A DNA stretch of 64,000 nucleotides, taken from assembly GCA_963749915.1 (NCBI GenBank), contig CAVVOP010000008.1, positions 672,001 to 736,000 of the forward strand, in the 5' to 3' direction. The DNA is from an uncultured cyanobacterium. GTDB taxonomy: Bacteria; Cyanobacteriota; Cyanobacteriia; Cyanobacteriales; Cyanobacteriaceae. The position numbers and the translations under genes were made by a program. Position 1 is the stretch's first letter. Each line of letters starts with the position of its first letter. Shown piece by piece: positions 1 to 64,000 of this stretch. Under the pieces are notes generated by a model. That model was not told where the DNA came from and did not search any database. It saw nothing but the letters and a program-made list of their open reading frames with translations.

Positions 1-1
1 G

Positions 2-244
2 AAGGCACTAGAATTTGTTTTGGAACGATACAACCTTATGGGAGTTTTAGACGAATTTGAAACTTTTATTACAAAACTTAAGAATCAAGCTCAGTTTAAA
101 GAGGAATATGAAAATCAGAGAGTCAACGTTACAAAAGATCGACCATCTATTAATAATATTTCACCATCTACCATCAGAAAACTTGAAGAAGTAAACTTCC
201 TTGATGTGGCTTTCTACAAGAAAATCACAGAAATAATTTGCTGA
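2..244 (+). CDS. 3' end of a CDS entering the window, possibly sulfotransferase-family
   Basis: Frame open from position 2 to TGA at 244. The C-terminus (RVNVT...LEEVNFLDVAFY) resembles sulfotransferase-family tails. Confidence 0.35.
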   Translation, partial: KALEFVLERYNLMGVLDEFETFITKLKNQAQFKEEYENQRVNVTKDRPSINNISPSTIRKLEEVNFLDVAFYKKITEIIC

Positions 245-261
245 TTTTAGCTTAAATGTCA

Positions 262-512
262 AAAGAAGCCCCACGCCGTAAACACGACAAAAAAACAACT
301 AGGTTTCGGCGTGGGATGCAATACTACTCGGTTAAGCTGAAAAACTTGATCAAATGAGAAGTGTGGGGAGTGTGAGGAGTGTGGGAAGTATGGGATTTTT
401 CTTCCCCATCTTCCCTATCCTTGTCACAACACATAATTATTCAAATCCCTCGCAGTATTGGGGATGGTCAAAGTGTAAGACAAGACATGATCGGGATATA
501 AATGCGGCAATG
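262..512 (+). mobile_element. IS200/IS605 right-end hairpin and TnpB C-terminal remnant, interrupted by a MITE
   Basis: Hairpin CCACGCCG...CGGCGTGG (about 271-314). Downstream peptide KCKTRHDRDINAA matches the TnpB zinc-ribbon/RuvC-III tail. Confidence 0.55.
319..460. mobile_element. 142-bp MITE with CAATAC...GTATTG ends and 6-bp flanking direct repeat
   Basis: Starts CAATACTACTCGG, ends GCAGTATTG. GGGATG flanks it at 313-318 and 461-466. Internal 9-bp tandem repeats (GAGTGTGGG-like). Confidence 0.6.
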
Positions 513-958
513 GAACTGAAGCCAGTAATAATAACTCTCGGTTCGATAACGCTATAAATATTGATCATCTTCTTATTGATCTGGTAATCATCACTATTTG
601 TGCTGTGATTTGTGGTGCCAATAATTGGGTGGAAATTGAAAATTATGGTCACGCTAAAAAAGAATGGTTACTCTGTTTTAAGATGCGTTTGCCCTGTGGT
701 GTGAAGAAGTAATCGTGCTATTAAGTTAAGAATGAAGTAAAATTTCCTCTATGGGGTTTTTTGGACAAAGCCCCGGAAAGAAAGTTGGAATAAGGGGTTA
801 AAAAAAGGTCGGAGATCCATATGAGGCATATATTTGAGTAAATTCCTAAACTACTGCATTGATATCGATAGCGGAAAGAGCTTTACGTCATGCCGCGATT
901 GTCCGTGTGAATCAGTTATGGAAAAAGAACATCTGAGGTAAGTTCTCCATCATCACTA

Positions 959-1699
959 ATGAAAAAAGACAAGTCAATTAAATACTACCAAGAAAAAAGA
1001 AAAGCGTATAAAAAGAAGAAATCTCATCGATTCTATAAAAAATTGATAAATTTACTTCTAATGATTACTCTTAGTTTTTTAGGTGGTTTTATGGTTGCAC
1101 AAGGGCAAAAATTTGAGCCTTATCAAAACAAGCCTAAACAAGATTCAGAAGAAGAGGTTCTTGAGAGCAAGAATACTAATCTAGTAGTATCTCCTCAAGA
1201 AGAAGTGGTTGAATCAAATCCTGAAAAATTAGATCAAGACGTTAAGGTTATAGGCATTGAAAAAAATAGTCCTGAATTTCGGCAGAAGGTAGCCGACATT
1301 GCTGCTCGCCTCGAAACTCAACCTATTTTCCTCATGGCAGTAATGAGTTTCGAAACAGCAGGCACTTTCAGTCCCTCAATTCCAAATTTTGCACGAAGTG
1401 GTGCCACTGGATTAATTCAATTTATGCCTGAGACGGCTAGAAATTTGGGCACTAGCACCGAATCTTTAGCAAAAATGACTGCTTTAGAACAATTAGACTT
1501 CGTAGAGAAATATTTCTTGCCCTATAAAGGCAGACTTAACACTTTGGAAGATGTCTATATGGCTGTTCTCTATCCCAAGGCGATTGGTAAGGCTGATGAA
1601 TACGTTCTCTTTAAAAATCCTTCTATTGACTATAGGCAAAATAGTGGATTAGATCTTAATAAAGATGGGTTAATTCGGGTTAATGAAGTAACTAAGTAA
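959..1699 (+). CDS. Membrane-anchored lytic transglycosylase (SLT/lysozyme-like) domain protein
   Basis: Basic N-terminus plus TM helix, catalytic-like MSFET, GATGLIQFMP motif, C-terminal DLNKDG EF-hand-like loop. Confidence 0.75.
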   Translation: MKKDKSIKYYQEKRKAYKKKKSHRFYKKLINLLLMITLSFLGGFMVAQGQKFEPYQNKPKQDSEEEVLESKNTNLVVSPQEEVVESNPEKLDQDVKVIGIEKNSPEFRQKVADIAARLETQPIFLMAVMSFETAGTFSPSIPNFARSGATGLIQFMPETARNLGTSTESLAKMTALEQLDFVEKYFLPYKGRLNTLEDVYMAVLYPKAIGKADEYVLFKNPSIDYRQNSGLDLNKDGLIRVNEVTK

Positions 1700-1782
1700 C
1701 TTAAAACAATTTAATGTATCGAAATCTTCAAGGGGAGAATAGAGGTTTCAGGTGTCATGAGAGTCACCCAACCAAGATGAAT

Positions 1783-1828
1783 TCACCCTAGATTTAGCTT
1801 CTTCGGGCAGAAGCTAAATCTAGGGTGA
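1783..1828. repeat. Perfect 20-bp inverted repeat with 6-nt loop
   Basis: TCACCCTAGATTTAGCTTCT (1783-1802) pairs with AGAAGCTAAATCTAGGGTGA (1809-1828). Confidence 0.9.
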
Positions 1829-1947
1829 GGGAAAAGTCAAAAGGAGGCAGGATATGGGAGACTGCCTCCTGCCTTGCTCGAGGATCTGTGTAGTATCTTA
1901 GCCAGATATCTGTTCTATTGCCTGTTACCTTTTTTTATTGCTCATTT

Positions 1948-4900
1948 TTAAAAATAATCCTGTAAAGCCTTGACCTGTAGAGGTTCTGACTGAAGCGATC
2001 GAATTGCTTCCACTGTCGCCTTGGCACCAGCGATGGTGGTAATAATCGGTAACTTATAGTCTAAAGCCGATCGACGAATTTTACGCCCGTCAGTTTGGGA
2101 TTCTTCCTCACTGCTGGGGGTGTTGATGATAAATTGAATTTGGTTATTTTTTATGGCATCAACCACATGGGGTCGTCCTTGGTGTAATTTTAAGACTAAT
2201 TCTACATTTTTCACTCCGTGTTCGTTCAGCACTTTTTTCGTCCCTTCTGTGGCTGCGATCTTAAATCCTAACCCCACCAAGTCTTTGGCTACAGGGACGA
2301 TCGCCTTTTTATCTCTGTTATTCATGGAAATAAACACCGTACCAGAAGTATGCACAATTACTCCTGCACCTATCTCAGCTTTAGCGAAGGCTTTACCAAA
2401 ATCACTGTCTATACCCATAACTTCTCCTGTGCTACGCATTTCAGGACCAAGTAAGGTATCTGTACCAGCAAATTTATTAAAAGGTAAGACAGCCTCTTTA
2501 ACGGCGACGTGTTTCGGGATAATTTCCTCTGTAGCTCCTAATTCCTCTAAGGTTTTACCTGACATCACTAAAGAAGCTATTTTTGCCAGTGGTCTTCCTA
2601 TGGCTTTAGAGACGAAAGGAACAGTACGAGATGCACGGGGATTGGCTTCTAAGATATAAGCGGTATCTCCTTGTACCGCGTATTGGATGTTCATTAAACC
2701 CACTACTTTTAAAGATTGAGCTAATTTTTCCGTCCAGGTGCGTAAGGTGAGTAAAATGTTATCAGAAAGAGTAATATAGGGAATTGAACAAGCAGAATCC
2801 CCGGAGTGTACTCCTGCTTCTTCGATGTGTTCCATAATGCCGCCGATTACCACTTTTCCTGTCATGTCACAGATAGCGTCAACATCAACCTCAATGGCAT
2901 TTTCAAGGAATTTGTCGATTAAGATGGGGTGATCGGGTTCAATATCCACAGCATATCTCATATACTGTTCTAGTTCAGCATCGTTATAGACAATACGCAT
3001 ACCACGCCCACCAAGAACATAGGAAGGACGCACCACTACAGGATAACCAATTTTGTTAGAAACTATCCTGGATTCTTGAAAACTCCTAGCGATACCATTG
3101 GGAGGTTGTTTGATATCTAAATCGTATAAAATCGCTTCGAATTTTTCTCTATCTTCCGCAATATCAATGGAGTCGGGAGACGTTCCCCAAATTTTAGTAC
3201 TAACGATTACATTAGGATCAGCGAGATAGTTTTTCAAGGGGACAGCTAATTTAAGGGGTGTTTGTCCTCCAAATTGGATAATTATGCCTTCGGGGTTTTC
3301 CGCTTCGATGATGTTTAATACGTCTTCTTTGGTTAAGGGTTCAAAGTAAAGGCGATCGCTGGTATCATAATCCGTAGATACGGTTTCGGGATTAGAGTTA
3401 ACCATGATAGTTTGAAAACCTGCATCTTGCAGAGAGAAAGAGGCATGACAACAACAATAGTCAAATTCTATACCTTGTCCGATACGGTTGGGTCCTCCGC
3501 CTAAAATCATTACTTTCCTTTTATCGCTGGGGATACTTTCATTTTCCCCTGCTTCGTAGGTCGAGTAATAATAAGGGGTAAAGGCTTCAAATTCGGCGGC
3601 ACAAGTATCAACTAATTTATAGATGGGTAATATTTTTAAGGATTTTCGGTAAGTTCTGACTTCATCCTCTGTAGTTTTGGTCGCAAAGGCAATTTGGCGA
3701 TCGCTAAAACCATGTTGTTTAATCAAACGCATTTCTGGTGCACTAATCTGTTTTAAAGCAGTGCGTCTCATAAACTTCTCAATTTCCAAGATTTCCCGCA
3801 TTTTATCCAAAAACCAAGGATCGATGGCCGTTAATTCGTAAATTTGGTCAACACTCATACCTAATCTCAAGGCATGATAAATGCTAAAAATTCTTTCGGG
3901 GGTGGGAGTGCGTAATTGAGAGCTAATTTGGGATAACGTGGGTAAAGTCTCGTTACGATCGCAACCAAAGCCAAAACGTCCAGTTTCAAGAGATCTTAAG
4001 GCTTTTTGGAAAGATTCGGCAAAAGTACGCCCGATAGCCATTGCTTCCCCTACAGACTTCATTTGCGTAGTTAATACAGGGGATGATCCAGGGAACTTTT
4101 CAAAGGCAAAACGGGGTATCTTAGTTACAACATAGTCGATAGTAGGCTCAAAAGAGGCAGGAGTTTTCTGAGTAATATCGTTAGAAATCTCATCCAAAGA
4201 GTACCCCACAGCTAACTTAGCCGCAAATTTGGCGATGGGAAAACCAGTAGCCTTAGAAGCCAAGGCGGAAGATCGAGATACACGAGGATTCATTTCAATT
4301 ACAATTACGTCTCCATTAACAGGATTAACGGAAAACTGAATATTAGATCCACCAGTTTCCACCCCGATCTCCCGAATAATAGCCTTAGAATAATCCCTTA
4401 GCCGTTGATATTCTTTATCTGTAAGGGTTTGAGCCGGGGCAACGGTAATAGAATCTCCCGTGTGTACCCCCATAGGATCGATATTTTCAATGGAACAGAT
4501 AATAACCACATTATCCGCCATATCTCGCATAACCTCCAACTCATATTCCTTCCAACCGATGAGGGATTTTTCTACCAGAATTTGGGACATGGGAGAAGCG
4601 TCAATGCCAAATTTCGCCATATCCTCATATTCTTCCTGGTTGTAGGCAATACCCCCCCCAGTCCCACCCATAGTAAAGGCGGGACGTATAATCAGAGGAT
4701 AGGAACCGATTTCCTCAGCCACAGCTTTAGCCTCATCCCAGTTATTGGCAATACCGGAAGGGCACACGGGGACACCAATTCTCGCCATCGCTTCCTTAAA
4801 TAACTCCCTATCTTCCGCCATTCTAATGGCAGGTAATTTAGCACCAATTAACTCGACACCATATTTATTCAATACTCCCGACTCGGCTAGGGATACCGCA

Positions 4901-5193
4901 GTGTTAAGGGCAGTTTGTCCTCCCATTGTTGGTAAAAGTGCGTCAGGTCTTTCCTTAGCGATGACTTTCTCAACTATTTCGGGGGTAATAGGTTCAATAT
5001 AGGTACGCTCTGCCGTCCCAGGATCGGTCATAATGGTAGCAGGGTTAGAGTTAACCAAAACTACTTGATAGCCTTCTTCTCGTAGTGCTTTACAGGCTTG
5101 AGTCCCAGAATAGTCAAATTCACAGGCTTGTCCAATAATAATGGGACCTGAACCTAAAATAAGTATTTTGTTGATATCGTCACGACGTGGCAT
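1948..5193 (-). CDS. carB: Carbamoyl-phosphate synthase large subunit
   Basis: 1081 aa. [30 protein letters not shown] start, duplicated ATP-grasp domains, C-terminal MGS domain. Confidence 0.99.
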
Positions 5194-5555
5194 AGATTTA
5201 TCGCTTTAAGTTTAGAGTGTACATCGATCAAACCTGAGTTCGGAGTTCGGGGTTCGAAAGTTAGATATATGGGAGTCAGAAATCAGAATTAAAACCTTGA
5301 TTACAAAAAAGATATAGATTATTAGAATCTTCTGATAATTATAACTGCCGCTATAATCAACACTTGTCCCTATAATTTTTAATTCTTGAGGTCCCAAACT
5401 TAGGTGATCGTGATTATTGTAATCTAATCAGTAAATAAATTCTGCATTGGTTTATCTAGTTTTGTTGACACTTATTATTTTTCACTTATTACCACTTATT
5501 ATTCTCATTAGTACTTAAGGGATTATAATATAAGCTATTTAACCCTATTAATCGG

Positions 5556-6989
5556 ATGACAAAACCTCTATTTTGTATTTGGAACAAGGAATCAGTTACT
5601 CTGATGGAAAGTAACCGAACCTTAGCCATTGAGAATCTAAATTTAATATCAGAGAAAATCATTCCCATTTTTGATGAAGCGACCCAAACCGCAGCTCATT
5701 GTTTAAATATACCTGTGTGTTGTTTAGGAATTTTACTAGAGAAAGAATATAAACTTAAATCTGCCTATGGTTTATCTAATTTGGGGTTGATGAATGATTT
5801 GGCAAAAACAAGAAAAATCGACCGCCAAAATGCTTTTGCAACCCATGTCATTGATAGTGGTAACTCTTTACTCATCGACAACACTTTAAGTGATCCTTTT
5901 TTTGGGCAAAGTCTTCTCACTCAACACTATGGCATCATCTCCTATTTAGGTGTGCCCTTAACCATCTCCAGTGGCATCTGTATCGGTTGTTTAGAAGTGA
6001 TTGATACAAAACCTCGACAATTTACCCCTACGGATATTAATTTTCTCATGATCACTGCTCGTTGGTGTATAGCAGAATACGAACGCAACGAATTAACCAC
6101 TAAAAAAGAGATAAATTCTGAGTCCAATAAAAATGATCAGGATATTAACCAAAATAGGTTAACAGTTGATTTTAAAGATACAACCTCTTCTACTTCCATT
6201 ATCAAAGATCAAAAAAATAAATATAATAATTCTGAGCAATATATCCGACAATTAAGTTTTCAACTGTTGAATAAATTAGCCCATAAGCTATCTATTCCTT
6301 TAACTTCGGTCATTGGAATGTCCAGTGTTCTCAAACAGGAAATTTACGGAAAACTTAACCCCAAACAACTAGAATATTTAGAAATTATCCACGATAGCGG
6401 TCAGGAAATGACTACTTTAATCAATGAAATTACTAAATTAGCTAGTATTAAAACCGAAGTTAACCTCGAATTTGTACCTGTAGATTTAGAAAATTTAGCC
6501 ACGCAAGTCATTAAAAATTTAGAAACCGTTGCTCGTAATCGTGAACATACTTTAAGATTATCTATTGAACCTGGCGAAAAAGTTTGGAATTTAGATCGAG
6601 AAAAAGTCAAAAAAACTTTATATTATCTTCTTATTACTATTATTGAAGGTTCAAGGGCAGGGGGAGAAATACAAATACACATATCTCACCGATTCCAAAG
6701 GCTCAAAATTAATTGTTGGGTAAATCATCCTTGGTTGGGGGATGGAATTTCTTTCGAGAAAATTAGTAGTTATGAGCAGGCTTTGAAAAGTAATACTAAA
6801 CTTGCTCAAATCTTAGAAGATAATGAGGGCATAGACCCCAATTTAGCTATTCAAAATTACTATGATTATGATTTAATTTGCTTATTATTTAGTGCTTATT
6901 TAGCACATCTTCAGAAGGGTAGTATCTCTTTGCACGGTTCAGCCGAATCCACCTATCGTTTTGTGATTTTTATCCCTCTTCCCCACTAA
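5556..6989 (+). CDS. GAF-domain sensor histidine kinase-like protein (degenerate)
   Basis: N-terminal GAF (YLGVPL...IGCLEVIDTKPRQF), HisKA-like AHKLSIPLTSVIG, divergent HATPase-like C-terminus. Confidence 0.8.
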   Translation: MTKPLFCIWNKESVTLMESNRTLAIENLNLISEKIIPIFDEATQTAAHCLNIPVCCLGILLEKEYKLKSAYGLSNLGLMNDLAKTRKIDRQNAFATHVIDSGNSLLIDNTLSDPFFGQSLLTQHYGIISYLGVPLTISSGICIGCLEVIDTKPRQFTPTDINFLMITARWCIAEYERNELTTKKEINSESNKNDQDINQNRLTVDFKDTTSSTSIIKDQKNKYNNSEQYIRQLSFQLLNKLAHKLSIPLTSVIGMSSVLKQEIYGKLNPKQLEYLEIIHDSGQEMTTLINEITKLASIKTEVNLEFVPVDLENLATQVIKNLETVARNREHTLRLSIEPGEKVWNLDREKVKKTLYYLLITIIEGSRAGGEIQIHISHRFQRLKINCWVNHPWLGDGISFEKISSYEQALKSNTKLAQILEDNEGIDPNLAIQNYYDYDLICLLFSAYLAHLQKGSISLHGSAESTYRFVIFIPLPH

Positions 6990-7031
6990 AATTAATGGTA
7001 GTGAACAAGTAATTTATTTAAGTCCTGTTTG

Positions 7032-7805
7032 TTAAACTTCTTCAGCACTGACTAAACTTTTCATTTTTGTAATACCTTTTTTGACCCGTCGGGAAACAGT
7101 AATCACACTAATGCCCAATTTTTCTGCGGTTTCTTTTTGGGTTAAATCTTGTAGGAAAACAAATTCTAGTACTTTACGGGTACCTTCTTCTAGTTGACAT
7201 AAAGCATTATTTAATCTTATTTTATCTTCTTGTACTAGCTGAAAACTATGATATTGATTGTCTGGTAAACAATCTACTAGACTATTTTGATCCTCTTCTG
7301 GGTTGGCGGTAGCGTCTAGGCTGATGGGTTCTCTATTTTGATGTGCTAATTTTACCTCATTCCATTCTACTAATGATACCCCTAATTCTCTGGCAATTTC
7401 TGTATCGGTGGGTTGACGATTAAGTTTGTTTCTTAAATTTGTGACAATACGGTTGGATTTGTTTTTCAATTCTAAACAACGACGGGGAATACGAATTGAA
7501 TCACTTTTATCTCTCAAATAGTGTTGAATTTCACCTTTAATATAAGAGATGGCGAAAGAACTAAAAGCAAAACCTTTTTCCGGATCAAATCTTTCAATGG
7601 AACGAATTAAGCCCATACATCCCACCTGTAATAAATCATCATAGTTTTCTTGACACTGATGGATCCAGTGAGATACTTCTTTTCTGACTAGGCCTAAGTT
7701 TAGTTCCAAAATTTGATTGCGGATTTTGAGATCCTGATTTTGCCGATAAAGAACGAATAACCTCTTATTTTCAGCTTTATATTCGGAAGCAGTTTTGTTG
7801 GACAT
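7032..7805 (-). CDS. sigF: RNA polymerase sigma factor SigF (group 3)
   Basis: DLLQVGCMGLIRSIERFDP, YIKGEIQHYLRDK, region 4 LTQKETAEKLGISVITVSRR. Confidence 0.92.
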   Translation of the reverse strand: MSNKTASEYKAENKRLFVLYRQNQDLKIRNQILELNLGLVRKEVSHWIHQCQENYDDLLQVGCMGLIRSIERFDPEKGFAFSSFAISYIKGEIQHYLRDKSDSIRIPRRCLELKNKSNRIVTNLRNKLNRQPTDTEIARELGVSLVEWNEVKLAHQNREPISLDATANPEEDQNSLVDCLPDNQYHSFQLVQEDKIRLNNALCQLEEGTRKVLEFVFLQDLTQKETAEKLGISVITVSRRVKKGITKMKSLVSAEEV

Positions 7806-8111
7806 AATATTAGATTCCTATTTGACTACTAATAAGACCGATTAATTTTATTAAACTATTCCTTTAAGAAATATTGATTTTTCATAAAGTTTTCGTTTTC
7901 TATACTTCCCTATTCTATTTGACGAATTAAGAGGAAAACAACGGGATATTTACGGTATTTTTATGTTTATTTTCTGATAATTTCCTTATTTATACGTAAC
8001 TCCTAAGTATGGAAAAAACCTCTCGTAGGTAGATAAAATCATTGATAGATTTACTACTTAGTTATATTTTCTGTTGTGTTCTGTCCCTTGTCTAACTACT
8101 TGATTAATTTA

Positions 8112-8564
8112 TTAGCTGATTACAAACCTCGCTCTCCCCGATGGCGATTTTTCTAGTTCTTTTTCCAAGTTTTCCAAGTCTTCAGCGAATAACTCTCCAT
8201 TTGCCTGATGATTAAATCCAAAGGCAAAAGATTTTTCCGAATAACGACGAAAGTACTCCCGATAGGCAGTGACAGCTTGCTGTAATTCCCTGACTAAAAA
8301 AAATTCCCCCCTCAAACCCAGTTCTCTTTCAACATTTTCTTCAAATTCTTCCCAATCATCGCCTTCTGGTTCTCCACCGAACTCTTCTTCAATGATTTCC
8401 GTTAACTCCTCTTCGTTACTAGTCATGGGTACGGCGAGGAAATTTACCGTCTCCAACGAATCTTTTAAGGACTCAAAAAGTTCAAAACTCTTTGAGAGTA
8501 AATTGCTTTCATATTCACTTGGGGGGTTATTTTGGTAAAATCGAATTCTCAGTTGTTGTGACAT
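8112..8564 (-). CDS. Hypothetical acidic protein
   Basis: 150-aa ORF with natural composition; no family recognised. Confidence 0.6.
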   Translation of the reverse strand: MSQQLRIRFYQNNPPSEYESNLLSKSFELFESLKDSLETVNFLAVPMTSNEEELTEIIEEEFGGEPEGDDWEEFEENVERELGLRGEFFLVRELQQAVTAYREYFRRYSEKSFAFGFNHQANGELFAEDLENLEKELEKSPSGRARFVIS

Positions 8565-8692
8565 TAATCAACTCCATTGACAAAGTTATGGGTAACGAAG
8601 TGAGTATATTTTCCCGTTCATGCTAACTCATTGATGACATTTTGTTGAAAAAGACTAATAATTGATCACAGATAACCAATAAATTAGATAAG

Positions 8693-11323
8693 ATGCAGCC
8701 AACTGACCCAAATAAGTTCACTGAAATTGCCTGGGATGCTATTGTGCGATCCCAGGAGATTTGTCGTAATTTAAAAAATCAAAATTTAGAAGTAGAACAT
8801 CTAATTCTAGCTTTGTTAGAAGAAAATACCATCGCCACAAAAATTTTCAGCCAAGCTAACATTGATTTAACTAGGTTAGATAAACAGTTACAGACATTTG
8901 CCGCCCGTCAACCGAGAATGTTTAGTGTCGAACAGTTATACTTGGGGCGCAGTTTGGATTTAATGTTGGATAGGGCCGAAAATTGTCGAGAAAGTTGGCA
9001 AGATGAGTTTGTTGGCATATCTCATTTATTAGTTGCCTTTGCCGAAGATCAAAGAATTGGCAAGAAAACCTTGCGTAGTTTTAACCTCGATCCTCAAGAC
9101 TTCGAGATCAAAGTCAAAGATTTTAAGATGTTGATCGAGAAAACCGAAGCTGAATCCACAGAAACCTCAGAAAGCACTGAAAAAGAGCCTCCTTTAATAA
9201 AATTTGGTCGAGATTTAACGGAAGAAGCCAAAGCTGGGAAATTAGATCCCGTTATCGGGAGGGATGATGAAGTTAGACGTGTTATTCAAGTATTGTCAAG
9301 GCGTTCTAAAAATAATCCCGTCTTAATTGGTGAACCCGGGGTAGGTAAAACTGCCATCGCAGAAGGATTAGCCCAAAGAATCGTTAACGGAGATGTGCCA
9401 GAATCATTGAAAAACCGTCAGTTAATTTCCCTTGATATGGGGAGTTTAATCGCTGGGGCAAAATATCGAGGACAATTTGAGGAAAGATTGCGATCGGTCT
9501 TAAAAGAAGTGATCAACTCTGATGGGCAAATAATTCTATTTATTGATGAACTACATACAGTTGTCGGTGCCGGTTCGAGGGAAGGGGGGGCAATGGATGC
9601 CGGAAACTTGCTCAAGCCTTTATTAGCGAGGGGAGAATTACGTTGTATCGGTGCTAGTACCCTTGATGAATACCGTAAACATATCGAAAAGGATCCTGCC
9701 TTAGAAAGACGTTTTCAACAGGTGTATATTAAACAGCCTAGCGTCGAGGATACCATTTCTATTCTACGGGGATTAAAAGAACGTTATGAGGTGCATCATG
9801 GGGTAAAAATCACCGATTCAGCTTTAATTGCGGCGGCTACTCTTTCTCATCGTTATATTACGGGGCGTTTTCTTCCTGACAAAGCCATTGATTTAGTAGA
9901 TGAGGCAGCGGCTAAGTTGAAAATGGAGATCACCTCTAAACCCGTTGAATTAGAAGTCCTCGATCGCCGTTTGATGCAACTACAAATGGAACAATTATCT
10001 CTGCAAGGAGAGGAAAAAAATGATAAATCTGCCCAAGAAAATTTAGAACGCATCACCGCAGAAATTGATGATTTGCAGATAAAACAACGAGAATTATCCT
10101 CTCAGTGGCTAATAGAGAAGGAATTGCTTGATGAAATTCACGAGTTGAAAGAGGAAGAAAAAGAGCTAAGATTACAAGTCGAACAGGCAGAAAGAGCTTA
10201 TGATTTAAACACCGCCGCCCAATTAAAATATGGCAAATTAGAGACTCTACAGCATGATATTGAGGGTAAAGAAGCAAAATTACTCGAAATTCAATCACAG
10301 GAAAACGCTATGCTTAGGGAAGATGTCACCGACGCGGATATAGCGGAAATAGTAGCAGGATGGACTGGTATTCCTGTTAACCGACTGTTAGAAACAGAGC
10401 GTCAAAAATTACTGGAACTAGAGACCCATTTACATGAGCGAGTCATCGGGCAAACTGAAGCCGTAGCCATTGTTTCTGCTGCCATAAGAAGGGCTAGGGC
10501 TGGCATGAAAGATCCCGGTCGTCCCATCGGTTCATTCCTGTTTATGGGACCTACAGGGGTCGGAAAAACTGAATTAGCAAGGGCATTGGCGGCTTTTTTG
10601 TTCGACTCGGAAGAGGCAATGGTCAGAATAGATATGTCCGAGTACATGGAAAAACACGCAGTGTCAAGGTTAATTGGTGCACCTCCGGGGTATATCGGTT
10701 ACGAAGAAGGAGGGCAATTATCGGAAGCTATACGCCGTCGTCCTTATTCAGTGGTATTGTTAGATGAAGTGGAAAAAGCCCATCGAGATGTATTCAATCT
10801 CCTTCTGCAAGTGTTAGATGATGGCAGAATTACCGATAGTCAAGGGCGTGTTGTCGATTTTCGCAATACGATTATCGTCATGACTTCTAATATCGGCAGT
10901 GAGTATATTTTGAATTTAGCTGGGGATGATAAAAATTACGAACAGATGCGAGATAAAGTATTAGTTTCTTTACAAAAACATTTCCGTCCTGAATTCTTGA
11001 ACCGCATCGACGACTTAATCATCTTCCATGGCTTGAAAAAAGAAGAATTACGGGAGATTGTCAGTTTACAATTAATTAGACTACAAAAACTCTTAGCAGA
11101 GCAAAATATTACCATTGAATTAACCCCAGAGGCACAGGATTATATTGTCGATGTGGGTTACAACCCTACCTATGGTGCTCGTCCTTTAAAACGGGCAATA
11201 CAGAGGGAGTTGGAAAATCCTCTGGCCACAAAAATCCTAGAAACTACTTTCAGCGATGGGGATAAGGTGATGGTTAGTTTTGAAGACGATGGATTAGTGT
11301 TTAATAAAAGTTTGCATGACTAA
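8693..11323 (+). CDS. clpB: ATP-dependent chaperone ClpB
   Basis: Two AAA+ modules ([16 protein letters not shown]), coiled-coil M domain, cyanobacterial [10 protein letters not shown] start. Confidence 0.97.
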
Positions 11324-11344
11324 AGGTACAGTGACGACCCCCTC

Positions 11345-11574
11345 CTGACAAGGGTAGGTTTTTAACATTTGGGTGGAGACAAGACAAGGAAGACTGAAGA
11401 CAAGGAGACAAGGGAGATAGTACAAACGAAAAATGGTCTTTTCAGTCATTTGTGTAATATTTATAAACAAATATTTCTTAAAGAATTTCCCTCTCCCTTG
11501 TCCACTTTCCATCCTTGTCCACGCAAGTCTTCACCCTCACCAGAATGCCATTGTAAAAAACCTACCCCTGTGAG
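11345..11574. mobile_element. 230-bp MITE with imperfect TIRs and 11-bp target-site duplication
   Basis: Left end CTGACAAGGGTAGGTTTTT, right end AAAAACCTACCCCTGTGAG. ACGACCCCCTC at 11334-11344 and 11575-11585. Confidence 0.85.
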
Positions 11575-11593
11575 ACGACCCCCTCCCGCACCG

Positions 11594-11736
11594 CTGACAA
11601 GGGTAGGTTTTTAACATTTGGGTGGAGACAAGGATAGGGAAGAGGGGAAGAGAGGCTTGGATAATCCAAAATCCAAAATCCAAAATCCAAAATCCAAAAT
11701 TACCTAACCGAGAAATCTATTTTTGCAAGAGGTCTA
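11594..11736. repeat. Second copy of the same MITE left end, followed by a heptamer tandem repeat
   Basis: 11594-11632 is identical to 11345-11383 (39 bp). About 5 copies of AATCCAA at 11663-11700. Confidence 0.8.
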
Positions 11737-11915
11737 ATAAAGTGGGGACAAGCTATAACTATTAGAGCCGATTCGCTTATCCAATACTCAGGTTATTTCT
11801 AATGCCAGATTGCTCAGGAAAAATTAGCTTTTTTGCTCCATTTTGAATAGTACAAATCAACACCTTGAAAAGGCTGCTGTTGAGTGATGGCTTTTTCTTC
11901 AATTTCTCAAAGGGA

Positions 11916-12938
11916 CTAACCACAATTACACATCGGTTCGTTCTCCTTCTGTTCCAGATAAATAGGCCAATGGAACCAAGCATAATAAGTATCACCACAC
12001 ACTTTTGCCCCCAGATACTGCTTCTCGATGGCCTCATCAGAAGAGACACCAAAACTGGCAGCAACTAAATCCACACAACTGGATAACCCAATTCCCTGTC
12101 CACCCCTAGTATAACCACCCTGAAACAGGTCCTGTAGTCTTTCCCCTAATGCCTCTTGTAACCAGGTCTTTTGTCTGTGTGTTACCTGATTTTCTACCAC
12201 CCAACGAGTAAATAAGTTGTTAATGGGAATCACCTTCAGGCGAACATGGTCTCCGGCAGAAAAACGAATAGCATTGTTGATGTAGTTATACAAAATGCGA
12301 TCAACCGCAGAGCTTTCTAGACAACGATTGGTGATATAACAATCCAAGTCTGTCTCGGCCAAGATATGGACGCACTTGGAACCAATCTCCATGGTCAGTT
12401 GATGCCACTTATCGATAAATTCATGGATGTTGTGTAACTTCAGGCTTTCATCGGCGGCTCGGATGGCCACATCTAAGTCCGGGAGTATATTGCGCATCAT
12501 CTTGGCATGATCACGAGCCAAGAAAACTGCTTTGCGGACTAAGTTATCATCTTCTGGTAACCGAGAAATCAGTTTGGCGTAACCCGTCAATGAGCTTAGG
12601 GCCCCTCCACGAAGATCGTGACAGGCTTTGCGTAATTGTGGTGGTGGATCGTCGAGATTGTAACTGGCAACTCCAATGGCTCTTGCCGCCATAATTAACT
12701 CTGAGCTACAAGTTTGTTGAAGATGAGTACGTAAAAGTTGATAATTGGGACTATCACCCATATACAACCAGAGATCGTAAATGCTTTTTAGGGATTGGTA
12801 AAGTCGGAGCACCAGTGAGACATCCTTGGGGGCCATGTCACTCAAGGAAACACTAAACCCGCTACCATCATAACGCTCTTGGCGATTGATTTTTAAGTCG
12901 GTGCCAGTCAAATTGAGGTAAATTTCTTGGTTGTTCAT
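11916..12938 (-). CDS. Soluble histidine kinase-like ATPase with no evident sensor domain
   Basis: H-box-like CHDLRGGALSSL, N-box RILYNYINNAIRFS, F/G2 box LFQGGYTRGGQGIGLS. Confidence 0.7.
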   Translation of the reverse strand: MNNQEIYLNLTGTDLKINRQERYDGSGFSVSLSDMAPKDVSLVLRLYQSLKSIYDLWLYMGDSPNYQLLRTHLQQTCSSELIMAARAIGVASYNLDDPPPQLRKACHDLRGGALSSLTGYAKLISRLPEDDNLVRKAVFLARDHAKMMRNILPDLDVAIRAADESLKLHNIHEFIDKWHQLTMEIGSKCVHILAETDLDCYITNRCLESSAVDRILYNYINNAIRFSAGDHVRLKVIPINNLFTRWVVENQVTHRQKTWLQEALGERLQDLFQGGYTRGGQGIGLSSCVDLVAASFGVSSDEAIEKQYLGAKVCGDTYYAWFHWPIYLEQKENEPMCNCG

Positions 12939-13079
12939 GGAGTTACTTACTTACTTTACTACAGTTTATGACCCTTGTTTTGCGGGGAAAATCTTCTTTT
13001 TTTGAATTTTGAATTTTGAATTTCCCCGTCAAGGACTTATTACTATCAAGAAACACAATTATTTAGGGTGACTGAGCTA

Positions 13080-14954
13080 CTAGTAAGGCAGTTGAGATAT
13101 TTGTTGGCAACAAATGTCACTGAAACTTAGACCATCGCTTAAGTATAATTTTTCTTCAGATTCCTGGGTTTTCACTAAAATTTCATTGTCTTGCCTAATA
13201 AGGAGGATGCCTTTGGGCAAAAGATCTCTAGCTAAAATCTTCTCTATTTCAGTCGGATTATCTAAAATAATTAGGTCACTACCTTGGTAAAAAGTACCTT
13301 GTGAGGCAAAAATTTCTTCTGAATATTCTGCGATTAAACAATCAAGTCCGGGATGACGAAGCAACATTTCTATATTCAAATTGTAATTTGAACGTAAAGT
13401 TTGCTGAGTGTGATTTAACCACATTCCCCCCTGACAAACACCGCCAATTAACCACTGGGGATGGGAAGATAAGATGGTGTTGATATACTGAGAAAGCGAC
13501 TCTTGTTCAAGACGATTGCAAGTGATAATCGGAATACGACTTTCTTGGCTAGAAGGGAAAAAATGCTTTATAATTCGACTTGGGACATCAACACTCTCGC
13601 CGATAGCTGGGTGCAAATGCATAAAAACGCCGGGGGCAGCATTAATTTCCAACACGGCAAGCCCACTTTCATGCCAAGATTGAGAAATATTTTCGGTGAT
13701 GACATCAACTCCTAGACAAACAAGACGAAAATATTGGGCGATATAAGTTGCTAGTTTTTGATTATCAGGATGAACTTTGTCCGTTACGTCAATGCTAACA
13801 CCACCACCAGAAATATTGGCAACTTGACTTAAATATACTGTTTGATCCAGTTTAGGAGTGCTGTTGAAAGATAACTTCTGTTGGGCGAGATAATTATCCA
13901 TCCTTGCATCAGGACGAATTTTAGTCAGGGTAGAAGTGGGGGTGTCTTGACGAGCAACAGTGGCATTTTCTTGCTCAATTAATTCAGCGATCGTCAACTT
14001 GCCATCACCAACGACAAATGGTGGACGACGTTCCAAACCGGCGACAAATTTCCCTCCCACACAAAGAAGACGAAAATCGGCACCGGCGATATTTTTTTCG
14101 ACAATAATAGGTATTCTGTAATGATTTGTGTCCGGATTGATTTGACGAAATGCTAAACGTAAGTCATCCTCTTCCTGGATATTAGCCGTTACACCAATTC
14201 CTTTGTGCCCACTTACCGGTTTGACAGCTACAGGATAACCAATTGTTTCTGCCACAGCTAAAGCCTTTTTTTCCGAGTAAACTACTTCCCCCTGGGGTAT
14301 GGGAAAACCACAATTAGCCAAAAAGTCTTTGCAATCATCTTTTTGGGTGGTGAAGTCTGAATCTAAATGACTATCGACATCAAAAGTAGTGCCCATTCCT
14401 CTAATTTGCAATTTTCCATAACCATATTGGATTAATCTTTCTTCGGTTAGATAAAAGAAGGGAATTTTTTGTAAATGAGCTGCTTTTAAGATAGCGTAGC
14501 TGGTGGGTCCACCATAAGGAGAGCTGGAAAAGATATCTTGTAGCTGATTCAGACGTCGATGGAATTTAAAGTGCTGATCATTAGCAATGGCGTCAAACCA
14601 ATCCTTAACTAAATAGATAGCTTCTTGTAATGTTTGATGGTGAAGAGACTCTATCGCAATAGAGCAACCTTTATCCTTGCTGGTTAAACTAAATTGGTGA
14701 AGGTGTAGTCCCATGTCTAGTCGACTTACGAAAGAAACTGTTTGAGCAAACAAATCTCCATAGGAGGAAAATTGTAATGAAGTTAACCCAGAAAGATATT
14801 TGCCAATTTCTTGTTGGTAATTTTCCAAGCTCAAAGATGCGACATTTTCCCCGGCAACGAAATCAAATGCGATCGCTTTACAATTGAGATAAGGATTTGG
14901 TCCGGCATAATATCTGAAATTGGAAAGATCTAAATACGAAGATTGATGATTCAC
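13080..14954 (-). CDS. cphA2: Cyanophycin synthetase 2-like (short, ATP-grasp only)
   Basis: 624 aa. YYAGPNPYL N-domain, YGGPTS, QYGYGK, AVKPVSGHKGIGVTAN, LEINAAPG. Lacks an intact Mur-ligase P-loop. Confidence 0.8.
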   Translation of the reverse strand: MNHQSSYLDLSNFRYYAGPNPYLNCKAIAFDFVAGENVASLSLENYQQEIGKYLSGLTSLQFSSYGDLFAQTVSFVSRLDMGLHLHQFSLTSKDKGCSIAIESLHHQTLQEAIYLVKDWFDAIANDQHFKFHRRLNQLQDIFSSSPYGGPTSYAILKAAHLQKIPFFYLTEERLIQYGYGKLQIRGMGTTFDVDSHLDSDFTTQKDDCKDFLANCGFPIPQGEVVYSEKKALAVAETIGYPVAVKPVSGHKGIGVTANIQEEDDLRLAFRQINPDTNHYRIPIIVEKNIAGADFRLLCVGGKFVAGLERRPPFVVGDGKLTIAELIEQENATVARQDTPTSTLTKIRPDARMDNYLAQQKLSFNSTPKLDQTVYLSQVANISGGGVSIDVTDKVHPDNQKLATYIAQYFRLVCLGVDVITENISQSWHESGLAVLEINAAPGVFMHLHPAIGESVDVPSRIIKHFFPSSQESRIPIITCNRLEQESLSQYINTILSSHPQWLIGGVCQGGMWLNHTQQTLRSNYNLNIEMLLRHPGLDCLIAEYSEEIFASQGTFYQGSDLIILDNPTEIEKILARDLLPKGILLIRQDNEILVKTQESEEKLYLSDGLSFSDICCQQISQLPY

Positions 14955-15445
14955 GGGGTTAATCGATAAAATCTCGAATATTCTTTTGATTAATTATTAC
15001 TATTATAATGGTTCTGTTGCCAAAAATTTATGTTTTCATCGAGCTGACGTTGATTAAGTTATTTGTATTTCTTCTTAAAAGAACCGCATCGATGTCCAGC
15101 AATTCTCATTTTGGAAAAATATTAACTATAACCTCAAGTATCTCACCATCAAAATTAATTGAATTTCTCAAACTAGAATTAATGGAAAAAGCAAACAAGA
15201 TTGTGAAAATGTAGCCAGAAAAAGATAGCTGTTAAGAAATCCAAATAATCAGGAAAAAAATCAAAATTTTTTGTTCCGGAGTACTCTCTCAGTTTTGCCA
15301 TATTTGTGAACTTGATGATGGCCGCAGAGAAAACATTTCATAGACAGGATAAGAATGTTATTGTCCCATGGTACTCCCCTCATCCCTCAGTTTTTCCTGT
15401 TACCACCCTAGAGAGTTTGCTATAATCTTTACAACTTAATTCTTA

Positions 15446-18334
15446 ATGAGATTAATAATGGAATCACTAGAGATTAGTCCTAATTTTAGTTTTCTTAAGG
15501 TTGTCGATCTAGCAGAATTAGCTACTCTTGCTGAAAAATATTACAAATCAGATCCCAATATCTCTTTATTTAAGTGTCGTCAGTTCGTAGAAGTTTGTGC
15601 TAAATATGTTTCGGCTCAAATCGGCATTTATGAAGAAGTTAAAAATGAAAAACTAATCTACATTATCAATCAACTTCGCAAGAAAAAAGCCATTCAAGAT
15701 CGTATCTATTACTTATTGAACGATGCGAGAAATCTAGCTAATTCAGAAGTTTATTTAGATGCTCAACACTCTACCACTACTAACCCCGAAAAGAACAATA
15801 AGATTAACTCCAATATAGCTTTAAAATGTGTAAAAAAAATACATAAATTAGCAATTTGGTACCACAAAGCATTTTGTTCAGATAAAAATAAACCTTTTAA
15901 AGAACCTGAATATATTATCCCAATAGGTCTAGAAGATAAAATCAGAGAATTAGAAGCACGATTAATAAGTCAAAATGAACCTAAATTAATCAAAGAAATT
16001 GAAGAAGAAATTGAATATGTACAATTAAAAAAAGAAGAAGAAGAAAAAATCATGGCTCAATCTAACCATGATCTTGACGATCATCTTCAATCTAGTGATT
16101 TAGATGAAGAATTAACTCGTATCTTCCAAGAAACAACATTAAAACCCGAAGTTATAAAATCTAATTTAAGTAATGCAGCAAAAGCTGAAAATGACACGAT
16201 TTTAGGGGATGACAACATTATCCGAACTACTGAAATTAATAAATTAGCACAGGGATTAATTCTGAGACATCGTTACAAAATTATAGAAGAATTAAGTTCA
16301 GGAAGTTTTGGCACAACCTATATTGCCCATGACTTAGATAAACCCAACAAACCATTATGCGTAGTTAAACAATTTACTCCTAAACAATCTGATAGTGGCA
16401 CGTTTAGTAAAGCTCGATGTTTATTCAATCAAGAAGCTGAAATCTTACAAAAATTAGGGACTCATACTGAAGTCCCCTGTTTATTGGCTTTCTTTGAAGA
16501 TAATCATAATCTATTTTTAGTACAAGAGTATATTGAGGGATATATATTAAGAGAAGAATTAACTATACAATCGGGAGAAAAACAAGTGATTCAATTGTTA
16601 AAAGATATACTTAAACCATTGTCTTATGTACATCAAACTGAGATAGTTCACCGTGATATTAAACCCGAAAATTTGATTCGCCGTGCCATCGATGACAAGA
16701 TAGTGATTATTGATTTTGGAGCTGTTAAGCAAATATTAAAACAAAAGAATACAAAAGGTACTGTTATTGGTACAAAGGCTTATATGTCTCCAGAACAGTT
16801 CAAAGGACAGATTACTTATAGTTGTGATGTCTATGCAGTGGGAATAATAGCCATAGAAGCATTAACAGGCAGAAGAATGCCAGAAAATATTTATCCAAAA
16901 CAGTACTTAGCATCAATAAATTTTATCAGTGATGGATTCAAAGAAATATTATTGAATATGACGGCAATTAATTATGAAGACCGTTATAGTTCTGCTCAAG
17001 AAGTATTAAGAGCGATCGAGGAATGGGAGGAAAAAGAAAATGAAACACCGACAAAAATTTCCCAACCACTAACATCACAAGATAATTCAAATTTAATCAC
17101 AATTCCTGAACCTCGAGGAAGTATATCGGAACAACCATTACAATCTCCAGTATCAGGAGAAAAAACACCAAAAACCTTAATAGAGCAAATTAGATCAATA
17201 CCTTTAGCCTTCAAATTAGGGGGGGGGATTGTCGCTTTATTACTGTTAGGATTATTCATCAAATCAATTCCCTATTTAACTAAAACCAAACTTGCTCAAA
17301 CAGAATTAACCATCGGTACTCTCTGGACACCAGAATCATTGCAGGGATTAACTGAACATATTGAAGAAAACTCAGTACCCGCTAACTATTTTGATTTTCT
17401 CTCCGGCAAAAAAATAAAAGTATTAACTAATGGTAATAAGAGTATTCCCTATGGTGAAGCCCAAAAAAGAATAGAAGTTAAACAGTGGGATATTGCCTTC
17501 GCTAATTCTCCCATGCTTTCTATCTTTGCTAAAGAGCAAGGTTATACTCATATTGCTGGAATGTTTCCCAAAACTCCTAATTATCAAGCTGGTTTATTTG
17601 TCAAAAATAATAGTTCGATTCAATCATTAAATGATATTAAAACCTCAACTAGAGTGGCATTAGGAGGATTTTATTCGGCTTCTAGTTTCTATATGCCTGT
17701 TTATGATCTTTACGGTAAAACCATTACTGCTGATACGGGTAATAGAGGACAGGCCATCATTGAATTAGTTAGAGACGGTAAGACAGATGTCGGGGCTGCG
17801 GCAATTGGGGACTCCATTCGTAAAGATGATCCAGATTTTAGAATTATTCATGTTTCAAGGAATATACCTAGTTCTGGTGTTTATGCTTCTCCTGATTTAT
17901 CCGAATCTGACCAACAAAACATCAAAAAGTTAATGTTAACTGCTTCGGATGAAGTCCAAAAAAAAGCTAACTATGGAGATAGAGCTGAAGCTGATTTTAC
18001 TGAATTTAAGAAAATAGTTGAAAGAGTTGGAGAAATCTTAATCTGTACTGATTTTAATAAAAATCCTGTTACTTTAGCTTGTACTGGCAATATTGAGACT
18101 TTAGAAGGCAAAATCAATGGTGCCTCCATCGAAGGAAATAATGCCATTCTTAAACTATCCGCTAATAATCAAATCTATAATCTTTCTCTCTCTTTAAAAA
18201 TTACTCAAGAGTTATTTGATAGTGATAAATTGACTGATATACAAGGAAAATCAGTGATAGTCAAAACTAATCAAATTAATGGTAATAACGTCAAAATCAA
18301 TCAAACAAATCAACTTAAAGTGAAAAATAATTAA
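15446..18334 (+). CDS. Ser/Thr protein kinase with N-terminal DUF4145/HsdR-N-like domain, TM helix and PhnD-like substrate-binding domain
   Basis: Kinase motifs LSSGSFGTTY, VVKQF, HRDIKPEN, DFG, YMSPEQ. TM GGGIVALLLLGLFI. C-terminal periplasmic-binding fold (SASSFYMP, DVGAAA). Confidence 0.85.
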   Translation: MRLIMESLEISPNFSFLKVVDLAELATLAEKYYKSDPNISLFKCRQFVEVCAKYVSAQIGIYEEVKNEKLIYIINQLRKKKAIQDRIYYLLNDARNLANSEVYLDAQHSTTTNPEKNNKINSNIALKCVKKIHKLAIWYHKAFCSDKNKPFKEPEYIIPIGLEDKIRELEARLISQNEPKLIKEIEEEIEYVQLKKEEEEKIMAQSNHDLDDHLQSSDLDEELTRIFQETTLKPEVIKSNLSNAAKAENDTILGDDNIIRTTEINKLAQGLILRHRYKIIEELSSGSFGTTYIAHDLDKPNKPLCVVKQFTPKQSDSGTFSKARCLFNQEAEILQKLGTHTEVPCLLAFFEDNHNLFLVQEYIEGYILREELTIQSGEKQVIQLLKDILKPLSYVHQTEIVHRDIKPENLIRRAIDDKIVIIDFGAVKQILKQKNTKGTVIGTKAYMSPEQFKGQITYSCDVYAVGIIAIEALTGRRMPENIYPKQYLASINFISDGFKEILLNMTAINYEDRYSSAQEVLRAIEEWEEKENETPTKISQPLTSQDNSNLITIPEPRGSISEQPLQSPVSGEKTPKTLIEQIRSIPLAFKLGGGIVALLLLGLFIKSIPYLTKTKLAQTELTIGTLWTPESLQGLTEHIEENSVPANYFDFLSGKKIKVLTNGNKSIPYGEAQKRIEVKQWDIAFANSPMLSIFAKEQGYTHIAGMFPKTPNYQAGLFVKNNSSIQSLNDIKTSTRVALGGFYSASSFYMPVYDLYGKTITADTGNRGQAIIELVRDGKTDVGAAAIGDSIRKDDPDFRIIHVSRNIPSSGVYASPDLSESDQQNIKKLMLTASDEVQKKANYGDRAEADFTEFKKIVERVGEILICTDFNKNPVTLACTGNIETLEGKINGASIEGNNAILKLSANNQIYNLSLSLKITQELFDSDKLTDIQGKSVIVKTNQINGNNVKINQTNQLKVKNN

Positions 18335-18421
18335 TTTAGCTATTTCCCCTGACGAAAAATGGATTTCTTTACTTATTGCTTATCGATCGAAATCATGCTA
18401 GCATTGCGGGGTTTAACCTCA

Positions 18422-18515
18422 GGTCTGTCAAGATGGTTTTGAGGGACTGGGAACGGATAATTTTGGATTTTGGAGGATTGTTTTATCCCTCATTTCAAAA
18501 TTGGCAGACCACTAG
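18422..18515. mobile_element. MITE-like dispersed repeat, related in reverse orientation to 43624-43729
   Basis: GGTCTGTCAAGAT...GAGGGACTGGGAACGGATAATTTTGGATTTT...CCCTCATTTCAAAATTG...AGACCACTAG aligns with the reverse complement of 43624-43729. Confidence 0.85.
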
Positions 18516-18572
18516 ATGTTTTAGTCCTATTGAACAGTTAACTAAGAGAAAGTAACAGCAAGACCTAGAGAC

Positions 18573-19679
18573 ATGAATAAACTTATATATTCAATTACCC
18601 CAGTTGGTCTGGGTTATGCATCAATAATCTTTGTCGGCTTTGTGACTGTGATGTTTTTGGCTACAATCTTCTTGCCAGGGAAACAATATACAGGCTGTTT
18701 ACAACCAGACGGTAATCGCAAAACTTACAAACTTAATGGATTGCTGGTATTTATAGCAACTACCCTCATTGTAGCAGTACTCACCTTCAGATTCCACCTG
18801 ACACTCGCACCCCTAATTACCTATTTCTGGTCTTTGTTCATTGTTGCTAACCTATTTGCTTTTCTTTGGACTGGCATTTTATATGTAAAGACGCAAAGAA
18901 AACAGGCTGTTAGTAATCAACCACAACCGTTGGCTAAAATCTTTAGTAATTTATGGTTTGGCATGGAACTCAACCCAACTTGGCTGGGGGTTGATTTAAA
19001 AATGTTCGCCTACCAACCCTCTCTCATTAGTTTAGGACTAATAAATGCAGCATTTGCCTACGTGCAATCTGAAAAGTACGGGGAAATTACTCCACAAATG
19101 TTGATGTTCCAGGGGTTTTGGTGGCTGTACCTTGCCACTCACTATTACTATGAAGAATTCATGCTTTCGACCTGGGACATTATTGCTGAGAAATTGGGGT
19201 TCATGTTGATCTGGGGGGACTTAGTTTTGGTTCCTTTCTTTTACAGTATCATCGGCTGGTATTTAGTGGATGTAATTGAACCAATCCCAGTAGCTGGAGT
19301 AATTGCTATTAGCTTGCTTTACCTCGTGGGATTAACGATATTTCGGGGTGCTAATGCCCAAAAGCATCGCTTCAAGAAAAATTTTCAGGCAAGGATTTGG
19401 GGTCAGCCAGCTCAAACTTTAGAAGGAAAGCTTTTGGTGTCTGGTTGGTGGGGTATTGGTCGCAAGCTTAACTATACAGGTGAAATTTGTGTCTATTTTG
19501 CACTAGCATTAACCACCGGGTTTAACTCAATTATCCCCTACCTGCTACCTCTGTGGTTGTGCGTCCTCTTATCTCATAGGGCATGGCGTGACGAACAGCG
19601 TTGCCAAGCAAAGTATGGTAATCTTTGGAAGATTTACTGCACTAAAGTCCGATTTCGGATGCTACCCTTTGTTTATTAA
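18573..19679 (+). CDS. ERG4/ERG24-family sterol reductase (C14-reductase-like)
   Basis: Multi-TM protein with GMELNP, DLKMF, STWDIIAEKLGFMLIWGDL, LLVSGWWGIGRKLNYTGE and HRAWRDEQRCQAKYG. Confidence 0.9.
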   Translation: MNKLIYSITPVGLGYASIIFVGFVTVMFLATIFLPGKQYTGCLQPDGNRKTYKLNGLLVFIATTLIVAVLTFRFHLTLAPLITYFWSLFIVANLFAFLWTGILYVKTQRKQAVSNQPQPLAKIFSNLWFGMELNPTWLGVDLKMFAYQPSLISLGLINAAFAYVQSEKYGEITPQMLMFQGFWWLYLATHYYYEEFMLSTWDIIAEKLGFMLIWGDLVLVPFFYSIIGWYLVDVIEPIPVAGVIAISLLYLVGLTIFRGANAQKHRFKKNFQARIWGQPAQTLEGKLLVSGWWGIGRKLNYTGEICVYFALALTTGFNSIIPYLLPLWLCVLLSHRAWRDEQRCQAKYGNLWKIYCTKVRFRMLPFVY

Positions 19680-19708
19680 ACTTAAATTTTTGAAGATTAA
19701 TTTTAAAA

Positions 19709-21034
19709 ATGGTGAGAACACTTTCCCCTGATATAGTCGTGATTGGTGCAGGTCCAGTCGGTTGCGTGACTGCCATAGCTTGGGCTCATAGTGGGGCAAA
19801 AGTCATGTTGTTGGAGGCGCAAGCCCAAAAGAAAAAACGGCTGGCAGGAGAATGGTTGCACCCCCCTGGCGTGCAAGTCTTAGAGCGTTTGGGTCTTTTA
19901 ATGGCTTTTGAGCCAGTTAATTATGCGACAGGTCTTGGTTTTGTTGTCTTTACTGATGATGGTAGTGAGCCAATTCCACTTCATTACCCTAATCATGCAA
20001 TGGGGATTAGTTGTGAACATAATCACATCGTTTCTACACTGCAGAAAGCGGCCGCTGATTGTGAGGGGGTAAATTATATCCCTAGTGCTCGGGTGACGAA
20101 GATTCAGGGGGGGCAGTTAACCTTTAAAGACCTCAAAGGAGGAGAAAATTTTACTATCTCCAGCAAACTCATTGTGGGAGCAGATGGTCGTTCCTCAGCA
20201 GCTCGCAAAGCTCTGGGTATTCCCCATAAAGTCCAACCGGTTTCCTATATGGCGGGGGTGCTACTGGAAAATGTTGAGTTACCCTTTGAAGGCTTTGGTC
20301 ATTTGTTTTTAGGGGGACCAGGACCTATCACTGCATATCGCGTTAGTCACAATCAAGTCCGTATTTGCCTCGATGTGCCACTGGATTTTTCTAAAAAATC
20401 TGTTGATTTGTGGGATGTCTATAGTCCTATTCTACCGTCGGAATTGCTGGAGGCATTTCGCCAGACCTTAGAAAAAGGGGAAGTCTTGTGGGTGGCAAAC
20501 CAGTATAGTCCTCGCATTCACTACGGTTGTCAGAGTTTGGCACTGGTAGGCGATGCAACTGGATACTTCCATCCGATGACGGCAACAGGCATGACCATCG
20601 GTTTTATGGATGCAGAGTGTCTTTTGCACAGTAACAGTTTTAACAAGTACCAGAGTCAACGTAGTTGGGGAACCTATGTGCCAGAAATGCTCGCGACTAC
20701 TCTTTATGAGGTGTTTTGCCATGATGATGACAGTGCTGTAGCCATCCGCAGGGCCGTATATAAAATGTGGCGACAAGACCCAAAAGAATGCGTTCGCACC
20801 ATGCATTTACTATCCGGCGCTCAAACAAATCTCTGGCATTTTATCAGCTCATTTCTCAAAGCATTGGTGCTGGCTGTCGAATCAGTAATCCAGAAATATG
20901 GTTCTCAGAGGCAATGGCGACAGTTGATCCCAGCTTTGGGGGCTTTTGGTAAGTGGCTGCGATGGCCCATTGTTATTGCCTGGTCCCGTCTTCCCATCAT
21001 TAACATTTTTCTAAATCATGAACCAAGACATTGA
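19709..21034 (+). CDS. Squalene epoxidase (squalene monooxygenase)
   Basis: FAD GAGPVG, RLAGEWLHPPG (cf. RIVGELLQPGG), VGADG, GDATGYFHPMTATGMT (cf. GDAxNMRHPLTGGGMT). Adjacent to an OSC gene. Confidence 0.88.
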   Translation: MVRTLSPDIVVIGAGPVGCVTAIAWAHSGAKVMLLEAQAQKKKRLAGEWLHPPGVQVLERLGLLMAFEPVNYATGLGFVVFTDDGSEPIPLHYPNHAMGISCEHNHIVSTLQKAAADCEGVNYIPSARVTKIQGGQLTFKDLKGGENFTISSKLIVGADGRSSAARKALGIPHKVQPVSYMAGVLLENVELPFEGFGHLFLGGPGPITAYRVSHNQVRICLDVPLDFSKKSVDLWDVYSPILPSELLEAFRQTLEKGEVLWVANQYSPRIHYGCQSLALVGDATGYFHPMTATGMTIGFMDAECLLHSNSFNKYQSQRSWGTYVPEMLATTLYEVFCHDDDSAVAIRRAVYKMWRQDPKECVRTMHLLSGAQTNLWHFISSFLKALVLAVESVIQKYGSQRQWRQLIPALGAFGKWLRWPIVIAWSRLPIINIFLNHEPRH

Positions 21035-23003
21035 ATTCACCGCCAACTCCACTACCACTCTTGAACGTGCCATTAGGTCTTTGATTTCCCGACAACAAGC
21101 CGACGGTTCTTGGGAGGGAGAGGTAGTGTGGTGTCCCCTGCTACCAGCCCAGTATGTGCTTATGTGTCACATTACTCAAACACCAGTTTCAACAGAACGC
21201 CGGCAGGCTATCCTACAGCAATTCAAGACAACTCGTCTGCCTTGTGGTTTGTGGGGATTGCATGATAAGTCCCAGCCTTACTTATTTGTCACAACCCTTG
21301 TCTATGTATCTGCCCGTCTCTTAGGTCTGCCCAAAGAAGACCCGCTTTTAGCTCAACCCCTAAAATTTATACGGGAACAGGGGGGTGTGGTCACCATTCC
21401 CACCTGGGGAAAATTCTGGTTAGCTATGATGAATCTTTACGATTGGCGTGGTGTTAATCCAGTATTGCCCGAAGTATGGCTGCTGCCAAAATGGATACCT
21501 GTTCATCCAGGAAATTTTTACTGTCACACGCGACTAATTTATCTGCCGATGGGCTTTATTTATGGGCGGAAGTTTCAGCTTCCCTTAACACCATTAATTG
21601 AAATGTTACGCTCCGAGTTGTATGTGGATGATTACCAGCAGGTTAACTTTAAGGCAGCACGGTTAATGTTAAGGCAAGAGGAAGTTTATAGTCCTCCCGG
21701 TGCACTCCTGAAGCTAATCTACAAATTAAGTGGTCTTTACGAACGATGGCATCATCAAGGTTGGCGACGAAAAGTGCTTGCTCAAATGATAGACCTGATC
21801 CGCTTTGAGTTACAGACAACTGATTATACGAGTCTGTCTCCCGTTAGTGGCTTACTAAACATGATCGCCCTTTGGCTGCACGACCCCAAGGACGCAGACT
21901 TGCACAGAGCATTAGAACGCTTTGAAGGGTGGATCTGGCAAGACGAACAAGCGGGAATTAGGGTTGTAGGGGCACGCAGTAGTACTTGGGACACTAGTTT
22001 TGCTATTCAAGCCTTACAAGCAGCCAGTTCTTATGAAGACGTTTCTGCCAGTCTTTTGAAAGGGCAGCAGTTTCTTGCCAGTCAACAGATTTGCCAAACC
22101 TTTGCTAATCTACAAATGTTTCCAGGAACTTCTCTAAACTATCGCATCGATCCCAAAGGAGGATTCTGCTTCGCTGGGGTTTGGCATGGGTGGCCCGTGA
22201 GTGACTGTACTGCTGAGGCACTCCTAGCATTATTAGATGCCCCACCTGAAGTAATTGCCAATTGTAATTTGCAGGATGCGGTGGAATTTATCCTCCGTTG
22301 TCAAAACGCCGATGGTGGTTTTGGCAGTTACGAGCGCCGCAAGATTGCCTCAACCCTGGAGTGGATGAACCCAGCCGAGATGTTTGCTAACTCAATGACC
22401 GAGCATTCCTATATCGAGTGTACAGCCTCTAGTCTCATGGCACTGAGGGAATTTTTGACTTATTACCCAGAAATAATGAGTGATAAAATTGACACTGCTA
22501 TTCAACGGGCTAGCTTATGGTTGCGACGACAGCAGGGGCCCGACGGCTCTTGGTTAGGTTTTTGGGGCGTGAATTTCATCTATGGCACCATGTTTGCCAT
22601 TCACGGCCTATTAGCAGCAACTAATACGACCAATGACCCGGCCATCCGCAAAGGGTGTCGTTGGTTAATAAGTAAACAAAGACCAGATGGGGGATGGGGA
22701 GAACATTTCCGGGGCTGTTTGACGGGTGAATATGTGGAACATACTGAAAGTCAAGTCACTCAAACTGCTTGGGCAATGATGGCCTTACTTAAAGCAGATG
22801 GGAACCATTGGCAGGAAATTACCAGAGGGGCAAGTTTTCTGAGAGATATGCAATTAGAAAATGGCGAATGGGCCGAACAAGATTGGAGTGGGTTGTTCTT
22901 CCAGACGGTATTGTTGGATTATAAGCTTTATCGCCTTTACTTTCCAGTATGGGCACTATCTTTGTATGAGTCGCAGCGGCAGAAAGACTTACTTTCTCCC
23001 TAG
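21018..23003 (+). CDS. osc: 2,3-oxidosqualene cyclase
   Basis: Catalytic VSDCTAE (not the DxDD of squalene-hopene cyclases), IPTWGKFWL, FYCHTRLIYLPM, YIECTAS, QW repeats (QQADGSW, QNADGGF, QGPDGSW, QRPDGGWGE, QLENGEW). Confidence 0.95.
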   Translation: MNQDIEFTANSTTTLERAIRSLISRQQADGSWEGEVVWCPLLPAQYVLMCHITQTPVSTERRQAILQQFKTTRLPCGLWGLHDKSQPYLFVTTLVYVSARLLGLPKEDPLLAQPLKFIREQGGVVTIPTWGKFWLAMMNLYDWRGVNPVLPEVWLLPKWIPVHPGNFYCHTRLIYLPMGFIYGRKFQLPLTPLIEMLRSELYVDDYQQVNFKAARLMLRQEEVYSPPGALLKLIYKLSGLYERWHHQGWRRKVLAQMIDLIRFELQTTDYTSLSPVSGLLNMIALWLHDPKDADLHRALERFEGWIWQDEQAGIRVVGARSSTWDTSFAIQALQAASSYEDVSASLLKGQQFLASQQICQTFANLQMFPGTSLNYRIDPKGGFCFAGVWHGWPVSDCTAEALLALLDAPPEVIANCNLQDAVEFILRCQNADGGFGSYERRKIASTLEWMNPAEMFANSMTEHSYIECTASSLMALREFLTYYPEIMSDKIDTAIQRASLWLRRQQGPDGSWLGFWGVNFIYGTMFAIHGLLAATNTTNDPAIRKGCRWLISKQRPDGGWGEHFRGCLTGEYVEHTESQVTQTAWAMMALLKADGNHWQEITRGASFLRDMQLENGEWAEQDWSGLFFQTVLLDYKLYRLYFPVWALSLYESQRQKDLLSP

Positions 23004-23038
23004 ATCGACAAACTTTTGAAAAAAATTTACGAATTGTT

Positions 23039-23635
23039 ATGAATTACATTTTTGATCCCAAAATACTACATAAAATTACCAAGAAAGCCATGGGACTACC
23101 TTACGAACAAATGTTTGAGACAGTCAGAATAGAGTTAGAGCAAAAATATCCAGGCAGAATTAACGACAAAATCCAATGGATGTTTAACAATGCTGGAGGC
23201 TGTATGTATAGCGTTGCCGTTCTTCATGCTTCTTTAAGAGAATATCTTCTGATCTTTGGCTCCCCTATCGGTACCCAAGGACATACAGGTCGGCATTTTA
23301 CACAAATCTACGATTTTGTCATAGACGGAGAACTTTGGTACTTTAAAGAAGATCGTCCTTTTGAACGCATAGTGCATAAATCTGGAGATAGATACCATTT
23401 GGGCAAATCCCAGAGTGAGGGGCTGTGTATTCCTGACCAAGCTTGGGTTCTGGAATATGCCAGGGGATTTATCCCTTCTATGCTTCCTTTTGGTTTGGCC
23501 GATTCTGTTTTTAGCACCTTAGACTGGAAAACAGTGGGTTATACCTTTGGCATCTATGGTAAGCTTTTACTTAAAGATCTCTGGAACAAAACTCACACCA
23601 ATTCTCGACCATCCGCGTCAAAGGAGATGCCATGA
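23039..23635 (+). CDS. ERG2/sigma-1 receptor family sterol C8 isomerase-like protein
   Basis: WMFNNAGG, LHASLREYLLIFGSPIGTQGHTGRH and LEYARGFIPSMLPFGLADSVFSTLD closely follow fungal ERG2 motifs. Confidence 0.9.
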   Translation: MNYIFDPKILHKITKKAMGLPYEQMFETVRIELEQKYPGRINDKIQWMFNNAGGCMYSVAVLHASLREYLLIFGSPIGTQGHTGRHFTQIYDFVIDGELWYFKEDRPFERIVHKSGDRYHLGKSQSEGLCIPDQAWVLEYARGFIPSMLPFGLADSVFSTLDWKTVGYTFGIYGKLLLKDLWNKTHTNSRPSASKEMP

Positions 23636-24621
23636 CTGCACGCTTTCCCTTTTCTGCTTTTCCCAATGGCTGGTTTCGAGTTGCCTACAGCGATGAACTA
23701 CCTCCTGGTGAGGTCAAACCTCTATATTACTTTGGTAAGGATTGGGTTCTTTTTCGCACAGAAGATGGTTTACCCCGAGTGTTCGATGCTCATTGTCCAC
23801 ACTTAGGAGCTCACCTTGGTTATGGGGGTCGAGTAGAAGGTGACAATATCCGCTGTCCTTTTCATGGCTGGTGTTTTGACCATGAGGGGCAATGCGTGCA
23901 AATTCCCCACAGCACCAAAGTACCGCCTAAAGCCCAAATCGGTTCTTTATCAGTTTGTGAGGTTAACGGGCTGATTATGGTTTACCACCACTCACAAGGA
24001 GAAGCACCCAGTTGGCAAATGCCCAAACTTCCGGAGTGGAATTCTCAAGATTGGATCCCCTTTCAACGACGAAGTTGGAAAATCCGCACCCATCCCCAGG
24101 AAATGGCTGAGAATGCCATGGATACAGCCCATATGCTCCATTTGCACGGACAATCATTCCGCACCATAGAAAAGGCTGAGTTTGATATCAACGGTACTAC
24201 CCTTGTGCATCGATTGAGCCCCCAATATCGGTTGTCCATCTTTGGAAAATTGGGAATTGGTGCGGAGGGTTTGGTAGAAATTAGCTGCTATGGCTTGGGC
24301 TGTCAGGTTAGTTATGCCCAGGTGAAAGCGATGATTGAGTTTCATAGTCTGACGTTATTTATGCTAACTCCCATTGATGGAGAGTTTCTCGATGTCCATG
24401 TATTAGTAAGTACAAAAAAGGTCTTCAATAAAGTCATTACCTATGCCCTAAGAAGTAAAAGTATGGCGGAAGTTAGTTACAATTTAGAGCAAGATATTCC
24501 GATTTGGGAAAACAAGGTTTATCGCAGTCAGCCGTTGCTCAGTGAAGCAGATGGACCAATTATGCAGTATCGGCACTGGGGGCAACAATTTTATGCTCAT
24601 GTACCTCTGAACAGTCAATAA
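23632..24621 (+). CDS. Rieske [2Fe-2S] non-heme iron oxygenase (Neverland/DAF-36/KshA-like)
   Basis: FPNGW, CPHLGAHLG...CPFHGW, iron site ENAMDTAHMLHLH, EQDIPIWENK, DGPIMQYRHWGQQFY. Confidence 0.88.
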   Translation: MTARFPFSAFPNGWFRVAYSDELPPGEVKPLYYFGKDWVLFRTEDGLPRVFDAHCPHLGAHLGYGGRVEGDNIRCPFHGWCFDHEGQCVQIPHSTKVPPKAQIGSLSVCEVNGLIMVYHHSQGEAPSWQMPKLPEWNSQDWIPFQRRSWKIRTHPQEMAENAMDTAHMLHLHGQSFRTIEKAEFDINGTTLVHRLSPQYRLSIFGKLGIGAEGLVEISCYGLGCQVSYAQVKAMIEFHSLTLFMLTPIDGEFLDVHVLVSTKKVFNKVITYALRSKSMAEVSYNLEQDIPIWENKVYRSQPLLSEADGPIMQYRHWGQQFYAHVPLNSQ

Positions 24622-24737
24622 TCTTTAGCATCGAGACTCAAGATCTATTTTTCAATTCTCCTCTTTTTTTCTGATTTTTACCTTAAGTATATATACTTAT
24701 TTTGTTTTCTTTTGTTTTAAACTGCGGAATATGGGTT

Positions 24738-26990
24738 TTAACTATTACTGATGCTAGAAACTTCGCTGACTCGGCGAATATTTAACACATCGCTTATGTT
24801 TTTTATTTGACTAATGACATATTGAAATTGGGCAGAATCTTGTACATCGATGGTCAAAGAAATTAACGCAGGTTTACCAAAATCCGTTTTAACACCAGCG
24901 TTACTTACGTTAATATTTTGATCCGTTAATCTTCCTAAAATATCTCGTAAGATACCAACACGATCTAAAGTTTCGATTACTATATCAACTGGGTAAGTGG
25001 CATTGCGACTTTTACCATCACAGGAATTCCATTTTACGGGAATTAAACGCTCTCCGGGGATAGTTGTTAAATTCGGGCAGTCAAGATGATGAATAGAGAT
25101 ACCACGAACATTGGTAACCACTCCGATGATATTTTCTCCGGGTAAGGCACGACAACATCCGGCTATATGATACATTAATCCTTCTACCCCACAAATGGGA
25201 TATTTATTGCTGTTGATTTCTTTATAGGTCTTTGTTGTACTCGTAGGCAAAGGACTTTCTCCTAAAGTTTGGGGTTTAACTTCAGGTTGTTGTTGTTTGT
25301 TTTCTTCTCGCAGACGGTTAATAATCTGCGTACAGGTCACTTCACCATAACCCAGTGAGGCTAATAAATCATCTACTTTTTGAAAATTGCATTTTTGTGC
25401 TACTTTTTGCATGGTATCCGACTTTAAGAGAGATTCTAAACCGTTTTTGCCCAATTCCTTCTCTAATAATTCTCTACCTCTGGCTATGTTTTCATCTCGA
25501 TGGGATCGCTTATACCATTGACGAATACGGTTTTTTGCACTGGGAGTTACCACGAAATTGAGCCAATCGAGACTAGGATGACTATTATTGCTAGTTACAA
25601 TTTCTACTATATCTCCATTTTTGATAGCCTGATCAAGAGGACACCATTTACCGTTAATTCTTGCTCCTTTCATGTGATTGCCTACCTCACTATGAATGCG
25701 ATAGGCAAAATCAACCACCGTTGCACCCCTGGTTAAAGGGATAACTTCGCCTTTGGGAGTAAAACCGTAAACATCATCATCGAATAAATTTTCCTTGAGA
25801 TTATCTACATATTCCTGTGCGTCTTTTAAGTCTTTTTGCCAATCCAATAATTGCCGTAACCACGTAAATTTTTCCTCATCGCTGGATAAATGAGTATTAC
25901 TAGAATTTCCCGCTTCTTTATATTTCCAATGGGCGGCAATACCATATTCAGCGATATAGTGCATTTCTAGGGTACGAATTTGTATTTCCAACGGACGCCC
26001 ATTAGAATTAACCACACTAGTATGCAGAGATTGATATAAATTAGGTTTCGGTAAACCGATATAGTCCTTAAATCTTCCCGGAATCGGGCGAAAAGCATCA
26101 TGAACCACTGCTAAAGCACGATAACATTCATCATTAGTATTAACAATAATTCTCACACCAGCCATATCATAAATTTGCTCAAACTCTTTATTTTGAAGCT
26201 CCATCTTATGATATATCCCGTATAGGTGCTTAGGTCTGCCTTTGACTTCTACAGGTTTAATATGCAGTTTTTCTAAGCGTTGGTTAATGATTTTAACAAC
26301 ATTTTCAATTCTTGCTTCTCTATCTTTGCGTCTTTCAGCAATTAATCCCTTAATGGTGGTATAGGCGATAGGATTAAGATATTTAAAAGATAAGTCTTCT
26401 AACTCCCATTTAAAATGCCACATACCGAGACGATTGGCTAGAGGGGCGAAAATTTCTTTGGTTTCTTCGGCAATTAACCTTTGTTTTTCGGGTGCTAAAA
26501 ACTCAAGGGTACGCATATTGTGCAATCTATCTGCCAATTTTACCACAATCACTCGAATATCTTGAGCCATGGCCACAAACATTCGTCGAAAATTCTCGGC
26601 TTGTCTTTCTGTTTTACTGGAAAAATTAAATTTCGATAACTTTGTTACTGCCTCTACTAATTGACGCACATTTGCACCGAATAAGGCTTCGATTTCATCG
26701 GGAGTAATATCAGTATCTTCGACGACATCATGTAAAAAACCTGCGGCAATCATTTCACTATCACCACCCAAATCCCGTAATAACTCGGCAACTGCTATGG
26801 GATGGGCGATATAAGGTTCACCGGATTTACGATATTGTCCTTCATGTAAAGAATAAGCGAATTGAAATGCCCTACATATTAGGTTATTATCGCGATCGTT
26901 TTGGTCGCCGATTAAACAATTATTTAACCAATTGGGAATATGTAATTTCTTGTCTGGTTTAATTTCAGGAATTAGGGTGGTTGTATTCAT
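24738..26990 (-). CDS. spoT: Bifunctional (p)ppGpp synthetase/hydrolase
   Basis: HD domain (GFLHDVVEDT), synthetase domain (YQSLHT, EIQIRT), TGS and ACT domains. Confidence 0.96.
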   Translation of the reverse strand: MNTTTLIPEIKPDKKLHIPNWLNNCLIGDQNDRDNNLICRAFQFAYSLHEGQYRKSGEPYIAHPIAVAELLRDLGGDSEMIAAGFLHDVVEDTDITPDEIEALFGANVRQLVEAVTKLSKFNFSSKTERQAENFRRMFVAMAQDIRVIVVKLADRLHNMRTLEFLAPEKQRLIAEETKEIFAPLANRLGMWHFKWELEDLSFKYLNPIAYTTIKGLIAERRKDREARIENVVKIINQRLEKLHIKPVEVKGRPKHLYGIYHKMELQNKEFEQIYDMAGVRIIVNTNDECYRALAVVHDAFRPIPGRFKDYIGLPKPNLYQSLHTSVVNSNGRPLEIQIRTLEMHYIAEYGIAAHWKYKEAGNSSNTHLSSDEEKFTWLRQLLDWQKDLKDAQEYVDNLKENLFDDDVYGFTPKGEVIPLTRGATVVDFAYRIHSEVGNHMKGARINGKWCPLDQAIKNGDIVEIVTSNNSHPSLDWLNFVVTPSAKNRIRQWYKRSHRDENIARGRELLEKELGKNGLESLLKSDTMQKVAQKCNFQKVDDLLASLGYGEVTCTQIINRLREENKQQQPEVKPQTLGESPLPTSTTKTYKEINSNKYPICGVEGLMYHIAGCCRALPGENIIGVVTNVRGISIHHLDCPNLTTIPGERLIPVKWNSCDGKSRNATYPVDIVIETLDRVGILRDILGRLTDQNINVSNAGVKTDFGKPALISLTIDVQDSAQFQYVISQIKNISDVLNIRRVSEVSSISNS

Positions 26991-27230
26991 AATCGGGGAT
27001 AAAAAAATAGATAAATTTAGTATTATGAGTTATGATATTGGGCGGTTGTGATCCAGTAAAAAATTTTTAAAACTAAAATCATTCTCTCAAGGAAACCTTA
27101 GATTCTATTTCCATTGATAGTAAAACTGCCCCCACTGCGATTCTTTCTTTCATTTACGCTCACAGTTAGGGGGTTGATATTAGCACTAATTAGTTTCTAA
27201 TTTCTTAAATTCTAACTCAATTTAGCCCAA

Positions 27231-27599
27231 ATGTTACCAAAATCCTATCGACAAGAATTGTTAAGTTGGTTAGATTTGCTTAATAGTTTAGACTCATTAT
27301 TCTGTAACGACAAAAATAATTCTGCTGTTGTTAAAGACAAATGGCATCAAATTCAAAAGTATTTACAAGCAAAAATAATGACCCTTGATAGTGGTGACTT
27401 AGATATAAGTCAAAAATCGTTATTTCAATCGTGGCAGACGGAAACTTATCGTTATATTCGACTTTTACAAACCGATTTTTTATTTTATGAATCAGCTAAA
27501 CAAGCTAACACGAAACAATCTCGTTTTTTGATAATTAAACAACGCTTAAAGGGTGCTATCAATTTAACCGACAATTATTTATTAGTAACTGAAACCTAG
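27231..27599 (+). CDS. patD: PatD-family protein
   Basis: QSWQTETYRYIRLLQTDFLFYESAKQ resembles the cyanobacterial PatD family; divergent from rel/spoT. Confidence 0.6.
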   Translation: MLPKSYRQELLSWLDLLNSLDSLFCNDKNNSAVVKDKWHQIQKYLQAKIMTLDSGDLDISQKSLFQSWQTETYRYIRLLQTDFLFYESAKQANTKQSRFLIIKQRLKGAINLTDNYLLVTET

Positions 27600-27684
27600 G
27601 CAAAATCGATTTTTAAACTTTGTCTATTAAGTTTTTTGTACTGTTACAACATCCCAACATCATTAAGTTTTTCCATCATTATTT

Positions 27685-28293
27685 TTATAAAGGTAGGATA
27701 CTTCTCAATAAATTTCCCACTTCTTGAAGGGAAAAACCGAAAGTAATAATTCCTTCTCGATGTCCTGCCATGACAATTATCTTTTCTTGCGTTACTTTAG
27801 TTTCTTGAAATAAACGAAATATCTCTTTTGCCATTTCAGGTGTACCATAAGGGACTTCTTTTTTTGTGGTGGGAACTTTATCCATTAAATCTTGCCATAT
27901 TGTAGAATTATGAATATGAATAATGGCATTAATATTTTCATCTGATTCATAAATTGCTATGTGTGTCATTGATTCTGATGAAGCCTTAATTGAACCTTGA
28001 CAAGTTACTATGTTTTGATTAATGTCATAATCAGTAACTAATGTAAAGTGTTGCGGTTGAATGGGGTAAATATTCCCTGTTTGTGTGCCTGAAATGAGAA
28101 TCCCTTGAGGTGTTCTTACACTAATATTACCATAACCTATCTTTAGTTCTTCGTAATATCCTATTTGTTTAAGTTCATACATTCGATCGCGCCACATTAA
28201 AAGTTCATCAGGAACATTAATCGTCAGTGGTTGATTAATCCATTGGCAATTAAACTTAACATAGCCTTCGTCAATATTACTCTGATTACTCAT
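27685..28293 (-). CDS. Class II aldolase/adducin family protein (MtnB-like)
   Basis: GYGNISVR, ASSESMTH, IIHIH, GHREG. Likely start ATG at 28293, just after the mtnA stop. Confidence 0.8.
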   Translation of the reverse strand: MSNQSNIDEGYVKFNCQWINQPLTINVPDELLMWRDRMYELKQIGYYEELKIGYGNISVRTPQGILISGTQTGNIYPIQPQHFTLVTDYDINQNIVTCQGSIKASSESMTHIAIYESDENINAIIHIHNSTIWQDLMDKVPTTKKEVPYGTPEMAKEIFRLFQETKVTQEKIIVMAGHREGIITFGFSLQEVGNLLRSILPL

Positions 28294-28294
28294 G

Positions 28295-29401
28295 TTAGAA
28301 TTTTTCGGGGAATAAACTCTTAATACCTTCCTCAGAGGCATTACACACGCCTCGTTCCGTAATTAATGCGGTAACATATTTAGCAGGAGTTACATCAAAG
28401 CCGTAGTTAATTGCTGGTGTGGTTTCTGGGCAAATTAACACTGATTTAATCTCACCATTTACTTTTCCCTGTATGTATTTGACCTCGTTTTGATCTCGTG
28501 TTTCTATGGGTATTTCTTTGATACCATCGGAAATAGAACAATCTAAGGTAGAAGAGGGTAATGCTACATAAAAAGGAATCTTATTATCATATGCCGCTAA
28601 TGCTTTTAAGTATGTACCTATTTTATTGGCAACATCACCATTTCGAGTAGTTCTATCAGTTCCCACTATTACCAAGTCTACCATACCATGTTGCATTAAA
28701 TGTCCACCAGTATTGTCCGTAATTAGGGTATGTGGCACCCCTTGTTGGTTCAATTCAAAAGCAGTTAAATTTGCTCCTTGATTTCTTGGGCGAGTTTCGT
28801 CAACCCACACGTGAATATCGATGCCAGCCTGTTGTGCTTGATAAATAGGAGAGGTTGCAGTTCCCCAATCGATAGTTGCTAACCAACCTGCATTACAGTG
28901 GGTAAGAATGTTGACTTGTTTTCCTTTTTTAAATTCAGCAATTTGTTTGATAATTGACAACCCATATGTACCGATTTTAAAACATATATCAATATCTTCT
29001 TGTTTGATTTCATGTGCTCTTTGTAAAGCAATTTTAACTTTTTCCTCAAGACTATTAACTTGATTAATAGCCGCCAACATTTCCTTAATTGCCCACGGTA
29101 AATTTACCGCAGTGGGACGTGTTTGTGCTAATTTTTTAGCTACTTCTTTTATGTATAAATCTGGGTTAGATTGTTTTTTTGCTTCAATACAGGCCAAGTA
29201 TATTCCATAGGCAGATGTAACACCAATTAAAGGAGCTCCTCTTACCACCATTTCTTTGATCGCAAAAATAGCATCATGAGTATTTTCTATATTGAATATT
29301 GCTCTTTTATGGGGGAAAAATCTTTGATCAAAAACCTGTATTAGTTTTTCATTTTCATCATTTACCCAGATAGTTTGATAATGTACTCCATTAATTTTCA
29401 T
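28295..29401 (-). CDS. mtnA: S-methyl-5-thioribose-1-phosphate isomerase
   Basis: MVVRGAPLIG, RPTAVNL, LTHCNAGWLA, DETRPRNQG, NKIGTY. Likely start MKINGV at 29401. Confidence 0.93.
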   Translation of the reverse strand: MKINGVHYQTIWVNDENEKLIQVFDQRFFPHKRAIFNIENTHDAIFAIKEMVVRGAPLIGVTSAYGIYLACIEAKKQSNPDLYIKEVAKKLAQTRPTAVNLPWAIKEMLAAINQVNSLEEKVKIALQRAHEIKQEDIDICFKIGTYGLSIIKQIAEFKKGKQVNILTHCNAGWLATIDWGTATSPIYQAQQAGIDIHVWVDETRPRNQGANLTAFELNQQGVPHTLITDNTGGHLMQHGMVDLVIVGTDRTTRNGDVANKIGTYLKALAAYDNKIPFYVALPSSTLDCSISDGIKEIPIETRDQNEVKYIQGKVNGEIKSVLICPETTPAINYGFDVTPAKYVTALITERGVCNASEEGIKSLFPEKF

Positions 29402-29504
29402 AAAAATTGCCTGGTAAGTCAAATTATATTGATAACTTATCAAATTTTGTTCCTAAAATTTATGATTCTTTCATTATAAGCATTTGAAACCTTTTTACTC
29501 CTAG

Positions 29505-29963
29505 GGCGATCGCCAAACTAATAGAGCGGAAAATCAAGGTAATCGCCAGGAAAATCAGAGCGATCGTCAGGATAACCGCCAAGACTTTGTCAATGACAAT
29601 TGGTATGGTGGCGGTTGGTATGGTGGCGGTTACTATGCACCTCCCGGATGGGGTGCTTGGGCTGCGGCAGCAGGATTAACAGCAGGACTTGTACTGGGAG
29701 CGACTGTTGCCACACCACCACCCTATTATGACACCGTTTACCTTGGTTCAGCTCCTTATATATATTCTGATGGAGTTTATTTCCAACCTGCCAATGGCTC
29801 TTATGTTGTAACTTCTCCTCCTGTCGGTGTTGTGGTTAGCTATCTTCCCGATGGATGTAATGTAGTTCAACAAGGTAATGTTCAATACTATGATTGTGCA
29901 GGTATTTATTATCAGACTTTTTACCAAAACGGTTCTACAGTATATAAAGTTGTACAATTTTAA
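29505..29963 (+). pseudogene. 5'-truncated gene for a Gly/Tyr/Pro-rich secreted-type protein (DUF6515-like)
   Basis: 152 open codons (GDRQTNRAENQ...WYGGGWYGGGYYAPPGWG...SDGVYFQP...SYVVTSPPVG...YKVVQF*) with no start codon. In-frame TAG at 29502-29504. Not in the ORF track. Confidence 0.7.
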
Positions 29964-30213
29964 GATTAATGCTAAGAGAGTTAGGAATTTTTATTTTCTC
30001 TTTCAATCTTGGACCTTGAGACAATCCCTGGAAACTCTCAATTGTTAGCGGCAAGTCCGTAATTAGTGGGATCGGCTTCATAGCTAGGGGCAAAAATCTC
30101 TACCCTTTACTCACTTAGGAATACGGTCTTAGAGGCTCATGAATAGCAGTCTCTTTACTATCATCTTGATGATAAGATAAGATAGTTGAAATCAGTCTTT
30201 AAATGTAATCAAT

Positions 30214-30303
30214 ATGGATATTCTTACTTTAGGTTGGGTTGGAGTACTTTCTTTATTCACATGGTCAATAGCAATGGTAGTATGGGGCAGAAAGGGTTTC
30301 TAA
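30214..30303 (+). CDS. petN: Cytochrome b6f complex subunit PetN
   Basis: [29 protein letters not shown], 29 aa, below the ORF-track cutoff. Confidence 0.95.
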
Positions 30304-30306
30304 ATC

Positions 30307-30444
30307 GTGGAATCATTACCAGTTCTTAATCTTCTTTTTATTGCCGCCATCGCCTTATTAATCTTTGTTAGTGGTGGGATTCTCTATCTAACCACTCTTG
30401 AATGGCGAGATCGTCGTCGTCGGGATCGGGATAAAAAACTTTAG
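30307..30444 (+). CDS. Small single-TM protein downstream of petN
   Basis: GTG start 3 nt after petN. MESLPVLNLLFIAAIALLIFVSGGILYLTTLEWRDRRRRDRDKKL (45 aa). Confidence 0.7.
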   Translation: MESLPVLNLLFIAAIALLIFVSGGILYLTTLEWRDRRRRDRDKKL

Positions 30445-30582
30445 CTATGAACAATTAACAGTTAACAATTTATCCCCTATTGCCTATTCCTCATTCCTAA
30501 GAAGTCTATTTATCAGTTAATAATAATATAATATTTGTTAACTTGTATAGATGATGATTGACAATTATAAAAACCTGATATT

Positions 30583-32028
30583 ATGACAGTAAGCAATTTG
30601 GAAAAGCAGACGAATCCTTTACCAAAGCAAAGTAACCCTTTACCTTGGATTTTTGGCACAATGATTGGCGGTGTTCTTTTGGTAGCAGTGTTCGCCTACT
30701 CATCTGTGAATCGCAATAATTCTCCTTCTAGGGTAATAGATAAATATACGGTTCCCATCACCAGAACAACGATTAATGTCGAAATACAGGCCAGTGGAAC
30801 TGTTGAACCGATCCAAAGTGTGAATATCAGTCCTAAAAATCCGGGGAGATTAGAAAGATTATTAGTAGATCAAGGGGTTATAGTAAAGAAAGGGCAACCT
30901 ATAGCCGTTATGGAAAATCAACAATTATATGCCCAAGGTGTCCAAGCCGAAGCAAGATTACAAGAGGCTCAAGCTAGTTTACAAGAGGCTGACATAAAGT
31001 TACAGGGAGACGTGCAAATATTTTCGGCACAATTAGCTCAAGCATTAGCCCGTTTAGAAGAGTCGAAACGCAGAATCCCGACACAAATTGAACAAACAAG
31101 AGCACAACTAGCAGAATCAGAATCAAGATTAAGGTTAGCACAAGCTCAATTACAAAGAAATCAAAAACTATTACAAGAAGGTGCAATTACGGCGGATCGA
31201 TTTGATCAGTTAGCCAATGAGATGATTGTTTCTCAGGCTAATGTACAACAAGTTCTTAGGCGCTTAGAGGAGTTACAAACCACAGAAGATCCCGAAATTA
31301 AGCGCTTAGAAGCCGCAGTAAGGGAGATTCAAATATCTTTAGAGGAGAGAAAAGTTAGCGGCAAAGCCGAGATAGAAAGACTCAAAGCCAATATGAAAGC
31401 GGTACAAGCCAATTTAGAAATCGCTAAAATTCAATTTCAAGATACCTTCATTACCGCTCCTTTTGATGGCATTATCACTCAAAAATTTGCTACGGAGGGT
31501 GCTTTTGTGACCCCCACCACCTCCGCTTCTACCACTGCTTCGGCCACTTCTTCTTCCATTGTGGCCTTGGCTAAGGGTTTGGAAATTGTGGCGAAAGTGC
31601 CGGAAATTGACTTAAATCAAATAAAATTAGGTCAACCAGCAGAAATTATTGCCGACGCTTATCCGAATGAGGTTTTTAAAGGTGTCGTAAAAAGTATTGC
31701 CCCGGGGGCGATCGTCGAACAAAATGTAACCTCCTTTGAAGTTAGAATTGGCATTTTGACGGGACAAGATCGGTTATTGTCTAAGATGAATGTAGAAGTA
31801 AATTTTTTAGGGCGAAAATTAGATAATATCTTAGTTGTTCCTACCGTTGCTATTGTCACAGAAAAAGGTCAAACAGGGGTGATGATTCCTGATGAAAATA
31901 GCGATCCGAAATTTAAACCTATTACCATCGGTATTTCTGTTGATGATAAAACGCAAGTATTGGGGGGTTTACTACCCGGAGATCGAGTTTTTATTGATTT
32001 ACCTAAAGATAAACGTCAACAAAAATAA
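30583..32028 (+). CDS. Efflux RND/ABC transporter periplasmic adaptor subunit
   Basis: N-terminal TM, ASGTVEP, biotinyl-lipoyl-like halves, long coiled coil, ITAPFDG, GLLPGDRV. Confidence 0.9.
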   Translation: MTVSNLEKQTNPLPKQSNPLPWIFGTMIGGVLLVAVFAYSSVNRNNSPSRVIDKYTVPITRTTINVEIQASGTVEPIQSVNISPKNPGRLERLLVDQGVIVKKGQPIAVMENQQLYAQGVQAEARLQEAQASLQEADIKLQGDVQIFSAQLAQALARLEESKRRIPTQIEQTRAQLAESESRLRLAQAQLQRNQKLLQEGAITADRFDQLANEMIVSQANVQQVLRRLEELQTTEDPEIKRLEAAVREIQISLEERKVSGKAEIERLKANMKAVQANLEIAKIQFQDTFITAPFDGIITQKFATEGAFVTPTTSASTTASATSSSIVALAKGLEIVAKVPEIDLNQIKLGQPAEIIADAYPNEVFKGVVKSIAPGAIVEQNVTSFEVRIGILTGQDRLLSKMNVEVNFLGRKLDNILVVPTVAIVTEKGQTGVMIPDENSDPKFKPITIGISVDDKTQVLGGLLPGDRVFIDLPKDKRQQK

Positions 32029-32106
32029 CTTGGGTTCAGGGTTCTAAATTGTCAATTTCTCTAGAATAAATTGGTTTTGATGTCATCGGCAATAATTTTG
32101 TCCCGG

Positions 32107-32123
32107 GGTGGGCAATGCCCACC
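32107..32123. repeat. REP-like palindrome between convergent genes
   Basis: GGTGGGCA-A-TGCCCACC. Confidence 0.6.
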
Positions 32124-32131
32124 ACGTAATT

Positions 32132-32752
32132 TTATTGTAATGGCAGCAAATAAACGAGAATAAAGAGGATAATCCAGACTACATCGACAAAATGCCAATA
32201 TAATTCCGATGCTTCTACTCCGAAATGTTTACTAGCAGAATAATGACCTTCTTTTCGCGAACGCCATAACACCGCTAAAATGAATAATAATCCAGCGGTG
32301 ACGTGTAAACCGTGAAAACCAGTCAACACATAAAAGCAACTGCTAAAGAGGTTATCCGTTAAACCGAAGCCTGTATGGGCGTATTCATAAAGTTGTCCAC
32401 CTAAGAAGATAGTGCCCATAATAGCAGTTAGAATAAACCACAATTGTAAACCTTTGACATCGTTATTTCTAATACAACTTTGCCCTTTGTGCATAACAAA
32501 ACTACTGGAAATCAGGATAATGCTGTTAATTCCGGGCAAGAGTAACTCTAATTCGATGTCATCCATAGGCCACTCTGGCATGGTGGCATAGTAAATCATG
32601 TAAGCACTGAAAAGACCGAAAAAGATCATACTTTCAGCGATAAGAAACAAGACTAACCCAAACATCCGATGATCTGGGTGTCCATGATGATGAGATTCGG
32701 CTTCTTTATCGTAACCAAGGGTAACTTGAGAATCAATAGCTGAACTTTGCAT
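32132..32752 (-). CDS. ctaE: Cytochrome c oxidase subunit III
   Basis: LIAESMIF, LTGFHGLHV, LYWHFVDVVW. Likely start MQSSAID at 32752. Confidence 0.95.
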   Translation of the reverse strand: MQSSAIDSQVTLGYDKEAESHHHGHPDHRMFGLVLFLIAESMIFFGLFSAYMIYYATMPEWPMDDIELELLLPGINSIILISSSFVMHKGQSCIRNNDVKGLQLWFILTAIMGTIFLGGQLYEYAHTGFGLTDNLFSSCFYVLTGFHGLHVTAGLLFILAVLWRSRKEGHYSASKHFGVEASELYWHFVDVVWIILFILVYLLPLQ

Positions 32753-32794
32753 TATTTTCGATGGGTTATATAACAATAATGAGTATTTTGCCCC

Positions 32795-32814
32795 CACCCC
32801 CAAGCTTGGGGGTG
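32795..32814. repeat. Perfect 20-bp palindrome within a short dispersed repeat
   Basis: CACCCCCAAGCTTGGGGGTG. A degenerate related repeat lies near 58200-58262. Confidence 0.7.
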
Positions 32815-32856
32815 AAAAGGGAAATTAAAAGTCTCCTGAATTTGGATCTTTAGAGG

Positions 32857-34512
32857 CTACTTCGCACTTGCTTCTGCCAACATATCGGCGACGGTTTCTT
32901 CTTCTGAGTCAGATTCGCTGTCAATACCGTAGTCATAAGGACCACTCCATAACACTGGTTCTTCCTCAAAGTTTTCGATGATAGGAGGTGAAGCGGTTTG
33001 CCATTCAAGGGTTAACGCTTTCCAAGGATTACGCTCGGCTTGTGTACCTTTTGCTAAACTCCAAATTACATTGATGATAAAAGGAATAGTTGATACTGCC
33101 ATAACGTAAGCACCAGCAGTACTGAGTAAGTTTAAGGGTTGAAATTCCACATCGTATAAAGCAATACGACGATTCATACCCATTAAACCCAATTGGTGCA
33201 TTGGCATAAAGGTAATATTTAAACCGATAAAAGTTAAAAGGAAATGTAGTTTTCCTAAACCTTCGTGATAGTTTTTCCCTGTTATCTTAGGAAACCAGTG
33301 ATAAAAGCCCGAAAATAGAGCTAATGCAGATCCACCGAATAGTACATAGTGGAAATGCCCGACAACAAAGTAAGTATCATGGACATGAATATCAAAGGGG
33401 ACAGAGGCCACCATGACTCCTGTTAAGCCACCAATCAGGAAAGATGAGATGAATCCCATGGCAAATAACATGGGGGTATTTAGCTCGATTTTCCCACCCC
33501 ACATTGTCCCACACCAACTAAAAATTTTGATCCCCGTTGGTACAGCAATCAACATGGTTGTAGCCATGAAAAACATTCTTAACCATCCGGGTGTACCACT
33601 GGTGAACATATGATGTGCCCAGACAATCAACCCTAGAAAACTAATGGCTAAACTAGAATAAGCAATAGCACGATAACCAAAAATAGGCTTACGGGAATGT
33701 ACAGGAATTACTTCGGAAATCACCCCAAAAAACGGCATAATCATGATATATACCGCAGGGTGGGAGTAAAACCAGAATAGATGTTGGTAAACGACGGGAT
33801 CACCGCCACCAGTGGGATTAAAAAAACTTGTACCGGCGATTAGGTCGAAGGAGAGTAAAATTAACGCCCCTGCTAATACTGGGGTTGAGAGTAAGATTAA
33901 AGCAGAAGTTGCCAACATCGCCCAACAAAATAGGGGCATACTGTGCAAATCCATTTCTTTGATACGCATTTTGAGGATGGTGGTGGCGAAGTTGATACCC
34001 CCCAAAATAGACGATGTACCTAATAATAAGATACTCAAAATCCACAATTCTTCTCCCCATTTTCCTGTCATTAAACTTAAAGGAGGGTAAGATGTCCAAC
34101 CAGATTGAGGTGCACCCACGAGGAAACTACCTAATAATAAAATGCCCCCTGGAGGTGCCATCCAAAAAGCAACAGCATTTAGACGGGGGAAAGCCATATC
34201 TTCTGCACCAATCATCAAGGGAATGAGGTAGTTAGCAAAAGCCGCCCCTGCTGGTACAATCCATAAAAAGATCATGATTGTACCGTGAAGGGTAAAAAGC
34301 TGATTGTATAACTCAGGAGATACAAAATCGGGATCTGGTGTTGCCAATTCTGTGCGCAGGACTTCGGCAAATGCACCGCCGATAAAGTAAAACAAGAAGG
34401 AAGTTACTAAATATTGGATACCGATAACTTTATGATCTGTGTTAAAGGTAAAGTAATCTATGAGTTTCCTTTCTTTATGTTGGGGTTTTTCTGAAATTAA
34501 GTTGGTTGTCAT
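32857..34512 (-). CDS. ctaD: Cytochrome c oxidase subunit I
   Basis: DHKVIGIQY, WFYSHPAVY, VWAHHMF, HFHYV. Confidence 0.98.
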   Translation of the reverse strand: MTTNLISEKPQHKERKLIDYFTFNTDHKVIGIQYLVTSFLFYFIGGAFAEVLRTELATPDPDFVSPELYNQLFTLHGTIMIFLWIVPAGAAFANYLIPLMIGAEDMAFPRLNAVAFWMAPPGGILLLGSFLVGAPQSGWTSYPPLSLMTGKWGEELWILSILLLGTSSILGGINFATTILKMRIKEMDLHSMPLFCWAMLATSALILLSTPVLAGALILLSFDLIAGTSFFNPTGGGDPVVYQHLFWFYSHPAVYIMIMPFFGVISEVIPVHSRKPIFGYRAIAYSSLAISFLGLIVWAHHMFTSGTPGWLRMFFMATTMLIAVPTGIKIFSWCGTMWGGKIELNTPMLFAMGFISSFLIGGLTGVMVASVPFDIHVHDTYFVVGHFHYVLFGGSALALFSGFYHWFPKITGKNYHEGLGKLHFLLTFIGLNITFMPMHQLGLMGMNRRIALYDVEFQPLNLLSTAGAYVMAVSTIPFIINVIWSLAKGTQAERNPWKALTLEWQTASPPIIENFEEEPVLWSGPYDYGIDSESDSEEETVADMLAEASAK

Positions 34513-34615
34513 AAATCCTAAATTAAAACAATATATTGCGACATTGATATAAATAAAAGGGAAAAGGCCATTTACTGGGCAACGATTATCTCGTCTCCGA
34601 GTTCCCTCCTTCTAT

Positions 34616-35560
34616 TTATCTATGGAGTTGAGCTAATGTTTCGGAAGTCACTCCTAAGTGGTGAGAGTGCATTTCTAAACGGCTTTCTTGGGTCATGGGT
34701 TGAGTCATGAAAGCCATGGTGTCTGCTTGTTTTTCTGCACTTGCAAAGGTATTCTCTTGTATCCATTTTTGGTAATCTTCTTCACTTTCTACATGAAGAG
34801 TGGTTTTCATGCCACCATGGTAAGCACCACACAACTCTGCACAAATAATAGGATAGTCACCGATACGATTGGCATTAAAAGCTAAATTTGAATCTCTACC
34901 GGGTAGAACATCTTGTTTTAATCTAAGTTGCGGTACCCAAAAAGCGTGAATGACATCTCCTGCTTTCATATTAAGTTTTATTTGTTTATTCACAGGCACA
35001 TGAAGTTCCCCTGACACTACCCCAGAATCAGGATAGGTAAAAATCCACGCGTATTGAATCCCATTAACATCCACTTCTAAATCGGCGTTAGCATCACCAA
35101 TCCCTAAAGATAAATGCCCCTGATGGGGGTTAAAAGCTACCATTTTTCCTTGATTTCCTGCCATTTGCATTTCCCCCTGAGGGAAATCACGGGAGATAGT
35201 AGGGTCTAAACCGCCCATATTGTTATAAACTTCAAAGCTATAAAGTGCCAAAATAAACACAATAACTGTGGGAATAGCGGTCCAAAATATCTCTAAAGGT
35301 ACATTACCTTCTGATGGAGGACCATCAGTGCGATCGCCTTTTTTCCGTCTGAATTTGATCAGGCAATAAACTAAAACCCCTTCCACGATTAAAAATAAAC
35401 CTGTGGCAATGGTCATCATCAGATTAAACAAACCATCTACTTCTACCGCCCCTTGAGAGGCTTCTATGGGCATTAAGCCATGATTCTGTCCATACCACAA
35501 ACTGATCAAGGTTAGTAAAATACCTGCTATCAGGGTGATAATATTACCGGGAATGTTCAC
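34616..35560 (-). CDS. ctaC: Cytochrome c oxidase subunit II
   Basis: CuA ligands DVIHAFW...CAELCGAYHGGM. Confidence 0.97.
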   Translation of the reverse strand: MNIPGNIITLIAGILLTLISLWYGQNHGLMPIEASQGAVEVDGLFNLMMTIATGLFLIVEGVLVYCLIKFRRKKGDRTDGPPSEGNVPLEIFWTAIPTVIVFILALYSFEVYNNMGGLDPTISRDFPQGEMQMAGNQGKMVAFNPHQGHLSLGIGDANADLEVDVNGIQYAWIFTYPDSGVVSGELHVPVNKQIKLNMKAGDVIHAFWVPQLRLKQDVLPGRDSNLAFNANRIGDYPIICAELCGAYHGGMKTTLHVESEEDYQKWIQENTFASAEKQADTMAFMTQPMTQESRLEMHSHHLGVTSETLAQLHR

Positions 35561-35732
35561 TGTTACTAATCCTATCCATTGATAATTAAACTTCTCTTTT
35601 CTAGGATAAGATATATTTCCTCTGATGTCGCCATGTTTTCAGGAATTGATAATAATTAGGGATTAGCAATTAGTAATTAGTGATGAAAAATGGCAAAATT
35701 TCACGGCAATCTCCGAAGTGCTGACTCTTTCT

Positions 35733-36158
35733 TCAATGTATCCCGTGAGTTAAACTTAAATCAGGACGCAAATTTTCTGCTTTTCTGAGGTAAGAATGAT
35801 ACATTTCTTTTTGTGTTTTATGTGTATTAATGTATATTAAGACTCGAATACATTTTTCTAAACTGCCCCTCACCTGCATTTGTTGTATATCTAATAACGG
35901 TATATTTTCCCATTGAGGACGTTCTCGTGCGATGGCAGCCGGAAAAACCACATCTAAATCGGGGGTAACGGTAAAAATGACACTGACAACTTCTTTGTGA
36001 TTCAATTGATTACGGGTTTCTATGTCAGTTAATAACTCACTAACGGCCTCTCTTATCGCTTCTATGGTATTCCCCTCGGCGGTAGTGGCACCTCGAATTG
36101 CCCGTACTTTTGTCATCAACTGTTCACTCATCTCCCCAGTAAATTGCAAATTTTCCAT
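35733..36158 (-). CDS. aroH: Chorismate mutase, AroH class
   Basis: VRAIRGATT, FPAAIAR, CIRVLI, LRPDL. Confidence 0.93.
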   Translation of the reverse strand: MENLQFTGEMSEQLMTKVRAIRGATTAEGNTIEAIREAVSELLTDIETRNQLNHKEVVSVIFTVTPDLDVVFPAAIARERPQWENIPLLDIQQMQVRGSLEKCIRVLIYINTHKTQKEMYHSYLRKAENLRPDLSLTHGIH

Positions 36159-36164
36159 AATAAA

Positions 36165-36986
36165 TTAAGGACGATATAACCATAAAGGTTGACCACTGGT
36201 AGCCAATTCAAATTCTAGCCAATTCATGGCAGATGCTACCCCTGATTTTGCCTGACCACGACCATTAAGAAAACGGTTAACAAAAGATTTTGGTTGTTCT
36301 ATGGTTTGACATTCAGTTTTATCAGGATCAAGACTGACTAATTCACAAGCCCAACGAAAAGCATCTTTTTCACTACCTAAACGATCAACTAACCCTAATT
36401 TTAAAGCCTGTTGACCACTAAAAATGCGCCCGTCGGCAAAACTTTTAACGGTTTCAATACTCAATTTTCTACCTTCGGCGATGGTTTCGACAAATTGCTC
36501 ATAGCTACTATCAATCAAATGTTGCAAAATACTTTCCTCCTCGTTGGTCAAATCTCGATCGAATGATAAAATATCTTTATAGGGTCCCGATTTGATTACT
36601 TTAAAAGAAACCCCAAGTTTATCTAATAATTTTTGTAGGTTATTACCTCGAATAATTACCCCGACACTGCCGGTGATAGTGCCAGGATTAGAGACAATAT
36701 GATTTGCACCCACACCGATATAAACCCCTCCTGAAGCGGAAATATTGCCAAAACTCGCCACAATTTTGATTTTCTCCCCTAATTTTTTTAGCGCTGAATA
36801 AATTTCTTGGGAATCAGCTACCGTGCCGCCGGGGGAGTCAATGCGCAATAATAAGGCAGGGAATTTTTTTTCTTCTACCACTTCCAAAGCGTCTAATACT
36901 TGTTCACGGATTTGAGATGCGATCGCACCATTGATCTCTATTCGGGCAATTTGTTTTGTCGTAGAAGGTTTAAAAGGCCAAATCAT
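36165..36986 (-). CDS. sppA: Signal peptide peptidase SppA (short S49 form)
   Basis: RIDSPGG, SASGGVY, TGSVGV, KSGPYKD, ADGRIFSG. Confidence 0.92.
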   Translation of the reverse strand: MIWPFKPSTTKQIARIEINGAIASQIREQVLDALEVVEEKKFPALLLRIDSPGGTVADSQEIYSALKKLGEKIKIVASFGNISASGGVYIGVGANHIVSNPGTITGSVGVIIRGNNLQKLLDKLGVSFKVIKSGPYKDILSFDRDLTNEEESILQHLIDSSYEQFVETIAEGRKLSIETVKSFADGRIFSGQQALKLGLVDRLGSEKDAFRWACELVSLDPDKTECQTIEQPKSFVNRFLNGRGQAKSGVASAMNWLEFELATSGQPLWLYRP

Positions 36987-37213
36987 TAGATGTATTTATA
37001 AATTAAGATAATATGTAAGTTTTGTATATTAGGTCAGGATAACATTATAACAATGAACCATGAACAATTTTTAAAATGAGTTGGGGGTTAAGTTTTAGGC
37101 TAAGAGTTAATGATAGAATGGTCTTTTTAAGGATATTATCAGGTTTTTATTCCTCCAAATTTATGTCATTTATTATTCCTATTGAACTTTAAAATAAGGT
37201 ATAAAATTAACCT

Positions 37214-37867
37214 ATGAATATCAGTGAAAAAACTCAATATCAAGATAATTTAATCGATCAAATATTTATTGCTTTATTTTCTCGAAAAATGGCGAAAGCA
37301 GTGGGGGAAAAACCCAAATTCAAAGGCTATGGCGGTTTTGTAGATTTATCGCAACAGATAATGAAAGGGCGCACAGCACCACAACAACAGGAATTGGTCG
37401 GGGTGGTGTTAAAATCCTTAGTACCCTCACCTGTTTTATACCTAATTCGCACTTTATTTTCTCCCACAAAATGGGTATGTGAATCTAACGCATGGTTTGC
37501 CACCGTTTTATTTGAATGGTTGGTGGGTAAATCCGAAATTCAAGAAGTAGAGATAATCGGAGAAGACAATCAACCTCGTCAGCAAAAAAGCGGCGTAAAA
37601 ATCAAAAAATGTCGTTACCTTGAAGAAAGTGGTTGCGTGGGAATGTGTCTCAATATGTGTAAAATACCGACCCAAAAATTTTTTACGGAGTCTTTTGGCA
37701 TTCCCCTAACCATGACACCTGATTTTGAAGATTTTAGTTGCAAGATGGTTTTCGGACAAAATCCCCCTCCCTTAGAAACAGAATCAGCTAGTAGTCATCC
37801 TTGTTTACAAAGTTTCTGCCCCACTGCGATCAATTCTCCCCAACCTTGCCCTAAAATTTATCAGTAA
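37214..37867 (+). CDS. DUF4033 / beta-carotene isomerase D27-like protein
   Basis: FEWLVG, KCRYLEESGCVGMCLNMCKIPTQKFF, MTPDFEDFSC. Confidence 0.85.
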   Translation: MNISEKTQYQDNLIDQIFIALFSRKMAKAVGEKPKFKGYGGFVDLSQQIMKGRTAPQQQELVGVVLKSLVPSPVLYLIRTLFSPTKWVCESNAWFATVLFEWLVGKSEIQEVEIIGEDNQPRQQKSGVKIKKCRYLEESGCVGMCLNMCKIPTQKFFTESFGIPLTMTPDFEDFSCKMVFGQNPPPLETESASSHPCLQSFCPTAINSPQPCPKIYQ

Positions 37868-37953
37868 GCCATTTTGTTAGGTCTCCGATGAACACAGGTA
37901 ATAGAGTAATAGACCTCATGATCCAGTCTCAGAGCTTGTGAATCAAACAGCAT

Positions 37954-38075
37954 CTAACCAAGAAAGGAAAAATAGCAGCTTACAAAATGAACCATGCCAG
38001 AATACTATTGTTAGCAGATGTCAATCAACCAGAAGGCGGTTGGACAGATCTAAAAATCAGTGAAGCCTTAAATGT
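37954..38075 (+). pseudogene. IS630-family transposase N-terminal (HTH) fragment
   Basis: LTKKGKIAAYKMNHARILLLADVNQPEGGWTDLKISEALNV, cut off by the MITE at 38076. Confidence 0.7.
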
Positions 38076-38370
38076 CTGGTTCTAACGGATTTTGTGGTCA
38101 TTAGAAATCAAGGGCGATCGCCGACACTGCAATACTTTCACGGCACGAAAGAATCAGCTCGACTCTATGTACCCTCGATGGCACTGGTGTGGAATTTTCA
38201 TCCCTATTCTTCAAGAACTTGCTCATCAGACTCTGAGCGGATTTCGCCCTTTAAAGACCTCAATGAATTTCAATACCATCACAACTGGCTGCACAATTTG
38301 CTAATTGCCAGTTCGATGAATGGTCGAAGACCCCTAAAAACTGGTTGACCACAAAATCCGTTAGAACCAG
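38076..38370 (+). mobile_element. 295-bp MITE, copy 1
   Basis: Perfect 25-bp TIRs CTGGTTCTAACGGATTTTGTGGTCA / TGACCACAAAATCCGTTAGAACCAG. Inverted copy at 51135-51429. Confidence 0.93.
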
Positions 38371-38469
38371 AAATAGTTAATAGTAGAGTAAAATTTTAGT
38401 TAGGAGTAGAGGGCTAAACTACTCCTAACAAATACTTAACAAATACTTTAAGCTAATAAGGATTTTAAC

Positions 38470-38754
38470 ATGAGTACAGTAACAGATAACGATTTAAAAG
38501 AGTTAAAGGATTTAATTAACTCCAAATTTGAGCAAGTCGATCGCAATTTTGAAAAAATAGATAGTAAATTTGAAAAGGTTTTTGAGGAGTTTACAGCCGT
38601 TAAAGTTGAGATAGCTACCATTAAAAGCGATGTTAACGGATTAGGAAAAAGATTAGATAATCTTGAATTTATCGCTCGGAGTGTTATTGGCGGTATTTTA
38701 GTTGCTTTATTATTGGGATTAACTAAAATACTTTATCCTAATCTACTCGGTTAA
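38470..38754 (+). CDS. Small coiled-coil protein with C-terminal TM helix
   Basis: MSTVTDNDLKELKDLINSKF..., heptad pattern, hydrophobic tail, AAGGA RBS-like sequence upstream. Confidence 0.7.
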   Translation: MSTVTDNDLKELKDLINSKFEQVDRNFEKIDSKFEKVFEEFTAVKVEIATIKSDVNGLGKRLDNLEFIARSVIGGILVALLLGLTKILYPNLLG

Positions 38755-38879
38755 TTTTTCCCTAATCCATAAATCAATTTTTAAAATGAACTAATGGAAA
38801 ACTTTATAAAAAAGAGAGGTTAAAATATGACAATTATTACAGTTAAAAGAAGTGAAATCCCCCACAGTCAAAATGGTCA

Positions 38880-39474
38880 AAGCCGCTCTCGACAAGAAAT
38901 GTCATATCCTCGGACGGATTCCTGCCAATGTCAAGTTTGAGGTTGTCAAATGTCAAGTTTGAGGTTGTCAAACAGTTAGCTGAGGGCTCCTATCTCTCTT
39001 GGATAGCTCCTGACCGAAAATCGAAGAAGAAAGGAGCGACCAGAATTCCGGTACGGGTAATAGAGTACGTCATTGAAGAAAACGGAACTGAGCTAGTCAG
39101 TCTATCGCCTGATTACCGATTTAACTGATATCGCTCTATTTCCAGCTCTGTTGTTAGCCAGAGAATATGATCTGCGTTGCTCCCGTAGAAAATACACTTT
39201 CTGAATTGAAAACTTACCTTGCTGTTCCTTTATTTCAAGAGGCTGCGAACGATAATCTTCCTCTGTTTGCCAGTTGGTTAATGGAAGAAATTTTAGAGCA
39301 AGAGATTCCTCCCAGACAGGGCAGAACTAACCCCAGAGTCGTTAAGAAGCCTCGCTCCAAATTCATTAGTCGAAAACGATCTCATCGAGGTCATGGCACT
39401 CAGCTTCAACCACTTACCTTTGCCATTTCTCAACCTTATCAATCTGCTGCTTAGCTGTTAACCGAACAGTATTG
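38880..39474 (+). mobile_element. Degraded IS4-family transposase 3' half and terminal repeat
   Basis: GSYLSWIAPDRKSKKKG..IPVRVIEY and RTNPRVVKKPRSKF with frameshifts. 22-bp tandem duplication at 38927-38970. Ends TTAACCGAACAGTATTG. Confidence 0.8.
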
Positions 39475-39540
39475 CCCCCTGATTGACTGATAATCTTTCT
39501 ACTTTACCCAATCACAGCGGTTTTCTCCTCACGGGGGGAT

Positions 39541-39594
39541 CAGTGTCGGCGATCGCCCTTGATTTCTAATGACCACAAAATCCGTTAGAACCAG
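39541..39594 (-). mobile_element. Partial (54-bp) copy of the 295-bp MITE end
   Basis: Reverse complement of 38076-38129. Confidence 0.9.
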
Positions 39595-39684
39595 GAAAAA
39601 GTCAACAATTATTTTCATACCAATATTTCGGAAGATTATTTAAAGTAGTAAGCTGAGGTGTACAGACCCCTAACTTAACTTAAT

Positions 39685-40740
39685 CTATTTCCAACCCGCT
39701 TCATCCATTAATTTAACAGCATTAGCTAAATTAGGACCAAAACTGCCCACATTTGTCACATCAGATTTAAAACTACCAAAACTCTTTAACACAGGATCCA
39801 ATTCCACTCCCTCTACTACAGGATACTCATTATTCCCCTGGGCAAAAAATTTCTGAGCACTGGGACTTACTAAATACTCTAAAAATTTGATCGCCCCAGC
39901 TTTATTGGGGGCAGTTTTAACTACACCCCCACCACTGATATTAACATGAGCCCCTCTACCTTTTTGATTGGGAAAAAATACTCCTATTTTGTCAAAAATA
40001 GCTCTTTTTTTAGGATCTTTTGAAGTGCCATATCCCGCTAAATAATAAGTATTTGCTAATGCTAAATCGGCAATTCCAGCCGCTACCGCCTCAATTTGAT
40101 CCCGATCGCCACCTTGAGGAGGACGTGCCATATTTGCGACAATTCCTCGACACCATTGCTCTGTTTTTTGTTGACCATTAATGACAATTAGCCATGCCAC
40201 CATCGACTGATTATAGATATTACTAGAAGACCGAATCGCTATTTTACCTTTCCATTTTGGATTCGCCAAATCTTCATAGGTTGACAATTGACTAGGATTA
40301 ATCTTACTTTTGTTATACATAATCACCCGCACTCTTTTACTAAATCCAAACCAATTATTTAGAGGATCTCGAAAATAACTGGGGATTTTCTGTCTTAAAA
40401 TAGAGGAATTGACAGGAGTAAAAATAGTTGCTTGTTTTGCCTGCCATAAATTCCCCGCATCGGCCGTTAAAAAAACATCCGCCTTAGAATTTCGTCCTTC
40501 ATTTTTAAGTCTTTCTAATAATTGTTGACCATCACCCTCCACTAAATTAACCTTAATTCCCGTTTGCTTTTCAAAGTCTGTATAAAGTTGTTTATCAGTG
40601 TTATAGTGGCGACCTGAATATAAATTAATCTGTTTATTGTTTTCAGCCGAACTTGTTTCAACTCCCGCTAATTCTGCTAATGCTACCGCCGTCACTGCCG
40701 CCCCTGTACCTAAAAAAATTCTTCTACTAACCTTATTCAT
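39685..40740 (-). CDS. futA: Fe(III) ABC transporter substrate-binding protein FutA/IdiA
   Basis: Tat signal SRRIFL, NLYSGRHY, SNIYNQS, ANTYY, HVNISG. Confidence 0.92.
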   Translation of the reverse strand: MNKVSRRIFLGTGAAVTAVALAELAGVETSSAENNKQINLYSGRHYNTDKQLYTDFEKQTGIKVNLVEGDGQQLLERLKNEGRNSKADVFLTADAGNLWQAKQATIFTPVNSSILRQKIPSYFRDPLNNWFGFSKRVRVIMYNKSKINPSQLSTYEDLANPKWKGKIAIRSSSNIYNQSMVAWLIVINGQQKTEQWCRGIVANMARPPQGGDRDQIEAVAAGIADLALANTYYLAGYGTSKDPKKRAIFDKIGVFFPNQKGRGAHVNISGGGVVKTAPNKAGAIKFLEYLVSPSAQKFFAQGNNEYPVVEGVELDPVLKSFGSFKSDVTNVGSFGPNLANAVKLMDEAGWK

Positions 40741-40787
40741 TGAATCTTTGTTCTTAAAAAATTTACCTGAAAAATTATTTTATCATT

Positions 40788-40806
40788 ATTGAGAATTAAT
40801 TGCACT
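40788..40806. promoter_or_regulatory. Candidate Fur box upstream of futA
   Basis: ATTGAGAATTAATTGCACT matches the palindrome ATTGAGAATTATTCTCAAT at 15/19 and lies about 50 bp upstream of an iron-uptake gene. Confidence 0.55.
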
Positions 40807-41097
40807 AACTTTGAGATATATTTTCAAATATTTTGACAAAAAATCTCGAACCTCTAATTTTTCCGGTTGAATTCAAAGGATGACCAAAGTTGTCAGGGAG
40901 AAGGTTTGATGTTTACAAGAGATTTGCACCCCCAAGAGAGAGGGTTTTCCATCTTAAAAATCCTGGGGATAAAAACTGGGGTTTTGTTACAACTCTTAAT
41001 AAAATAGGTTACTGGGATGGCAAAGATTTTGTTAAACTGAGACTTGACCTGAATTTTACGATGGAAAAGCAATAAATAGAGTTTAAAAAAAAATATT

Positions 41098-42174
41098 ATG
41101 GTAACAACATTACAAAAACCCGAATACGAAGAAATACGTCCGGGAGTAAAAGCACCAGCCAAAGAAACAATTCTCACTCCCCGTTTTTATACAACGGATT
41201 TCGATGCCATGGCTAAAATGGATATTACCGCTAATGAGGAAGAGTTACAGGCGATTTTGGCAGAATTTAAGGAAGACTATAATCGTCACCATTTTGTCCG
41301 TAATGCTGATTTTGATCAATCATGGGACCATATAGATGGAGAAACCCGTAAATTGTTTGTAGAATTTCTTGAGCGCTCTTGTACTGCGGAATTTTCGGGG
41401 TTTTTATTATATAAAGAATTAGGCAGACGCTTAAAAGATAAAAATCCTGTATTAGCTGAGTGTTTCAACCTCATGTCTAGGGACGAAGCACGTCACGCAG
41501 GTTTCCTCAATAAAGCTATGTCTGACTTCAACTTATCCTTAGATTTAGGATTTTTAACCAAAAGTCGTGACTATACCTTCTTCCAACCCAAATTTATCTT
41601 TTATGCCACCTATCTATCTGAAAAAATCGGTTATTGGCGTTATATCACTATTTACCGTCATTTAGAACAAAATCCCGAAAGTCGTATTTACCCCATCTTC
41701 AAGTTTTTTGAAAATTGGTGTCAAGACGAAAACCGTCACGGGGACTTTTTTGATGCGATTCTCAAGGCTAAACCTGAATACTTAAATGATTGGAAGGCTA
41801 AGCTATGGTGTCGTTTCTTCCTCTTATCGGTATTTGCAACCATGTATCTCAATGATCTACAACGTGCTGACTTTTATGCTTCTATAGGTTTAGATGCACG
41901 AACTTATGATAAACACGTTATTGAGAAAACTAATCATACTGCGGGAAGAGTTTTCCCCGTTATCATTGATGTTAATAACCCTGCTTTTTATGACAGCTTA
42001 GAAATTTGTGTTAGTAACTGTGAAAAATTACGTGCTATTGATGGGAGTAATGCGATCGCACCGCTAAAATTCCTTCGTAAATTACCGTTATTTTTATCTA
42101 ATGCTAGTCAATTTATCCGTCTATACTTTATTGAGCCTATTGACGCAGCAACTTTACAAGGTACAGTTCTTTAA
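41098..42174 (+). CDS. acsF: Mg-protoporphyrin IX monomethyl ester oxidative cyclase
   Basis: [38 protein letters not shown]. Confidence 0.98.
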
Positions 42175-42257
42175 ACAATTGATAATTAAAAATCAACAAT
42201 TAATGTAAAGTTTGGTAAGAGTTCAATATCTTTAAACTCTAAGTTTCCAGAATCTTC

Positions 42258-42282
42258 TCCCTCTAATGAGGGATTTTTTTTT
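42258..42282 (+). terminator. Rho-independent terminator after acsF
   Basis: TCCCTC-TAAT-GAGGGA followed by 9 T. Confidence 0.7.
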
Positions 42283-42485
42283 GCCCCATCAGTAGTTAAC
42301 TGATATTTCTTCATCTAAATTTTACACAATTTTAGTAAAGTCTAAGTATTTTTAACGATCATAATAATTATGGTATAATTGGAAACGGGATAGTCTTTTT
42401 TAAGATGTTTTCTGCCTAATAACAATCAGTACTTATCGTTGTTCGTTATTCACAATTCAATCATAAATAATCGGGAGTTAGTAAC

Positions 42486-42938
42486 GTGATTTCTATTGAA
42501 CTACCAGTTAATGTTAGTAATTGGAAAACAGTCAGTTTTGCTTCTACTTTGTATCTTTATCCTGTACTTGACTTATTATTAGAGAAAATACCCAAGCAAC
42601 TACACCCAGAAATAAGATTAGGTCTGCAAGAGGCGTTAGTTAATGCAGCAAAACACGGAAATAAACTTGATCCGAGTAAAAGAGTCGTCGTCAAGTTTTC
42701 CTATCATCGAGGACAATACTCTTGGCTAGTCTGTGACCAAGGTAGTGGATTTGTTCAAGAATGTAGTTGTCCTTTAGAGGAACCAGATTTGCCCCCAGAA
42801 GAGGCAGAAAATGGGAGAGGACTATGTATGTTACACCAGATTTTTGATCAAGTTTTATGGAATAATCAGGGTACTCAAGTTAAACTTTGCAAACAAGTTC
42901 ATAAATTTCCGAAATCCTCTTTACTCATTGCTCAATGA
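42486..42938 (+). CDS. pmgA: RsbW-like ATP-binding protein (PmgA)
   Basis: SFASTLYL, RLGLQEALVNAAKHGN, DQGSGF, ENGRGL. Confidence 0.8.
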   Translation: MISIELPVNVSNWKTVSFASTLYLYPVLDLLLEKIPKQLHPEIRLGLQEALVNAAKHGNKLDPSKRVVVKFSYHRGQYSWLVCDQGSGFVQECSCPLEEPDLPPEEAENGRGLCMLHQIFDQVLWNNQGTQVKLCKQVHKFPKSSLLIAQ

Positions 42939-43213
42939 GATTTTTGGTGTCCATGAGTAGGACACGGTAGCGATTTTATACTACGGTTTAGCCAACCTTG
43001 GGCTTGATTAATTCTCAGTAAGGCTTCTTCTGGTTGATCATTGAGTAAATACACCAAGCTAGATGCTATTTGTTGTAATGCTTGAGCCTTACGATCATTT
43101 TTCAGTTTATGCCAATCGGAAGAACTAATAGTCGTTTTCTCCGCTAACAACTGTGCTAATTCCAAGTTACTCATCTTCGTCGCCACGGATTTTGATTCTA
43201 TATTTAAACTCAT
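42932..43213 (-). CDS. Conserved cyanobacterial hypothetical protein (DUF6439-like)
   Basis: LAQLLAE...DWHKLK...GWL...PCPTHG. Confidence 0.7.
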   Translation of the reverse strand: MSLNIESKSVATKMSNLELAQLLAEKTTISSSDWHKLKNDRKAQALQQIASSLVYLLNDQPEEALLRINQAQGWLNRSIKSLPCPTHGHQKSH

Positions 43214-43253
43214 GTTGTTATAATTCTCCTTAGTATCTTGTTTTTATTGTAGA

Positions 43254-43616
43254 ATGTCTGACCACGAAACTTCCGCCGATACCTCCGATTTTAACATCAC
43301 AGATGCGATCGCCAACTTAGAAGCATCTTTGGAGAAAATAAAGCAACGTCATCAACAAATAATACAAGATCAAAGTAGAAAAGGCGAACTAGAAAACCGT
43401 CAAGGGGAAATAAAAGATTTACAAGCCCAAAAGAATCAGCAAGATTCCATCAAAAGTGAATTGCATTACATCGAAAAAGAGTTAACAGAAATCGAGATGC
43501 GCTTAGAAAGTGAACTATTCAAATGGAGTAGTTTGATAGAACCTTTTTGGCTGATGGTGCGCTGTGGAGGCATCGGGGTAATTATCGGTTGGATACTAAA
43601 AACAATGAACAATTAA
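43254..43616 (+). CDS. Coiled-coil protein with C-terminal TM segment
   Basis: LESELF...FWLMVRCGGIGVIIGWILK tail. Confidence 0.7.
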   Translation: MSDHETSADTSDFNITDAIANLEASLEKIKQRHQQIIQDQSRKGELENRQGEIKDLQAQKNQQDSIKSELHYIEKELTEIEMRLESELFKWSSLIEPFWLMVRCGGIGVIIGWILKTMNN

Positions 43617-43623
43617 TTTTCTT

Positions 43624-43729
43624 CTAGTGGTCTAGCAATTTTGAAATGAGGGATAGCAGGATTCTCCAAAATCTAAAATCCAAAATTATCCGTTCCCAGT
43701 CCCTCAAAACTATCTTGACAGACCACTAG
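43624..43729. mobile_element. 106-bp MITE with 10-bp perfect terminal inverted repeats
   Basis: CTAGTGGTCT...AGACCACTAG with internal AAATCCA-type heptamers; homologous to 18422-18515. Confidence 0.85.
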
Positions 43730-43791
43730 TCTTCCAGTCTTGCCGGTCTTTCTAACATGGGTCTTTCTAACAATCGCTACGCTACCAATTA

Positions 43792-44385
43792 TTAACTGTG
43801 TATTCTCGGTTCGGGATAAAGATTACTAAGTATATCGCTTTCTAACTCTGCTAATTCTTGCAATCTCTCATCTACCGTCTCTCGATCGAAATATTGCGTT
43901 GCTAATACCCAGTAAATACCATAGTGTCTTGCCTCCGAAGCCATTAAACCTCGATAAAATTTAGCTAAATCAACATCAGGACAATGATCAGCTAATAAAC
44001 CTAGTCTTTCATGGGATCGAGCTTCAATTAACGCCGATACTAATAAAGAGTCTAAAAGCCGATAAGGTTCCTGTCTTCTGATGGCCTCTTTTAAGGTTGC
44101 ACCATAGGGAGAAGGTTTTAAAGGTGCAAGGGGAATACCTTTTTTTTCTAACCATTGGTTAACCTGCTCAAAATGCTCTAATTCTTCCTTAGCGATCGCT
44201 GTAAGTTGATGAATTAAAGCTTCATGGGAAGGATAACGAAATAACATATTCACTGCTACTCCTGCCGCTTTACGTTCACAGTGAGAATGATCAAGTAATA
44301 TTACATCTAAGTTACGTAGAGCCTGTTGTAACCATGATTCGTGAGTGGGTTGACAAAGTAGCCTGATTTTAGTATAAGTTGACAC
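43792..44385 (-). CDS. miaE: tRNA-(ms2io6A)-hydroxylase
   Basis: DHSHCERKAA, EELEHF, IEARSHER, SEARHY, PRIHS. Confidence 0.92.
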   Translation of the reverse strand: MSTYTKIRLLCQPTHESWLQQALRNLDVILLDHSHCERKAAGVAVNMLFRYPSHEALIHQLTAIAKEELEHFEQVNQWLEKKGIPLAPLKPSPYGATLKEAIRRQEPYRLLDSLLVSALIEARSHERLGLLADHCPDVDLAKFYRGLMASEARHYGIYWVLATQYFDRETVDERLQELAELESDILSNLYPEPRIHS

Positions 44386-44494
44386 AAGTTTAATTGAATA
44401 TAAATATTTGGTGACTTAAAAATAATAAAATAATTTGGGCTACACTAAATTGTAGAATCTGTAAATTAAGACCTAAAATTAACATAATACAGGA

Positions 44495-45244
44495 ATGAGT
44501 AACAAAAGATTGGTAATTGGAGATGTTCACGGTCACTATGATGCTTTATCAGGATTATTAGAACATATTTCCCCAGATAAAGATGATGAAGTTTATTTTC
44601 TTGGAGATTTAATTGATCGTGGTCCTCAAAGTGCCCAAGTAGTAGAATTCGTTATGAAGAATAACTATAATTGTATTCAGGGTAACCATGAAATTATGTT
44701 AATCGATGCGTTAGGTGGAGAACAAGTAAATCACAGAATGTTGCAAGGGTGGCTACAGAATGGAGGCAACAGTACAGTCATTAGTTACGGTCAAAAAATG
44801 CCTTCCATTGAGCATATCGAATGGATTAAAACTCTACCTCTATACTTTGACTTAGATGATTATTGGTTAGTTCATGCCGGAGTAGATCCTCACCTGACAC
44901 TGGAACAACAATCTTCTGATCAATTTTGTTGGATTCGCAGACAATTTCACAGTAGCCATAAGCCATATTTCAATGATAAAACTATCATTATCGGTCATAC
45001 TATTACCTTTACGTTTAAAGGACTAAAACCAGGTCAGTTAGCCACTGGAGAAGGTTGGATTGGCATTGACACCGGAGTTTATCATCGTGAACAGGGATGG
45101 TTAACGGCCTTAGAATTAAATGATTCTATGGTGTATCAGGTGGATAGTTTTGGTAAAAATTTTCGTAAATTTCCTTTAACTGAAACTCTTATTCCTATTA
45201 ATACCCGTAAATTATTAGATCGTCGTCAAAAGATCTTATTTTAA
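44495..45244 (+). CDS. PPP-family metallophosphoesterase (Ser/Thr phosphatase-like)
   Basis: GDVHG, GDLIDRG, GNHE, VHAG, GHT, IDTG. Confidence 0.9.
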   Translation: MSNKRLVIGDVHGHYDALSGLLEHISPDKDDEVYFLGDLIDRGPQSAQVVEFVMKNNYNCIQGNHEIMLIDALGGEQVNHRMLQGWLQNGGNSTVISYGQKMPSIEHIEWIKTLPLYFDLDDYWLVHAGVDPHLTLEQQSSDQFCWIRRQFHSSHKPYFNDKTIIIGHTITFTFKGLKPGQLATGEGWIGIDTGVYHREQGWLTALELNDSMVYQVDSFGKNFRKFPLTETLIPINTRKLLDRRQKILF

Positions 45245-45521
45245 TTAATTAACAGTTAATTTTTTTCTAGGAATCCGTCATACTTAAGGGGTTAAGTTGT
45301 CAAAATACAATACATATGTTCAGCGAAAATACCAAAACAAGACCCCTCAGTAAATTTACTTAATTTTGGATGCTCTGAGGTCTTTAAAGTCGCAAAAATT
45401 CCAGGTCCTACAGACTCTAGCGGAAGAATGCAGAATTGAGAATGTAGAATGAAAAACCTTTAATTTTCAGGGCTTACAAGAATTTTAAACTCCCTTTTTA
45501 TTTCCTCACTCTGTCACTGGA

Positions 45522-45740
45522 TTATAAATAATAGTGTAACAACCGCCTGATTTTGTTTTTTAGATTAGTTCGATGACTGCCAATAGGATAATGAATGGCT
45601 AATAAAGGTAATTTAAAAAATCCGGGTGCACTGTAATTAGAAGATAAGTTAATTCCTGCTGCGGTTTTAAATAAATAAGCCCCATAACAAAAAGCGATCG
45701 CCATAGATAATTTAGTCAATAAAATTACTTTTTTGTTCAT
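45522..45740 (-). CDS. Small hypothetical protein
   Basis: 72-aa ORF with N-terminal hydrophobic segment. Confidence 0.45.
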   Translation of the reverse strand: MNKKVILLTKLSMAIAFCYGAYLFKTAAGINLSSNYSAPGFFKLPLLAIHYPIGSHRTNLKNKIRRLLHYYL

Positions 45741-45883
45741 TTAAAAAAAAATTAGTAATAGATTTTTCCATAGTAGAACAATTAAAAGTTAATTATCTGG
45801 TTACAACACACATGATTTTGCCATTCCTTGGCTCCAATACTACTCGGAAGCGTGCCAAAAACATTAGGGCGAAGGAAAAGAAA

Positions 45884-45918
45884 GTAATAGGTAATAGGTA
45901 ATAGGTAATAGGTAATAG
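45884..45918 (+). repeat. Heptamer tandem repeat (STRR) following a CAATACTACTCGG MITE-like end at 45835
   Basis: Five copies of GTAATAG. The same end sequence occurs at 319. Confidence 0.85.
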
Positions 45919-45970
45919 GTAAGTAGTATGAAGTTTTTGTAAAGCTTTAGCTAATAAAAGAGACAAGACA

Positions 45971-46149
45971 ATGCCTGTAACAAGTAAACAACCTTATCCC
46001 ATCGGATCGGAGACAGCATCTATCCATTATCCAACTTCGGAACATGGGATATAGCCCAAGCCGAAGCCCTCATTCTTGGCAATAACCTAGTCACTATCAA
46101 TGATGCCAAAGAACAAACCTTCTTACGATTCGGATCGGTCAATAAATAA
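45971..46149 (+). pseudogene. C-type-lectin-like domain fragment
   Basis: Frame from 46021 reads YPLSNFGTWDIAQAEALILGNNLVTINDAKEQTFL; the upstream ATG is out of frame. Confidence 0.55.
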
Positions 46150-46326
46150 CGATCGCATTGTGGGGGATGGCTCGATAATTCCATTTCGGCAACAAATCAT
46201 AAAATACGATCTTGAAAAAGCGACAATAATTGATTGTGTTGATACTCCCTCACTTTTATTTTTCAACAAAGATAACTAAAACGAAAATATTTAAACCAAC
46301 AATTTATCACAAGTAAATACAAAACT

Positions 46327-46508
46327 ATGGCTATTATTTCGGGAACCCCAACTAATGGAAACGACAACATTATTGCCGATGGAGCTAATGACTTTATCAA
46401 TGCACTAGCGGGTGACGATACAGTTGATGGCGGAGCTGGCAATGAGGAGAGGGGGACGACATCATTACTAAAGGAGCGGGGAATGATAATATCGAGCGAT
46501 TCAACATC
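46327..46508 (+). pseudogene. N-terminal fragment of an RTX-type Ca-binding protein
   Basis: GTPTNGNDNI...DFINALAGDDTVDGGAGN nonapeptide repeats, ending before the IS982 element. Confidence 0.65.
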
Positions 46509-46518
46509 ACCTGAGTTC

Positions 46519-47177
46519 ACCTGAGTTCGATATAAGAAAATAGTCTCAAACTCTTAACTTGTATGAGTTTTGGGTTTATACTATTTTTCGCTATTTTACA
46601 ATTCTTAATGTATTAAAAGTTCTACTAATCGGCTTTAAACTACATTTAATTATTAATGAATTGGGAGAAATATTGGCATTTCAAATAACAAAAGGTAATG
46701 TGGACGATAGAAAAACAGTACTTTATTTAACGAAGGATTTATGGGGTCGATTATTTGGAGATAAGGGCTACATTTCTCAAGATTTATTTCAACAATTATG
46801 GCTGAAAAATATTAAATTAATAACACCATTCAAAAAAAAGATGAATAATAAATTATTAGAATTATGGGAAAAATTAATGTTAAGAAAAAGGTCATTAATT
46901 GAGACAGTAAATGATCAGCTACAAAATATATCACAAATAGTGCATTCTCGTCACAGAAGTCCAATTAGTTTTTTAGTGAATGCCGTGGCAGGATTAATAG
47001 CTTATTATCTGCATTAGTAATTTAATTTTTTATCCATATAAAAATAAATAAAATCACAGCTAAAAATGGTTATTTTAGCTGTGATTTGTTCGGCGTATTT
47101 GTTGTTGAAAATTAACATAAAGGTCAAAATACTTGACATACCTTATTTTCAGTTTTATTGTTACATCGAACTCAGGT
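46519..47177 (+). mobile_element. Internally deleted IS982-family element
   Basis: TIRs ACCTGAGTTCGAT / ATCGAACTCAGGT. ORF 46559-47017 keeps only the C-terminal half (GFKLHLIIN, LFGDKGYIS, RKRSLIETVNDQL, HSRHRS). Confidence 0.88.
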
Positions 47178-47259
47178 ATTCATGCACTTATTTCCAGTGG
47201 TATGATTAATTTAAATAAATGTGTCAGGCAGTCAGGTATTGGGGTTAGTCTTCCCTTTC

Positions 47260-47988
47260 TTAGAGATAAATATAATAGTAAAAGTTAGGTTGAATCCGTG
47301 AATTAATGGCGATACTCATAATATAATTATCGGATAAATTCCGTGTTTTTAACTGCCAGTTATTATCTTCTTCTTGATCTTTTTTTTTCTTAAGAAACTT
47401 AATTTTTTGATTATTTTCGTCTAAGGTTAAACAAATACTGTCCAACCCCGCTGATAATCCTTCTCCGATGGCTTTTAAATAGGCTTCTTTTATTGTCCAT
47501 AATTTAAAAAAATATTCAACTTTTTTCTCTGATGATAAGTTAATTATATAATGAGATTCTTCCTCACAAAAAAAACGTTTAGCAATGTTTTCTACTTGCA
47601 CTTTATCATCAATTTTTTCTAAGTCAATACCTATCTTCTCTTTACTGATCCCATAAACAGCATAATTATTTTTATGGGAAAGGTTAAACTCTATTTTAGG
47701 AAAGATTTCTCTGTCTAATAGTGGTTTTCCTTTTTGGTTATAAATAAAGGAAATTTTCTGAGGTTTGATTCCTAAATATCTACTTAAAATTATCCTTAAG
47801 CATCCCCGACTAATTATAAAACTTTCTTGTAGGAAACTGGAGTAAAATCTCTTAGCTTTTTCCTGTTCCTCCCGTGATAAGATTTCTCTAAATTTATTAA
47901 CATTCTCTCCATAACTTTCTATATCGAGCATCCAAATATGGACATCATTATGAGTTAAACTTAAATCTTGTGGTGGTTTATCCCACAT
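47260..47988 (-). CDS. Sfp-type 4'-phosphopantetheinyl transferase (HetI-like)
   Basis: GKP, FNLSH, IGIDLE, WTIKEAYLKAIGEGL. Confidence 0.92.
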   Translation of the reverse strand: MWDKPPQDLSLTHNDVHIWMLDIESYGENVNKFREILSREEQEKAKRFYSSFLQESFIISRGCLRIILSRYLGIKPQKISFIYNQKGKPLLDREIFPKIEFNLSHKNNYAVYGISKEKIGIDLEKIDDKVQVENIAKRFFCEEESHYIINLSSEKKVEYFFKLWTIKEAYLKAIGEGLSAGLDSICLTLDENNQKIKFLKKKKDQEEDNNWQLKTRNLSDNYIMSIAINSRIQPNFYYYIYL

Positions 47989-48015
47989 ATATATAATATT
48001 TAAAATAATTAAATA

Positions 48016-49005
48016 ATGGTGAAATTACAAGACATTGGAGAACATCAATTATTAGCAATAATTCGCCAATATTGTGATCAAGAAAAAATCGGGGATGATG
48101 GTGCTGTCCTTAACGTTAACCGCAGTAAAAAATTAGTGGTCACTACCGATATTCTAGTGGAAAATGTCCATTTTAGCCATCGCACTACTCCTCCCCATTC
48201 TATCGGTTATCGTGCCGCCGCTGCTAATTTGTCGGACTTAGCTGCTATGGGGGCAACACCCATTGGTCTCACCGTTGGTTTATCCCTAAGGAAAGAGGTG
48301 GAAATTTCATGGATAGAATCAGTCTATCAAGGCATCCAAGAATGTCTTGCGAAATTTACTACTAGGATTGTAGGTGGAGACACCACACGTTCAGCAGTAA
48401 ATACCATCGCCATTACCGCTTTGGGAGAAGTAAGGCAAAATCAAGCAATCTATCGACACACCGCTGAAGTGGGAGACTTAATTGTCATAACAGGTTGTCA
48501 TGGACTAGCAAGGGCAGGGTTAGAAATATTGCTAAATCCTGAAAAATATCCTCATATAACCACAGAAACAAGGAGAAAGGTGATTTTTGCCCACCAATAC
48601 CCTCAACCCCGTTTGGATGTGATTAAACGCATTAAAAACCTTAATCCTTACCCTAAAATTACGGGCATGGATAGCAGTGACGGATTAGCCGATGCTATTT
48701 TGCAAATTTGTCAAATGAGTCATGTCGGTGCGAGGATTAACCGCCGAAAAATTCCTATTCCTTTAGCCATAAGAGAAATAACGGATGATGAAACCGCTTT
48801 AAATTGGGTATTATATGGGGGGGAAGACTTTGAGTTAGTTGTCTGTGTGGAGAGAGAAATTGGACAATATTTCAAACTAAATTTAGGAGAAAACTGTCAT
48901 ATCATAGGTGAAATTGTTGCATCATCTGAGATACAATTAGTTGATCCTGAAAATATCTATCCCAAACTTTTGTTAAATCAAGAGAAAACTTTTCAGCATT
49001 TTTAG
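48016..49005 (+). CDS. thiL: Thiamine-monophosphate kinase
   Basis: IGDDGA, NLSDLAAMG, GGDT, DSSDGL, GGEDFEL. Confidence 0.95.
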   Translation: MVKLQDIGEHQLLAIIRQYCDQEKIGDDGAVLNVNRSKKLVVTTDILVENVHFSHRTTPPHSIGYRAAAANLSDLAAMGATPIGLTVGLSLRKEVEISWIESVYQGIQECLAKFTTRIVGGDTTRSAVNTIAITALGEVRQNQAIYRHTAEVGDLIVITGCHGLARAGLEILLNPEKYPHITTETRRKVIFAHQYPQPRLDVIKRIKNLNPYPKITGMDSSDGLADAILQICQMSHVGARINRRKIPIPLAIREITDDETALNWVLYGGEDFELVVCVEREIGQYFKLNLGENCHIIGEIVASSEIQLVDPENIYPKLLLNQEKTFQHF

Positions 49006-49074
49006 CTATACTAATCTATAGTCCATAGTTATTAATCCATCTACTCCCTATAATCTTTAAGTGTTAATCAAATC

Positions 49075-49446
49075 ATGATTAAAATTTTAGTTGTCGATGA
49101 TAATCATACTCCCAGAGAAGTGATCTGCGAAGCACTGAAGCAATTTAATATTCAAGTAAAAGAAGCCGAAAATGGGGTAGAGGCGACAAAAATTTTAGAA
49201 GAAGAAAAAATGAATTTAGTAATTACAGATGTAGTTATGCCAGAAATGAATGGTTATGAATTATGTCGTTGGATAAAAACTAACCCCGCCACAGAAAAGG
49301 TACCCGTAATTATTTGCTCAACTAAAGGAGAAGATTTTGACATTCACTGGGCAACGAAACAAGGTGCTGATGCCTATATTATCAAGCCTTTTAAAACGAT
49401 GGAATTACTCAAAACTATCAAGTATTTACTGAAGCATAATGTCTAA
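49075..49446 (+). CDS. Single-domain CheY-like response regulator
   Basis: ILVVDD, TDVVMPEMNG, YIIKPF. Confidence 0.92.
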   Translation: MIKILVVDDNHTPREVICEALKQFNIQVKEAENGVEATKILEEEKMNLVITDVVMPEMNGYELCRWIKTNPATEKVPVIICSTKGEDFDIHWATKQGADAYIIKPFKTMELLKTIKYLLKHNV

Positions 49447-49593
49447 ATGGAGGCGACTAAAAAAGTTTTGTGGGGAGAAAAGGGAATAGGGAATAGTGAA
49501 CAGATCCAGTTTTATTCAAATACTTTTAGAATAATCAGTTCAAATGCTTCTGGGGTTACTTATTATTTATTACTTACTTATTGAAATTCTTCC

Positions 49594-50916
49594 ATGAATA
49601 ACGATTCCATAACTGTAATTGGTGGTGGTTTAGCAGGTACAGAAGCCGCATGGCAAATCGCTCAGGCAGGTATTTCCGTTAATTTGTACGAAATGCGTCC
49701 TGTAGTTAAAAGTCCTGCTCATCATAGTGAAGAATTGGCCGAATTAGTGTGTAGTAACTCTTTCGGTGCTGATGCCACAGATCGAGCGGCAGGATTGTTA
49801 CATGAAGAGTTACGTTATCTTAACTCCATTGTCATTCAAACTGCCGATCGCCACCGTGTACCTGCAGGAGGAGCGTTGGCAGTGGATCGAGGAGTTTTTA
49901 GTCAAGAATTAACCCAAACCCTTGCTAATCATCCTTTAATCACCCTTAGACGAGAAGAAATTAAGGTGATACCAGCTGATGGGATTGTCGTATTAGCCAC
50001 AGGTCCTCTTACAAGTCCACCTTTAGCCCAAGACTTGCAAAATTTGACGGGGATGGATTACCTGAACTTTTTTGATGCCGCTAGTCCTATTGTTGTGGGA
50101 GAATCGATAAATAAAGACATTGCCTTTCTTGCGTCTCGTTACGATAAAGGAGAGGCCGCATATTTGAATTGCCCCATGAATAAAGAGGAGTATTTGCATT
50201 TTTGGCAAGAATTACGTCAAGCCCAACAAGCGGAATTGAAGGATTTTGAACGAGAAAATGCCAACTTTTTTGAAGCCTGTTTACCCATAGAAGAATTAGC
50301 ACAACGGGGAGAAGATACCATGAGATATGGTCCGTTAAAACCCATCGGGTTATTTGATGCTCGTTTGGGAAATTTTAAGGAACATAAAGATAAGCGTCCC
50401 TATGCAGTGGTGCAATTGCGCCAGGAAGATAAAGCCGGACAGTTGTGGAACCTGGTAGGTTTTCAAACAAATTTACGATGGGGAGAACAACAAAGGGTAT
50501 TTCGGATCATTCCGGGGTTGGAAAATGCCGAATTTGTGAGGATGGGAGTAATGCACCAAAACACCTTTTTAAATGCACCCCAATTGTTAAAAAATACTTT
50601 ACAGTTTAAATACCGAGATACATTGTTAGCGGCGGGTCAAATTATCGGCACTGAAGGTTATACGGCAGCGGCGGCAGGGGGATGGTTAGCGGGGACAAAT
50701 GCTGCTAGGGTGGCTCAAAATAAACAACCTTTAACTCTTCCCAGGGTCACCATGATGGGTGCTTTATTCGAGTTTATCAGCACCGCAGACCCTAAGCATT
50801 TTCAACCAATGCCTCCGAATTTTGGCATTATTCCCACCTTTTCTGAAAAAATACGCAATAAAAGAGAACGTTATCAAGCCTATGCGATGCGATCGTTAAA
50901 TGCTATTAAGGAATGA
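49594..50916 (+). CDS. trmFO: Folate/FAD-dependent tRNA m5U54 methyltransferase
   Basis: [46 protein letters not shown]. Confidence 0.96.
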
Positions 50917-51014
50917 GAATTTAAACGGAAACCTTGCTATAAAAAAGAGTTTCGGTTTTTTATTATCCGGCAATGGTTATTAGAGTTCACCGAAGAAGAA
51001 AAGATTAACCGCCA

Positions 51015-51134
51015 ATGAAAGAATACTTAAAAGTGGCAAAAAAAAAGAAAGTAAAAATTGAAGTTGGGGAAGAAGCGATCAAAAAGCAATTATCATATAT
51101 GAAGAGGAATTTAGAAAGTATTGGTAAGTTAATT
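51015..51134 (+). pseudogene. IS5-family transposase internal fragment
   Basis: KEYLKVAKK...AIKKQLSYMKRNL resembles cyanobacterial IS5 transposases; cut off by MITE copy 2. Confidence 0.55.
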
Positions 51135-51429
51135 CTGGTTCTAACGGATTTTGTGGTCAACCAGTTTTTAGGGGTCTTCGACCATTCATCGAACTGGCAA
51201 TTAGCAAATTGTGCAGCCAGTTGTGATGGTATTGAAATTCATTGAGGTCTTTAAAGGGCGAAATCCGCTCAGAGTCTGATGAGCAAGTTCTTGAAGAATA
51301 GGGATGAAAATTCCACACCAGTGCCATCGAGGGTACATAGAGTCGAGCTGATTCTTTCGTGCCGTGAAAGTATTGCAGTGTCGGCGATCGCCCTTGATTT
51401 CTAATGACCACAAAATCCGTTAGAACCAG
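51135..51429 (-). mobile_element. 295-bp MITE, copy 2 (inverted)
   Basis: Same 25-bp TIRs. Internal ORF translations are identical to those of copy 1. Confidence 0.93.
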
Positions 51430-51560
51430 CTTTGTTCAACCTTGATTATTTAAGTGATTTAGAATTATGGTTAGAAGATAACACTTAATATCATCGATAT
51501 TAAATAGCCCCATTGAGTTTCGCTACAATCAAGAAAATAGCTAAAAAGCATGGATTTAAA

Positions 51561-52202
51561 ATGATTGCCGTTGTTACACCCCAAAAAATCCAGTTATCTC
51601 CAGGTACAGTAGTTCATTTGCTTGGTACATGGGAAGACTATCAAGTATTAATTGAACAACGAGGAGATAAAGCTAACCCACGCATCAAATATCGAGTAGG
51701 AGAAATTTTATTAATGTCCCCCCTTCCTAAACATGGACGAGAAGCCAATACCATCGCTGACCTGATTAAGGTTTTGCTAGATCACTTAGGACAGAAATAT
51801 GAAGCTTTCACACCCATGACAATGGATTTGCTGGAAATAGGTGGCATTGAACCTGACTATAGTTTTTATATTGATAATTGGGAAGTGGCAGTGGGGAAAG
51901 ATCGGATTGATTGGAGTACAGAACCACCACCGGATTTAGTCCTAGAAATTGATGTCACCAGTTACACTGATGTTAATGATTATCTGCCTTATAAAGTCCC
52001 TGAAGTTTGGATATACAAGAAAAATCAACTCATGATTTATGTCCTAGAAACAGATAGCTACTCTCTTGTCTCTAATAGTCGCTATTTTCCTAATCTTAAT
52101 GTAAAGGAAATTGTGTCAGAATATATAGAACTTGCCAGACAAAGCAGTTCAAGTGTGGCAATGGGTATCTTAAGAAGTCGTTTTCCCAGTACTTTCAATT
52201 GA
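51561..52202 (+). CDS. Uma2-family (DUF820) endonuclease-fold protein
   Basis: TWEDY, MSPLPKH, EPDYSFYI, PPDLVLEIDVTS, VPEVW. Likely start ATG at 51561. Confidence 0.88.
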   Translation: MIAVVTPQKIQLSPGTVVHLLGTWEDYQVLIEQRGDKANPRIKYRVGEILLMSPLPKHGREANTIADLIKVLLDHLGQKYEAFTPMTMDLLEIGGIEPDYSFYIDNWEVAVGKDRIDWSTEPPPDLVLEIDVTSYTDVNDYLPYKVPEVWIYKKNQLMIYVLETDSYSLVSNSRYFPNLNVKEIVSEYIELARQSSSSVAMGILRSRFPSTFN

Positions 52203-52216
52203 TACGAACTATTAGC

Positions 52217-52297
52217 GAACGAGCAGAGCAAGAAAAACAACGAGCAGAGCTTTTTGCCGCACAATTACAAGCTTTAGGGGTTGAGGTCGATTGTTGA
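52217..52297 (+). pseudogene. Orphan C-terminal tail of a second Uma2-type gene
   Basis: ERAEQEKQRAELFAAQLQALGVEVDC*, the coiled-coil tail typical of cyanobacterial Uma2 proteins. Confidence 0.55.
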
Positions 52298-52686
52298 TTT
52301 CTCCTCTTTAGCAAAATATTTTTCAAGTAAACTCTAGATATAAGTTTTTTAAATGAGTATAATAACCTAAAAATTCCCTTTGTTTTCCTAGTGTAAAGAA
52401 ATATGTATAAAATGGAGTTTTAATGTTATTGAAAAACAGAGGACTGTTAACTCTACAACGAAGAAGGCTTTTAAGTCAAGGAAATTAAGATTAGTTAAGC
52501 TGATAAAATATACAAAAAATAATAATCGAAAATAGTCGAAAAAAAATTATTCTTTGTGTAAAACTTGATCCCCTTCATGATAAGATTGAAACTCGAAAGC
52601 TAAACAGCTTATAATCAACTTCCACCAGAAGAAGTTATTAAAAATAAAGCTATAAAGAAAAATTATATATTTGGAGGAAACGACAA

Positions 52687-54105
52687 ATGGTACAAGCTGG
52701 GTCCAAATCTGGATTTAAAGCTGGTGTACAGGATTACCGCCTGACCTATTACACCCCCGATTACACACCTAAAGATACTGATTTACTTGCCTGTTTCAGA
52801 ATGACTCCTCAACCCGGAGTTCCTCCTGAAGAGTGTGCGGCGGCGGTAGCAGCTGAGTCTTCTACTGGTACTTGGACAACAGTATGGACTGATGGTTTAA
52901 CCGACTTAGATCGTTATAAAGGTCGTTGTTATAATGTTGAACCCGTTTCCGGGGAAGATAATCAATATTTCGTTTTCGTTGCCTATCCTTTGGACTTATT
53001 TGAAGAAGGTTCTATCACCAACGTCTTAACCTCTTTGGTTGGTAACGTATTTGGATTCAAAGCATTACGTGCACTACGTTTAGAAGATATCCGTTTCCCT
53101 GTTGCTTTAATCAAAACCTACCAAGGTCCTCCTCACGGTATCACCGTTGAGCGTGACTTATTGAACAAATACGGTCGTCCTCTCTTAGGTTGTACCATTA
53201 AACCCAAATTAGGTTTATCTGCGAAAAACTACGGTCGTGCAGTTTATGAGTGTCTTCGTGGTGGTTTAGACTTCACCAAAGATGATGAAAACATCAACTC
53301 TCAGCCCTTCATGCGTTGGCGCGATCGCTTCTTATTCGTTCAAGAAGCAATTGAAAAAGCACAAGCTGAAACCAATGAAATCAAAGGTCACTACTTGAAC
53401 GTGACCGCAGGTACTTGTGAAGAAATGATGAAACGTGCTGAGTTCGCTAAAGAAATCGGTACTCCTATCATTATGCATGACTTCTTTACTGGTGGTTTCA
53501 CTGCTAATACCTCCTTAGCAAGATGGTGTCGTGAGAATGGTTTATTACTCCATATTCACCGTGCAATGCACGCAGTAGTTGACCGTCAGAAAAATCATGG
53601 TATCCACTTCCGTGTTTTAGCTAAGTGTCTCCGTCTGTCTGGTGGTGATCACTTGCACTCTGGTACAGTCGTCGGTAAATTAGAGGGCGATCGTGCGGTA
53701 ACTTTAGGTTTCGTTGACTTAATGCGTGAAGACTATGTAGAAGAAGATCGTGCTCGTGGTGTCTTCTTTACCCAGGATTATGCTTCTCTACCCGGTGTAA
53801 TGCCCGTAGCTTCTGGTGGTATTCATGTATGGCATATGCCGGCATTGGTTGAAATCTTCGGTGATGATTCTTGTTTACAATTCGGTGGTGGTACTTTAGG
53901 TCACCCTTGGGGTAACGCACCTGGTGCAACCGCTAACCGTGTAGCTTTAGAGGCCTGTATTCAAGCTCGTAACGAAGGTCGTTCTTTAGCCCGTGAAGGC
54001 AATGATATCATCCGTGAGGCTTGTCGTTGGAGTCCAGAATTAGCAGCGGCTTGTGAACTTTGGAAAGAAATCAAGTTCGAGTTTGACACCGTTGATACTC
54101 TCTAA
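52687..54105 (+). CDS. rbcL: RuBisCO large subunit, form IB
   Basis: [11 protein letters not shown] active site; full length. Confidence 0.99.
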
Positions 54106-54270
54106 ATTTCAGTTATGGTCAGTAATCATTAACTCAGAAAAATAAGTAGCAATAGTCATCAATGAACAAAAATCCCTAGGATAAAGAGAATAATAAAGTC
54201 ATTGATTAAGCAATTTTACTTATTATCGAAATTCTGATAACTGACAACTGATTATCCCCCACTGAAATTT

Positions 54271-54690
54271 ATGGCTTATAAACAAGTCGTCAAGGATACG
54301 GCAAAAGTTCTGCAAAGTTATCTCACTTATCAGGCCGTAAGAATTATCATTGAACAACTCTCGGAAACTAATCCCGGACAAGCGATTTGGCTTAGTGACT
54401 ATAGCGATCGCCAAAAAGTCCAAGATAGTGATAACTATATCAGTGATTTGATGAAGGAAAACAAGGAGTTAGTATTGCGGATTCTTACGGTCAGGCAGGA
54501 TTTAGCAGAGCAAGTATTAGAGTTTTTGCCTGAAATGGTAAAGACAAATATAGATCAATCTAATATGGAACATCGTCGTCATCTTTTAGAACGTTTAACC
54601 CAAACTCAATCTTCTAGTCTAATATCATCTCCTGGGGATGAAGAAAACCTAGAAATAGAATCTAATCAATCAGAAAACAAGGAAGAATAA
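54271..54690 (+). CDS. rbcX: RuBisCO chaperone RbcX
   Basis: KDTAKVLQSYLTYQAVR; lies between rbcL and rbcS. Confidence 0.96.
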   Translation: MAYKQVVKDTAKVLQSYLTYQAVRIIIEQLSETNPGQAIWLSDYSDRQKVQDSDNYISDLMKENKELVLRILTVRQDLAEQVLEFLPEMVKTNIDQSNMEHRRHLLERLTQTQSSSLISSPGDEENLEIESNQSENKEE

Positions 54691-54693
54691 AAG

Positions 54694-55029
54694 ATGCAAA
54701 CTTTACCTAAAGAGCGCCGTTACGAAACTCTGTCTTATTTACCCCCTTTAACAGATCAACAAATTGTTAAACAAGTTCAGTACTTATTAGATCAAGGATT
54801 TATTCCTGCGGTAGAATTTGAAAAAGACCCTTTACCGACTGATCACCACTGGACTTTGTGGAAACTACCTTTATTTAATGCTTATTCTGCCCAAGAAGTA
54901 TTAAACGAAGTGCGGGAGTGTAAAGGACAATATTCTGACTGTTATATCAGAGTTATTGGTTTTGACAACCTCAGACAGTGTCAAACCGTTAGTTTTATCG
55001 TACACAAACCCAACGCAACTCGTTTTTAA
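54694..55029 (+). CDS. rbcS: RuBisCO small subunit
   Basis: [32 protein letters not shown]. Confidence 0.98.
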
Positions 55030-55058
55030 GATTAATCATTAAATCTTAAATCAATCAC

Positions 55059-55088
55059 AGGGTGGACTTTATTGTCTGCCCTATTTTT
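55059..55088 (+). terminator. Terminator after rbcS
   Basis: AGGGTGGAC/GTCTGCCCT stem (with G-U pairs) followed by a T-rich tail. Confidence 0.55.
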
Positions 55089-55137
55089 ATTTTAACTTTG
55101 GGATTTTATTCTCGTTATTAAATCGCGAACGGATAAA

Positions 55138-55188
55138 AGCTTAATTGACCATCTCAAACAAATACCTGATTCTCGAGATGCTCATGGT
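55138..55188 (+). pseudogene. ISAs1-type transposase N-terminal fragment
   Basis: SLIDHLKQIPDSRDAHG. Confidence 0.45.
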
Positions 55189-55229
55189 TTTTTCATTGTG
55201 ACGATGCAAACAGATTCTTCACCTGTAAG

Positions 55230-56241
55230 TTTTTAAGTCCAGAACAAGAAACTAATAAAAATATAAAAAAATCTTTACAGCGTATCAAAAGTTTAGGTAT
55301 AAAAACTGTTTATCCTTTTTTGTTAAATTGTTATGATGATTGCCAAGAAGAACGGATTGCAGAACTAGATTTTATAAATATTTGCAAAATAATTGAGAAT
55401 TATATTTTAAGACGTTTTATTTGTAATATTCCATATAAAACTTATTTTACAAACTCAAAATTATCCTGAAGATAGTGACTTTAAAGAGAAAATAAAAGAA
55501 GTTAAACTTTATGGTAGTAATCGGACACAAAAAGCTAAAATGATTTTGGAATCAATGGAAGAATCTTTTGGTCATAAAGAACAGGTATCTCTAAGAGATT
55601 TAAGCATAGAACATATTCTGCCTCAAAAATTAAATGATTGGTGGAAATCTCACTTAGGAGAAGATTGGGAAATAACTCACGAATTATTATTACATTCTTT
55701 AGGCAATTTAACTTTAACTGGTTATAATTCAGAACTTTCTAATGACACATTTATTGATAAGCAAAAAGAATTGGATAAAAGCAATTTAGAGCTTAATAAA
55801 TATTTTGTTCGTGTCTCAACATGGAAAAAAGAAGATATAGAAAAAAGAGCAGAAATATTATCAGATATTTGTTTACAAATTTGGAGCTATTTTGGAGATC
55901 CTAATATTAAAAATATCAAAGAAAAAAAAGTAAAAGGATCTCGTCCTAAGAATTTAATAGTTTGTGGAGAAGAATATAATGTTAAAAGTTGGCGAGATGT
56001 TTTAGAAAGAACCTTAAATGTTATTGCTGATTTAGAACCAGAAAAATTTGATGAAATGATTGAATTATTTCCTCGTTTCTTAGCCAAAGATTCTAAAAAT
56101 TTAAGAGATACTCGTCAACTAAATAATGGCATTTTTGTCGAGGTCAATTTATCATCTAAATATATTTATTCGTTTTGTCAAAAAGTAATAGAAACTTGTG
56201 AATTATCAAGTGAAGATTGGCAAGTAGAAACAGTTGAATAA
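55230..56241 (+). pseudogene. 5'-truncated, frameshifted GmrSD-like restriction gene (DUF1524 HNH part)
   Basis: ORF 55540-56241 has SIEHILPQ and SLGNLTLTGYNSELSN. Upstream broken frames read TVYPFLLNCY and IIENYILRRFICNIP. No DUF262 N-terminus is present. Confidence 0.75.
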
Positions 56242-56454
56242 CCGATGTTATTGTAAACAAGCCAAAAAACTCTTATTAAGCGTAGGATCTTGTCCCAGGG
56301 GAAAAAGTGTTAACTGAGCTAGACTCTTGCCAGCCTTGGCTCTGAACGACACCACAAGGAAGGAAAGTAGACAAGGAGGGAATACCGTATAAGTAATATT
56401 CGGCTTACCTGTATTATAATGATCCTTGAAAAGACTATTTTTCGTCAAAATTTT

Positions 56455-56518
56455 TTCCGAATTCCGAATTCCGAATTACCCTTATCGATAACCTTTGTAA
56501 AAAACCTACCCTTGTCAG
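56455..56518. repeat. Right end of the 11345-type MITE with TTCCGAA heptamers
   Basis: AAAAACCTACCCTTGTCAG (56500-56518) is the exact reverse complement of the left TIR at 11345. Confidence 0.75.
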
Positions 56519-56557
56519 CCTTCCCCCCGTCAAAAGCTCTTAATTGTTGATGATCAA

Positions 56558-58099
56558 TTATTTCATAGGTGCAGTGAGGGCTTCTTCTAAATCGGCACAG
56601 CCTAGCTTTTGTTCAAGGAGATTAAAGACTTCCCTACCAAAATCTAAGGGGTTTTGTTGCCATGCTTGTAAACACACTTCGCCGAAAAATGAGCCTAATG
56701 GTTCCGGATTCCACAGTAGTTTTTTCGCAGTCCAAGGCATCATACTCATGGGATTATAACCTTTTTTCAAAATATTTTTGTCTAAGGCATATTCCTCTAA
56801 GTGGGTATGGGGTTGTAAACCGATGAAAAAGATCGCTGGTTCAACTTTATCAGCCCCGAAAATATCTTCTAACTGCCGATGATAGGCGATGGTTTGCCGA
56901 ATAGTATCAAAGGTTTCGTCAATGACGTTAAAGGAGTAGTTGACGGAGACAACATCCTTAAATCCAGCATTTTTGAGATCTCGACAATTTTGTAAAACAG
57001 TTCGCAAGTTATAACCCATCCGCATTTTACGCACTAATTTCTGTGAACCACTTGTAATGCCAATTTCAAAATAATTCATTCCTGTTTCTACCATCAAATC
57101 ACATAATTCAGGATTGAGGTTGTCTGCACGGATATAAGCGGCCCAGTGTATATCTTTCATCCCGGAAGCGGCAACTTTTTTCAATAACTCAATGGCATCA
57201 TTGATGTACATTCGGGCAGGAATGAATTGGGCATCGGTAAACCAAAAATTACGAATACCTCGATCGTATAGTTGACGCATTTCTGCTACTACTTCATCAG
57301 CCGGATTAATTCTAACTTGTTTACCTTCTACAACGGTATAAACGCAATAACAACAATTATGAGGACAACCGCGCTTAGTCTGTACCCCGAGATAAAAGTC
57401 ATTTTCTTGAAAATAGTAGTCAAATTCTGTCCAAATACTGGCTATATAATCATAATTACAGGCGGTTTTTTCCAAGGGTGACGGTTGTTCATGAATTAAG
57501 CCTTCTCTGGGTTCGTTTCCTCCGACCACATAACAACGCTCATTGGTAAAATCTTGATTAGTGAGAATTTTTTCCATCAAGGTTTCCCCCTCCCCTACGG
57601 ACACGATGGAATTATTGGGTAATTGAGTCTTTAACTGTTCATAAAAGACACTTACTGCACCTCCTCCTACCATGACTTTAACGTCTGAATTGTATTTACT
57701 CGCTTGTTTTAAGCCTTTTTTAATTAACCCTGAATTGCGCCACAATTCCCCATAATAAGCACTGGCAACCTTGAAACCGCCCAAGGCACCTCTCAATCTA
57801 ATTAATGGGTTTTTGGCATAATAAAATTCAAAGGCATTTTGTAACGGGTTGCCACCCCTACCGCCAACGGGGGCGTAAATTTGAATATCTCGCCAAGAAT
57901 ATACCATCATTGTAGGCCGAAATTCATCGATACATTTAATTAGTGCTTTATCGAAGTCTATGGGTGGTACTGTGCCTAGATCAAGGATTTTTTGTTCTAC
58001 ATCGGGGAATAGTTTATGTACATGATCTGCTAAATAAACGACACCGATGGGAAAAATGGGGTTACAAGGAAGTCTAACGTATAATATTTTTTGTGCCAT
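56558..58099 (-). CDS. B12-binding-like radical SAM protein (photosystem II high-light acclimation family)
   Basis: KILYVRLPCNPIFPIG start; CPHNCCYC motif. Confidence 0.88.
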   Translation of the reverse strand: MAQKILYVRLPCNPIFPIGVVYLADHVHKLFPDVEQKILDLGTVPPIDFDKALIKCIDEFRPTMMVYSWRDIQIYAPVGGRGGNPLQNAFEFYYAKNPLIRLRGALGGFKVASAYYGELWRNSGLIKKGLKQASKYNSDVKVMVGGGAVSVFYEQLKTQLPNNSIVSVGEGETLMEKILTNQDFTNERCYVVGGNEPREGLIHEQPSPLEKTACNYDYIASIWTEFDYYFQENDFYLGVQTKRGCPHNCCYCVYTVVEGKQVRINPADEVVAEMRQLYDRGIRNFWFTDAQFIPARMYINDAIELLKKVAASGMKDIHWAAYIRADNLNPELCDLMVETGMNYFEIGITSGSQKLVRKMRMGYNLRTVLQNCRDLKNAGFKDVVSVNYSFNVIDETFDTIRQTIAYHRQLEDIFGADKVEPAIFFIGLQPHTHLEEYALDKNILKKGYNPMSMMPWTAKKLLWNPEPLGSFFGEVCLQAWQQNPLDFGREVFNLLEQKLGCADLEEALTAPMK

Positions 58100-58323
58100 A
58101 ATTTTTTAGAATTGCTTAATTAAATGAGAATTTGCACTTCAGATCAATGCCTTTTTTCTCACCATCTTAATATATTTTAACAATTGACGAGGGTCTTTTG
58201 CCCCCAGTCCCAATTTTGGCGGGGTCAAGATTAAAAAGTCCCCAGTTTTGGAAATTTAGGGCATTAGTTAATTGCTAATTGTTAATTTTTTGTTATAATT
58301 TGAGGTTATGTTGTTTCATTAGG

Positions 58324-59598
58324 ATGATTCTGGTCTTGGCACAGGTTATTATTGACAATGTCTACAAAACCTATATTTCGTCTGCCAGCAAGTTTTCCCC
58401 TCCCCTATCCTTGGGAGTAGGAGTAGTGCCGAATCCTCCTGATGTTGAGCTAAATTCCTCTGGTTCTACCCATGTATTGAAGGGTATTAATCTTGAAATT
58501 CAAGAGGGGGAATTTATGGTGTTGGTAGGTCCTTCCGGATGTGGTAAAAGTACCCTATTGCGTTTAATTGCGGGATTGGAAGAAATTACTGCTGGAAAAA
58601 TTTTAATTGGCGATCGCATTGTGAACGATTTACCCCCGAAGGCGAGGGATATAGCGATGGTGTTTCAGAACTATGCCCTTTATCCTCATCTCAGTGTGTA
58701 TGCTAACATAGCCTTTGGTTTACGACGGATGAACCGACAAATAACCTCGACACCGTTAGATAAAATTTTGACCACTGCTACGGCGAAATTACCCTCTCAG
58801 TGGCGCTATCTTTCCGCCAGTGAAAAAGACATTAACAAGAAAGTGACACAAGTTGCTCAAATGTTGCAAATAGATCACCTATTGGAACGTTTCCCAAAAC
58901 AATTATCTGGGGGACAAAAACAAAGGGTTGCCTTAGGAAGGGCCATCGCTCGTAACCCCCATGTATTTTTAATGGATGAACCTTTGTCGAATTTAGATGC
59001 TAAACTGAGAACAGAAACACGAGGACAGATTGTTAAGCTACAAAAACAACTGGGGGTAACAACTATTTATGTTACCCATGATCAAACAGAAGCGATGACC
59101 ATGGGCGATCGCATTGCTATCATGAATCAAGGAGAAATACAACAGCTAGCTACCCCTTTACAGATATATTCTCAACCCGTTAACAAATTTATAGCGCAAT
59201 TCATTGGTAGTCCGCCCATGAATTTTATGGAAGTGAACTATCAAAAACCAGATTTAATCATCCATTCTCATTTTAAAGTGCTTTTACCGACAAAATGGCA
59301 ACAGGTTTTTCAAGGATATAATTATGAAAAAATTTGGTTAGGAATTAGACCAGAATATTTTAATATAGCTGAACCATCATCATCGGCAATTCCCGTAATA
59401 GTTAACCTAGTGGAAGTATTAGGAAATGAGTCTATTTTAACAGTTAATTTAGAGGAAAATAATGAGCAAAATTTGCAAGTAAAACTATTCACTGATGAGG
59501 TAATTAAAATAGGACAAAAATTGAATTTAGGGATCAACTTAAACAAGGTTAGCTTTTTTGACTATTATCAAGAGAAGAATATTAACTTAATGAATTAG
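58324..59598 (+). CDS. Sugar ABC transporter ATP-binding protein (MalK/UgpC-like)
   Basis: GPSGCGKS, LSGGQKQR, LMDEPLSNLD, C-terminal TOBE domain. Start uncertain. Confidence 0.9.
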   Translation: MILVLAQVIIDNVYKTYISSASKFSPPLSLGVGVVPNPPDVELNSSGSTHVLKGINLEIQEGEFMVLVGPSGCGKSTLLRLIAGLEEITAGKILIGDRIVNDLPPKARDIAMVFQNYALYPHLSVYANIAFGLRRMNRQITSTPLDKILTTATAKLPSQWRYLSASEKDINKKVTQVAQMLQIDHLLERFPKQLSGGQKQRVALGRAIARNPHVFLMDEPLSNLDAKLRTETRGQIVKLQKQLGVTTIYVTHDQTEAMTMGDRIAIMNQGEIQQLATPLQIYSQPVNKFIAQFIGSPPMNFMEVNYQKPDLIIHSHFKVLLPTKWQQVFQGYNYEKIWLGIRPEYFNIAEPSSSAIPVIVNLVEVLGNESILTVNLEENNEQNLQVKLFTDEVIKIGQKLNLGINLNKVSFFDYYQEKNINLMN

Positions 59599-59624
59599 AG
59601 AACATTAAAATTATTTATACAACT

Positions 59625-61154
59625 ATGATTAAAACCTTTTTTTTTCGAGAACCAATAGATAGGATTTGTTTTACAATTACTGCTATTCTCAGTTTTATCA
59701 TAGTTGTTTTTGTTGGTGGGAGTAAAATTTGCCATGAGAATGAATGTCTTTTCAGAACGCAACCCCACGTGGAAGAATTTAGTTGGCAAAATCAAAAAAT
59801 AAGTGCTCAAGATCAGGGTTTTTCTTTGACCTTTGATCGTCCCATGTCCCATGAAACTGTTGAAGATAACTTAGAAATTGAACCACCATTGGACGGAAAA
59901 ATTAGTTGGTCAGGAAAACGTTTAGTATATACTTTAAATCAAGTTATTCCCTACGGTAAAAATTATCGTTTGTCATTAAAAAATGCTAGAGAACAATTTA
60001 GAGGTAGAGAAAAATTAGGGACAAAAATAGAGCCTTTTGTAGCAGAATTTCAGAGTAGAGATCGCACTTTTGCCTATATTGGCAGTCAAGGAGAGGAAAG
60101 TGGTAGACTGATTTTAAATAATTCCACTAAACAAAATAAAACGATTCTTACTCCTGAACATTTGACGGTGGTAGATTTTAAATTTACACCTGATACAGAA
60201 AAAATTATCTTTTCTACTATTGATGAAAAGAAAAAAAATGATGACTTTAGACAATTGGATATTTATGAAGTCACTACTGGATTATCTAAAGATTTAACGA
60301 CAAAAATACCCGGCCAATTAACATTAGTTTTAGACGGAGAAGAATATCAAAATAATAAGTTCGATTTAGGGGGTAAAAACAGCGATATTATCATTGTTCA
60401 AAGAATTAATAATCATGATCCCAGTGACTTTGATTTGTGGAAAATTGAGCCGGGTAAAATTCCCCAAAGGCTTAATACCAAAGGTGGTGATTTTATTGTT
60501 ACCCCCGACAGACAAGCCATCGCCATTGCCCAAGGAGAAGGAATAGCGATCGTTCCCTTAGAAGATCAAGATAATCACCAACCAATTAATTTTTTACCGA
60601 AATATGGTCAAGTACTAACTTTTTCTGCCGACGGCAATAGTGCCGCTATGATTAATTTTAATAAAGATGATTCAGCATTACGTTATACTCGTTCCTTATT
60701 TTATGTGAATAATCAGGGAGTAGAAAAAGAATTAATTAACATAGAAGGATCGATCATTGATTGTAAATTTAATGGTAATGGAAAACAACTATTTTGTTTA
60801 TTAACGGAATTAATAGAAACCCAAACAGAATTCCAAGAAAAGCCCTATTTTGTTGCCATTGATATTCAATCGGGGGATATAATTCCCTTAGTAGCGTTGC
60901 CCAAATTTCAGGATATGAAAATTAGTATTTCCCCTGATGGATTTGGCATTTTATTTGATCAATTAATCACAGAAAATGATGTTCCTCAAAACTCTTTAAA
61001 AATGAATTTACCTAATGACGATTTACTCACCGACTCTGCCGAATTAATCCTAAGTAGCCAGCTATGGTTATTAACATTACCCTCTAAAGAGTCAACACAA
61101 CCACAACTACAAGAATTACCCATCGCCGGATTTAAACCCCAATGGGGTCCCTAA
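59625..61154 (+). CDS. Membrane-anchored Ig-like plus TolB-like beta-propeller protein
   Basis: N-terminal TM, LTFDRPM Ig-like segment, repeated xSPDG/TPD blades. Confidence 0.7.
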   Translation: MIKTFFFREPIDRICFTITAILSFIIVVFVGGSKICHENECLFRTQPHVEEFSWQNQKISAQDQGFSLTFDRPMSHETVEDNLEIEPPLDGKISWSGKRLVYTLNQVIPYGKNYRLSLKNAREQFRGREKLGTKIEPFVAEFQSRDRTFAYIGSQGEESGRLILNNSTKQNKTILTPEHLTVVDFKFTPDTEKIIFSTIDEKKKNDDFRQLDIYEVTTGLSKDLTTKIPGQLTLVLDGEEYQNNKFDLGGKNSDIIIVQRINNHDPSDFDLWKIEPGKIPQRLNTKGGDFIVTPDRQAIAIAQGEGIAIVPLEDQDNHQPINFLPKYGQVLTFSADGNSAAMINFNKDDSALRYTRSLFYVNNQGVEKELINIEGSIIDCKFNGNGKQLFCLLTELIETQTEFQEKPYFVAIDIQSGDIIPLVALPKFQDMKISISPDGFGILFDQLITENDVPQNSLKMNLPNDDLLTDSAELILSSQLWLLTLPSKESTQPQLQELPIAGFKPQWGP

Positions 61155-61331
61155 TCAATTAATTAATGTGGGTTCGACGAAAATCGTGAGACCAAAAATG
61201 ATGGTAAGATCTATAGTAAAATTAACTAGAAACAATTATTTTTAACCAAAAAGTGGCCCTAAGAAAGTCTAACCTTTCTAGCTTTTAAGATTGACACAAG
61301 TTTTGAATTAGTTTTTGGAGCTATTTACTAT

Positions 61332-63329
61332 ATGCCTGAAGTCAAATTTGGTCGCAAAGATGAACCTTCTGCTCAATTTCGCAAGAGTGAAGACCTCATT
61401 GCTGTTCGTACTAGATCAAGACGCTCTGCTACGGCAGTTCCCGTTCCCACACCCGTTTCTGCGGAATTATCGGGAGGTCAATTAATTCTATCATTTCCTG
61501 AAGCAGGAGTCGAGATTTACCGAGTAACAACGGATAATGGACAAAGATCGATAAACGAACGCAAAATTGCTCTACGCCAATTACCAGATGTTCGTTTTGC
61601 TGGGGGAGTGTTGGTAGATGAACAATCGGGAGAACCTGTTGTCTATACTGAGAATTTGTTTATTAAATTTACAGATCCGACGGATCCTGATGAGTGCAAA
61701 ACTGCTATCAGGGAAGCTGGTCTTACCATTAAAGAAGAGGTAAGCTATGCTACCAATGCCTTCTTTGTGGCTGCTCCCGAAGGCACTGGGGAACAGATAT
61801 TTGAAATTGCATTGTCTTTACTTAATAGAGATGATGTGGAATATTGTCACCCAGAGCTGGTAAGAAAACGTGGATTTCGGGCGATCGCACCTCAACAGTG
61901 GCATCTAAAAACCACCACAGTTAACGGAATTACCATTTCTGCCAGTGCCAACGTAGAAGTTGCTCATCAAATTACCCAAGGAGAAGGCATCACTATTGCT
62001 GTTATTGACGATGGGGTTGACATCGACCACGTTGAGTTTAGCAGTTCGGCGAAAGTAGTTGCTCCCCGAGACGCTACAGAGAATAGTAACGATCCACGTC
62101 CTAAAGATCCCTACTATACAGAAGATCACGGTACAGCTTGTGCAGGAGTAGCCTGTGCTGATGGAAACATAGGAGCTTCAGGAGTTGCTCCCAAAGCAAA
62201 ATTAATGCCCATTCGACTGGCAAGTGGATTAGGTTCTCAGCAAGAGGCAAATGCCTTCCGATGGGCTGCGGATAATGGTGCTGATGTTATTTCTTGTAGT
62301 TGGGGACCGCAAGATGGTAGATGGTATCAACCAAATGATCCCCTACACAATCGCAGTATACCTCTGCCAGCAAGTACCAAATTAGCCATTGATTATGCAA
62401 CTACCCAGGGTCGAGGGGGAAAGGGTTGTGTCGTTTTATTTGCGGCAGGGAATGGCAATGAGAGTGTAGATAACGATGGTTATGCTAGTTACGAGCGGGT
62501 TATAGCTGTAGCAGCTTGTAATGATAAAGGAAAACGGAGTGTTTATAGTGACTTTGGCAATGCAGTGTGGTGTGCCTTTCCCAGCAGCGATTTTGGCTAT
62601 CCACCATTCTCTCACCCCGAGCCATTAACCTCAGGAATTTGGACAACTGACCGTACTGGTAATCCCGGATATAATCGGGGTTTTCTTGGGGATGGTGATG
62701 CTACAGGTGATTATACGAATAGTTTTGGGGGCACTTCAAGCTCGTGTCCTGGTGCCGCGGGAATAGCCGCTCTAGTATTAGCTGTTAATCCTAATCTTCG
62801 CTGGCAGGAGGTGAAAGATGTGTTTAAGCACTCCTGTGACAAAATTGATCCTTCCGGGGGTCAATATGATGCTAATGGCTGGAGCAAGTATTATGGCTAT
62901 GGTCGGCTTAATGCTCAAACGGCCGTAACCTTGGCTCAACCACAATCTCAGAATAACCTTGTTGTTGTCCGTAACTTTAATCAAGTATTGCCGGATTTAC
63001 AAACAGTAAGTGTCCAGTTGGAAGTAGGGGAAACTACTCCTGTCGCTCGTCTTTCTGTGATTGTGGAAATTTTGCATACGTACATTGGGGATTTAATTGT
63101 CTCTCTCATCCCACCGTCAGAACTCGATCTCGACAAGATCATTCTCCATAACCGTAGTGGTGGTGCAACCCATAATTTAAAGAAAACCTTCGATGCTTTA
63201 ACCATACCTGCCCTTGCTAATTTGCAAGGCAAAACAGTTAAGGGCACTTGGGAGTTAGAAGTTCAAGATATGGCGTTTCGAGATGCAGGACAGCTGGTAA
63301 AATTTGGGTTGGAACTATTTTTTGTCTGA
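61332..63329 (+). CDS. S8 (kexin-like) serine peptidase with C-terminal P domain
   Basis: AVIDDG, HGTACAG, AAGN, GTSSSCP, ILHTYIGDL...GTWELEVQD. Confidence 0.92.
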   Translation: MPEVKFGRKDEPSAQFRKSEDLIAVRTRSRRSATAVPVPTPVSAELSGGQLILSFPEAGVEIYRVTTDNGQRSINERKIALRQLPDVRFAGGVLVDEQSGEPVVYTENLFIKFTDPTDPDECKTAIREAGLTIKEEVSYATNAFFVAAPEGTGEQIFEIALSLLNRDDVEYCHPELVRKRGFRAIAPQQWHLKTTTVNGITISASANVEVAHQITQGEGITIAVIDDGVDIDHVEFSSSAKVVAPRDATENSNDPRPKDPYYTEDHGTACAGVACADGNIGASGVAPKAKLMPIRLASGLGSQQEANAFRWAADNGADVISCSWGPQDGRWYQPNDPLHNRSIPLPASTKLAIDYATTQGRGGKGCVVLFAAGNGNESVDNDGYASYERVIAVAACNDKGKRSVYSDFGNAVWCAFPSSDFGYPPFSHPEPLTSGIWTTDRTGNPGYNRGFLGDGDATGDYTNSFGGTSSSCPGAAGIAALVLAVNPNLRWQEVKDVFKHSCDKIDPSGGQYDANGWSKYYGYGRLNAQTAVTLAQPQSQNNLVVVRNFNQVLPDLQTVSVQLEVGETTPVARLSVIVEILHTYIGDLIVSLIPPSELDLDKIILHNRSGGATHNLKKTFDALTIPALANLQGKTVKGTWELEVQDMAFRDAGQLVKFGLELFFV

Positions 63330-63361
63330 TAAATATTTTTTTAACTTAATCATTTAGGGTT

Positions 63362-63418
63362 GACCTGAGTAAGGCTGACCTGAGTAGGGCTTGTCCGATT
63401 GGGGCTGATCTGATTTAG
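63362..63418 (+). pseudogene. Pentapeptide-repeat gene fragment
   Basis: DLSKADLSRACPIGADLI* with 15-bp periodicity. Confidence 0.4.
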
Positions 63419-63473
63419 ATAAAACTACAGTAAATAATGCTCGATTTGGTAGATTAACTATTAACAAAAAATT

Positions 63474-64000
63474 ATGGGACTTCTAATTAATGGTGTTTGG
63501 CATGACCAATGGTACGATACCAGTAAAACTCAAGGTAAATTTGTCCGTCAAGCATCCCAATTCCGTAACTGGATTACTGCCGATGGTAGTGCAGGAATAA
63601 CGGGAAAAGGGGGCTTTAAAGCAGAATCAGGGCGTTATCATCTTTATATCTCATTGGCTTGTCCTTGGGCACATCGCACCTTAATTTTTCGCACTTTAAA
63701 AGGACTAGAGGACATTATACCTATCTCTATCGTCCATTGGTTTATGGGTGAACATGGTTGGACATTCACATTAGGAGAAGGGGTAATACTTGATCCTTTA
63801 TTCAACGCCGAATACCTCCATCAAATATACACCAAAGCTGATGCTAATTATACTGGTAGGGTAACAGTTCCTATTCTTTGGGATAAAGAGACTCAAACCA
63901 TTGTTAATAACGAATCCTCCGAAATTATTCGAATTTTTAATAGTGCCTTTGATGAAATTGGTGCACAGGAAGGCGACTACTATCCTGTAGCCTTGAGAAC
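63474..64000 (+). CDS. Glutathionyl-hydroquinone reductase (YqjG-like GST), runs off the window
   Basis: MGLLINGVWHDQWYD...RYHLYISLACPWAHRTL...RVTVPILWD...IVNNESSEII. Confidence 0.92.
   Translation, partial: MGLLINGVWHDQWYDTSKTQGKFVRQASQFRNWITADGSAGITGKGGFKAESGRYHLYISLACPWAHRTLIFRTLKGLEDIIPISIVHWFMGEHGWTFTLGEGVILDPLFNAEYLHQIYTKADANYTGRVTVPILWDKETQTIVNNESSEIIRIFNSAFDEIGAQEGDYYPVALR

Follow-up and report, generated by a model that had tools for sequence, protein, structure and literature searches.

A five-gene operon in a Geminocystis-like cyanobacterium is probably the front part of a horizontally acquired sterol pathway now split between three loci

Five adjacent genes in a 64 000-nucleotide stretch of cyanobacterial DNA (the window) probably encode the early section of a pathway for de novo sterol synthesis, one that was gained horizontally as a single cluster and was later split. 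The five ORFs on the + strand at positions 18573-24621, each without an internal stop, are the only sterol genes in the window (Table 1). As the original prediction had it, they are co-oriented, tightly packed and intact, with intergenic distances of 29, -17, 35 and -4 bp from 5' to 3', and the Pfam domains and the DCTAE motif support the identities it had given them (a reductase, an epoxidase, a DCTAE cyclase, an ERG2-like isomerase and a Rieske enzyme). It had also described the DNA as richer in GC than the flanking kinase and spoT genes, which was borne out (0.447 for the cassette vs 0.323 and 0.377, and 0.381 for the window). The cassette value was reached by 54 of 1514 segments of 6 kb from the genome, and among 2758 crude ORFs the GC3 of the operon (0.38-0.45) ranks at the 87th-94th percentile; the rise is therefore genuine yet modest. 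The MITE-like repeat upstream has 25 nt arms that are 72% complementary and gave 56 blastn matches in the genome, 28 of them near full length.

Table 1. Features of the sterol operon and its upstream region (positions in the window)
Feature	Position	Strand	Details
ERG4/ERG24-family reductase, putative sterol C-14 reductase	18573..19679	+	368 aa; PF01222 E 2e-74
Squalene epoxidase (SE)	19709..21034	+	441 aa; PF08491, Pfam SE E 1e-28
Oxidosqualene cyclase (OSC), putative lanosterol synthase	21018..23003	+	661 aa; Pfam SQHop_cyclase N+C
ERG2-type putative sterol C-8 isomerase, Delta8 to Delta7	23039..23635	+	198 aa; PF04622 (ERG2_Sigma1R) E 3.5e-59
KshA/Neverland-type Rieske non-heme iron oxygenase; candidate Delta7-sterol C-5 desaturase	23632..24621	+	329 aa; Rieske + KshA_C E 6e-34
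MITE-like short host repeat, terminal inverted arms	18422..18510		upstream of operon

The best PDB match of the ERG24-type reductase was 4quv, a Delta14-sterol reductase (E 4e-66). When the alignment was read by hand, two conserved-looking sites of 4quv, D244 and H248, to which we presume a functional role, were found to be T and Y, respectively, in the window protein. The Calothrix rhizosoleniae counterpart, which is 85% identical, has been entered as a C-14 reductase by homology (Lee et al. 2023, PMC10202945). For the squalene epoxidase, the sole PDB match at E<=1e-12 was the squalene monooxygenase 6c6n. SE and OSC are separate genes in the window, unlike in three related clusters (L002, L003 and L005), where they are fused in ORFs of 1114-1116 aa, and one contig of sediment run X3 covers positions 20778-21263 in the SE-OSC region without any difference.

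The cyclase scored 718 bits on the oxidosqualene cyclase model TIGR03463 vs 286 on the hopene cyclase model; the former score is below the curated cut-off of 851 bits, and the cut-off of the broader TIGR01787 was exceeded. DCTAE, rather than DxDD, was found from residue 396, and the match to lanosterol synthase (1w6k, E 9e-138) was far better than that to squalene-hopene cyclase (SHC; E 2e-57). Identity to the OSC of Calothrix NIES-4105 was 65%, with all 21 of the compared active-site positions equal, these having been picked by hand from the alignment to the PDB match and having roles that we assume. The window cyclase is thus predicted from its sequence to be a lanosterol synthase. Lanosterol was the product when the NIES-4105 enzyme was expressed (Lee et al. 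2023, PMC10202945). The ERG2-type isomerase is 72-85% identical to Calothrix genes that the same authors entered as C-8 isomerase (PMC10202945).

Further sterol genes were found at two other sites. Contig C27 carries genes for GGR, SdmB, CYP51 and SdmA (C27:131161-135911) that are 85-90% identical to their counterparts downstream of the Rieske in clusters L002 and L003. CYP51 had PDB matches at E 1e-130, and SdmA and SdmB scored best on their own NCBIfam models, with 407 and 327 bits, below the cut-offs of 600. The GGR is 89% identical to a C. rhizosoleniae gene entered as a Bsr homologue (Lee et al. 2023, PMC10202945), and with the Sandaracinus Bsr, the one that has been tested, cyanobacterial GGRs share only 34% identity. 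A second member of the ERG4/24 family, here called DHCR7-like, lies 180 kb from the operon (C8:510463-511746). It is 31% identical to the window ERG24, 53% to a Minicystis rosea protein and 67% to a gene within the Scytonema PCC 10023 cluster, and its named relatives are mostly "7-dehydrocholesterol reductase" with one Delta24(24(1)) reductase, all of these names being automatic. All seven homologues taken from the table of Lee et al. (SMO, OSC, CYP51, C-14 reductase, SdmA, SdmB and C-8 isomerase) were found in the genome. With the rest of the pathway at these two sites, the genome therefore appears to hold candidates for all of the steps between squalene and cholesterol.

The assignment to a sterol pathway was thus supported, but the view that the five genes suffice by themselves for an unusual lipid was incomplete. 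That they stand alone and make a new sterol-like lipid from lanosterol is highly improbable; no other sterol genes are in the window, but CYP51, SdmA/B, GGR and DHCR7 lie elsewhere with scars of former linkage, and a C-14 reductase acts on the product of CYP51 and so needs it.

The genes occupy three loci and not a single cluster as in the cyanobacteria of Lee et al. (2023). Immediately before DHCR7 on C8 is a frameshifted 5' fragment of an EBP isomerase gene (79% to L003), and immediately before GGR on C27 is a 96 bp copy of the DHCR7 3' end (95%). An independent contig (L176) has the end of EBP followed by DHCR7 (89%) and a Rieske gene, and 147 bp of the C27 scar correspond at 86% to the end of its DHCR7 together with the 3' flank. 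An EBP 3' remnant before GGR was considered and rejected, as the alignment was unconvincing and the sequence is DHCR7 3' flank. The EBP and DHCR7 scars therefore indicate one former cluster, from another cyanobacterium, that was split in three. Its order would have been ERG24-SE-OSC-ERG2-Rieske-EBP-DHCR7-GGR-SdmB-CYP51-SdmA, and a redundant EBP isomerase would have been lost after the Geminocystis-like host had gained it and it broke up.

In a FastTree phylogeny of 73 bacterial rows, including 15 named cyanobacterial rows and the query, and with 8 of 79 loci excluded as partial or broken, the OSC fell in the cyanobacterial clade with 100% local support, nested among Nostocales/Hormoscilla OSCs. 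A eukaryotic or myxobacterial donor of this copy was rejected on the basis of this nesting in a tree of bacterial rows only. No OSC was found in 400 other genomes of the phylum and no CYP51 in six same-genus genomes. The absence of OSC from those 400 genomes and its position in the tree support the horizontal gain that had been proposed.

The six runs listed are all metagenomes from sediment, with no RNA run among them, repeats are present at both operon junctions, and no contig bridging either junction was found among the metagenome contigs listed. The sterol genes of another cyanobacterium could have been joined into this genome during assembly or binning, but such an artefact is very unlikely. 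The three loci are spread over two contigs (940 kb and 155 kb) and adjoin genes for which same-genus genomes gave DNA matches of 78-86%, the scars tie the loci to one another, and a copy of the MITE-like host repeat with approximately 98% identity to other copies lies directly after SdmA on C27. Depth was similarly low over the operon and its flanks in runs X2 and X3 (30/30 and 29/30 bins covered), and genome contamination is 2.09%. In contigs of runs X2 and X6 the sequence ahead of position 24629 is dissimilar; it may come from a cassette-free strain or be a repeat. In the approximately 37% of run X1 that was examined, there was no cover over the operon; this run holds 0.81 of the sampled words.

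In the pathway we propose, flux would start with the host squalene synthase and proceed through SE and OSC to lanosterol, followed by CYP51 (C-14), ERG24, two rounds of SdmA/SdmB (C-4), ERG2 (Delta7), the Rieske enzyme (Delta5,7), DHCR7 (Delta5) and, presumably, GGR/Bsr at C-24. Close homologues from Calothrix NIES-4105 offer precedents in the lanosterol-forming OSC and in SdmAB, which removes both C-4 methyl groups (PMC10202945). The end product would be a C27 sterol, with cholesterol or its late precursors the likeliest; cholesterol itself is named only tentatively.

The best PDB match of the window Rieske was KshA (E 2e-40). A CxH-x17-CxxH motif was found at residue 55 and E-x3-D-x2-H-x4-H at residue 160, together with a KshA_C domain; the motifs that define KshA/Neverland Rieskes are CxH-x16/17-CxxH and E/D-x3-D-x2-H-x4-H (PMC7609953). 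KshA and Neverland/DAF-36 have the same Rieske and KshA_C architecture and both iron motifs, but KshA is catabolic and animals use Neverland on sterol from their diet, and the likeness to Neverland is one of domains and motifs rather than of direct sequence comparison. Identification of the window Rieske as SdmA was rejected, as it scored 74 bits on the SdmA model vs 407 for the C27 gene and their identity of approximately 30% is confined to the Rieske domain. Some relatives bear the automatic name "cholesterol 7-desaturase".

The Rieske may be the C-5 desaturase of a Delta7-sterol in this organism, a proposal held with rather less than even confidence. It is also quite possible that the pathway is the same but the Rieske is a tailoring hydroxylase, KshA-like and acting on a ring or side chain, or a Neverland-type C-7 desaturase. 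C-5 desaturation would then be absent or due to an ERG3-like gene that was found at C11:25956-26729 and could perform this step, and the product would be of an oxysterol or lathosterol type. The closest solved relative, KshA, is a hydroxylase, and the clusters often include 2-3 Rieske paralogues with P450s, a glycosyltransferase and a sulfotransferase, a content suggestive of tailoring. 25-Hydroxycholesterol has been recovered from Calothrix hydrolysates (Lee et al. 2023, PMC10202945), the Rieske family was present in 5 of 400 phylum genomes where no OSC was found, and no member of the ERG3-like family was detected in six same-genus genomes. However, in the 12-row group that includes the window Rieske, nine rows lie directly after ERG2 and one after ERG2-DHCR7, and Scytonema has DHCR7 in its cluster beside two Rieskes with no ERG3-like match. 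The ERG3-like gene does not track the sterol genes, being present in 28 of 200 phylum genomes but only two of five OSC genomes. Conversion of lathosterol to 7-dehydrocholesterol by Drosophila pachea Neverland, as given in a table note (PMC8863297), also favours a C-5 desaturase. No published report of a bacterial Neverland-type Rieske in this role was found in a search made mostly outside subscription papers.

All ten sterol genes have intact frames and have been under purifying selection, with dN/dS of 0.06-0.25, an average over a long branch and not a sign of current function. Near-identical copies (98.6-99.8%) of OSC, Rieske, CYP51, SdmA, GGR and DHCR7 were found in other assemblies. The genes are presumably expressed, and it is unlikely that the cluster was gained, rearranged apart and is now silent or decaying, out of use. 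The three-way split and the destruction of EBP would fit such decay, as would the truncation of Rieske and GGR in Hormoscilla (L004, L019 and L026) and, in Calothrix NIES-4105, the fragmented state of ERG24, EBP and one GGR. No sigma-70-like site was found upstream of the operon on the + strand, but the scan gave fewer sites than shuffles and says little. Against decay, only the redundant EBP has been lost, the ten enzyme genes are intact with low dN/dS, and the copies in other assemblies are full length.

The host SHC (C8:448654-450603) has a damaged DxDD motif, with Y in place of D386, a position that is D in 119 of 119 homologues. General decay of the gene was rejected, as dN/dS was 0.08-0.11 and other pairs in the genus gave 0.08-0.14. 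A pattern scan of metagenome contigs, a set that may omit near-identical records, yielded no second instance of the change, and this SHC is the sole member of its cluster. Neither hpnH nor hpnG was found in this genome, but their loss was rejected as an outcome of sterol gain because both were also not found in two OSC-free genomes (G401 and G403). Nor could loss of SHC be said to track OSC, SHC being present in five of ten OSC genomes, a small set of uncertain completeness. The damaged SHC is possibly a natural case of sterols taking over from hopanoids. The full combination, a unicellular cyanobacterium with de novo cholesterol, a Neverland-type Rieske as C-5 desaturase, and hopanoids being swapped for sterols as SHC loses its DxDD motif, is improbable. 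A positive outcome on reconstitution of the ten-gene route would affect the use of cholestane as a biomarker of eukaryotes and reveal a new enzyme of bacterial sterol synthesis.

The original prediction had not recognised the gene combination, but these genes correspond to the 5' half of the sterol cluster already recorded for cyanobacteria in Supplementary Data 1 of Lee et al. 2023 (PMC10202945), where SMO, OSC, C-14 reductase and C-8 isomerase have adjacent locus tags in C. rhizosoleniae, three Hormoscilla and two further Calothrix. For none of its eight cyanobacteria does that table have an entry under C-5 desaturase or 7-dehydroreductase. The paper terms de novo synthesis of sterols by cyanobacteria controversial, and the authors called the lipid result for Calothrix NIES-4105 inconclusive, sterol production having ceased mid-study (PMC10202945). 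In this strain (L012) the order ERG24-SE-OSC-ERG2-Rieske is the same, followed by EBP, GGR, SdmB and CYP51, and beyond the OSC, identity was 72% for ERG2, 67% for Rieske, 72% for SdmB and 76% for CYP51. It differs in having one 21 kb cluster rather than three loci, an additional methyltransferase, a second GGR and no DHCR7 orthologue that could be found. The closest clusters, with OSC identity of 76-79% and the same order through SdmA, are those of C. rhizosoleniae SC01, Rivularia MS3, Hormoscilla spp. and a Nostoc MAG (L002-L005, L019 and L026). C. rhizosoleniae and Hormoscilla are in the 2023 table (PMC10202945), and Hormoscilla, unlike the window genome, has lost Rieske and GGR. The three genomes searched from this set gave no DHCR7 orthologue, and no assay of these clusters was found in the literature consulted.

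The myxobacteria Enhygromyxa, Sandaracinus and Minicystis (PMC10202945, PMC12004948) likewise have SdmAB-type C-4 demethylation, a Bsr-type C-24 reductase and a DHCR7 homologue. They have a C-5 desaturase homologue in the table, whereas the cyanobacterial clusters have none but have a KshA/Neverland-type Rieske beside ERG2. No published description of Geminocystis sterol genes, a cyanobacterial DHCR7 with OSC or a cyanobacterial Rieske gene cluster was found, again mostly outside subscription papers. The Geminocystis-like host, the DHCR7, the Rieske as C-5 candidate and the hopene cyclase with damaged DxDD thus appear new relative to the literature searched. The intact ten-gene set offers a candidate for both gaps in the table of Lee et al., so that reconstitution of the whole route in E. 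coli or yeast would not require a culture.

The sterol cassette of the original prediction is a real operon, but it is the front half of a larger, known cyanobacterial sterol cluster, found here in a new host lineage and in a new three-part layout with the remainder elsewhere in the genome. The five co-oriented ORFs were recovered at the predicted positions (spacing 29, −17, 35 and −4 bp) with no internal stops, and their identities as an ERG4/ERG24 reductase, squalene epoxidase (SE), triterpene cyclase, ERG2 isomerase and Rieske/KshA_C protein held. The cyclase is, as predicted, a DCTAE-type oxidosqualene cyclase (OSC), matching human lanosterol synthase at E 9e-138 versus 2e-57 for squalene-hopene cyclase (SHC), with DCTAE at residue 396. 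It was the same as the Calothrix enzyme at 21/21 active-site positions, picked by hand from an alignment to human lanosterol synthase, whose functional roles we presume. The GC content was raised as predicted (0.447 versus 0.323 and 0.377 in the flanking genes), a value reached in 54 of 1514 equal-sized windows of the genome. The genome (4.69 Mb, 34 contigs, 100% complete, 2.09% contaminated), in which the window spans G000:C8:672001-736000, was labelled Geminocystis-like because its SHC is 81–84% identical to Geminocystis proteins. An ATP-grasp gene also lies in the window; its product, we assume, resembles a short cyanophycin-synthetase relative.

Coordinates of features in the host genome (G000; C8, C11, C22 and C27 are its contigs) and in related loci
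Feature	Location	Remark
Window operon	window 18573-24621	
ATP-grasp protein, 624 aa	window 13080-14954	- strand; RimK-like Pfam match
Host SHC	G000:C8:448654-450603 (L083:8655-10604)	- strand; full length
DHCR7-like second ERG4/24-family gene, 427 aa	C8:510463-511746	
GGR, SdmB, CYP51, SdmA	C27:131161-135911	counterparts of genes 3' of Rieske in relatives
katG (catalase-peroxidase)	L081:6727-8922 (G000:C27:128726-130918)	directly 5' of second sterol operon
Spherulin-4 family gene, large membrane protein, GalE-like gene	L081:13969-18145	3' of SdmA
Squalene synthase	C22:52700	host-like; unlinked to sterol loci
ERG3-like fatty acid hydroxylase family gene	C11:25956-26729 (L118:1171-1947)	
Fused SE-OSC ORF, close relatives	L002:957-4304, L003:6639-9983, L005:6636-9986	
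C-14 reductase, EBP and one GGR, Calothrix NIES-4105	L012:2214-2330, 6003-6518, 11975-12900	C-14 reductase: 171-aa internally deleted ORF; EBP and GGR fragmented
Hormoscilla clusters without Rieske and GGR	L004:7657-7965, L019:10613-10840, L026:10614-10920	
Extra genes, related clusters	L005:3912-4505 and 10073-11158; L002:6124-7242; L012:14349-15227	

The gene combination, unrecognised in the original prediction, is already known, since published clusters carry the same genes. ERG4/24, ERG2, ERG11 and Rieske genes are described as adjoining cyanobacterial osc (PMC7306690), five OSC-bearing cyanobacterial genomes are tabulated in PMC4919349, and Lee et al. 2023 (PMC10202945) reported a 21-kb sterol cluster in Calothrix NIES-4105 and tabulated eight cyanobacteria with these genes. 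The Calothrix OSC yields lanosterol and SdmAB strips both C-4 methyls; the lipid analysis was inconclusive according to the authors, the strain's sterol production having stopped (PMC10202945). Besides its deleted C-14 reductase, this cluster has a fragmented EBP and one fragmented GGR (Bsr-like C-24 reductase candidate), and the broken genes may bear on the lipid result. In the table of that paper the columns for 7-dehydroreductase, C-5 desaturase and C-24 reductase are blank for all eight cyanobacteria, and the gene set found here is more complete than theirs. The GGRs of C. rhizosoleniae and Nostoc NIES-4103 are tabulated in the 2025 Bsr paper as homologues of a tested C-24 reductase, with 34% identity (PMC12004948).

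The C27 genes were 85–90% identical to those of the close-relative clusters L002 and L003. The DHCR7-like gene was 31% identical to the window reductase and 67% identical to a gene within the Scytonema PCC 10023 cluster, and its named relatives are mostly annotated as 7-dehydrocholesterol reductase. A search of 10 other OSC-bearing cyanobacterial genomes gave nothing at orthologue level, and the six matches obtained (31–39% identity) resemble those genomes' own ERG24. Across 400 other genomes of the phylum, PF01222 gave short C-terminal matches only. All 10 enzyme genes were intact, with dN/dS of 0.06–0.25 (versus L003 or the independent metagenome contig L176). The pathway would parallel the routes to C27 sterols in Calothrix and myxobacteria, with cholesterol a possible end product. 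The katG gene has a GC content of 59%, in the top 0.2% of the genome's ORFs, and is probably a separate foreign gene. The stretch 3' of SdmA had no gene-length DNA match in any of five same-genus genomes, and the C27 half of the sterol genes may sit within a larger foreign island.

Scars at DHCR7 and GGR, together with the gene order of L176, point to one ancestral cluster that was later divided with partial duplication. A frameshifted 5' fragment of an EBP/EXPERA gene directly precedes DHCR7 and shares 79% identity across 163 bp with the gene 3' of Rieske in L003. Immediately 5' of GGR lies a 96-bp copy of the DHCR7 3' end (95%). L176 has the order EBP end, DHCR7 (89% identical), Rieske paralogue; a 147-bp stretch covering the end and 3' flank of its DHCR7 is 86% identical to the C27 scar. 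A host repeat with inverted ends was found both 5' of ERG24 and 3' of SdmA. The ancestral order would have been ERG24-SE-OSC-ERG2-Rieske-EBP-DHCR7-GGR-SdmB-CYP51-SdmA, where the Rieske-EBP link is taken from the relatives' gene order rather than from a scar in the window. The gene lost from the cluster is EBP, which by family would presumably duplicate ERG2.

The original prediction of horizontal gain was supported. OSC was detected in none of 400 other genomes sampled across the phylum, and the window OSC grouped within a clade of cyanobacterial sequences (local support 100%; FastTree, 73 rows), nearest to those of C. rhizosoleniae, Rivularia MS3, Hormoscilla and a Nostoc MAG. An SHC query, which detects the window OSC at E 1e-41, gave no second, OSC-like match in 30 relatives, and CYP51 was found in none of six same-genus genomes. 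For the sterol genes of the three loci, no DNA match turned up in five same-genus genomes, while neighbours such as spoT matched at 78–86%. The most parsimonious interpretation is transfer from one cyanobacterium to another. The species-genome scan gave 79 loci, 16 of them cyanobacterial. The same gene order was contiguous in L002 and L003, interrupted by one inserted gene in L005, and present with a truncated Rieske gene in Hormoscilla (L004, L019, L026) and a broken ERG24 in Calothrix (L012). The Hormoscilla loss of Rieske and GGR looks like a single deletion with both ends left behind. The window, like Hormoscilla L004 and L026, carries SE and OSC as separate ORFs.

ERG2 products are Delta7 sterols and DHCR7 substrates are Delta5,7 dienes; therefore, a C-5 desaturase is required in between. 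The window Rieske protein is a tentative candidate, at somewhat under even odds, and its place in the pathway is likewise provisional. It carries both motifs given for Neverland (PMC7609953), the Drosophila pachea form of which performs C-5 desaturation of a Delta7 sterol (PMC8863297; bioRxiv 2025.04.14.648839), and some relatives bear the automatic name cholesterol 7-desaturase. In its 12-row group the gene was directly 3' of ERG2 in nine rows and followed ERG2-DHCR7 in one. Within 8 kb of OSC, Rieske was intact in 11 of 16 cyanobacterial loci, truncated in three and absent from two; the family occurred in 5 of 400 phylum genomes without detected OSC. Against this reading, KshA, the closest solved relative of the window Rieske, is a hydroxylase, Rieske paralogues are numerous, and the genome has the ERG3-like gene on C11, whose product is a rival C-5 desaturase candidate. 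The occurrence of the ERG3-like gene does not follow that of sterol clusters (28 of 200 phylum genomes, two of five OSC genomes, and not Scytonema), but the gene was also undetected in six same-genus genomes. Identity of the window Rieske as SdmA was ruled out by profile-model comparison with the C27 gene.

The host SHC is possibly losing hopene synthesis, judging from its substitutions, and sterols may be replacing hopanoids in this host. D386Y alters the last Asp of DxDD (D in 119/119 homologues), and Y622N and I450T change residues conserved in 118/119 and 119/119. Departures from near-invariant columns numbered seven versus a median of one, third highest among 120. The Alicyclobacillus residue aligned with D386 is D377; in that enzyme D377C is reported to make a monocyclic product and to be much less active (PMC6127371). 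As overall dN/dS was not raised and no second copy of the D386Y allele was found in metagenome contigs or the protein cluster, recent relaxation, changed function and base error are all candidates.

A chimeric assembly is unlikely. Near-identical proteins were found in other assemblies for six sterol genes, at least one per locus. Three studies supplied six sediment metagenome runs that contained 0.23–0.81 of sampled words, and one of these runs may be the source sample. In the four compared with the operon, its region was covered in 30/30 (X2) and 29/30 (X3) bins, both at similar low depth, and in 23 (X6) and 15 (X1). No junction-bridging contig was among the pieces listed from these four runs. 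X2 and X6 contigs carried at least 255 letters of unlike DNA ahead of window position 24629, which may be a cassette-free allele or a repeat; X1 depth was threefold at 24629–24729.

The extra genes in related clusters encode, variously, a sulfotransferase, a glycosyltransferase, a Cupin_8 protein or a methyltransferase, suggesting that other cyanobacteria conjugate or tailor their sterols.
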